A DNA stretch of 37,095 bases from a virus (lineage: Duplodnaviria > Caudoviricetes): IMG/VR virus record IMGVR_UViG_3300049139_000387, positions 1 to 37,095 of that record, one strand, 5' to 3'. Position 1 is the stretch's first letter. Each line of letters opens with the position of its first letter. Below the pieces are notes generated by a model. It had not been told where the DNA came from, ran no database searches, and saw only the letters and a program-made list of their open reading frames with translations. The position numbers and the translations under genes were made by a program. Positions 1 through 37,095 of this stretch are shown one piece after another.

Positions 1-6
1 GACGGC

Positions 7-135
7 ATGTCCTTGATCGTCTCCAGCGAGAAGCTGACCAAGAAGTACGGCGGGCGCACCGTCGTGGCGGACCTGGACCTGCGCGTCCCCGAGGGCTGCG
101 TGTACGGATTCCTGGGGCCCAACGGGCGCCCTTAA
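7..135 (+). pseudogene. 5' fragment of host ABC transporter ATP-binding gene, interrupted at Walker A
   Basis: ATG at 7 reads MSLIVSSEKLTKKYGGRTVVADLDLRVPEGCVYGFLGPNG, a textbook ABC ATPase N-terminus, then R-P-stop (TAA 133-135) instead of (A/S)GK(S/T). Confidence 0.9.
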
Positions 136-150
136 TTTACCCTATAACCG
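105..150. other. Probable attL/attR junction (crossover near 124-130)
   Basis: Abrupt switch from GC-rich host coding sequence (ttcctggggcccaacggg) to AT-richer non-coding sequence (cttaatttaccctataacc), ~210 bp beyond the last phage gene. Confidence 0.7.
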
Positions 151-296
151 CCTACCTGGGCTAACTAAGCCTAACGTCCTAGCGAGTGCGGGAGAACGAC
201 GAGGAGAACTCGCTCAGAGCCAGGGTGCATCCGGGTGCCCACCAGGATTCTGTCACCTCCTGACCAGGGGTTTTGTCACCAAACGGGACATGAAGA

Positions 297-337
297 AACG
301 CCCCCAGTCACACCACTCGGGCGCGACCAGGGGCGTT
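297..337 (-). terminator. Hairpin downstream of endolysin
   Basis: AACGCCCC (297-304) / GGGGCGTT (330-337) immediately after the endolysin stop. Confidence 0.5.
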
Positions 338-342
338 CTCTA

Positions 343-1146
343 TTAGGTGAACGGGGCCTCCCACGCGGCGTTCCATGTGCGAACTCCGATGAGGCCGTCC
401 ACGCCCAAGGACTTCTCGGACTGGAATTGACGGGTGACCTTTTCCGTCTTGGGACCGTAGAGGCCATCGGCGACGCCGAGCCCGCCCCACCCGCGAGCCA
501 GCATCTGGCGTTGCCAGCGGCGCAGGTCCTCGCGATGACCGTAGTAGCCGCTCACCTGCCAGACGGGACCGCTACGCGGCCCGAAGGCGTAACCGGGCGG
601 GAGGGGGAAGGCCGGAGCCTTGCCGGTTCCTGGCTTGGAGCCTCCGCCCCCGCCTCCTGAACCCCCTGCGCGCCTGATGATCTCGCCGAGCTGGGAGATC
701 ACCCGCGCTCCGGGGCAGCCGGTCGGTCCGCCCCAGGTGGAGCCGCCGAGGGAGTGGTAGGCGAGTCCGCGCCCGCTGATGCTGCTGGTGCGCTGAAGCG
801 GCACACCGTGCGTGGAGTTCGCCCACTTGAGGATGCGAGCGCAGGCGTCGAGCTGGGCGCTGGTGAGGGGTTCGTTGACGTTGCCCTCGTTCTCGATCGA
901 CAGGCAGTACGAGTTCCCGTTGCCCTGCGCCCACGCGGTGTCGCTGGTGTCCACCCACTGACGGATGGCACCGTTCTGGGCGACGCCGAAGTGGCTGCTC
1001 ACACGGGCTCGGGGGTTGCGGAACCACGAGTCGGTGCCGCTCATGGTGCCCTGCATCTTGTGGATGGTGACGATGCGCGGGCGACAACCGCCCGTCCGGT
1101 AGTTGGTGCTGATGGGGCGCCACTGGACGCCCGGCATTCGAGCCAA
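343..1146 (-). CDS. Endolysin: N-acetylmuramoyl-L-alanine amidase + C-terminal peptidoglycan-binding domain
   Basis: Amidase_2 motifs (IVTIH, SSHF, AWAQ, SIENEG, H..CPG), Gly linker, PG-binding DGLYG..T...FQ...L.VDGLIG..TW; start set at TTG 1146 with GGAG RBS. Confidence 0.92.
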   Translation of the reverse strand: MARMPGVQWRPISTNYRTGGCRPRIVTIHKMQGTMSGTDSWFRNPRARVSSHFGVAQNGAIRQWVDTSDTAWAQGNGNSYCLSIENEGNVNEPLTSAQLDACARILKWANSTHGVPLQRTSSISGRGLAYHSLGGSTWGGPTGCPGARVISQLGEIIRRAGGSGGGGGGSKPGTGKAPAFPLPPGYAFGPRSGPVWQVSGYYGHREDLRRWQRQMLARGWGGLGVADGLYGPKTEKVTRQFQSEKSLGVDGLIGVRTWNAAWEAPFT

Positions 1147-1168
1147 GATCGTGCTCCAGACATGACGA

Positions 1169-1196
1169 AGCCCGCACCGGTAGGCCGGTGCGGGCT
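1169..1196. terminator. Perfect 12-bp stem-loop upstream of endolysin
   Basis: AGCCCGCACCGG-tagg-CCGGTGCGGGCT. Confidence 0.6.
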
Positions 1197-1210
1197 GGAG
1201 AAAGGTGAGT

Positions 1211-1480
1211 TCAGCGGGGGTCGGGCGGGTCGTCCTTGAGCTGGAGGTAATAGTCCAGCTCGTCGTCCACGGCCCTCTCGTCCTCAAACTCCTCCGGGGA
1301 GGGTTCCGGCGAGGGGACAGGTGCGATCGGCACCTCTTCGGCGGGTGTGAGCCAGCGGTCCACGACGCTCTTGTAGCGCTGGATCAGGCGCACCACGGCG
1401 AGGTAGACGACACCGGCCAGGAGCGCCACCAGCTCACGCCGAAGGTCGTCCCAGGCGAACCCGGTCAGCAGGTCATCCAC
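1211..1480 (-). CDS. Small membrane protein, holin-region
   Basis: One hydrophobic helix (LVALLAGVVYLAVV), acidic tail; GTG start overlapping the 3' end of the upstream gene; next to endolysin. Confidence 0.65.
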   Translation of the reverse strand: MDDLLTGFAWDDLRRELVALLAGVVYLAVVRLIQRYKSVVDRWLTPAEEVPIAPVPSPEPSPEEFEDERAVDDELDYYLQLKDDPPDPR

Positions 1481-1850
1481 GGGCCACCGCCTCGGCGCGC
1501 AGCTCCCGGGTGCGGGTCTCACGCAGGTACGCGGTCGCGGCGAGGGGGATCTGCGTGGTGAAGAGCAGGAGGAACCCGGCCTGTCCGGCCAGGCTCAGGC
1601 CGGTGGAGTTGGTCAGGTAGAGGACCCCGGCGATCACCGAGTACGCGCCCACGCCGAGCAGGATGTGTCGGGGCGGTGGCCAGTCGGCTAGCGCTGCGGT
1701 GACGCACCCGATCGCGAGCGCGATCCCCGCCAGGACGAGTCCGACCTGGAGGACGGTGGTGGTGACGGCGAAGGGCGAGGACGTGAGGATGAGGGCGATG
1801 GCCAGGCTGTACAGGCCGTGCCCGAGTAGACGGATTCCTGCGGGTTCCAT
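1473..1850 (-). CDS. Multi-pass membrane protein, putative holin
   Basis: About four hydrophobic segments, GGAG RBS, lysis-module position. Confidence 0.7.
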   Translation of the reverse strand: MEPAGIRLLGHGLYSLAIALILTSSPFAVTTTVLQVGLVLAGIALAIGCVTAALADWPPPRHILLGVGAYSVIAGVLYLTNSTGLSLAGQAGFLLLFTTQIPLAATAYLRETRTRELRAEAVARG

Positions 1851-1868
1851 AGGGCTCCAGACATGGGA

Positions 1869-1892
1869 GAACCCCCGGCGATGCGGGGGTTC
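1869..1892. terminator. Stem-loop between tail and lysis genes
   Basis: GAACCCCCG-gcgatg-CGGGGGTTC. Confidence 0.45.
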
Positions 1893-2103
1893 AGGTGGCG
1901 GTGACGCGGCGGACGGTTCCGGTGGCGTCGCGGTATCTGAGCTGGGCGCCGACGATCCACAGGTTGCAGCGCGACTCCGGTGGCGGGTCCTCAGCCAGCA
2001 CGGGTACGGCCAGCGGTCGGCGCTCCAGTGCGGCCAGCCGACGCTCTGTGGTGCGCTCGGCCGCGAGGACGCGGGCGGTCACGGACGTGTTGGACCGGGG
2101 CAT
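1891..2103 (-). CDS. Small tail-associated protein
   Basis: MPRSNTS...ERRLAALERR coiled coil; ATG coupled (TGATG) to the upstream stop. Confidence 0.65.
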   Translation of the reverse strand: MPRSNTSVTARVLAAERTTERRLAALERRPLAVPVLAEDPPPESRCNLWIVGAQLRYRDATGTVRRVTAT

Positions 2104-3221
2104 CAGCTCTCCGTGTCGGGCGGGTGGTGGTCGGCCAGGTCGAGCGTGAGTGTGGCGCGGGCGACCTGTTCGCGGGTGGTGTCGTGGACGGTGCGCTCGG
2201 TGATGCGCACGGCGGGTCGGTCCTCGTCCAGCCACTCATCGCGCAGCACCAGGCGGGCGCGATCGCCGACGCCGTAGGAGGACAGGGGCGGGGCCGTGGC
2301 GGTGACGTCGATCTGCACGGCGATGGGCGACTCGGTCGAGGCGAGGCGTTCGGCGCGGGCGTGTTCGGCGAGGGTGGTGGCGCGGGTGACACCGGAATAG
2401 GTCTGCGCTTTCTCCCGCAGCAGCGCGTGTCCGGCCCCGAGTCCGGGGTCGGTATCGACGGCCAGCAGCGCATCGGGTGGGGCGGGGTCGTCGCCCATAG
2501 CCCACACGCGGGTGAACCGCTCGGCGGCATTGTCGGGCCAGTCGTAGGCGAGCACGTTCCCGCCGCTGGGCGTGGTCTCGAACAGCAGCGGTCCGGCGGC
2601 CTGGTGGCGCTCGGGATGCCACAGCTCCAGCACCCACACCGGACGGGTGCCGTCGTAGCGGGCCGAGATATCCCAGTCGAACCCGCGTTCGCGCTGGGCC
2701 ATGGCGTCGATGGCTTCGGCCACGGGACGGAAACTCTGAGCTTCCACGGTCAGCTCACGCAGCACACCGGAGACCTGGGAGCCGACCGCGATGGGCGGGC
2801 ATCCCGCTTCGCTGGCGGCGAAGGCCACTAGCTCCCGGGCGATGGCGAGTTGATCGACATCGCGCCAGGCCCAGGTGACGTGTCGGCTTCCGCTCATGCG
2901 GCGGATGAGACGGGTGGTCAGCCACGCCTTGGCGTGGGCGGCGGTCACGGTGATGGTGCGCTCACGCGGTGACCAGGGGCGGGCGATGATCACACCGTGC
3001 CACACGACCCGAGACTGGTCGTCCACGACGTACAGGCACGCGCGGTCAGGAGTGGTGGCGGTGCGGATGGCGTCGCTGAGGGTCGGGGTGATGGCGATGG
3101 TCCCGGTCAGCGAGCCGGGTTCGGTGAGCGATGCCGACCACTGGGTGCCAGTCAGCGGTAGACCATCCCCGTATAGGGGCCGTCCGGTGAGCACGTCGTG
3201 GACCCTGTAGGTGAAGCTCAT
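2103..3221 (-). CDS. Minor tail protein (siphovirus Gp37-like hub)
   Basis: 372 aa; W..L..PGS, VWHGVI, YGVGD motifs typical of actinophage minor tail proteins; position. Confidence 0.8.
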   Translation of the reverse strand: MSFTYRVHDVLTGRPLYGDGLPLTGTQWSASLTEPGSLTGTIAITPTLSDAIRTATTPDRACLYVVDDQSRVVWHGVIIARPWSPRERTITVTAAHAKAWLTTRLIRRMSGSRHVTWAWRDVDQLAIARELVAFAASEAGCPPIAVGSQVSGVLRELTVEAQSFRPVAEAIDAMAQRERGFDWDISARYDGTRPVWVLELWHPERHQAAGPLLFETTPSGGNVLAYDWPDNAAERFTRVWAMGDDPAPPDALLAVDTDPGLGAGHALLREKAQTYSGVTRATTLAEHARAERLASTESPIAVQIDVTATAPPLSSYGVGDRARLVLRDEWLDEDRPAVRITERTVHDTTREQVARATLTLDLADHHPPDTES

Positions 3222-4099
3222 GGCTGGTCGAGCCAGTAGGAGAACCCATCGAAGGCCAGCCAGTACGTGGTGTATTCGCTGCTGAGCCTGTTACTGGTGA
3301 GAGTCCCGTCGGGGGAGATCTGAGCGCGCATGACTCCGCCACTGACGGTGCTGCTGGTGCGCGCGGTCCCGTACGCGGTCCCGTAGACGGTGCTGGACGG
3401 ACGGGCGTGGACGGGTACCCGGGCGAGGGCGACTTCCCCGGATAGGTCGCCGTCCGGGATGAGGCCGCCACGGCTGGGCACCATCGCCCCGGACAGCCAC
3501 ACACGGCCACCGTCCACGCGATAGCTCGGAGAACGACCCTCGAAGGCGCTGTAGCCGGTGCGCAGGACGAGCGGTTGCCATCCGCCATCGGCGGGCAGGA
3601 GTCGCCGGGTGATGGTGGCGGGGGCGATGGTGGTGTCACCGGGGTTGACGCGCACGTCCGCCACGCGTGCCCAGGCTCCGGCTGGAGCAGCGGCCTCGAT
3701 GGACGCTGTTGTCGGTGCGGCCGGTGTGGTCGAGGCGGTGCCCTGCACGATCGTCCACGCAGGACCCTGCGCCTCGACCTGCCCGTACTGGGCATCGGCG
3801 ACGGTGACCACCAGAGCGTCGATGCGCGGTTGTGCGGCGGGTCCCGGCCAGGGCAGGACCTCGGGTTCGGCTGACCACACCAGGTACGAGCCTTGATCAA
3901 CCGCTGAGCGGCCTTCCAGGACCGCGCGGCCGGGGCCGATCTCCACGGCCAGCCCACCCTCCTGGGCGAAGGGCATGACCGGGAAATCGCTGAGGCCCAT
4001 GCTTCCCGTGCCGGGGCGGATTCCGGCGATGAGCTGGCGCAGGTCCTCGACCGTGGTCGGGTACCCGTCCGCGCCGATCGCGGTGACACTCAAAGCCAC
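3218..4099 (-). CDS. Minor tail / tail-tip protein
   Basis: V..GRAV, PRIDALVV..V.D, IVQGT pattern of actinophage minor tail proteins; GTG start with GAGGAG RBS. Confidence 0.75.
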   Translation of the reverse strand: MALSVTAIGADGYPTTVEDLRQLIAGIRPGTGSMGLSDFPVMPFAQEGGLAVEIGPGRAVLEGRSAVDQGSYLVWSAEPEVLPWPGPAAQPRIDALVVTVADAQYGQVEAQGPAWTIVQGTASTTPAAPTTASIEAAAPAGAWARVADVRVNPGDTTIAPATITRRLLPADGGWQPLVLRTGYSAFEGRSPSYRVDGGRVWLSGAMVPSRGGLIPDGDLSGEVALARVPVHARPSSTVYGTAYGTARTSSTVSGGVMRAQISPDGTLTSNRLSSEYTTYWLAFDGFSYWLDQP

Positions 4100-4109
4100 G
4101 GCGTTCTCC

Positions 4110-5042
4110 TCACAGGTAGGCGTCGTAGAAGGTGGCCGTCCACTGAGCGGCCGGATCATAGGCAGGGGTGAGGAACCGCAGTTGGTTGCGCCCCGGGGTC
4201 AGCGGCCACCAGGTGCCCGAGGCGAGCGAGGCGATCGAGTAGCCGTCGATGTCGGCGGTGCGCTCGCCGTGGTCGATCGTGAGCCGCTGACGGGCACCGA
4301 GTGCGGTGGTGAACGACAACGTGTCGCCCGTGGCCTCGTTGATGATCCGCCAGCCCTGGGGCAACGGTCCGGTGATGGTCGAGATGGGAAAGGTGTGGGC
4401 GGTGCCCTCATTGGTCAGGGTCATGCGACCGGTGCCGCTGACGGGGCCGGTGAACACCAACGGAAAGGTCAGCGGGAACCTCAGAGACAGTTCGCCGGTC
4501 GCCTGGGCATCGGTGGTTCCACCCCGCTGCTCCGTGCCGTACTTGAGCGGGTCCGGCAGGATCAGCGGTACTGCGAAGGCGAAGTGGGTGGGACCGATGG
4601 GCTCGGTCTCGATCGCCCCGCCCAGCCGAGCGGTGATGCGCTTGGGCACGGCCTCCTCCACCACCACGGACAGGTCGGTGGTGTAGCCGTCGAACGCTCG
4701 GTAGAGCCGGTTCCGTGCTGCCTCAGCGGTGTCGAACGCTGGGGTCAGCACGTGGCCGTGGACGGTGATCTCCCGGGCGGACTTGGGGAACCTCGCAGCG
4801 GCCACCGACCGGTCCGACATACCCAGCGGGGTCACGATCGGCTCGGCCTGCGGCGTGGACAGCCATCCCTCCACATCCGAGAGCACCCACCGCACCCCGG
4901 ACTCGTCCGGGTGTGGGTCCGTGGACAACACGACCGCGGATTCGCCCTCGCCCACCCGCAGGGTGATCACCAGCGGGCGAGGCGAGGGCTCCTCCAGGAC
5001 CATGGGCACCGCCGACACCGTCCGCTGATGGGTGTGCGTCAT
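4110..5042 (-). CDS. Distal tail protein (Dit-like)
   Basis: Follows tape measure; VEGW, REIT..G, PDPLKYG, FPLTFPL, N.G...P, LTPGRN motifs. Confidence 0.85.
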   Translation of the reverse strand: MTHTHQRTVSAVPMVLEEPSPRPLVITLRVGEGESAVVLSTDPHPDESGVRWVLSDVEGWLSTPQAEPIVTPLGMSDRSVAAARFPKSAREITVHGHVLTPAFDTAEAARNRLYRAFDGYTTDLSVVVEEAVPKRITARLGGAIETEPIGPTHFAFAVPLILPDPLKYGTEQRGGTTDAQATGELSLRFPLTFPLVFTGPVSGTGRMTLTNEGTAHTFPISTITGPLPQGWRIINEATGDTLSFTTALGARQRLTIDHGERTADIDGYSIASLASGTWWPLTPGRNQLRFLTPAYDPAAQWTATFYDAYL

Positions 5043-8000
5043 GCGGCGGCTCCCACGGGTGCGGCGGGACCGACGACGCCCGCGTTGCGCAGCAACGTCA
5101 TCCGCCGCTGGATCGCGGCGGCGATGGCGTGCGGATCGGCGTCGGTACGGGCGTGGACGGTGATCGGCTGCGTGGGAGCGACCGGTGTGCGCCGTTCGCG
5201 CTCGGGAAGGCGGATGGCGTCGCCGATACGGGCGGCGAGGTCATCGAGACCGCGCCGCAGTGGGATGACGGCCTCAGGTCCGGCCTCGCCGACCAGGGCG
5301 TGAAGTGGCCGGGTGATGATGCCGCCTTCGGCCAACGCTCGGTACTTCGGCCGCCCCCACTTCTGCACCGAGCCCGAGAACGAGCGCTCGCGCACGTTGA
5401 GGCCCGTACGGGGAGCCTCGATGATTCGCGAGCCGCCCCGGTTGGTCGCCATCCACACGTGTCCGGGGTGCGGGAAACCGAGGTCGCCCGGGACCGGTGA
5501 GCTGATGGTCTTGGACCAGGTCATCTGTGCCTGGGAGACGCGGGGCACACCGCGCACTCCTGCGTTGGTGAGCGCGTACTGCATCAACGAGGAGCAGTCG
5601 AAACCACGGATATTCGCCCCTTGCGCGAACCCGAACGAGGGTCCGGCCGGGCTGCCTCCGCCCCAGGAGTACGGAACACCGAGCTGGCTCCGCGCGAGCT
5701 GGACGGCCCTGCGCGCCATCGGCCCTCCGCCAAGACGGGACTCGGCGCTGTCGAACCAGTCGAGCAACTTGTCCACGAGCCTGCTCGGGACCTCAGCGAT
5801 CATCGCCCCCCACTCGGTGTCGCCGAGCACCTGGCGAGCACCCGAGACCATCGGGTCGAGCACGGCCTGTGCGGCGGCGCGGACGCCATCGGTCCACAGG
5901 TCGGCGGCCTGGTCGAGGAACCCGCCGACCGAGCCGGTAATGGACCCGACGATGCCGCCCCCGGCGAACGCCGGAAGCCGCCCCATCCTCGCCATCGCGT
6001 TGATGGTGTGGATGGTGTCCGCGCCCAGCCACCGTGTGGCTTCTGGGCGCAGGACCGCCTCACCGGGGGACAGCATCGCCAGGACGCTGTCGTGGCCGGG
6101 GTCGTAGCCCGGAATGATGCCACCGCTGGCCAGTCTCGGCCCGGCTGGAAGCTTGGACAGACCGACCCTGGTGGCGACGCTGTCCCACATCTTCTTGATG
6201 CCGTTGGTGTAGACCGTGTCAATGACCCACTTGACCGGCTGCCTCGCCGCGTTCCTCACTTGGTTCCAGTGGCGCCGAATCGCGGCGACCCCAGTGCGGA
6301 AGGCGTCGGCCACGCGGGAGACTCCAAGGCGCAAGGCGGAGAACGCCGGTGAGACCCAGTTCTGCCAGACCGAGCGCACGACCGAGCCCACGCCGTTCAT
6401 CGCCGGGCGGATGATCGTTCGCCACAGCCAGGTGAAGATGGGGCCGACGACGTTGCGCAAGTAGCTGACGTACAGGCCGAAGATCGGCCGCCCGACCTTG
6501 TTCCACACCCACGAGACGACCGCGCCCACGGCCCGAAGCGCGGGCTGGACGTAGCGGGTATGGAACCGCGTGAAGGCAGGGCCGACCGTTCCAGACAGGA
6601 ACCCGCCGATCCAGGTAAAGACCGGGCGCAGGACTGTGTTCCACAGCCACAGCCCGACTGCCGCGATCGCCTGGAAGGCGGCCTGGCAGAGATCGCGGAA
6701 CCAGCCGATGCGCTGGTAGGCGAGGACGACGGCCCCGATGACGGCCATCACCGCCAGGACGATGAGTCCCAACGGGTTGGCCGACAGCGCGATGTTCAGG
6801 GCCCACTGCGCGACGCTCCACACCCGCGTCGCGATGGACGCCGCGCGCTGAGCCACGGTCGCCGCGACGGTCGCGACACGCGCACGAGTGGCCGCTGCTG
6901 CGGCGGCGGTCTGGGCTGCGGCCAGCCTCGACCAGTTCGCCGCCGTGGTGAGCGCGGTGGTCCCGGCCGAGCGGACGGCGGTCGCGGCGGTGCCCGCTGC
7001 TCCTCGTACACGGGTCAGCGCCGAGGAGGCCGCCGTCCCCACGGCGGAGGCCCCGGCGCGGGTGGCGGTCGTGGCGCGATTCCACCCGGAGGCGAGGATG
7101 CCGCCCAGCGACGTCGCGGCGGTGCGCGTCGCGTTGGCCGTGGCGGTCAGGCCGGTGCGCGTGGCCTGCGCGACGGCGGAGGCCCCGGTACGTGCAGCGG
7201 TGGTCGCGCCGTGCCACCCGCGACGCAGAAGTCCGCCGAGCGAGCCGGCCGACCCGCTGAACGCCGACTGCGCCACCTGAGCGGAACGGAACCCCTGAGC
7301 CATGCGACTGAGCGCACCGACCGAGGAGGTAGCGCCCCGGGCGAGCAGCCCGACGCCACCAGCGGCGAGGCTCGCGGCCGGAGCCAAGGACGTGATCCGC
7401 CCCAGCAGGGGCGCGAGCACGAGGGACCAGGCCAGCGAGGAGGAGACGACATCCTGAACGGGACCAGGCAGGGAGGAGAACGCCCCGGCGATGGTGCCGA
7501 CGACCCCGGCGAGGTCAGGCAGAACCGTCAGCAGGTCCTCAGCGATCCCGGTCAGCAGACCGAAGACCTCACCGATCTGCTCCTGTCCCTGGGCGGATTG
7601 CGCCCAGGCGGCCCACTCACCGGTCAGCCGCTCGACGGTGTCGAGCAAGCTCTGACCGTCCGCCGACGCTCCGCCGAAGATCCCGCCGAGCAACCCGCCA
7701 AGATTGGTCCCAATGCGGCTGAGCTGACCGAGCACATCGACAGAGCGCTCCACGACCTCGCTCATGCGAGCCGCGCCTGCCTCGCTGGACAGGAACGCGG
7801 CGGCTGACGACAGCGCACCGCTGGACCATTCGCCGAAGCGGGTGACCAGCGGAAGACCGATGGAGACCAGCTCGGCCAGCACGCTCATCAGAGGAGCGAC
7901 CGCGCCCCGGAGGCTGTCGGTGGCCTCGGCGGTGCCACTGAACACCTCGGCGGCCTGGCCTTGGAACAGCGGCGAGGAAGCGGCACTGAGGGCTTCACGG

Positions 8001-8611
8001 GCGAGCCCGTTGAGGCTGTCGGAGACGTCGCCGAGCCCGGATTCCAGGACGGGTAGGGCACCGCTGCCGGTGAGGGTGTCCAGGTCGTCGGCGAGCCCTG
8101 AGAACAGGCGATCTTGGGTCGCTCGCTGGATCGGTGAGAACGCTTCGCCGAGCCCTTGCCAGGAGCGAACGAACGAACGCGCGTTCGGGGACAGCCCTTC
8201 CAGCGCCTCGTTGAGGGCTTCGGCGTCGCCCTCGGCGACGGCCACCATGGCGTCGCCGACACCACGCACGCCGACCATCAGCGTGCCGATCGCGGCCGAC
8301 GCCACTCCTGCGGCTGCGGGGATCGCGAGCAGAGCACCGGTGGCCGGAGCGATCGCCCCGGCCACCGCGATCCCACTCGCGCCGAGCGAGCTGAGCAGAA
8401 CGCCGCGCGCGCTAGCCGCGACCCCGTGCAGAGTCGCGGTCAGGGCGCGGTCAGCCGCACGGCCGAAGCGGACACCGAAGCGGGCGCCGGACGCGTCGGC
8501 TTCGCGTTCGGCCGCCTTCAGGGCAGGACCGAGGCGGCGCAGAACCTCACGCCCGAAGCCGCTGAGGTCGGGGCGGACGGTGAGGTAGGCCGACCCGATC
8601 CCCTCAGCCAT
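5039..8611 (-). CDS. Tape measure protein with C-terminal NlpC/P60 peptidoglycan hydrolase domain
   Basis: 1190 aa Ala-rich with Trp/Phe periodic repeats; LGVPYSWGG..FDCSSL..PGDL..GHV..IEAP; flanking ASGG/AEGG..GEAGPEAVIPL motifs. Confidence 0.93.
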   Translation of the reverse strand: MAEGIGSAYLTVRPDLSGFGREVLRRLGPALKAAEREADASGARFGVRFGRAADRALTATLHGVAASARGVLLSSLGASGIAVAGAIAPATGALLAIPAAAGVASAAIGTLMVGVRGVGDAMVAVAEGDAEALNEALEGLSPNARSFVRSWQGLGEAFSPIQRATQDRLFSGLADDLDTLTGSGALPVLESGLGDVSDSLNGLAREALSAASSPLFQGQAAEVFSGTAEATDSLRGAVAPLMSVLAELVSIGLPLVTRFGEWSSGALSSAAAFLSSEAGAARMSEVVERSVDVLGQLSRIGTNLGGLLGGIFGGASADGQSLLDTVERLTGEWAAWAQSAQGQEQIGEVFGLLTGIAEDLLTVLPDLAGVVGTIAGAFSSLPGPVQDVVSSSLAWSLVLAPLLGRITSLAPAASLAAGGVGLLARGATSSVGALSRMAQGFRSAQVAQSAFSGSAGSLGGLLRRGWHGATTAARTGASAVAQATRTGLTATANATRTAATSLGGILASGWNRATTATRAGASAVGTAASSALTRVRGAAGTAATAVRSAGTTALTTAANWSRLAAAQTAAAAAATRARVATVAATVAQRAASIATRVWSVAQWALNIALSANPLGLIVLAVMAVIGAVVLAYQRIGWFRDLCQAAFQAIAAVGLWLWNTVLRPVFTWIGGFLSGTVGPAFTRFHTRYVQPALRAVGAVVSWVWNKVGRPIFGLYVSYLRNVVGPIFTWLWRTIIRPAMNGVGSVVRSVWQNWVSPAFSALRLGVSRVADAFRTGVAAIRRHWNQVRNAARQPVKWVIDTVYTNGIKKMWDSVATRVGLSKLPAGPRLASGGIIPGYDPGHDSVLAMLSPGEAVLRPEATRWLGADTIHTINAMARMGRLPAFAGGGIVGSITGSVGGFLDQAADLWTDGVRAAAQAVLDPMVSGARQVLGDTEWGAMIAEVPSRLVDKLLDWFDSAESRLGGGPMARRAVQLARSQLGVPYSWGGGSPAGPSFGFAQGANIRGFDCSSLMQYALTNAGVRGVPRVSQAQMTWSKTISSPVPGDLGFPHPGHVWMATNRGGSRIIEAPRTGLNVRERSFSGSVQKWGRPKYRALAEGGIITRPLHALVGEAGPEAVIPLRRGLDDLAARIGDAIRLPERERRTPVAPTQPITVHARTDADPHAIAAAIQRRMTLLRNAGVVGPAAPVGAAA

Positions 8612-8999
8612 GACCGCCTCCGCCCCACGCGGCGGCGATCACCGCGCGTACCTCGTCCGGATGGGTCGCGCGCCGACGCGGCTGCATGTCGCGCGGGCGA
8701 GGAACCTTGAGTTGCTTGGGAACGGCGGAGCGACGCACCCCATGCGATTCCAGGTAGGCGCGGTAGAGCGCGTGCAGAATCTCGGCGATGCTGGCCAACA
8801 GCTCGATCGACAGCGGCCAGGAGCCGGGTGAGGTGTTGGTGTTCGCGTCGGGTGGAAGCCCGCGGATCAGGGTCGCGGCCTCGTCAACGGTGGTGACTCC
8901 GCTCAGCGCTTGCGCGTAGTAGCGGAGGAAGTCCGCTTGCGCTGCGTCGTGGAGCGCGGGGTCTTGGAGGACCCCCGCGACGAGGCCGAGGTTTCCCCC
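8604..8999 (-). CDS. Tail assembly chaperone, -1 frameshift extension (gpT part of gpGT)
   Basis: -1 frame open from GGGGGAA (8999-8993) through NLGLVAGVLQDPALHDAAQADFLRYY...LIRGLPPD...LLASIAEIL to the stop at 8604. Confidence 0.8.
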   Translation of the reverse strand, partial: GGNLGLVAGVLQDPALHDAAQADFLRYYAQALSGVTTVDEAATLIRGLPPDANTNTSPGSWPLSIELLASIAEILHALYRAYLESHGVRRSAVPKQLKVPRPRDMQPRRRATHPDEVRAVIAAAWGGGGHG

Positions 9000-9262
9000 G
9001 TCTCACCGCCGTAGACCTGCTCCACGACATCCCTCAGCCACTCCACGGAGATATCCGAGCCGGCCAGGGTGAGAAGTTCATCGACCCGGTCACCGAAGAG
9101 GCAGCCGAGGGCTTTGATGACCTCTTCCTGTTGCAGGTAGTAGGGGAAGCCAAGCGGGAGCTTCGCGGGCATGACGAACCGTTCGCCGCGAACGGTGATG
9201 CCGGTTTCGGTGTCGGTGGCCGACAGGTCGCGGGCGATCTTGTCGGCGTCGATCCAAGGCAT
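8903..9262 (-). CDS. Tail assembly chaperone (gpG)
   Basis: Between major tail and tape measure; GE at slippery site followed by Ser/Thr/Arg-rich tail; GGAGG RBS. Confidence 0.85.
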   Translation of the reverse strand: MPWIDADKIARDLSATDTETGITVRGERFVMPAKLPLGFPYYLQQEEVIKALGCLFGDRVDELLTLAGSDISVEWLRDVVEQVYGGETGETSASSRGSSKTPRSTTQRKRTSSATTRKR

Positions 9263-9286
9263 GACGGTGCCTCCTGACGAGTGGTG

Positions 9287-9318
9287 CCAGGGGTGCGGCG
9301 GACGTGCCGCACCCCTGG
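9287..9318 (-). terminator. 13-bp stem-loop after major tail gene
   Basis: CCAGGGGTGCGGC-ggacgt-GCCGCACCCCTGG. Confidence 0.65.
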
Positions 9319-9332
9319 TGGACGGGTGCGGC

Positions 9333-9959
9333 TCAGGCCGCCTTCGCAGCGCGACGCGTGCGCGTGTCCGGCGCGGCGAGGGTCTGACCGCTCACAGGCG
9401 GTTCGGTCTCGGCGGGAGGCGCGAAGCGGGCGTCCACGGAGTCGAACACCCACGGAGGAACACCGGCCTGCCCGAGCACACCGACCGTGACGCCCAGCAG
9501 CGCGGCTTCGTCGCGCCGGAAAGTGATGTCCTCGTTCTCGTTCACGGTGGCGCGCGGGAACCAGAGCTGACCGGCGAAGTCGCCGTCATACCAGCGCATG
9601 AGCACGCAGTACTCGGCTTCGTGGCCGGGCTCGGGCGGGACGAAGGAGAACCCGGTCTCGGCATCGCCGGACCAGGTCCCTCCGGCGAACGCGAACTGCA
9701 CGGACTCGCGGCTCCAGGTCGCCATGGCGAACGCCATGGTGTTCTCGACCTCGGTGGTCAGCCGACGTGCGGGATAGAAGGACTGCCAGACGGGGATCGT
9801 GGTGGTGTCGCGGCTGTTGCCGAACGTGACACCTTCCTCGCTGATCAATCCGAGCTTGGTCAGGGTGTCGGGGACGGGCGCGGTCACGACGGGCTTGGTG
9901 GTGCCGGTCGGACCGAACCACACGTCTCCGTTCGCCCCGACGATGGGCTGATCGGACAT
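9333..9959 (-). CDS. Major tail protein
   Basis: G..G.V.FGP.GT..P, LGLISEEGV, I.VWQS motifs; position. Confidence 0.9.
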   Translation of the reverse strand: MSDQPIVGANGDVWFGPTGTTKPVVTAPVPDTLTKLGLISEEGVTFGNSRDTTTIPVWQSFYPARRLTTEVENTMAFAMATWSRESVQFAFAGGTWSGDAETGFSFVPPEPGHEAEYCVLMRWYDGDFAGQLWFPRATVNENEDITFRRDEAALLGVTVGVLGQAGVPPWVFDSVDARFAPPAETEPPVSGQTLAAPDTRTRRAAKAA

Positions 9960-9995
9960 GGGGTGGCTCCCAAGGAATGGGCGCCACCGAGCGCG

Positions 9996-10397
9996 CTACG
10001 GGTGCGCGGTGACTCTCACCGACAGGCGGGCACGATGCAGTGCCGGAGTGAAGTCGGGGTCTAGCTCGGTGGCGAAATTCGTGACGGACGAATCGGTCAC
10101 GACGCCACCTGGACGCCTGCCGGGAAGGCGCTCCACGAGCGCCCGGACGCAGCACCTGGCCACGTCGGAGACCTGGAGCTGTCGCACAGCCCAGGCGTCG
10201 ATTTGCAAGTCGGCGCGGTCCAGCCACACCAGTCCGGGGATGCGGGTGTCGGGGCGTCCGCCCCACCGCACCACCCGCAGGAGAGGGAACTCCTTGTCCT
10301 TGGGCAGGACGGTGTACACGCGGTCGCCGATCAGCGACGACAGCTCGGGGTCGGTGCGCAGGGCGTCAGCCACCAGGCGCAGCACGTCCGCGCCCAT
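9996..10397 (-). CDS. Tail terminator/completion protein
   Basis: RVYTVLP...FP, LQIDAWA motifs; ATG coupled to the upstream stop. Confidence 0.8.
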   Translation of the reverse strand: MGADVLRLVADALRTDPELSSLIGDRVYTVLPKDKEFPLLRVVRWGGRPDTRIPGLVWLDRADLQIDAWAVRQLQVSDVARCCVRALVERLPGRRPGGVVTDSSVTNFATELDPDFTPALHRARLSVRVTAHP

Positions 10398-10720
10398 CAG
10401 GGTTCTTCCAGGCGCAGCCCGACCGACTGTGCCGCTCTGGACACGGGACGGGTGGGTTCGGTGTTGATGGACCCGAACTCCCACAGATGAGCGAGCGCCC
10501 ACCGACTTCCGACGTGGACGGCGACGGTCGGGCCGATCACGCGCGGACGGGTCTGCGTGATGCCCCTGCGGAACCCTCGGGTGCGCGCGCGTCCGGGGAG
10601 TTCGGAGGCTCGCGCGGCGAGCGCCACCCGGCGGGCGATCAAGGACAGCTCTGGTCCCAGTAACGAGACGTTGCGGCTCAGCGCGTTGATGGCCGCCTGG
10701 TCGAGGTCAATGCGCGCCAT
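10397..10720 (-). CDS. Neck protein (HK97 gp10-like)
   Basis: AHLWEFGS motif; position; coupled start. Confidence 0.75.
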   Translation of the reverse strand: MARIDLDQAAINALSRNVSLLGPELSLIARRVALAARASELPGRARTRGFRRGITQTRPRVIGPTVAVHVGSRWALAHLWEFGSINTEPTRPVSRAAQSVGLRLEEP

Positions 10721-11046
10721 CAGCTCGCCTCTTCCAGAGAGGCTTCGACGTGGGTGGGCTGACCGGTGAACAGGTCCATGGGCACCAGCGGGTCCACGAT
10801 GACCGTCCAGGTTCGGCCGCCCCACTCCACGCGGTCACCGCGATGGAGAACGACCTCAGGTCCGGCCAGCAGACGCCACCGCGCGCGACCGATGTTGTCG
10901 GCGTCGTTGGCGCTGGCCTCCTCCGCCGACAGGTACACGTCGGCCTCGGAGACCGCCCAGTCGTGGACCTCGTCGCCGTAGGCGTCGCGTCCGGTCACCA
11001 CCTGGTGGCGCAGGAGCACGCGGTGCGGCTTCATCAGCGGTATCAC
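10720..11046 (-). CDS. Head-to-tail stopper
   Basis: DAYGD, DRVEWGGRTW.V, H.EA.L motifs. Confidence 0.8.
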   Translation of the reverse strand: MIPLMKPHRVLLRHQVVTGRDAYGDEVHDWAVSEADVYLSAEEASANDADNIGRARWRLLAGPEVVLHRGDRVEWGGRTWTVIVDPLVPMDLFTGQPTHVEASLEEAS

Positions 11047-11468
11047 GCGGGGTCACCTCCGCTGGTGTCCAGAGGGCGAAGAGGGTGCCGGTCGCCCGCG
11101 TAGGGGCGCCGCGACGGGGTTCGCACGCTGTAGGCCGATGCCTTGCCGTAGGCCGCGCGTAGCGCGGTCACGTCGGCGTCGGCCAGGACAGGTCCCGCGC
11201 CACCGTGTCCGGCCATCGCACCGGCCTGGAACGACACCACTCCCGCGCGGTAGTTGGCCACGCCAGCGGGGTTGTACACGCAGCGCGCCACGCACGCGGC
11301 GAGCACGGCGTGCGCTCCCGGCTCCAGGTCGGTGGGGTCGATCTCGGGCACGTACCTCGCCGCGTGGGCGAGGGCGTCACTGATCCACGCCTGCACCTGG
11401 GCCTCCAGGGCTCCGGTGAGGACGCGGCCCGTGCGGGTGGCGATGTCGTCCACGGTCAGCGCGGGCAC
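11043..11468 (-). CDS. Head-to-tail adaptor
   Basis: TVDDI..R.GR.L, I.DA, VAR...NPAG motifs; follows capsid. Confidence 0.8.
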   Translation of the reverse strand: MPALTVDDIATRTGRVLTGALEAQVQAWISDALAHAARYVPEIDPTDLEPGAHAVLAACVARCVYNPAGVANYRAGVVSFQAGAMAGHGGAGPVLADADVTALRAAYGKASAYSVRTPSRRPYAGDRHPLRPLDTSGGDPA

Positions 11469-11470
11469 GG

Positions 11471-12430
11471 TTACGCGGCCTTCTTGCGCGCGGTGCGGCC
11501 GGACGCCGAGGACGCGGCCAGGGTCTGGGTCTCCGGAGCGGGCACGGTCGGAGCGATGCGCAGACCCAGGTGAAGGGTGTCGGTGGTGGGGTTGGCCGCG
11601 TGGTTGATCAGGTCCAGCCCGATCAGCGAATCGAACGAAATGATCTGCTGCTTGGTGCGCAGTTCGTAGCCGCGAACCGTGCGAATCGCGTAGCCCTCGT
11701 AGGACTGGCCGGACGCCGAAGCGCCCGAAGGCGGGTTCGACAGCGCGCGGGAGGCGAGCGCCACGGCCTCACGGTGGAAGGCGTATCCGACGTCGGCGGT
11801 GGGCACGCGGCTGTACTCGTAGATGTCGAAGCCCATCAGCCGGCCGAGCGACGCTTCGCGCAGGGCCTGGCCTCCGTTGCCGGAAGCGTCCGCGCGGCGG
11901 ACGATGTCGTGGTCCAGCAGGCGCTTCGCTGCTTCGGGAGAAAGCACCAGGGTTCGACCGGACAGCGGAGCACCCAGGCGGTTCATGCGCATACGGGCTT
12001 CGCTGAGCGTCCGGAGAACGTCGCTGTCGTCCCAGGACAGGTCGGTGGGCAGGGTGTCCAGGGTGTTGATGACCAGACGGTCCATGGCGTCGGCCATCGC
12101 GGTCATGGACGGCGTGATGACCTGTTCGTTCAGGTCGCGCAGGTCCAGCAGAACCGTCTCGTCGGCCAGTACCACCGAGATGTCGTAGATGTCATCCAGG
12201 CTCAGCGTGATGCCGTGCTCGGTGATGTCCTGGGGCTCGATGCCCACGGAGCGGTCGAACTTCTTGGGCACGAAGGTGGGCGGACGGCGAATGGTGATGC
12301 TGTCGCCGGTTCCGCCTCCGTACTCGGTCTCTGCCTGGCGCCAGACGAGCGACGCCATGATGGTGCGGTTGCGCAGCGCGGACAGCGCCGCACGGGCGAT
12401 GGTCGTGGGGTTGAGAAAGCTGTGTGCCAC
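11471..12430 (-). CDS. Major capsid protein (HK97 fold, P22 coat-like family)
   Basis: GDSITIRRP, R.LVLSP, ALREASLGRLMGFDIYE, AFHREAVALASRAL; GAGGAG RBS. Confidence 0.92.
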   Translation of the reverse strand: MAHSFLNPTTIARAALSALRNRTIMASLVWRQAETEYGGGTGDSITIRRPPTFVPKKFDRSVGIEPQDITEHGITLSLDDIYDISVVLADETVLLDLRDLNEQVITPSMTAMADAMDRLVINTLDTLPTDLSWDDSDVLRTLSEARMRMNRLGAPLSGRTLVLSPEAAKRLLDHDIVRRADASGNGGQALREASLGRLMGFDIYEYSRVPTADVGYAFHREAVALASRALSNPPSGASASGQSYEGYAIRTVRGYELRTKQQIISFDSLIGLDLINHAANPTTDTLHLGLRIAPTVPAPETQTLAASSASGRTARKKAA

Positions 12431-12575
12431 GGCGCGGCACTCCTCGTCGGATCACAGGGTCAGCGGATGTCTCCGCGCGCACCTGGCGTCGCGATGGAAG
12501 TGCCGCACCGGGCGGCTCACTCAGATATTAAGCAAAGCTGAACGCTTACATCAAAAAGGTTCAGCGGAACTATTT

Positions 12576-13154
12576 CTACTGGGCGAAGAGTTCCTTGTCG
12601 AAGTCCTCGACCGAGAAGGCGTCGTACTTCTTGGCGGACTCGCCCGCCACACCGATCCCGGCCTCATGCGGGGTCGGCACGGACTCGCCCTTGACCAGAT
12701 AGGGCTTCTTCTCCGCCACGGTGCGCAGAGCCGACCGGATGGACTCGCGGTCCACCGTGCCGTCCTCGGCGGTCTCCACGTCGCCCAGCTCCACCAGGCG
12801 CACGGCGTCGTCCACGTCGTGGAACTTCAGCTCGGCCGCGACGCTGCGCGCCTCGGCTCGCACGAGCAGGCCCCGGTACTTCTCGGCGGTGGCCTGCTCG
12901 GCTTCGGCCCGTGCGGTCGCCACGGCCTTCTCGGTTTCGGTGGCGGTGGCGGCCTCCAGCTCTGCCAGCTTCTCGGCCTGGGGCTCCAGCTCGCGCACAC
13001 GGGTCCGGTACCGGGCGGCGTCGCGCCGGATCTTCTCGACGTACTCACGCGAGAACTGGTCGGACTCGGAGCGCTCCGGAGCGGGCGCGGTGTCGTTGGC
13101 ATCAACGGTGCCGTTGGTGTCGGTGGTGGGGGCCTCGGCGGGGCTCTCGGACAC
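12576..13154 (-). CDS. Capsid scaffolding protein
   Basis: F.REYVEKIRRDAARYR, TETEKA, KPYL motifs; helical and charged; GTG start with RBS. Confidence 0.88.
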   Translation of the reverse strand: MSESPAEAPTTDTNGTVDANDTAPAPERSESDQFSREYVEKIRRDAARYRTRVRELEPQAEKLAELEAATATETEKAVATARAEAEQATAEKYRGLLVRAEARSVAAELKFHDVDDAVRLVELGDVETAEDGTVDRESIRSALRTVAEKKPYLVKGESVPTPHEAGIGVAGESAKKYDAFSVEDFDKELFAQ

Positions 13155-13164
13155 GGGGTTCCTC

Positions 13165-14178
13165 TCAGACTCGGGCGGCCTCGACGAGCCACCCGTTGCG
13201 GGCGAGTTCTTCACGCAGAAGATGGGGCTGGTGGGACCAGCGGGCACGAATCCAGCGCAGCGACCGGCCTCGGCCCTGCTGGTTGGCGTTGATCTCACCG
13301 GGCTCGATGCCAAGTCGTCGGGCGGTCGCCTGGTCGGCGCGGGTGATGCGTCGCGGTGGACTGTGGCGCCCCTGCACGATCGGCGAGACCCCGGCGCCGT
13401 TCTCGATGGCCTCGGCGCCCTCGGGGCCGAACACCGCCCGGCGTTCGTCAGGGCTCATCGCGGCGGCGAGGCCGTCAGGGGTGTGCTCGCTGGGCACGCC
13501 GCCGATCACGCCGTGACCGGGGACGTGGTAGGTCGGCACGTGGACGCACCCGGAGCACTTGGGATGGCGCTGGAACCCCTCGCTGTAGCGGTAGGTCCTC
13601 CCGGCGAGCACGATGCACAGGTCACACGCGGGCATTGTGACCAGCCGTTCGTATCCGGTGATCCGGTCGTCCAGGCACATGCCGGTGTTGATGGTCTCGC
13701 GTGCGGCGTCGGCGACTTCGGTCTGCACGACGGTGTCCAGCGTGGAACGGGCGCGCGTCCACGCCTGGTCGGGCGGCATTCCGCCCCAGATCAGTGAGCG
13801 CGCCTGCATCTCCGCTTTCGCCAGGACATCGGCGAGCGGCTTGCCGGTCTGGGACCGACCGACCACCGCGGACTCCACGTCCAGGATCGGAACGTCGCCG
13901 TCCTCGGGGACACCGCACGCATCGGCGTGCGCCTGGACGAAGGCGAGCGCCATCAGCGCGGCGTCGCGCTGAGCCTCGGCCAGTGCGGCAAGAGCGGCCT
14001 CGCTCAGCTGCGACCACTGGTCCGCGATGGAGGCGAACGGGTTGATGCTGTCCCACAGCAGCAGGACGAGCGCAGCGGCCTGGACCGCGACGGCGGTCTG
14101 TCCGGCCGCGTAGCGCTGGCTGAGCATGAGGGCCTGAGCGCCCCCCGTGCCGATGCGGCGGCGGTCCTCGGCGCGCAT
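13165..14178 (-). CDS. Capsid maturation / minor head protein (MuF-like)
   Basis: YER.V...AC..C..LAGR.Y....GFQRHP.C.C.HVP; between portal and scaffold; ATG coupled to the portal stop. Confidence 0.8.
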   Translation of the reverse strand: MRAEDRRRIGTGGAQALMLSQRYAAGQTAVAVQAAALVLLLWDSINPFASIADQWSQLSEAALAALAEAQRDAALMALAFVQAHADACGVPEDGDVPILDVESAVVGRSQTGKPLADVLAKAEMQARSLIWGGMPPDQAWTRARSTLDTVVQTEVADAARETINTGMCLDDRITGYERLVTMPACDLCIVLAGRTYRYSEGFQRHPKCSGCVHVPTYHVPGHGVIGGVPSEHTPDGLAAAMSPDERRAVFGPEGAEAIENGAGVSPIVQGRHSPPRRITRADQATARRLGIEPGEINANQQGRGRSLRWIRARWSHQPHLLREELARNGWLVEAARV

Positions 14179-15536
14179 CAGGCCGCGTCCGCCAGGGCGT
14201 CGTCGGCCGGGAGCCGTGTCAGGGTGAGCGCTCCTGCGGTCTGCGCGGCCACGGCGCGCTCGGTGGCGCCGGACTGCATCCGCTTCCACCGGTCGATGGT
14301 GGCCGGACTCGCGCCGTAGCGCTCCCACAGGGCCTCTTGGGGGATGCCGATCGGCGGAGAGCCCAGCTTCACGAGGGCGTCCACGAGCTGTCCTTCGGTG
14401 CGGGTCTCGGGATCGGCCCAGACGGGTTCGCACGGTGTCTGGACGGCGCCACCCGCGCGGGCGACCAGGTCCAGGACGCGGCTCCAGGCTTCGCCGAGCA
14501 CGAGCTGCTTGGCGCGGACCTTGGACACCAACCCGGCTTCCGCAGCCTTGATGGCGTCCCCGCTGAGGTTCACCATCTGCCCGAGCAGGTAGTGCGCGGG
14601 AACCTGGCTGATGGCGGAGAGCTGACGCACCAGCGCATCCAGGACCGCGACGTAGTTCGCCAGGTTCGATTCGCTGAACTCACCGAACGTGGTGTCCGAC
14701 GACTCGGCGACCCACAGCCGATCAACGCTGGAGTTGAACGGCTCGACGGGGTTGCCGTCGTCGTCCTCGGGGATGGCGAGCCCGGTCGCCCACCTCTGCC
14801 GGTAGGCCGAGTAGGTCATGGCGAGCTGCATGTGCAGGTTGGTCGCGTTGATCCTCTGCTGGATGGGCAGTAGGGGCGCGAGTTCGGACTGGTGCCGCCC
14901 GAGAAGGTCCGGGTCGTTGTCGAAGGACACGAACGGCACCGCGCCGAGCGGGTTGGGAAGCGCGTCGCGCAGGACCCACTGTCCGGCGCCGCTGTCGCGC
15001 TGGTAGCGCTGTACACGTGCGGCGTCGTAGAGATAGGCGTGCTCCAACACGCGGCCGTCAGGCAGTTCGGCCGCCCACTTCTTCACCGCCCACAGCGGCG
15101 AGAAGTCCTGAGCGTCACGCGCCACGTGCACACGCAGCGGCGACTCACCGCGTACGACCGGGGTCGCCGGATCGGCGGGGTTGGGCCACACCCCGATGAG
15201 CGCGGTGCCCAGTTTCAACGACTCGGTGTAGACGCGGCTCTGGACCGCCGCCATCCGGTTCGACTCCAGGATGCGCCACGCCTCCAGGTCGCCGCTGGCG
15301 TCGCCCCGGCCTCGGATACCGTCCAGGCGCAGGCGCTCAGCGATGGCATCTACCACCAGGCGCAGCCACGCGCTCGTCGCGGACTCGGCGAGCTGTCGGT
15401 ACTCCGCGCGTGCGTTGCGCGGCATGTACGGGGTGTCGTGGTCGCCCCGGTAGTACCGCGAGTACAGGTCCAGGTCCGCGCGCGCGGCCTCCAGGGCGTT
15501 GAGCCCCTTCTCCAGGCGTCGGTCGATGGTGGGCAT
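14178..15536 (-). CDS. Portal protein (SPP1 Gp6-like)
   Basis: YYRGDH, VVDAIAERL, NPLGAVPFV.F.N, QRWATG, NLSGDAIKAAEAGL. Confidence 0.93.
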   Translation of the reverse strand: MPTIDRRLEKGLNALEAARADLDLYSRYYRGDHDTPYMPRNARAEYRQLAESATSAWLRLVVDAIAERLRLDGIRGRGDASGDLEAWRILESNRMAAVQSRVYTESLKLGTALIGVWPNPADPATPVVRGESPLRVHVARDAQDFSPLWAVKKWAAELPDGRVLEHAYLYDAARVQRYQRDSGAGQWVLRDALPNPLGAVPFVSFDNDPDLLGRHQSELAPLLPIQQRINATNLHMQLAMTYSAYRQRWATGLAIPEDDDGNPVEPFNSSVDRLWVAESSDTTFGEFSESNLANYVAVLDALVRQLSAISQVPAHYLLGQMVNLSGDAIKAAEAGLVSKVRAKQLVLGEAWSRVLDLVARAGGAVQTPCEPVWADPETRTEGQLVDALVKLGSPPIGIPQEALWERYGASPATIDRWKRMQSGATERAVAAQTAGALTLTRLPADDALADAA

Positions 15537-15567
15537 GACACACCGCCCTCTCCATGGGTGAAGGGGT

Positions 15568-17226
15568 TCAGAAGCCGACGACGCGGCCGGGAGCCTTGGT
15601 CACGCGGGCGCGAGTGCGCCACGCGGCGACCGCCATCGCGGCGGTCAGAACGCCGTCGATGCGCTTGTTCGCCCCGCCTCGTCTGGGCTTGATGGGCTTG
15701 AGGAGTTCGGGGTCGTCGCGGGAGCGACGGACCTCCACGGTGTCGAAGCAGAACCTCGACACGGGGTTGTCGTGGTGGTGCAGGAGGCGGGTCTTGAGCA
15801 CCGCCATCAACTCGTTCATCCCAGGGCTCAGACCCGCGAAGGTCTGGGGAACCGGGATCAGCTCGACGCTGGGACCGAGCAGCGACGCCAGGTGTTGCAC
15901 GACCGGTTCACCGCTCCAGGGGTCGTAGTCGATCTCGGCGATGGAGAATCGGCCGGCGTCGGTGGAGATGTCGGCGTAGACCCGCTCGTAGTCGATGACG
16001 TCGCCCTCGGTGATGGTCAACCAGCCGTCGCGCACCCACGACTCGGCGGCGCCACCCGTGGTCGTGACGAGCTGGGGCAGTGCGGCCTCGGGCAGCCAGT
16101 AGCGCCACAGCGCGTCCGCGCCTCCTTCAGCCCGCGGAATGATGACCGACCACGCGGTGAGGTCGAGCTTCGCCGACAGGTCGAGTCCGGCGAACGCCTT
16201 GGGACGCCCGGTGATCGCGCGCCAGTCGGGGCGCGGCCACGGCTCCCCGGACGCCCGGTCGTAGACGTCCATGGGCATCCACCGCGACACCGAGGACACC
16301 CACTGGTTCAGCCGGAACTGACGGAACACCGACTCCTTGGCGGGGTCCTCGCGGGCCTCCATCGCTTCCTCTCGAAGCGTCTGCACGCTGAGGAAGTCGC
16401 CGAGTGCGGGGTTGGCGGACTTCCAGACCTCCTCGTCCCAGGGGTCGGCGTCCTGGTCGGCCTCAGCGATGTAGGCGAACCGGTGTGGAGCCCGCTTCGG
16501 GTTCTCCAGCACCCGCTTCGCCTCCAGGTACTCCTGGTAGCAGAAGCTGTCGCGGTCGGTTCCGGCCGTGGTGATCGCGACCATGAGCGGCTGTGTGCGG
16601 GTGCCCGCTCCGGTGCGCAGGGCGTTCCACAGGTCGCCATTGGGCGCGGTCAAGAGTTCGTCGTAGACGGCGCCGTGCGGGTTGTGGCCGAGGTTGCCAG
16701 CGGCGTCGGCCGGGATCACTTCGTAGTAGGACCCCGTCTGCTCGTCCACGATGCGGCGTGCGTGGTCCTTGACCACCAGACGCCGCGACAGCACCGGCGA
16801 GAGCCGGACCATCCTCGCCGCGACGTCGTAGACCTTGCGCGCCTGGTCCTTGTCGCGCGCGGCACCGTAGATCTCGGCGCCTTCTTCGCCGTCCGCGCAC
16901 AGCAGGTACAGACAGATGCCAGCGGCGATCTCGCTCTTGCCGCACTTGCGCGCCATGCTGATGTACGCGATGCGGTAGCGGCGCACATACTGCTTCGACT
17001 CGGCGTCCCACCGCACGGTGGAGAACAACGGGCGAAGCAGGTCATGCTCCTGCCAGTGGGCGAGGCGGAACGCCTGCCGAGCCCAACGCGCTTTCGTGTG
17101 CGTCAGTAGCTCAGTGAAGAATGCTACGACGTGGTCCCCACGAGCAGCGCACACGTGGTCTCCGCGAAGCGTGCACGCGGCGTCGTCCAGAACGAACCCG
17201 CATTCGGGCGGTCGGGAGGCGGACAT
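15568..17226 (-). CDS. terL: Terminase large subunit
   Basis: Walker A ARKCGKS, Walker B YDEL, ITTAG, nuclease GLDLS..DLTA, RIDG. Confidence 0.96.
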   Translation of the reverse strand: MSASRPPECGFVLDDAACTLRGDHVCAARGDHVVAFFTELLTHTKARWARQAFRLAHWQEHDLLRPLFSTVRWDAESKQYVRRYRIAYISMARKCGKSEIAAGICLYLLCADGEEGAEIYGAARDKDQARKVYDVAARMVRLSPVLSRRLVVKDHARRIVDEQTGSYYEVIPADAAGNLGHNPHGAVYDELLTAPNGDLWNALRTGAGTRTQPLMVAITTAGTDRDSFCYQEYLEAKRVLENPKRAPHRFAYIAEADQDADPWDEEVWKSANPALGDFLSVQTLREEAMEAREDPAKESVFRQFRLNQWVSSVSRWMPMDVYDRASGEPWPRPDWRAITGRPKAFAGLDLSAKLDLTAWSVIIPRAEGGADALWRYWLPEAALPQLVTTTGGAAESWVRDGWLTITEGDVIDYERVYADISTDAGRFSIAEIDYDPWSGEPVVQHLASLLGPSVELIPVPQTFAGLSPGMNELMAVLKTRLLHHHDNPVSRFCFDTVEVRRSRDDPELLKPIKPRRGGANKRIDGVLTAAMAVAAWRTRARVTKAPGRVVGF

Positions 17227-17327
17227 ACAGAAATGCCTCCAATGACATGATCATCGGATGTCCATGACCCAGGGTTCGCCTTGCGCAAATCGCCACGGGA
17301 AGGCGTCCATTCATCTAGAGTTCCTGT

Positions 17328-17714
17328 GTGCGAGAACCAACCCGAGGAGAGGCAGCGGCAATCGTGGGCGTCGCCTGCATGGCTCAGGCCACTGCTGCGA
17401 TGGCCGGGTTCAACGCCGCTCCCACACCTTGGCAAGTGGCCATGGTCATCACCACGACCCTCTTCGCAGGCGCGGCAGCCACCCTCGCCCTCAGGAGTCC
17501 AAAAAATCCAGTAGCCGCACTCTCTATAAAAAAACCCTCACTGGTTAGAGTTCGTGCATTAATTGAGAAGCTGACTCCTTCCCACTGGATGAGCTTGGGC
17601 TTGCTTGCCCAAAAAATGAATCAAAAGAGCAATTTAGCTCAATTGCGCTTCAAAAAAAGACTGAATGCTTCCTGTTGTATAAAAGGGGCCTCTGCGAAGG
17701 TTCGTAGGGCCTAG
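17328..17714 (+). CDS. Opposite-strand AT-rich moron, putative membrane protein
   Basis: 128 codons stay open through an AT-rich stretch; hydrophobic N-half, Lys-rich C-half; stop shares CTAG with the terS stop; alternative GTG start at 17364 after GAGGAGAGG. Confidence 0.5.
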   Translation: MREPTRGEAAAIVGVACMAQATAAMAGFNAAPTPWQVAMVITTTLFAGAAATLALRSPKNPVAALSIKKPSLVRVRALIEKLTPSHWMSLGLLAQKMNQKSNLAQLRFKKRLNASCCIKGASAKVRRA

Positions 17715-18163
17715 CTGAGCAGGCGGGAGGCGTAGTTCTCGGCGACGCGTTGTGTGGTGAGGCTGACCCGTGCGGCCGGAGACAGGCCGAACTCTCGTCC
17801 GAAGGCGAGCATGGTGCGCGCGGACTCGCGCTGGATACGGACAGCGGGGTTGGTGCGCAGGTCGCCGTCGCGGTCGGTGATGAGCGGCCCCGCCTTCTGC
17901 ACGAGCACCGACGCCTGAGCGTGTAGGCGCACCGCTTGCACATAGGCGTGAAGCTGGTGGGTGTCGGGGCGCTGGGCGAGGCCCATCGCGTCCAGCTCAC
18001 CCACGACGAAGTCCCAGATCGCCCGTGCGGCCTCGTCCAGTTCGGGCGGGGGCTCGGGCAGACCGGGAGCGGGTTGGGGCTCGTTGCGGTTGATGCGTCC
18101 CGCGCGCTCCCCGTGGAGGACACGCAGCTTCGTCGGCTTGGGCGCGGGACCTCGCTTGCCCAC
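17711..18163 (-). CDS. terS: Terminase small subunit, P27 family
   Basis: MGKRGPAPKPT.LR.L.G, EPQP, PP.L...A...W, NPAV, EFGLSPAAR. Confidence 0.93.
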   Translation of the reverse strand: MGKRGPAPKPTKLRVLHGERAGRINRNEPQPAPGLPEPPPELDEAARAIWDFVVGELDAMGLAQRPDTHQLHAYVQAVRLHAQASVLVQKAGPLITDRDGDLRTNPAVRIQRESARTMLAFGREFGLSPAARVSLTTQRVAENYASRLLS

Positions 18164-18174
18164 GACACCTCACC

Positions 18175-19080
18175 TCACTTCGTGCGGACTCGGGTCGTGC
18201 GTCGTTCGGCGGCGGCGACGGCCTTGGCGCGTTCGTCCTCGGCGGTGCCGCAGGCGGTCATCTGGGCGCGGTAGTAGGCCACGACCGAGATGCGCTCGGA
18301 TTCGCAGCAGGCGAGCATCGCGTCGTTGACGGCGCCGTGCGGACAGGTCATGGCGGTGTTGCCGTGCCACTGGTGGGCGTCCATGAGAATCAGGTCCCCG
18401 TCCCCCAGATCGACGCCCACCTGATACTCGGGGAACACCAGGCGTCCCCCGCTGTAGCTCCCTCGGCGCACCACGGCCAGCGTCGAGAATCCCTCGGCGA
18501 GGTCCCCGGAGTCCAGGTGCGCCCCGGTCGGGTAGGAGTTGTTCACGGTCACGGTGGTGAACACGGTGCCTTGGACCACCCAGTCCGGCGCGGTGTCGGC
18601 CACCCGTGCGGCCTGTGCGGCGTACCGGTCGGGCACGTGCTCGGCGAACGCGGCGCTCATCGCTCGCAGGAGTGGGGAGAGCTGGCGGAAGTGGGGCAGA
18701 TGCTCACCCGTCCACGCGGTGAGTCGGCAGTAGCGCTGCTGCCCCGAGGGGTCCATGGCGCCGACCACCGCCGAGGAGATAGCGCGTGCGCGGGTGCGGG
18801 TCTGTCCGGCGATCTTGAGTCGCTTGGTGCCCGAAGCCGCGCCCCTGTTGTCGGTGCGCTGTGTGCGCAGGCTGTGCAACACGTCGTAGATGCCGGGGTC
18901 GGAGTCCAGGATCTCGCGCAGGTGTCCGGGCAGGTACACGCACAGAGGACGACCGTCCGGCATGAGCACCCGTGTCGCTCCGGTGAGCAGAACACCATAG
19001 GAGGCATCAGTCGGTAGGCGTCCCTCGTGCGCGGCGACGGTCTCGGGGTGTGCGCGGGTGCGTACCCGCATCTCGATCAC
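18175..19080 (-). CDS. TET/JBP-family 2-oxoglutarate/Fe(II) dioxygenase (DNA base hydroxylase)
   Basis: CRLTAW, FTTVTVN, HxD (AHLDSGD), GG.LVFPEY, distal His (HQWHGNT), RISVVAYYR; GTG start coupled (GTGA) to the kinase stop. Confidence 0.88.
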   Translation of the reverse strand: MIEMRVRTRAHPETVAAHEGRLPTDASYGVLLTGATRVLMPDGRPLCVYLPGHLREILDSDPGIYDVLHSLRTQRTDNRGAASGTKRLKIAGQTRTRARAISSAVVGAMDPSGQQRYCRLTAWTGEHLPHFRQLSPLLRAMSAAFAEHVPDRYAAQAARVADTAPDWVVQGTVFTTVTVNNSYPTGAHLDSGDLAEGFSTLAVVRRGSYSGGRLVFPEYQVGVDLGDGDLILMDAHQWHGNTAMTCPHGAVNDAMLACCESERISVVAYYRAQMTACGTAEDERAKAVAAAERRTTRVRTK

Positions 19081-19628
19081 CTCAGGGCCTCCAGTGCGGG
19101 GATGCGTTCGGCAAGGCGTGCGGCCACCTGGTCCGGTGGGTCCGTGCACGGATCGGTGAGCAGACGCCACCCGCGTGAGGGGGCGCGCTCCGCCAGGCGA
19201 GCGGTCTTGGTGCGGCGTCCCCGGACCCACGTCGCGTCCTGAGGGGAACCGCGGAGTCGGCGGCGCTCGTGTGCGACCGCTTCGGACGGTGCGCAGTGCA
19301 CCAGCGTGACGGTGAACCCCGCTTCGGTCGCGGCGTCGAGGAACCCCGCCGTGGCCAGCCGATCGCCCTCGCCGAGGACCACTGCGGAATCCGTGCCGGC
19401 GATCCATGAACGCGCGGCCGGTTCCACCGACAGCGCGAGCGCATCCGTGCCCGAGAACGCGGCGCGACGGCGACCGAGTTCGACCGCGACCACTTCACGC
19501 GAACGCACGAGGAGATCGTGTGCGAAGGGTCGGCGGCGGCTCAGCCGCGCGCACTGGTCGGTCAGCGCGCACATCAGCGTGGACTTGCCCGCTCCGGGCT
19601 CGCCGATCAGATAGACCAGCTCCTTCAC
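19077..19628 (-). CDS. P-loop nucleotide kinase (type associated with base-modification loci)
   Basis: YLIGEPGAGKST, FSGTDAL, EGDRLA, RR.LRGS.QD..W..GR.TK; coupled to ParB and TET genes. Confidence 0.8.
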   Translation of the reverse strand: MKELVYLIGEPGAGKSTLMCALTDQCARLSRRRPFAHDLLVRSREVVAVELGRRRAAFSGTDALALSVEPAARSWIAGTDSAVVLGEGDRLATAGFLDAATEAGFTVTLVHCAPSEAVAHERRRLRGSPQDATWVRGRRTKTARLAERAPSRGWRLLTDPCTDPPDQVAARLAERIPALEALR

Positions 19629-20338
19629 GCGGCGGCCTCCCGTTCGGGAAGGTGGCCACGGATCATCTTCGGGGTCACGGCGCGCAGAGCGCCCAGCACC
19701 AGATCACCCGAGGACACCTCGGTGCCCAGGCCGCGACGCAGCTCGGCGAGACGGGCCACGGCTTCGGTGTGTTCGTCCAGGTCCAGGACCACGACGAACT
19801 CACGTAGCCCCGACGCCGAAGCTTCCTCGTCTTGTTCGGCGTTGGCGCCCAGGCGCTCAGCGCGCGCGGCCGTCTCCTCGTCGGACTCGGCGTACTGGGG
19901 CTGGACTGTGGTCGGCGGAGAGGTGGGGACCTCGCCCAGGCGTGCGGCGAGGTCTTCCAGGTCGTCAACGCTGAACGCCGTTCCGGTGAGGGCTTCGGCG
20001 TCGGCGCCCACCTGTTCCAGGAGGGCGAGCAGAGCCGACTCGTCGTAGGTCGCCAGATCGGTGGAACGGTTGTCGGCGAGCAGGATCTTGCGCGCCTGGT
20101 CGTCGTTCACATCGACCCACAGCACGGGGATCTCTGCGGCGCCGCGAGCCTTGAGCGCCATCCAGCGGTGATTGCCCGCGAGGATGCGTCCGGTGCTCCG
20201 CTGCGCGACGACGGCGCCGTAGAACCCGTGCGCGTCGATGGACTCGCCGATGGCGTCGACGTCCCCGCGACGCGGGTTGTCGGGGTGCGGGATGAGCTGG
20301 TCGATCGGCACCTGTTCGTAGTGCTGGTTGCTGATCAC
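19625..20338 (-). CDS. ParB/Srx N-terminal domain protein
   Basis: HPDNPRRGD, ESI..HGF, ILAGNHRW.A, LADNR; GTG start coupled to the upstream stop. Confidence 0.88.
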   Translation of the reverse strand: MISNQHYEQVPIDQLIPHPDNPRRGDVDAIGESIDAHGFYGAVVAQRSTGRILAGNHRWMALKARGAAEIPVLWVDVNDDQARKILLADNRSTDLATYDESALLALLEQVGADAEALTGTAFSVDDLEDLAARLGEVPTSPPTTVQPQYAESDEETAARAERLGANAEQDEEASASGLREFVVVLDLDEHTEAVARLAELRRGLGTEVSSGDLVLGALRAVTPKMIRGHLPEREAAA

Positions 20339-20652
20339 GAGGCGCCTCTCAGCCAGGCGCGGCACATGTTCTGGTGGCGGGAGGTCGTGACCGAGTAGCG
20401 CTCGTCAGGTATGACTACTTCGCCGTCGGCGCGCACCCACGCGATCGGGGTGCGGTAGGAGAGCACGGTGTAGACGACTCCGGGGTCCTCGTCGTCGGCG
20501 CGATAGCGCCGGTACCACTCATGGGGCAGGCACTCGCCTGTACTCCAGAGCGCTCCCGCGATGGCGCTCATGGCTCCGTAAGAAGTGAAGGGTTCGCGTC
20601 GAGCCAGGAATCCATCAGGACCACCAGCGTCCCGAATCGCGATCGACGGCAT
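20335..20652 (-). CDS. Phage hypothetical protein
   Basis: GGAGG RBS; SYxTPIAW...YSVTTSRHQ motif recalled from phage proteins of unknown function; first gene of the operon. Confidence 0.75.
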   Translation of the reverse strand: MPSIAIRDAGGPDGFLARREPFTSYGAMSAIAGALWSTGECLPHEWYRRYRADDEDPGVVYTVLSYRTPIAWVRADGEVVIPDERYSVTTSRHQNMCRAWLRGAS

Positions 20653-20689
20653 GACGGAACCTCCGTGGTGTCGTTCGAGGAGCGCCCGG

Positions 20690-20780
20690 TTTTTTCGTCA
20701 AAACCGTGGCGCACATGCGCGGCCCTGGCCGCCGGGCGGAGCTAGGGGAGCTGAGCGGGGGGTTCCCCACCCCGGGGAGC
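20690..20780. other. Candidate cos/packaging-site region
   Basis: Non-coding, between HNH and the terS operon; G/C-run pattern (- strand CCCCGGGGTGGGGAACCCCCC...CCGCCCGGCGGCCAGGG) like that seen before P27-type terS; exact site not determinable. Confidence 0.35.
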
Positions 20781-20973
20781 GGTCGCTTGTGGTGGTGGGG
20801 TCACAGCGGCATTTCCCCAGGTAGTCACGGAAGGTGACGGGTGCGGTGGTCGGTCATCCCCGGGGTGCGACTGGAGAGTTTGGTAACAGGTTTATAAACA
20901 TGCAGCCTGTGAGGGGCTTTTGTGGCGATCGGGTGGCCTGGGGAGATGCACATCGTCGCCGATGGGGCTCCTC

Positions 20974-21002
20974 TTGGAGCTACTAGGAGTGGCCAATAGG
21001 AT
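20974..21002 (+). promoter_or_regulatory. Housekeeping-sigma-type promoter
   Basis: TTGGAG (20974-20979) - 17 bp - TAGGAT (20997-21002), upstream of the ATG at 21045. Confidence 0.65.
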
Positions 21003-21019
21003 TTCTGTGTACACAGAAA
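21002..21019. promoter_or_regulatory. Perfect 18-bp palindrome, candidate operator
   Basis: TTTCTGTGTACACAGAAA covering the predicted transcription start. Confidence 0.7.
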
Positions 21020-21044
21020 ACCGCAAAGCAAGGGAGCCCCAGCA

Positions 21045-21548
21045 ATGGCCACCACCACCAAGACCTCCACCGCCAAGACCCCCGCTACGAAGGCGCGCAC
21101 CACTAAGGCCGCGCCCGCCATTAAGGAGGCCACCCCTGCCAAGGCCGCGCCCACCACCAAGGCCGCGCCCACCAGTGGCTCGCTGACCAACATGACTGCC
21201 GCCGAGGCGAAGGCGATCACCGAGGAGGCCGCGCCCACCAAGGCCGAAAAGCCCAAGGCCACCCGCAGCGCGAAGCCCGGTGCGTACATCCGGAAGGACC
21301 GCACCCGGCGCGCCACGGGTAGCCGCGTGCAGGTGTTGGACCTGCGCGCCGAGGACGCCCCGGCCGACGCGGTGAAGCCCAAGGGTGGCCAGCACTTTGC
21401 CACCCACTGCGTGACGCACGGCACCACCGAGCACCACGACACCTATGGCGCCGCGTACAAGGCGTCCAAGGTGAGCCACGAGTGGTGCGGCAAGTGCCAC
21501 CTGGTGGACGCGGACGCGGTGAAGACCACGAAGGCCACCACCAAGTAA
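21045..21548 (+). CDS. Ala/Lys/Thr-rich histone-H1-like protein with C-terminal Cys/His domain
   Basis: KAAP(T/A) repeats; C..H...H...WC..C; AGGGAG RBS; high GC3. Confidence 0.8.
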   Translation: MATTTKTSTAKTPATKARTTKAAPAIKEATPAKAAPTTKAAPTSGSLTNMTAAEAKAITEEAAPTKAEKPKATRSAKPGAYIRKDRTRRATGSRVQVLDLRAEDAPADAVKPKGGQHFATHCVTHGTTEHHDTYGAAYKASKVSHEWCGKCHLVDADAVKTTKATTK

Positions 21549-21554
21549 GGCCCA

Positions 21555-21586
21555 GGTGTGGGGGCGGCGGTGACCGCCCCCGCACC
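21555..21586 (+). terminator. Stem-loop after histone-like gene
   Basis: GGTGtGGGGGCGG-cggtga-CCGCCCCCgCACC followed by TTATT. Confidence 0.6.
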
Positions 21587-21617
21587 TTATTCATCCCATG
21601 AACCGAGGAAAGGACGA

Positions 21618-21773
21618 ATCATCGAACTCGAACTCTTGCGGAGCGTCGCTCCTCCCGGATGGGACGTCGACCCCTCCGGTGACTTGGTGTGCCCGTGTGG
21701 GACCCGAATCGAGCAGGACGGCACGTGTACCGAAGGGCACGTGTCGTTCCTTCGTGAGTGGGGGCTGATCTGA
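21618..21773 (+). CDS. Small Cys-rich protein, start codon uncertain (ATC)
   Basis: CPCG..IEQDG.C..GH; strong RBS GAGGAAAGGA followed only by ATC codons; stop coupled to the next ATG. Confidence 0.55.
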   Translation: MIELELLRSVAPPGWDVDPSGDLVCPCGTRIEQDGTCTEGHVSFLREWGLI

Positions 21774-22081
21774 TGCGCCGACGCGCAGCACGATGGCGCT
21801 CCTACGTCCGCGCCACCCTGGTCGCCTTCACCGCTCCGCGCACCACGGCGACCCCGTCGTCTCCGCCGATCGACTCGAACACGTCAGCGGGATCACCGTG
21901 GGGGTTCCGCTACGCGGCGGCCGACATCGACTGGTCCACCACCCGCTACGCCCTGGAGACCGAAGTCGGTCCCTGCGGGTGCGCCTGCTCGATCGGACGC
22001 CCCTGTTCCGGTTGCGGGCACGCCCAGTGCGGAACCGGAGACCGCACTCGCATCCGAACCCACTACCGAAAGGCCGCATGA
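21773..22081 (+). CDS. Hypothetical Cys-rich protein
   Basis: CGCAC....PCSGCGH..C; coupled at both ends. Confidence 0.65.
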   Translation: MRRRAARWRSYVRATLVAFTAPRTTATPSSPPIDSNTSAGSPWGFRYAAADIDWSTTRYALETEVGPCGCACSIGRPCSGCGHAQCGTGDRTRIRTHYRKAA

Positions 22082-22440
22082 CCATGCACGACCAGCTTCC
22101 GACCATCGAGGGCGACGTCACCGGGAACGTGATCCCCGAGACGCCCGGCGTCCTCAAGCTCCTCAAGAACTCCCGGTTCAGCGTCATCACCCGTGACGTG
22201 CGCGTTGCCGACTTCACGACCCTGGACGGCCTCTACTCGCAGGTGCACCGTCAGCTCCGCGGATCGGGGTTCTACGTGATCGGTGACCACGGCATCGAGG
22301 GAGAGACCGACTTCCACAAGTCCATCGAGGCCGCCGTCATGAACGCCCTGAACCACCACTACCCGCCGAACGCCGAGGACGGCGCGGCCACTGAACGCAT
22401 CGACGCCGCTGAGTCCGCCCAGGACCAGCGGCGCCGATGA
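22078..22440 (+). CDS. Hypothetical protein
   Basis: ATGA coupling, AAAGG RBS, high GC3. Confidence 0.75.
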   Translation: MTMHDQLPTIEGDVTGNVIPETPGVLKLLKNSRFSVITRDVRVADFTTLDGLYSQVHRQLRGSGFYVIGDHGIEGETDFHKSIEAAVMNALNHHYPPNAEDGAATERIDAAESAQDQRRR

Positions 22441-23228
22441 CGACCGCCCAGGCCGGGAGCGACTTGGAACCCGAGCCCGGCCTGGGCGCGCTTCACCCAC
22501 CTGATTCACATCAAGGAAGGCAGCAGTACCTAATGTACGACGAGAACTCCAAGCGCGGGATCGCGCGTCTGGTCGAGACTCAGCGCGAGTTGCGGGGACA
22601 CAACTTCCTGCCCAGTGACTCCGAGCTGGCGAAGATCCCCGGGGCCTACGAGACCGAGGACATCCGCGAGTCCTTCAAGAAGATCTACGCGCACTACTTC
22701 ACCGCTTCCGCTGACTGGTGGCTCGTGGAGATCTGGGAGGAGATCCCCGGGCAGTGGATGGGCTTCGGCTACATCCGCCTCGCCAGCAACCCCGAAGGCG
22801 CTGAGTGGGGGTACATCAGCCTCAACGAGTTGGAGGAGCTGAACATCCCGACGCGGCCGGACCCCTCCGACCCGATGCTCGTGCTCCTGGTCGAGCTGGG
22901 TGTCATCGTCCCGACCCCGCTCATCGTCGAGCGAGACCTGCACTGGAAGCCGAAGTACGCCCACAAGGCGATCCCCGGCATCCCCGCTCCGGCCGATGAC
23001 CACGGGTACCCGTGGTTGCTGGCGTTCGAGCGGCTGCACGACACCGGGTGGAAGTCCGAGGACGAGTTGGAAAGGGCGTGCGAGAAGGCCGTCATCGAAG
23101 GGGCGCCCGAAGGCGCCTACCAGTTCCACGAGGGCGAGTGGAAGACCATCGACCAGGCGAGCGCGACACTCAAGTCTCTGCTGGAGCCCTACGTCGAGGC
23201 CGCGAAGGCGGTGGCCGAGGATGAGTGA
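22437..23228 (+). CDS. DUF2958-like domain protein
   Basis: IP..YETE, HYF..SADW.LVE, FGY, EWGYISL.EL, VERDLHW.P; alternative start at ATG 22533. Confidence 0.75.
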   Translation: MTTAQAGSDLEPEPGLGALHPPDSHQGRQQYLMYDENSKRGIARLVETQRELRGHNFLPSDSELAKIPGAYETEDIRESFKKIYAHYFTASADWWLVEIWEEIPGQWMGFGYIRLASNPEGAEWGYISLNELEELNIPTRPDPSDPMLVLLVELGVIVPTPLIVERDLHWKPKYAHKAIPGIPAPADDHGYPWLLAFERLHDTGWKSEDELERACEKAVIEGAPEGAYQFHEGEWKTIDQASATLKSLLEPYVEAAKAVAEDE

Positions 23229-24087
23229 GCTGGAACGTCCGCACCTGCTGGCGCCTGTCCTGCCCGTGCCGATCGGTGACGGGCACGACTGGCGTGGCGC
23301 TCTCCGCTACGGCTGGGAAGCGATCCCCTCGTGGGGACTCGACGGCTGGGACATGGGCAACTGGCCCTACGTGATCATCTGCCGCTACGACAACGCCCCC
23401 GTGTTCGCGCTGGCGACCTACACCGAAGGCGACATCACTCTCCGGGCGTGGGACAACGTCCACGAGCGCGACGCCGCCTTGGACGAGATCGCCGCGTGGC
23501 ACTGGCGACACGGGTACCCGGAAGGTCCCGAGGACCTTCCGCCCGAAGGAGAGCCGTTGCTGCCCCATCACCGAGGCCCGTTCAGCTGGGATCGGTTCCA
23601 CCTGGCCAAGGAGATGACCGAGGTCGTCTTCGCCTGCGCGGTCTGCAACCAGCGGGTCCACGGCGGTGAGGAGTACGTCAATGGCGTCCTGACGGTGACG
23701 TGGACGCACGGAGGACCGAGCGATCACGAAGCCGTTCCCGCTCCGGCCACCAAGGGAGAGACCACCGACGCTTGTGACTTCTGCGGTCACACCATCGGCT
23801 CCATGTGGCTCTTCACCACGGAGACCGAGTTCACCGTGACCACTGAGGCCGACGGCGACACCTTCACCGCCCATCACGACCGGTCCTGGACGTCCTGCCA
23901 CCCCTGTATGCGACAGATCGTCGCTCGTGACGGGGAGCGGCTTGCCCACCGGGCGATGCTCCGCATCCGGCAGTCGGTCCCTGGGCGGAGCGAGGAGTGG
24001 TACCGGTTCGCGAAGGAGTACATCATGCATGGTCACTCGGCGTTCTTCGCGGCCAACCCCGGCGCTCCGGAAAGGATCAGGCGATGA
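23221..24087 (+). CDS. Hypothetical protein with CxxC motifs
   Basis: WGLDGWD.G.WPY..Y.EGD N-domain; CAVC, CDFC, CHPC; ATG at 23221 overlapping the upstream gene. Confidence 0.75.
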   Translation: MSELERPHLLAPVLPVPIGDGHDWRGALRYGWEAIPSWGLDGWDMGNWPYVIICRYDNAPVFALATYTEGDITLRAWDNVHERDAALDEIAAWHWRHGYPEGPEDLPPEGEPLLPHHRGPFSWDRFHLAKEMTEVVFACAVCNQRVHGGEEYVNGVLTVTWTHGGPSDHEAVPAPATKGETTDACDFCGHTIGSMWLFTTETEFTVTTEADGDTFTAHHDRSWTSCHPCMRQIVARDGERLAHRAMLRIRQSVPGRSEEWYRFAKEYIMHGHSAFFAANPGAPERIRR

Positions 24088-24317
24088 GGGCCACGGCCGT
24101 GTCCAAGGTGCTCATCGACCAGGCGACCGACCGGGTCACCCTCGGTCTCACCGGGAACGACGGCGACATCGAGATCACTGTTCCCGTCGCTTCCATCTCC
24201 ACCCTGGCGGCGTCCCTGGACTGTGACCGTGAACTGGCCGTCCACCTCGACATCGACACCGCCAAACTCGCGTTGGCGTGTCTGGATCGCGTGAGGTTCA
24301 TCCACGCCGCTCTGTAG
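24084..24317 (+). CDS. Hypothetical protein
   Basis: ATGA coupling, AAAGGA RBS. Confidence 0.65.
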   Translation: MRATAVSKVLIDQATDRVTLGLTGNDGDIEITVPVASISTLAASLDCDRELAVHLDIDTAKLALACLDRVRFIHAAL

Positions 24318-24333
24318 TCTCTGTCCGACAACC

Positions 24334-24363
24334 GACCCCGGTCGCCGTCCTGCGGCCGGGGTC
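24334..24363. terminator. Hairpin between convergent genes (likely bidirectional terminator)
   Basis: GACCCCGGtCGC-cgtcct-GCGgCCGGGGTC. Confidence 0.65.
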
Positions 24364-24366
24364 TTG

Positions 24367-24732
24367 TCATGCCGCGCCGTAGTGTCGGGCCTCCGCCCAC
24401 CAGCCTCCGGGCTGGTCTCGGGCCGTGCGCTGCGAGTGGTGGTCATGACATAGCGGACGCAGGTTGGTCTCGTCGTAGCCGCGCGGTCCCTTCGGGCCGC
24501 GCCCGTCGATGTGATCGACCTCCGTCGCCACCCGTCCGCACGTCGGCCACACGCACCATGGATGTCTGCGCAGGTACGCGCGCGCAAAACGGCGCCAGCG
24601 GCTCGTATATCCCCTTTGGGTGGGGTTGCCCCGGGCGGCATCCGCGCGGCGCAGGCACGCTGTACAGCGCCCGCCTGAGGTACGTGTGCCACACCCCGGG
24701 GTAGTGCAGTACGGCCATTGTCGGTACGGCAC
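24367..24732 (-). CDS. Terminase-associated HNH endonuclease
   Basis: C..PGC, RGY...W, P.C...C...ATEVDHI, NLRPLC..HH..RT; GTG start with GGGGGTGA RBS. Confidence 0.92.
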   Translation of the reverse strand: MPYRQWPYCTTPGCGTRTSGGRCTACLRRADAARGNPTQRGYTSRWRRFARAYLRRHPWCVWPTCGRVATEVDHIDGRGPKGPRGYDETNLRPLCHDHHSQRTARDQPGGWWAEARHYGAA

Positions 24733-24756
24733 CGCGGAATCACCCCCAACTGCGAC

Positions 24757-24790
24757 GAAGGGCGCCCGGCCTTCTGGCCGAGCGCCCTTC
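24757..24790. terminator. Stem-loop upstream of HNH
   Basis: GAAGGGCGCcCGGCC-ttct-GGCCGaGCGCCCTTC. Confidence 0.6.
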
Positions 24791-24846
24791 ACAGCGAGCC
24801 GGCGGAGGTACAGAACCTCCAGCCTGAGATCAGGGTAGTTGCACTC

Positions 24847-25068
24847 CTACGCCACCGCGCGGAGATCGGCCGCTTGGTCACCGCTTTCTCGATCGCGTTG
24901 GCACGCGAGCACATCGGCCTCCAGGTACAGGTGCGCTCTGGTGCGGCGGTCGGTGGCGAGGTGGCTCAGATGGCCCCGGTGGACCCACGACTTCAACGTG
25001 TTGCGCGGAACGCCGTGCTCGCGTTCGATCTCACTCCAGGTCAGGAGTCGGCGGTGCGCTCGACCCAT
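24847..25068 (-). CDS. MerR-like HTH DNA-binding protein
   Basis: LLT..EI....GV...TLKSWV.RG.L....LY...DV; purine-rich RBS. Confidence 0.75.
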   Translation of the reverse strand: MGRAHRRLLTWSEIEREHGVPRNTLKSWVHRGHLSHLATDRRTRAHLYLEADVLACQRDRESGDQAADLRAVA

Positions 25069-25294
25069 CGCTCTCCCCTTCCTCTGGGGACGCGACGGAC
25101 ACGTTCCCCTCCTTGTCCACGACCAGGTCACCGTTGACGTAGGCGGTCAGCAGCGTCCGTATCAGCCACGGATACTGACGCTTACCGAACTCCATTTCCG
25201 CCTTGTCCTGCGCGGCCTTCCACAGGGCTTCCGGTGCACGCACCCGATGCCCTGGCATCTCCCCTGTCGCCGGTCGGCCAACTCCTGCCACCAT
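25031..25294 (-). CDS. Ribbon-helix-helix-like regulator
   Basis: GRPATG...HRVRAPEALWKAA...IRTLL.AYV; GAGGAGG RBS. Confidence 0.65.
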   Translation of the reverse strand: MVAGVGRPATGEMPGHRVRAPEALWKAAQDKAEMEFGKRQYPWLIRTLLTAYVNGDLVVDKEGNVSVASPEEGESDGSSAPPTPDLE

Positions 25295-25397
25295 CCCCTC
25301 CTCAAGTCCCGATCACCGAGGGTATGACGACGCCCCCAGACAGGACGAGTCTGAGGGCGTCAGCCGAAGGCCGCAGGAAGGCTGACCACCGAAGGTC

Positions 25398-25574
25398 CTA
25401 CTCGGCCTGGCGAACCTCAGCGATGAGCGCCACCCACTGCCCCAAGGGGACAGTGATGTGTCCCGAGTCCCGATGGGCGGTGTCGCGCACGTCGGCGCCT
25501 GACGCGTGCTCCCGCACTTCCACGCACTCGTTGTTCCCACTGCTGTACGAGGACTTGTGCCACTCGGCGGTCAT
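25398..25574 (-). CDS. DUF397 protein (58 aa, absent from the ORF track)
   Basis: MTAEWHKSSYSSGNNECVEV...VRDT...G.I.V...QW; ATGA-coupled to the XRE gene. Confidence 0.93.
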   Translation of the reverse strand: MTAEWHKSSYSSGNNECVEVREHASGADVRDTAHRDSGHITVPLGQWVALIAEVRQAE

Positions 25575-26389
25575 GCCAGGTCACCTCTCACTTGCTTCAC
25601 CAGGTCCAGAGACGCTGCGGGGGTGAGCGCCCAAGACATCTGCTCCCCGAAGATAGCGCCCAAGCGTCTGACCTCATCACGCTGGTCGATGACCACGCCC
25701 CCAGAAGCGTGTTCTGCATAGGCCAGGGGTAGCCGGTCCTCGAAGGAGATCAGCCTGAACGGGCCGGTTGCTACCCCTGCCCGATTTTCCGTTCCAGAGG
25801 GGACGATCAGCAAGCGGAGAGTCCCGTCAGCTTGAAGTTTTAGCAGGTGATCGAGCTGCTTCGCCTGAGTCTGTGGTGATCCAATCGTGTGCCGGATCAC
25901 GTACTCCGTGAGCACCACGAGCATTCTCGGGCGGTTCTGAGAGAGCAGCTTCGGCAACATGGACGTCCTGACCTTCATCAAGCGTTCGATGTTGGCCCGG
26001 CTGTCACCAGGGCGACAGTCGGTCAGAACAGCGCGCGCGTAGTCGGGCGTCTGGAATCGCCCTGGGATGAGCGCCGAGTGGAACGTCTCGATGCTGATCG
26101 CGTACTTCTCGGCCTCGGTGATCTCGCGGTACCACTCCGGGTTGCCGTCGAGCCGCCGCGCGGTCTCCCAAGCGCGTAGAACACTTCCGTGCGCGTCCAG
26201 CTCTCTGTCCAGGCTCTCTACGTCTCTACGCCTTGGTTTTCGGTGGCCCGTCTCATGGCCGCCAAGCGTGCTTCTCGCGATCCCACACTGCTTGGCCAGA
26301 TCATCCTGTGACAACCCAGACATTCTGCGTAAATGGCTCAACGTGGCACCAAATTCGCGCCAAGCATGGTGAGGGGGTTCAGTCGCCAT
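25571..26389 (-). CDS. XRE-family HTH + DUF5753 regulator (WhiJ/Scr1-like)
   Basis: FG..L..LR...GLSQ..LA, E.G.R.P, IPG.FQTP.YARA, QL.HL. Confidence 0.92.
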   Translation of the reverse strand: MATEPPHHAWREFGATLSHLRRMSGLSQDDLAKQCGIARSTLGGHETGHRKPRRRDVESLDRELDAHGSVLRAWETARRLDGNPEWYREITEAEKYAISIETFHSALIPGRFQTPDYARAVLTDCRPGDSRANIERLMKVRTSMLPKLLSQNRPRMLVVLTEYVIRHTIGSPQTQAKQLDHLLKLQADGTLRLLIVPSGTENRAGVATGPFRLISFEDRLPLAYAEHASGGVVIDQRDEVRRLGAIFGEQMSWALTPAASLDLVKQVRGDLA

Positions 26390-26574
26390 GCGAGCACTAT
26401 GCCATAGAGGTTGTCGCGCTAACTCCGCGCCGATGACGCAGAATGATGCGTCACTCTCGCGTCAGCCCTGATTGCGCGGCATCTCTGGCTTCTTTCATGC
26501 TCCAAGTTCATGCTTCCTTTTAGCGACCAAGATCTGCTGAGCGCTTCCGAACGTGCGCGGACCAGAGGTAAGAG

Positions 26575-27126
26575 GTGATCTGTGTGGGCAAGGTGATCGA
26601 GTTGCATGGAGGCAGCACGCCATCCGACCTGAGGTTGCCGCCCCCACGTCGTGTCACTGACGGGCACCTGCGGGCACCCATCGTCAACGGCCGACCCCTT
26701 CCCATGGGAGATGCGATTGCGCTCTACGGGCTGAAAGAGATGTCCGCTGTTGCTCGACGGTGGGTCCGTGTTCACGCCGGACGCCGCAGCGACGAGAACG
26801 ACACCCTTGCGCTCCTCACCGCTGAGCTGTTCGCGAACGCCGTTCGCCACAGCCGTAGCGGACAGCCCGGTGGTGAGGTCGTCGTTGCGGTCAGCAAGAC
26901 CGGCATGACCACGCAGGTCAAGGTTGTGGACAACGGCCCCCGGGAACCCGGGGCAGGCCCGCGCCTCAGGACCGTCGATGTCGCGGCTGGGGACGGCGAA
27001 CTCGGTGGGTTCGGTCTTCGCCTGGTCAACGACATGGCCACCAGGTGGGGCGTCCTCCACGAACAGGTCCGGGGAGAGTGCCGCACCACCGTGTGGTTCG
27101 ACATCGACCGCGACGCTCAGGCGTGA
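26575..27126 (+). CDS. HATPase_c ATP-binding protein (AbaA/RsbW-like anti-sigma)
   Basis: ARRWV, LL.AELF.NAVRHS.SG, V.D.G, GG.GL.LV...A.RWG, VWF; start may be GTG 26584. Confidence 0.9.
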   Translation: MICVGKVIELHGGSTPSDLRLPPPRRVTDGHLRAPIVNGRPLPMGDAIALYGLKEMSAVARRWVRVHAGRRSDENDTLALLTAELFANAVRHSRSGQPGGEVVVAVSKTGMTTQVKVVDNGPREPGAGPRLRTVDVAAGDGELGGFGLRLVNDMATRWGVLHEQVRGECRTTVWFDIDRDAQA

Positions 27127-27132
27127 TCCGAG

Positions 27133-27348
27133 ATGGCCTGGGACCCCAGCGAAGACGAGCCGTTCAGGCAGAACGCCGCGCTGCTCCAGAAGCACGTTGG
27201 AAGCACGTGGCTTGTGTTCTGGGGGACAGGGTCACGCCAGTACTGGGCGTTCAGGCGCGGAGGCTCCTCGCTCATTCTCTCCCACCCCGATCCGCAGCAG
27301 CTCTACGCCAACATCCAGCGCCACGCGCCCCATAGACCAGCACGCTGA
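27133..27348 (+). CDS. Small Trp-rich hypothetical protein
   Basis: W.V.WG..SR.YWAF...L....DP..L; directly after the HATPase. Confidence 0.7.
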   Translation: MAWDPSEDEPFRQNAALLQKHVGSTWLVFWGTGSRQYWAFRRGGSSLILSHPDPQQLYANIQRHAPHRPAR

Positions 27349-27394
27349 CGCGGCAGGCCCGCTCCCGCCACCACGAATCGACCTGGAAAGACCG

Positions 27395-27670
27395 ATGTCT
27401 CCCCTCACTATCAGCGCCGCCATCGTTGCCCTCTACCTCGGCACCGGCACCCTGTACTCCTGGATGGTCGCCCGAGCCATCGTCCTAGCCATCCCGGACA
27501 AGCTATGCAGCGACAAGTGCCGCTCGTTGCACACACACGCGTTCTCCCAAGCCTCCGACATGCTGACGGCGCCCAGCGCTTTGCTGGTACACGCCATCGT
27601 TGGGGCCGTTTGGCCGATGGCGATCCGCAAGCAGTGCTTCTGCTTCTTTCGTGCCACTCTCCAGGGCTGA
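27395..27670 (+). CDS. Small two-helix membrane protein
   Basis: Two hydrophobic segments around C...C..LH, ending AVWP; GGAAAG RBS. Confidence 0.65.
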   Translation: MSPLTISAAIVALYLGTGTLYSWMVARAIVLAIPDKLCSDKCRSLHTHAFSQASDMLTAPSALLVHAIVGAVWPMAIRKQCFCFFRATLQG

Positions 27671-27821
27671 TTCCTCGACCCCTAATCCGGCGCGGCGGTG
27701 CGGTGAACCCGCCCCAACCCTGCGGTGAGAGCACCGTCCAACTTGCTCGTCCCGCACCGCCGCGCCTCCCACATCCACGTTGCCCCCTCGACCCACCTCT
27801 GACCTGAGCTAAGGAGCGCAC

Positions 27822-28079
27822 GTGCCGAGCACGCGGGAACCACATCCGGATGAAGTCATGACCGCCACCGAGGCAAGCCGCCTGCTGGGGGTCGATCAAA
27901 CGACCCTGAAGCGGTGGGTGAAAGCGGGGAGGATCACCCATTTCCGAACCGCAGGCGGTCACATGAGGTTCCGGAGGCGTGACGTGGACGCGTTTATCGC
28001 AGCCCGTCTGACCCTAGGCCAACCAGCAAAAGCACCCGGAACTGCGGTCTCGCGTCCCACGGCCGAGAGAAAGAAGTGA
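27822..28079 (+). CDS. BldC-like / excisionase-family (MerR-type) HTH protein
   Basis: MT..EA..LLGVD..TL.RW.KAG.I...RTAGGH.RF...DV; AAGGAG RBS. Confidence 0.85.
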   Translation: MPSTREPHPDEVMTATEASRLLGVDQTTLKRWVKAGRITHFRTAGGHMRFRRRDVDAFIAARLTLGQPAKAPGTAVSRPTAERKK

Positions 28080-28191
28080 GGACCAAAAGCTCATGACGCC
28101 TTCAGCGCACTCGCCGAATGCGGATGACATCCACCGCCACGAGACCGGGAACAGCCGCCCGCGCTGCCTGCACTGAGACGAAGGACGCCCG

Positions 28192-29313
28192 ATGCACCAG
28201 CTCATTGTCGCCCCCTTCCTGGATGACCACCTCGTCCTCCGACCCGGCCACCAGAGCGGGTTCAAGATCCCCCGTACTCACTACCTGGAACTGGCCGAAT
28301 CCCCCAACAGCCGGGTCTGCCCTGACTGGCTCGCCTCCGCAGCTCAGCGCGCCTTCGGCCTAGACCTCGCCGGACACCCCCTGCGCCCGGACGTCCTCGT
28401 CCGTGAGCGGTCTCCCTACGGCTACGTCCGTGCGTCCTACGAACTCAACCTCGGCTGCAACTACGACTGCGAACACTGCTATCTCGGCGACCGGCCCTTC
28501 GATGGGCTCGACTGGGCCGGTCGTGAGCGGCTGCTGCACATCATGCGCGACGCCGGCGTGGTGTGGATTCAGCTCACCGGCGGAGAACCCCTGATCGACA
28601 AGTACTTCCCCGACGTCTACACGCTCGCCAATCAGCTCGGCATGATGGTCAGCATCAGCTCCAACGGCTCCCGGCTCGCCACCCCACGAGTTCTGGACCT
28701 GCTGACCGCGCAGCGCCCCTACCGTGTGACCCTCTCGGTCTACGGCGCCACGGAAGAGTCCTACGACGGCATGACCCGCCGACGAGGCTCCTTCCGCAAG
28801 TTCGTCAAGGGCCTGGACGCGGCCGTCGAAGCGGAGCTGTCGTTGCAGCTCAACATCGTGGTCTCGAACCACAATGCCCACGAGGTCGACGCCATGGTGG
28901 AGATGGCTGAGTCGCGAGGCGTGTCTCACCACGTGTTCGTCAACATGGTGCCGACCATCCATGGCGACGGAGGCGTGCTGGTCACCCAGTCCCAGGAACA
29001 CCTGCGCAAGCGCAAGCCCTTCGGCGGGTGCAACGCCGGTCACACGTTCTTCCACTCCGACCCGCACGGCCGCGCCACCATCTGCAAGGTCGGCCGGGAC
29101 GACGCCATCAACCTGATGGACGAAGGCATCGAAGGGCTGGCACGCCTCGGCGAGATCGCCGACCGGCTGATGCTCCGAACCGGCGGATGTTCCGGGTGCG
29201 CGCTGTCGGGGTCCTGCACTGTGTGCCGACCGCTGGCCAAGCAGTACCAGCAGGCCCAGGCGCCCCTCAAGTCCTACTGCCAGCACGGACAGCGAGAGGA
29301 GGTGAACACATGA
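28192..29313 (+). CDS. Radical SAM / SPASM-domain peptide maturase
   Basis: CNYDCEHC (Cx3Cx2C), TGGEP, SSNG, SVYG; C-terminal CNAG..ICK..CSGC.....C..C..YC. Confidence 0.92.
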   Translation: MHQLIVAPFLDDHLVLRPGHQSGFKIPRTHYLELAESPNSRVCPDWLASAAQRAFGLDLAGHPLRPDVLVRERSPYGYVRASYELNLGCNYDCEHCYLGDRPFDGLDWAGRERLLHIMRDAGVVWIQLTGGEPLIDKYFPDVYTLANQLGMMVSISSNGSRLATPRVLDLLTAQRPYRVTLSVYGATEESYDGMTRRRGSFRKFVKGLDAAVEAELSLQLNIVVSNHNAHEVDAMVEMAESRGVSHHVFVNMVPTIHGDGGVLVTQSQEHLRKRKPFGGCNAGHTFFHSDPHGRATICKVGRDDAINLMDEGIEGLARLGEIADRLMLRTGGCSGCALSGSCTVCRPLAKQYQQAQAPLKSYCQHGQREEVNT

Positions 29314-29432
29314 CCGCAGTGTTCGTCGAGATCAAGCCGACACAGGACACCGTGGAGTTCGTCGAAGACATGGACGACATCCTCGAATCCGAGAAGTGCA
29401 GCTGCGACGCAGGTGACGACAACCCTTACTAA
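29310..29432 (+). CDS. Putative RiPP precursor peptide (40 aa)
   Basis: MTAVFVEIKPTQDTVEFVEDMDDILESEKCSCDAGDDNPY; RBS GAGGAGGTGA; ATGA-coupled to the radical SAM stop. Confidence 0.85.
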   Translation: MTAVFVEIKPTQDTVEFVEDMDDILESEKCSCDAGDDNPY

Positions 29433-29453
29433 CCTGAGTCCCCCTCAGGCGCG

Positions 29454-29484
29454 CGGGCTCCGGTGGTTCAGCCACCGGAGCCCG
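29454..29484 (+). terminator. Perfect 13-bp stem-loop after precursor gene
   Basis: CGGGCTCCGGTGG-ttcag-CCACCGGAGCCCG. Confidence 0.7.
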
Positions 29485-29507
29485 TTGCGTGTGAGTACGA
29501 TGCGCCC

Positions 29508-30371
29508 ATGCCCGACTCTCGTGACGCCAGCCGTCTCGTGTTGCCCTTCCCCTACGTGCCCACCCTCGGCCCCGTGCACCCCGACGCCCTCACCGCACAT
29601 CTGTGGGACGAGGTCATGAGGGCCAACGGCACCGGCGCGTTCCTGCCGCACGACAAAGACGCACGCTGGGGCGGAACCAAAACAGAATCAGTCCTGACGC
29701 AGGCCATCCGCGGGGATGAGGAAGCCATCACTATCCCGACCCTGATACGGCGTGGTCGAGGCGTGCTGAAGGTCCACCACTACGGGCGAGCACCCGACGT
29801 GGAAAAGGCACTGGACGAGGCCGGGAAGCTCGCGGCCGAACACGGCGCAGCAGCAGCACGAGTCCTGTGGTTCTCTCAGGAACCCGACACCCGGTGGCAC
29901 AGTTGCCGCATCCAGCTCAAGACCTTCACCGGAAACGAACCTCACGCTCACGGCAGAGTAGGCAGCCTAGACGCCGAAGCGCTGTCCGTGCAGGGCACCT
30001 TCGACGCCTTCGCCGACACACTCAAGGAAGACGGGTTCGCTTTCCTCGCGGAGCGGATGCGTACCACCGGTCTGGACGGCCCACTTCTGGTTGCCGTGGC
30101 CGAGGGGCGCGTCGTGGGTGCCATCGGTCCGATGGCTATCCGCACGGACTCCATCGGCCGCCGCCGTCTCCTACCGCAGTACTTCGGCGTCCTTCCCGAG
30201 GCACGCGGACACGGGCATGGGCGCGCACTGTGGCGGGCAGCGATGCGCTGGGGACAGGAAGCCGGAGCCGCCTACCAACTCCTCCAGACCGAGACCGATG
30301 GTGCGTCCGACCACCTATGCCGATCCGAAGGGCTGATCAGCCTCGGCTTCGTCTTCACCGTCACCCTGTAG
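29508..30371 (+). CDS. GNAT-family N-acetyltransferase with N-terminal extension
   Basis: LLVAV.EGRVVG, FGVLPEARGHGHGRAL (acetyl-CoA motif A), LQT; start uncertain. Confidence 0.85.
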   Translation: MPDSRDASRLVLPFPYVPTLGPVHPDALTAHLWDEVMRANGTGAFLPHDKDARWGGTKTESVLTQAIRGDEEAITIPTLIRRGRGVLKVHHYGRAPDVEKALDEAGKLAAEHGAAAARVLWFSQEPDTRWHSCRIQLKTFTGNEPHAHGRVGSLDAEALSVQGTFDAFADTLKEDGFAFLAERMRTTGLDGPLLVAVAEGRVVGAIGPMAIRTDSIGRRRLLPQYFGVLPEARGHGHGRALWRAAMRWGQEAGAAYQLLQTETDGASDHLCRSEGLISLGFVFTVTL

Positions 30372-30905
30372 GAACTGGCGCTCACAGTAGTCACACGTGA
30401 TAGGGCCTTGCTCGGTGATCCGGGTGAGGCCCTTCGTGCGACACGAGGGACACGGCATCGACAAGCGGATGCGGTCGTTCGTGGCCGCAACGAGCTGACG
30501 AGCACGCCCTACCGCCCGCAGAAGCGACCGTGCGGCCTGGAGGCCACCCAGCACAGCCAGCGCCCGATACGGCGCCTGGAGCAGGTGAGCGCATCCCTGA
30601 GCCGCGCCCGAGCGCGTGAAGCCCACGGGACGGCCGGTGATGGCGGACCAGTCGGCGACCGCCGCGACCACACCGGCCTCCACATCGATGACATGTTCGC
30701 GCGCGGGCGCCGACGAGGCCGGGGCGGTGCGCGCGGTGGGTGCGGCCTGGGCAGGCCGTGCCAGGGTGCGCGGCACCTCATCGGCCAACAGAACCAGCAG
30801 GGCAGGCGTCTCACGGAGGGCGGTGGTGACCTCATCGACGCAGGCAGCGCAGAACAGCTCGTCGGCGTCGCCGTTGCACGCACCGCGGATCAGACACGCC
30901 ATCAC
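30315..30905 (-). CDS. Cys-rich zinc-ribbon phage protein (possible transcription regulator)
   Basis: N-terminal C..C/CAAC, C-terminal CPSC...CDYC; 3' end overlaps the GNAT gene convergently by 57 bp. Confidence 0.7.
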   Translation of the reverse strand: MMACLIRGACNGDADELFCAACVDEVTTALRETPALLVLLADEVPRTLARPAQAAPTARTAPASSAPAREHVIDVEAGVVAAVADWSAITGRPVGFTRSGAAQGCAHLLQAPYRALAVLGGLQAARSLLRAVGRARQLVAATNDRIRLSMPCPSCRTKGLTRITEQGPITCDYCERQFLQGDGEDEAEADQPFGSA

Positions 30906-31186
30906 GCACTCTCCAGAACGCGGAGGTCCGCGCTCGCGCAGGTGTGCGCGAGCACGTAGTCGCGGTTGTCGACGATGTGCTCAGGGTCGGTGATCGAGGC
31001 GAGCGTGGGGCGTCGTGTGGAGCGCACGCGGTACACGCGGTGGCCGGATGCATAGGCCAGTGCGGCGGCCGAGGAGGTGAAGGTGGCGACGTCGAGCGTC
31101 ACGGACGTATCACCGCTCCAGGCGCTCAGCACCAGAGTTCCGCAGGAGCACCGGGAAACACGGGGGACGGTGTCGGTCTGGCTCAT
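30902..31186 (-). CDS. Hypothetical protein (CxC...HxC)
   Basis: RCSCG..VL.A, LAHTC; coupled to the downstream gene. Confidence 0.7.
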   Translation of the reverse strand: MSQTDTVPRVSRCSCGTLVLSAWSGDTSVTLDVATFTSSAAALAYASGHRVYRVRSTRRPTLASITDPEHIVDNRDYVLAHTCASADLRVLESA

Positions 31187-31207
31187 CTTCGTTCTCTTTC
31201 ACTTCCT

Positions 31208-31246
31208 CCATCCATGTCCCCCCTTATAAGGGGGGGACATGGATGG
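31208..31246. repeat. 39-bp near-perfect palindrome, candidate replication origin
   Basis: CCATCCATGTCCCCCC-TTATAA-GGGGGGGACATGGATGG, just downstream of the helicase gene. Confidence 0.65.
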
Positions 31247-31282
31247 GAATGGATGGTGTGCGTTGGAAGAGGTGGCAAAGAT

Positions 31283-32308
31283 TCAGCTCTGGCTTGACCG
31301 CGCGAGGCGAACCCGCGTGGCGCGGCCGTCCTTGACCAGGGTCACGAATCCCTTGTTGACCAGGGCGTTCAGGGCTCGGTAGAAGCTCGTTGTGGGCAGT
31401 TCGGCGGCCTGCATCAGGACGCTCGTGCTGGGGTCGTCCAGGGCGGAGAAGTGGGAATGAAGAATGGAAAGGAGCAGGGTTTCGTTGCCGCTGTTTTCCA
31501 GCCCCGTGTGGGAACTGACGACGACCGAGTCCAGCACCGTGTTGAGGCGCAGACGGATCAGGTCATCGACGGGGCCGTCCTTGCGCTTGGTGCGCTTGAG
31601 CTGAAGAAGCTGGGCGTCGCCCTCGATCTGGTACACGGTGTCCACCCCGGCCTCCAGCGCTGAGGAGCCGCGTACGGTCTGGCGGTCCTTGCCGGTGTGG
31701 TGGATGGCGATCACGGTGCCGCCGTCCCCGGTGGCCTCACGGACCTCGTACAGCGCGTCAACGGCGAGCCCCATGTCTCTCGCGCTGTTCTCGTCGCCGC
31801 CGACCATGCATCGGGCCAAGGTGTCCACGACGACATGGCGGATACCGCGTTGGCGCATCTGCTCGCACAGCTCGGCGACTTCGGTGGGCGCCAACAGGTT
31901 CACCGGGCGCGTGAGGACGAACCACCCTTCGTCGGTCAGCTTGGTGTCCCAGGCGTATTCCCAGGCGTCGAGGCGCTTGCGTAGGCCGTAGGCGCCTTCG
32001 GCGGCGAGGTAGAGCACTGGCCCCGAGGTGTGGACGGGGCGTGCCTGCCACGCCTTCCCCGAGGACAGGCACGCGGCCCAGTCCAGAGCGATGAAGCTCT
32101 TGCCGCTGCCCCAGGGTCCGGCGAGCAGGCTGACCGAGTGCTGGTCGAGGGTGGCGTCGATCAATGGGGCGGGGTCGGGCAGTGATGCCAACGCCGATCG
32201 GGTGAGGATGCGCGAGGCGATTCCGCGCTGCTGGGCTTGGTGGTCGGCGCGCACCTGCGCGGCGTACTCACGCAGGATGGCCTCGATGTCTTCGCGGGGG
32301 ATGTGCAT
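31283..32308 (-). CDS. AAA (RepA/RecA-like) replicative helicase with C-terminal HTH
   Basis: GPWGSGKS, VLYLAAEG, VVVDTLAR, DENS, HHTGK..RGSSAL. Confidence 0.92.
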   Translation of the reverse strand: MHIPREDIEAILREYAAQVRADHQAQQRGIASRILTRSALASLPDPAPLIDATLDQHSVSLLAGPWGSGKSFIALDWAACLSSGKAWQARPVHTSGPVLYLAAEGAYGLRKRLDAWEYAWDTKLTDEGWFVLTRPVNLLAPTEVAELCEQMRQRGIRHVVVDTLARCMVGGDENSARDMGLAVDALYEVREATGDGGTVIAIHHTGKDRQTVRGSSALEAGVDTVYQIEGDAQLLQLKRTKRKDGPVDDLIRLRLNTVLDSVVVSSHTGLENSGNETLLLSILHSHFSALDDPSTSVLMQAAELPTTSFYRALNALVNKGFVTLVKDGRATRVRLARSSQS

Positions 32309-32311
32309 GGG

Positions 32312-33193
32312 CTAGGTCCTTCCTGCGGCTTTGGCGCGGCCCGAGGCGATGGCCTGGCTGATCTCGCGTTCGGTGCGCTGCTGGGCGCGGCCGATGTCTC
32401 GGATCGCGGGTTCAAGGGCGTCCAGGTCCACCAGGCCGCGTGCTTCGTCCAGGGCGAGCCGGTAGATCCTGCTGACGAAGGTGTGGTGTCGTTCGCCCTC
32501 CACGGCGAGCCTCATGTCCTCCAGAGCGCGTTCGGCGTAGGGGCGCACCGGCCCTTTGAACCCCGGGCTCGCGGGTGTGTAGGCATGGTGAGCGGTGCGG
32601 CGCCGAGTGATGGCCTGGAGGGTGTAGCCCAGCCATTCGGGAAGCGGCGCGGGGGGAAGGTCAGTGACGGGAAGGTACTCCGCCCCGTTGACCTGAGAGC
32701 CGGGGCCGAGGACGTACCCGCCATCTCCCCGGACGTCGATCAGCGGCGCGATGAGCCCGGCCGAGTTACGGACTTGGAAGGCGGTGGGCGCCTGGAAGTA
32801 GAAGTGCATCCCGCCGGATGGGGTCACCACGACCATGGTGGACAGCAGCGCCGACAAGCCGCTCACCTCGCCCACCTGTTCCATCAGATGGGCGTAGGCG
32901 TCAGTGCCGTCCCAGAGTGATCCGGCGATGTCAGCCCAGTCACTTGGCCACTGCCATCCCTTCTTCGGTTTGTCGCAGTCGATGACGACGAGCCCACTCG
33001 CCCCACAGGCGACACCGATGTTGTGGGTGGGGTGAGCGCGCCAGTGCGCGATGATCGCGGCTTCGTCCTGAACGGCGTCGTGAACGCCTCGCGCGGTGGC
33101 GGGCGCCTTCTCGTCGGTGCGGCACGGGAAGACGCGGAACCCCGCACGGACCAGAGCCAGCGCCCAACGCTGTTGTGAGGTGGCCACCTTCAA
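32312..33193 (-). CDS. Bifunctional DNA primase/polymerase (Prim-Pol)
   Basis: VFPC...K.P, NIGVACG.SGLVVIDCD, TPSGG.H.YF, IDVRG.GGYV. Confidence 0.93.
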   Translation of the reverse strand: MKVATSQQRWALALVRAGFRVFPCRTDEKAPATARGVHDAVQDEAAIIAHWRAHPTHNIGVACGASGLVVIDCDKPKKGWQWPSDWADIAGSLWDGTDAYAHLMEQVGEVSGLSALLSTMVVVTPSGGMHFYFQAPTAFQVRNSAGLIAPLIDVRGDGGYVLGPGSQVNGAEYLPVTDLPPAPLPEWLGYTLQAITRRRTAHHAYTPASPGFKGPVRPYAERALEDMRLAVEGERHHTFVSRIYRLALDEARGLVDLDALEPAIRDIGRAQQRTEREISQAIASGRAKAAGRT

Positions 33194-33213
33194 CGCCTCC
33201 CTGAGATGAAGGT

Positions 33214-33251
33214 GGGGGTCCTGACGCGCCCCCCAGAGCGCCAGGACCCCC
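33214..33251. terminator. Stem-loop after SSB-like gene
   Basis: GGGGGTCCTGaCGC ... GCGcCAGGACCCCC. Confidence 0.55.
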
Positions 33252-33262
33252 GGACAGGTGGT

Positions 33263-33763
33263 CTAGAAGGGGAACTCGTCCTCAGCCGAGGGCGAGGGCG
33301 CCTGGAAGGGGCGCGGGGCCGAAGGCGGAGGTGGCTGGTAGGCGGTCGGCTGGGACGGCGGCGCGGTCGGCGGAGCGGACGCCGACCGCGAAGCCAGGTA
33401 GCCGCGCGCCGTTTGACGATCTGCCTCGGTGGGTTCCATCAGGCGCCATGGAGGGCTCTGTCCCTGCTTGGCCTCGCCCTGTCCCATGCGTCCGAGAACC
33501 ATTTCCACGCCGGTGTCCAGAGCTTGTCGGAGCTGACCGACGACCTGTCGGCCGAACAGGATGGCTTCCTCATGGACCATCCCGGGCGTCGGTCCGTCCA
33601 AGACGGCGATGCGGCATCGGATGGCATCGGTGGGTCCGTGACGCGTGGGGTAGTCGCGCTCGTGCAGCAGCGGACGGATCAGCAGCAGCCGGCCGAGGAA
33701 GTCACCGGTCTTGACGCCCGAGGACGTGGGCTCGGGCGGCGACGCGAACGGGTCGGTGGTCAT
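33263..33763 (-). CDS. Putative ssDNA-binding protein
   Basis: GRLLLI.P, T..G..DA, VLGR..G..K.GQ.PPW.L; Pro-rich linker and acidic DEFPF end. Confidence 0.65.
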   Translation of the reverse strand: MTTDPFASPPEPTSSGVKTGDFLGRLLLIRPLLHERDYPTRHGPTDAIRCRIAVLDGPTPGMVHEEAILFGRQVVGQLRQALDTGVEMVLGRMGQGEAKQGQSPPWRLMEPTEADRQTARGYLASRSASAPPTAPPSQPTAYQPPPPSAPRPFQAPSPSAEDEFPF

Positions 33764-33783
33764 GTGTGGTTCCCTTCCGTGAG

Positions 33784-34578
33784 TCAGCGCCAGGACGGGA
33801 GACGGTTCGTCCCGCGTCGGCGCTGGTTGTACAGGTCCACGAGCGCAGCGGCTACGGAGACGGAGGTGCTTCCTCGGTGTTGGAAACGGCGTCCACGAGC
33901 GTCACCGACCAACCCGCGCGGTCCTCCGGGGAAGGAGGCCAGCCGCGTCGCGAGGTCATCGAGAGCGACGTCGTGGTGGCGATCCAGGAACAACCCGAGC
34001 CCGTTGAGGACGTAGACGTTGACCGCATCGGGCTGGTGTCCCCACGCGGCAGTGACCACGCCGAGCACGTTCGACAGGGTGTCGCGCCCTTCGCCGTCGC
34101 CGTAGATCTTGAACAGCGCGCTCACCGCCTGGATGCGGCGATTGGCCTGGCGGCCGTCCACCTCCCACCCGTGTTCCTGGGCGATGGCGAGAATGCCCTT
34201 GGCAACCGGTTCGCCCTCGGTCAGCCTCGCCAAGAACTTCTGCATGGGGGTGACCTTCCTGGCGCTGTTCAAGCCGCGGAACAGAGCCGCCTCGGTCGCC
34301 AGCGACAGTCCCTCATGGACGACGCACAGCACGGGGAAGTCCTCGCCTCGGACGTCCTTCGCGAGCGCGGCACGGTGTTGACCGTCCAGGATGACGGTGG
34401 TGCCATCGGCGCGGCGGGAGACCACGAGAGCACCCATCGCGTCGGCGTTGAACCTGTCCATGCGTGCGTTGACCCACTTCTCGTCCACCGGTCTCGTATT
34501 GACCCGGGGGTCGGTGGACAGGTCGCCGACTCTGATCAGGCGGGTGTTCTCTGCGGGTTCGGGGCCGTTGGTGCTCAT
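33784..34578 (-). CDS. ParB-like protein (DUF6551-type, DGQHR motif)
   Basis: D.R.N.R, G.LVVS.R, ILDGQHR, EAALF..LN; ATGA-coupled. Confidence 0.82.
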   Translation of the reverse strand: MSTNGPEPAENTRLIRVGDLSTDPRVNTRPVDEKWVNARMDRFNADAMGALVVSRRADGTTVILDGQHRAALAKDVRGEDFPVLCVVHEGLSLATEAALFRGLNSARKVTPMQKFLARLTEGEPVAKGILAIAQEHGWEVDGRQANRRIQAVSALFKIYGDGEGRDTLSNVLGVVTAAWGHQPDAVNVYVLNGLGLFLDRHHDVALDDLATRLASFPGGPRGLVGDARGRRFQHRGSTSVSVAAALVDLYNQRRRGTNRLPSWR

Positions 34579-35210
34579 GGTTTGGCGTGCTCCTTCATGC
34601 GTGACTGGAGGGCGCGCAGCCCGGACAGGGCGCGCGTCACGGAGGGGGTCCACTGTCGGGCCTGCTCTGGGGTCAGGACCGTGGCGAGGTCGTCATGCTG
34701 AGACAGGGCGGTCGCGGCTGCGGTGATCTCGGCCAGCGTGGAGACGAACCGGGCGGCCTGCTGAGTCGAAGGGGCGGTCTGCTCCTCAGGCGAGGGCGAG
34801 GGGGCGATAGCAGGACCGTGGTCGGTGTCGTCGGCGCGCTGGTGCTGGTTCAGCCACGCCACGTCTCGGGCGATGGTGTGCTTCCCTGCGCGCAGCGCGC
34901 GGGCGATCGCCCGATGGCTGTGGCGATGGCGCGTCAGGTACGCGACGAGTTCCCGTCTGGTTTGCACCGGCAAGGCGCGGCGGTCGTTGTTCAGGCGCTT
35001 GCGGAGCTTGTCCGGATCGGTGTCGGCCTGGTGGACCCAGGTGGGATAGCTGACGCCCAGGGCGTCGGCGATGCGGGCACGGTGGCGCCCCTCGAAGGGG
35101 ACACCGTCAGCCGACACGCACACGGGCACCAGCACTCCGAACTCAGCGATCGAGTCGCGCAGGGCGTCCTCGGCTTCGGGCGGAAGGGTCTCCGGGGGGT
35201 CTTGGTTCAC
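34575..35210 (-). CDS. ParB-like N-domain + HTH protein
   Basis: L..SI...GVLVPV, EGRHR, N..RR, S.RAIARAL....TI.RD. Confidence 0.78.
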   Translation of the reverse strand: MNQDPPETLPPEAEDALRDSIAEFGVLVPVCVSADGVPFEGRHRARIADALGVSYPTWVHQADTDPDKLRKRLNNDRRALPVQTRRELVAYLTRHRHSHRAIARALRAGKHTIARDVAWLNQHQRADDTDHGPAIAPSPSPEEQTAPSTQQAARFVSTLAEITAAATALSQHDDLATVLTPEQARQWTPSVTRALSGLRALQSRMKEHAKP

Positions 35211-35980
35211 TGCTGTTCCTTCACCATCGGCCCAGGGCAAGCCACGGACAGATCGGTCGCGTCAGGTCGGTAGAAGTCGCACCACGGGCACAACCGGCTT
35301 GGCGTCGCCGTGGCTTCGGCCGGTGGCGTCTGCGCCAGGACGTCAGCGCGAGCCAACGCACCCTCGGCGACGGCTGGGGTCACCTCAGCCGCCCACACGT
35401 GAAGGTCGGACAGATGTCCGTCCACGGGCAGGTACACCAGAGCCGCACGAGCGGGGTCCTCTCCCGCCTCGGCAAGTCCGGCCGCGTACACCTGCGTCTG
35501 GATGACGTGGTTGGCGGGTGGTCCGTGCTGGCGTATGCTGCGCAACTTGCTGAGCTTGAGCGTCTTCCAGTCGATGACGAGCCTGCGGCGTCGGTCGTAC
35601 AGGTCGCACGTGCCGGACACGCCCTGGTAGGCGACGGCGTGCTCGACCAGGTAGCGCCCCGTGCCCGCGTCCAGCGCCTGGAACAGCTCTGCGAGCCACG
35701 CGTGAACGGCCTTGCCAACGATCGCCGCCCACGGGTCGGCGTTGACGTTGCTCGGCGCGGTCCCAGCGATGGTGTGAGCAAGCTGTCGATCGCACGCGGT
35801 GCCCAGGCTGGAAGGTCCGGCCGCGCGCTGCAACGATCTCGGAGAGCGCGCTGCGTACGACCAGATCAGCTCTTCCAGCCACTCACCAACGCCGGGAGTG
35901 GGCTCTCCGGTTGCCAGAGCAGCGAGCCCTTCGGGCACGGTGGTGATCTGGGAGGGAGTGGTGAACGGGTCCTCAGTCAT
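35207..35980 (-). CDS. PD-(D/E)xK Cas4/RecB-like exonuclease
   Basis: GPS.LG..C.R, G.AVH, GT.DLYD, IDWKT, Q.Q.Y, C.WC.F...C. Confidence 0.88.
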   Translation of the reverse strand: MTEDPFTTPSQITTVPEGLAALATGEPTPGVGEWLEELIWSYAARSPRSLQRAAGPSSLGTACDRQLAHTIAGTAPSNVNADPWAAIVGKAVHAWLAELFQALDAGTGRYLVEHAVAYQGVSGTCDLYDRRRRLVIDWKTLKLSKLRSIRQHGPPANHVIQTQVYAAGLAEAGEDPARAALVYLPVDGHLSDLHVWAAEVTPAVAEGALARADVLAQTPPAEATATPSRLCPWCDFYRPDATDLSVACPGPMVKEQQ

Positions 35981-36350
35981 CGGGAGGGACCTCCGCACCC
36001 AGGTAGTCCAGCAAAAGGTCGGTGAACGTTCCGCCGTCGAGCACGACGTACCAGCGGTCCGGGTTGGAGGTGCCGCGTCGCTTGATCCACGCCGCGTACA
36101 CCTCGGCGTCGGCGTGTGTGGCCTGGACACGAGCGGAGTCCAACGCTCCGGCTAGGTCGATGCGCTTGGTGTTCTTGACCTGGATGGCCACCTTGGGCAG
36201 TCCACGGATGTCCCCCATGTCTGCGCCGCCCTTGAGCGGATGGCGGTCGATCTGTGCGGCGATCTCCGGAAGCCATGGGGACAACCGGTCGCGCAGGTAG
36301 TTCACGACGGCGGTCTCCGCTCGGGTGCCCTTGTCGCGAGCGGCGCTCAT
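35973..36350 (-). CDS. Holliday junction resolvase (actinophage PD-(D/E)xK type)
   Basis: KG..AE..VV.YL, R....G..D.GDI.G, IQVKN. Confidence 0.82.
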   Translation of the reverse strand: MSAARDKGTRAETAVVNYLRDRLSPWLPEIAAQIDRHPLKGGADMGDIRGLPKVAIQVKNTKRIDLAGALDSARVQATHADAEVYAAWIKRRGTSNPDRWYVVLDGGTFTDLLLDYLGAEVPPDD

Positions 36351-36679
36351 GGAGCCTCCTCTCCGAGTTCGACCGTGAAGCGCGTGCGCAGGTGCGTCTC
36401 AGTGACCGTGGCCGCGACATCAGGCCAGGAGTCGCGCAACTCGGTGAGGTTGACGCGCTCCTCGGTGTAGGCCGTGATCCGCGCGACGGGGCGCCCTCGG
36501 TACGTGGCGGTACGGGCTCCGGGCTCAGCGAGGTCGCCCAGGACCTCGCGCACTCGCTGCTCGGCTTCCTGGTAGCGGGTCTTCGCGGCGGCGAGTGCCG
36601 CCCTCGCCACGCCCAGCTCAGCGACCAGATCCATGCCTGCCGGATGTGCCTCCAATGGCACGGTGGCGGGGCTCACCAC
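36347..36679 (-). CDS. Hypothetical protein (coiled coil)
   Basis: Helical N-half, RVN...LR...PDV; coupled to the resolvase gene. Confidence 0.7.
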   Translation of the reverse strand: MVSPATVPLEAHPAGMDLVAELGVARAALAAAKTRYQEAEQRVREVLGDLAEPGARTATYRGRPVARITAYTEERVNLTELRDSWPDVAATVTETHLRTRFTVELGEEAP

Positions 36680-37095
36680 ATCACCGTCTGCACGCCGAAC
36701 GGCCTACCGGCGAGGTGCGCGAGGATCATGGCGGACGCAGCGAGCTTCTGGTCTTTGCGCGCCTGGTTGATGAGGGCGTGGAAGGCGGCCTGGTTGCTGT
36801 TCAGGCGCGCCTCGATCATGCCCAGTGACCACATCAGCTCATAGGGCATCTCGTCAGCCCCGATCATGTTTCCGTCGGCGTCGGCGGCCAGTGCCGTGAC
36901 CGAAGTGCAGCAGACCCCCTCCGGCTTGGGGACGGGCTTGGTGACCTCGTCCGTCAGCTTCTCCAGGGCGAGAACCAGCCCCTCATCGCCGTCGAGGAGG
37001 TGGATCATCAGCATCGCGGCCTGGACTGCGGCAGAGTTTTGGTCGCGTGCTGCGGACAGCAGGGTCTCGGCGTACAGGTCGTTTCCGAGGGGCAT
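36673..37095 (-). CDS. Hypothetical protein, start at the window edge
   Basis: 140-codon ORF with high GC3; may extend beyond the window. Confidence 0.6.
   Translation of the reverse strand: MPLGNDLYAETLLSAARDQNSAAVQAAMLMIHLLDGDEGLVLALEKLTDEVTKPVPKPEGVCCTSVTALAADADGNMIGADEMPYELMWSLGMIEARLNSNQAAFHALINQARKDQKLAASAMILAHLAGRPFGVQTVMW

Follow-up and report, generated by a model that had tools for sequence, protein, structure and literature searches.

The question raised by this locus is what a radical SAM enzyme, a short peptide encoded directly behind it and an acetyltransferase make together in a provirus, and to what use. The locus was studied in the window, i.e. the whole virus record of 37,095 bases, which is classed as a provirus and estimated to be 49% complete. 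On the minus strand of the window lie genes for head, tail, lysis and replication, with a terminase, an endolysin, a primase-polymerase and a resolvase among the products; the three genes of interest (the cassette) are on the plus strand, as the last part of a longer block that opens with HATPase and BldC-like genes (Table 1). Neither a sigma-70 promoter nor a terminator was called at the cassette, and no integrase was found in the window record or in two relatives (records 35–50% complete). The best named relatives of the window enzyme are from Nocardiopsis and Spinactinospora (75–80% identity), and hence the host of the prophage is likely a member of the family of these genera.

Table 1. Features of the window in and upstream of the cassette.
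Feature	Position	Strand	Remarks
Divergent XRE (HTH_31 + DUF5753) + DUF397 pair	25398..26389	-	Upstream of cassette
HATPase_c_2 (anti-sigma-like) protein	26575..27126	+	Fold relatives recur upstream in 28 loci
BldC/excisionase-like HTH_17 protein	27822..28079	+	Directly 5' of the radical SAM gene; a neighbour that is not conserved in the family
Radical SAM/SPASM maturase, 373 aa	28192..29313	+	RRE-like N-terminus (likely; ~1-72), Cx3Cx2C, seven-Cys SPASM domain
Precursor ribosome-binding site, within 3' end of radical SAM gene	29297..29309	+	AGGAGG-type, from sequence
Precursor peptide, 40 aa	29310..29432	+	Acidic leader ~1-26; core ends C30-S-C32-D-A-G-D36-D37-N-P39-Y40
Stem-loop, 13 bp perfect, 5-nt loop	29454..29484	+	Downstream of precursor, positionally conserved
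Tandem (two-domain) GNAT, 287 aa	29508..30371	+	Acetyl-CoA-binding motif in C-terminal domain

The enzyme includes the Cx3Cx2C motif (Cys89, Cys93 and Cys96) and the seven C-terminal cysteines (280, 298, 333, 336, 342, 345 and 363, with Cx2Cx5Cx2C at 333–345) that a sequence-only reading of the DNA had assigned to it. The translationally coupled peptide with its strong ribosome-binding site and 12 Asp/Glu residues was likewise confirmed; the stop codon of the enzyme gene overlaps the start codon of the precursor gene in ATGA at 29310–29313, and eight of the acidic residues are in positions 1–26 and four in the last 14. The hairpin behind the peptide is also present as described (z = −5.8, none of 200 shuffles folding as well). 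Stems of 9 bp or longer are present behind the precursor in 67 of 88 loci, as compared with 21 of 440 control stretches. The hairpin lacks a U-tract and was not called as a terminator; it probably adds to the stability of the precursor mRNA and dampens expression of the gene behind it.

A search for the precursor motif beside homologous enzyme genes, proposed earlier as a check, was made on 178 loci, 20 of the 198 fetched being excluded (18 duplicates or near-duplicates and 2 of another family). A precursor with a matching C-terminal motif follows the enzyme gene in 172 of the 178 loci, and in 43 of 43 loci of a further sample from partly overlapping genomes. Of the six misses, four are cut by a contig end, one (L154) has the precursor in an extended form, and one (L033) is without a precursor. 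The earlier reading of the locus as a genuine RiPP cassette, with a conserved precursor and an RRE-like domain in the enzyme (see below), is supported.

Among 7,996 candidates, 1,195 proteins matched the window enzyme with E ≤ 1e-30, and the best 120 of these are 61–95% identical to it. A relative is encoded in 577 stretches of species-representative genomes; of the best 80 stretches, 79 carry a label of Actinomycetota or of an actinomycete genus, and one is a bin labelled Melainabacteria. A relative was found in 57 of 301 sampled Streptomyces species genomes (approximately one in five; the count includes the centre genome, that of L042), and in 12 of 151 genomes of a second sample, drawn from the family of genome G003 and likewise including the centre genome. 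The presence of the cassette across genomes is patchy. At least 11 loci in IMG/VR and 8 records in the plasmid collection also have the cassette, and gp3, gp2 and gp1 of the isolated temperate Streptomyces phage Success are the radical SAM enzyme, a peptide of the single-Cys type and a kinase (see below), with a tyrosine recombinase and an XRE module next to them. At least 17 of 80 genome loci have, within 8 kb, an integrase, a relaxase, RepSA, FtsK or a similar marker. An XRE regulator, accompanied by HATPase, DUF397, NUDIX or DUF6879 partners, is located no more than 4.5 kb upstream in 53 of the 69 genome loci that have enough upstream DNA, and these regulators belong to four separate families. 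Thus, the patchy presence, the phage and plasmid copies, the integrase/relaxase-type markers and the XRE genes in variable regions identify the window cassette as one copy of a widespread mobile accessory cassette of actinomycetes. The locus had previously been described as phage cargo opposite to the phage genes; its placement in a provirus stands, but the family is not primarily phage cargo, as most copies belong to bacterial genomes, where they occupy variable regions with XRE regulation.

In the predicted structure of the enzyme (pLDDT 86), the barrel is preceded by three strands and two helices (residues 4–55). The top-ranked structural match was SkfB (6EFN; Z 22.5, rmsd 5.0, 297 aligned, model residues 4–350) and the second SuiB (5V1T; Z 22.0, rmsd 4.6, 320 aligned, model residues 2–365), and among the top matches only these two gave alignments that reach the N-terminus of the enzyme, including their own RRE regions. 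Because these whole-length matches cover the N-terminal region, the domain is likely RRE-like and is predicted to bind the leader. The structure prediction suggested earlier for this part of the enzyme, here taken from a model of the whole protein, thus gave an RRE-like fold, with the SkfB and SuiB alignments starting at residue 2–4. A sequence search of solved structures gave BlsE, a non-RiPP enzyme, as the best match. In Pfam, the enzyme matched Radical_SAM only, with no SPASM or PqqD match, and none of the 25 best of 55 matching NCBIfam families reaches its own cut-off.

The auxiliary cysteines are spaced 280-x17-298 and 333-x2-336-x5-342-x2-345-x17-363. All seven are kept in 118–119 of 119 homologues, and the domain has no eighth conserved cysteine. 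In CteB, the auxiliary cysteines are 344, 362 and 413, and 400, 403, 409 and 432; its first auxiliary cluster has three cysteines and an open iron, and for PapB and Tte1186 an open iron that binds the substrate thiol is proposed (PMC10177961, from the part of the paper available). Six catalytic-site positions have been used by Precord et al. (PMC10288494) to predict chemistry. In the window enzyme these positions, placed by motif and not by superposition, are Y97, T129, S156, S182, K299 and V300, and all 119 homologues examined share the Y, T, S182 and K. The corresponding residues are Y113, T147, I174, S199, K338 and L339 in StsB and F, F, T, S, H and Q in CteB (PMC10288494, available part). 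Four of the six, as placed by motif, are identical to those of StsB, with Y, T and S being common among SPASM enzymes; by this comparison of residues, the profile leans to hairpin sactisynthases.

The precursor cores are of two types, CxCxxxDDxP[Y/F/H/N] and xGCG[D/E/N]DNPY. In 57 aligned CxC precursors C30, C32, D36, D37 and P39 are invariant, and 23 loci have single-Cys precursors (PGCGDDNPYN, RGCG[E/N]DNPY and variants). D37 is the only residue besides Cys that is kept across all subtypes. The genetic features of the sactipeptide class are present, namely a Cys-containing precursor beside a radical SAM gene with a SPASM/twitch domain, and a predicted fused RRE.

The RRE-like N-terminus, the CteB-like arrangement of 3+4 cysteines and the four StsB active-site residues make Cys thioether chemistry, be it of the sacti- or the ranthipeptide kind, probable. 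The acidic leader would be bound via the RRE-like domain, a Cys of the substrate would be bound at the open iron of the auxiliary cluster that has three cysteines, and the enzyme would close Cys thioether bridges in the core. CxC cores would acquire two thioethers (−4 Da) in a hairpin, from C32 to D37 (i+5) and from C30 to P39 (i+9), and single-Cys subtypes one bridge (−2 Da). The spacing of these pairs is exactly that of the i+9/i+5 links in BlaA (C13–G22 and C15–G20) and StsA (C4–G13 and C6–G11), as given in the available part of PMC10288494. In the single-Cys subtypes, the distance from the Cys is three residues to D37 and five to P39, hence a single register cannot cover all acceptors. To our knowledge, no natural thioether to Pro has been described.

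Against the hairpin register, the CX3D segment from C32 to D36 fits PapB equally well. In ranthipeptide chemistry, C32 would be joined to the β carbon of D36 and C30 to that of D37 or D36, with all other steps as above. PapB links Cys to Asp C-β within CX3D, and the 3+4 Cys scheme is common to both enzymes (PMC10177961, available part); the invariance of D36 and D37 in the CxC precursors and the retention of D37 in every subtype also argue for Asp acceptors. However, D36 is replaced by Ser, Glu or Asn in some variants, CX3D is absent from the 23 single-Cys precursors, and the fifth and sixth catalytic-site residues, K-V, are near the K-L of StsB and not the H-Q of CteB. This chemistry is therefore regarded as possible but somewhat doubtful. 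Aromatic crosslinks had also been listed among the possible chemistries, and the enzyme might act on the terminal aromatic residue by MftC-type decarboxylation or by forming a cyclophane crosslink, with the cysteines binding metal or forming a disulfide. Most precursors do end in Tyr, Phe or His, and the enzyme weakly resembles the model of the mycofactocin maturase (69 bits), but several intact loci have Asn as the last residue, one or more residues extend past the Tyr in the PGCGDDNPYN subtype, no Val-Tyr is present, and the auxiliary cluster site is open. As the last residue can be Asn, such action on the aromatic residue is improbable.

The third gene was correctly read as a GNAT gene in the window, where it encodes a tandem protein; across the family, however, the GNAT is the less frequent partner, and most relatives have in this place, behind the hairpin, a gene for an APH-fold kinase whose catalytic motifs (Lys, HxDxxxxN and DW) are intact. 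Homologues of the GNAT favour the start at ATG 29508 over GTG 29463, its motif is at residues ~190–263, and the best fold matches of the model (pLDDT 93) are 3TT2, MAB_4324, MshD and other two-domain GNATs at 11–15% identity. The GNAT has no relationship to the kinase (hhalign probability 0.5%). Among 151 well-flanked loci, 89 have the kinase only, 17 the GNAT followed by the kinase and 45 the GNAT only, and none has neither.

An adjacent kinase is present at 106 of 109 loci with Tyr-ending precursors and at 0 of the 42 with precursors ending in Phe, His or Asn, all of which have the GNAT only (n = 151). The pattern recurs in the genome-plus-virus set (67/70 versus 0/16) and in the metagenome set (33/34 versus 0/20). 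The Fisher p of 1e-14 for the former ignores the kinship of loci and cannot be used because the loci are related; after tree correction the link is not significant, with about 4 changes per trait and 3 independent pairs, of which approximately 2 go the same way, 0 the opposite way and 1 shows no difference. The Tyr-ending loci without the kinase are L001, identical to the window, and two Glycomyces loci, all with the GNAT only. In two Phe-ending loci a kinase of the family lies further upstream, at 2.9 kb (L024) and 5.7 kb (L035), and in L075 the GNAT gene is followed by an unrelated APH gene. The closest genome relatives of the window copy (76–78% identity; L199, L200, L062/L201 and L211) have both GNAT and kinase and Tyr-ending precursors, and L005 and the viral L002 have the GNAT only and Phe-ending precursors. 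The window copy thus appears to have lost a kinase that is present in its closest relatives. The simplest reading of these gene and residue patterns is that the kinase would act on the terminal Tyr, that the window lineage lost the kinase, and that the Tyr then drifts.

In GNAT loci, Ser27, Ser31 and Asn38 are 96–100% conserved. Lys29 was considered as the acetyl acceptor and rejected, as it is 49% conserved in these loci compared with 96% for Ser27. Ser27, as the new N-terminus after removal of the leader, would be the better candidate for acylation. A core that begins at Ser27 has a calculated monoisotopic mass of 1502.53 when unmodified, 1498.50 at −4 H and 1540.51 with acetyl. A host protease would remove the leader, the tandem GNAT would acylate the bridged peptide, with Ser27 as the candidate N-terminus for acetylation, and in relatives the kinase would phosphorylate the terminal Tyr. 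Since none of the 151 well-flanked loci lacks both transferases, kinase and GNAT may serve one end, the finishing or masking of the peptide.

The same gene pattern could reflect self-protection, in which kinase and GNAT, like the APH/AAC resistance enzymes, would interchangeably mask a self-toxic peptide, and the cassette would be a toxin–antidote unit that, on induction or lysis, brings about death or arrest. APH and acetyltransferase folds are classic resistance folds. Consistent with masking, no well-flanked locus is without both genes although each was lost repeatedly, weak matches to APH(3') and to a tabtoxin-resistance acetyltransferase were found, and the hairpin separates the kinase or GNAT gene from the precursor. 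On the other hand, both genes are kept at 17 loci, the independent losses are few, so that the absence of loci with neither is weak evidence, and a kinase-linked residue that is free to vary without the kinase suits tailoring equally. A toxin with self-protection is accordingly doubtful.

No conserved protease or exporter was found among the 111 scanned of 117 shared neighbour families, which bears out the earlier remark that none is encoded. ABC and peptidase families were considered as dedicated ones and rejected, being present in at most 11 loci, in flanking chromosomal DNA. The product would act within the cell, most plausibly in a conflict with phages or other mobile elements. This function is put forward tentatively, by analogy to lanthiphages (see below). 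PADLOC, run on 294 of 377 unshared neighbours (120–700 aa), gave plausible defence genes at ~7 of 80 genome loci (L008, L014, L026, L043, L047, L057 and L072), with housekeeping-type matches set aside and no control set; this is far from a clear defence-island signal. Alternatively, the modified peptide could be a signal to the neighbouring XRE regulator for control of lysogeny, transfer or development. The frequent XRE gene upstream and its partners fit this function, but the regulators are drawn from four separate families against an almost constant core, which suggests a shared location or promoter type and not a dedicated receptor, and the loci have no exporter in common. A signal is therefore unlikely, and so is a function of some other kind. 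The preferred account as a whole, with thioether bridges made by the radical SAM enzyme, tailoring by GNAT or kinase and an intracellular product in phage or mobile-element conflict, is given an even chance.

No description of the family was found in the open literature (subscription journals were mostly outside the search), NCBIfam, Pfam or PHROGs, and the earlier failure to match the locus to a characterised RiPP family holds across curated families and that literature. No NCBIfam model matches the window precursor, nor meaningfully any of 57 relatives, and wherever a database entry for such a precursor carries a name, it reads 'hypothetical' or 'uncharacterized' protein. The string DDNPY has one match in the open literature, an EGFR paper that is unrelated, as far as its available text goes. 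There is a small chance that some mining paper already lists the family, which is real, widespread and apparently undescribed. It is large, compact (2–3 kb) and easily expressed, has gone unrecognised in common Streptomyces genomes, and would add a new clade of maturases, for which Asp and Pro are the predicted acceptors, and a candidate peptide Tyr kinase of APH fold. Its natural series, CxC versus single Cys and Tyr with kinase versus Phe/His/Asn with GNAT, makes each step directly testable, and phage Success is a ready test system. If the family is defensive, chemical anti-phage defence extends beyond lanthipeptides.

Of the known systems, SkfB and SuiB are the best whole-length folds, N-terminal RRE region included, but they share 14–18% identity with the window enzyme and act on unrelated precursors, and their clusters encode export and processing genes that have no counterpart here. 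The mycofactocin pair MftA/MftC also combines a radical SAM/SPASM enzyme with a short peptide that often ends in Tyr; here, however, the end is Pro-Tyr/Phe/His/Asn and not Val-Tyr, the Tyr is replaceable, and the enzyme scores 69.1 bits with TIGR03962 against a cut-off of 265. Triceptide and cyclophane RiPPs have a conserved aromatic-X-X motif within the core, whereas the sole aromatic residue here stands at or near the C-terminal end, and Asn can take its place.

StsA/StsB and BlaA/BlaB (PMC10288494, available part) resemble the cassette in being actinomycete systems of a radical SAM/SPASM enzyme with RRE function, and StsA and BlaA further in having CxC donors at i+5/i+9 spacing to invariant residues. 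In those systems the acceptors are Gly, as compared with the predicted Asp/Pro here, the StsA core is CxCxCx4GxGxG and not CxCxxxDDxP, and the window enzyme scores 58.3 bits with the StsB model NF045574, against a cut-off of 625 bits. The cassette also differs from hairpin sactipeptides in its fused short RRE-like domain and its kinase and tandem-GNAT partners. The 3,421-row precursor set of Precord et al. (PMC10288494) contains no DDNP, DDQP, GDDN, CSCNAG or CGDD; six new sactipeptide groups are shown in supplement figures of that paper. PapA/PapB (freyrasin) and CteA/CteB have 3+4 auxiliary cysteines with near-identical spacing (PMC10177961, available part), and the CX3D motif recurs in the CxC subtype, including the window precursor (C32–D36), but not in the 23 single-Cys precursors. 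CteB is 15% identical over the structural match, and the precursors here, in contrast to PapA and CteA, have only one or two cysteines and belong to mobile actinomycete loci.

Lanthiphages are class I anti-phage lanthipeptides that, according to the available part of bioRxiv 10.1101/2024.06.26.600839, are found only in Actinobacteria, are enriched on prophages and plasmids, act intracellularly against phage, have ABC transporters in 18% of cases, and lie within 23 genes of defence systems in 26.6% of cases (random gene: 4.7%). As described there, they resemble the cassette in being actinomycete, patchy, prophage- or plasmid-borne and mostly exporter-less, and in having a thioether-ringed product (predicted here). 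They differ in that the chemistry here is radical, LanB and LanC being absent from the window and the shared neighbour families. It is conceivable, though at a low probability, that the family is a second actinomycete-wide intracellular anti-phage RiPP family, made by radical chemistry, present in about one-fifth of Streptomyces species and borne by temperate phages against competitors, with an unprecedented Cys-to-Pro thioether and a phosphotyrosine/N-acyl switch operated by interchangeable APH-fold and tandem-GNAT enzymes. As judged by its predicted features, the cassette is one that would work like a sacti- or ranthipeptide system but lies outside the StsA/B, mycofactocin, triceptide and lanthiphage families.

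The cassette, comprising genes for a radical SAM/SPASM maturase and a short precursor peptide, a hairpin, and a gene for a GNAT and/or an APH-fold kinase, varies among the loci encoding relatives of the window maturase. In L028, L038 and L050, an antisense ORF of ~180–195 aa is inserted between the hairpin and the kinase gene; its product is GNAT-like by eye, and a Pfam scan of the ORF fragment gave no match. The kinase gene is displaced in like manner in L212 and L166. At L033, the precursor gene is cut down to the start of the leader and the radical SAM and kinase genes are both kept, an apparent loss of the precursor. A cassette of the typical actinomycete kind was also found in L048, from a bin labelled Candidatus Melainabacteria, which we infer is probably misbinned.

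The neighbour genes of the loci revealed that modules similar in kind to the regulatory block of the window lie upstream of the cassette across the phylum, together with NUDIX or DUF6879 genes. The four-gene cassettes of Amycolatopsis (L025, L032 and L039) have a gene for a TauD-type dioxygenase ~1.1 kb upstream of the radical SAM gene on the same strand, and this dioxygenase is a possible additional tailoring enzyme.

Two viral contigs, L109 and L110, carry a relative of the cassette kinase gene (match at 4001) preceded by a gene for a different radical SAM protein, which shares ~25% identity and is RRE-less. Its own C-terminus is a Cys-Pro-rich tail, C-x-P...EC[S/T]PG[T/Y]PGS[E/G]CTP[K/R]N, possibly representing a precursor fused to its maturase.

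Elsewhere in the window, the genes shortly before the terminase gene likely form a phage DNA base-modification module, and the ATPase-like ORF could mark the prophage boundary.

Positions of features in the window and in related loci
Feature	Locus	Position	Strand	Remark
ORF of 42 codons resembling ABC-transporter ATPase N-terminus	Window	7–135	+	Ends within Walker A motif
TET/JBP-type 2OG-Fe(II) oxygenase, P-loop nucleotide kinase 3, ParB-like	Window	18175–20365	-	Shortly before terminase
XRE/DUF5753 + DUF397, HATPase_c_2, two small ORFs, BldC-like HTH	Window	25398–28079		Regulatory block
Truncated precursor	L033	~9100–9250		
Distant radical SAM	L109	~3050–3960		
Distant radical SAM	L110	~3090–3960		
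Lanthipeptide dehydratase C-terminal (PF14028) and isoaspartate methyltransferase (PF01135) genes	L045; L084	8068–8934; 10383–11606	-; +	Shortly downstream of cassette

PF14028 and PF01135, the domains listed for the genes shortly downstream of the cassettes of L045 and L084, are the accessory domains of lanthiphages, the anti-phage class I lanthipeptides of Actinobacteria.
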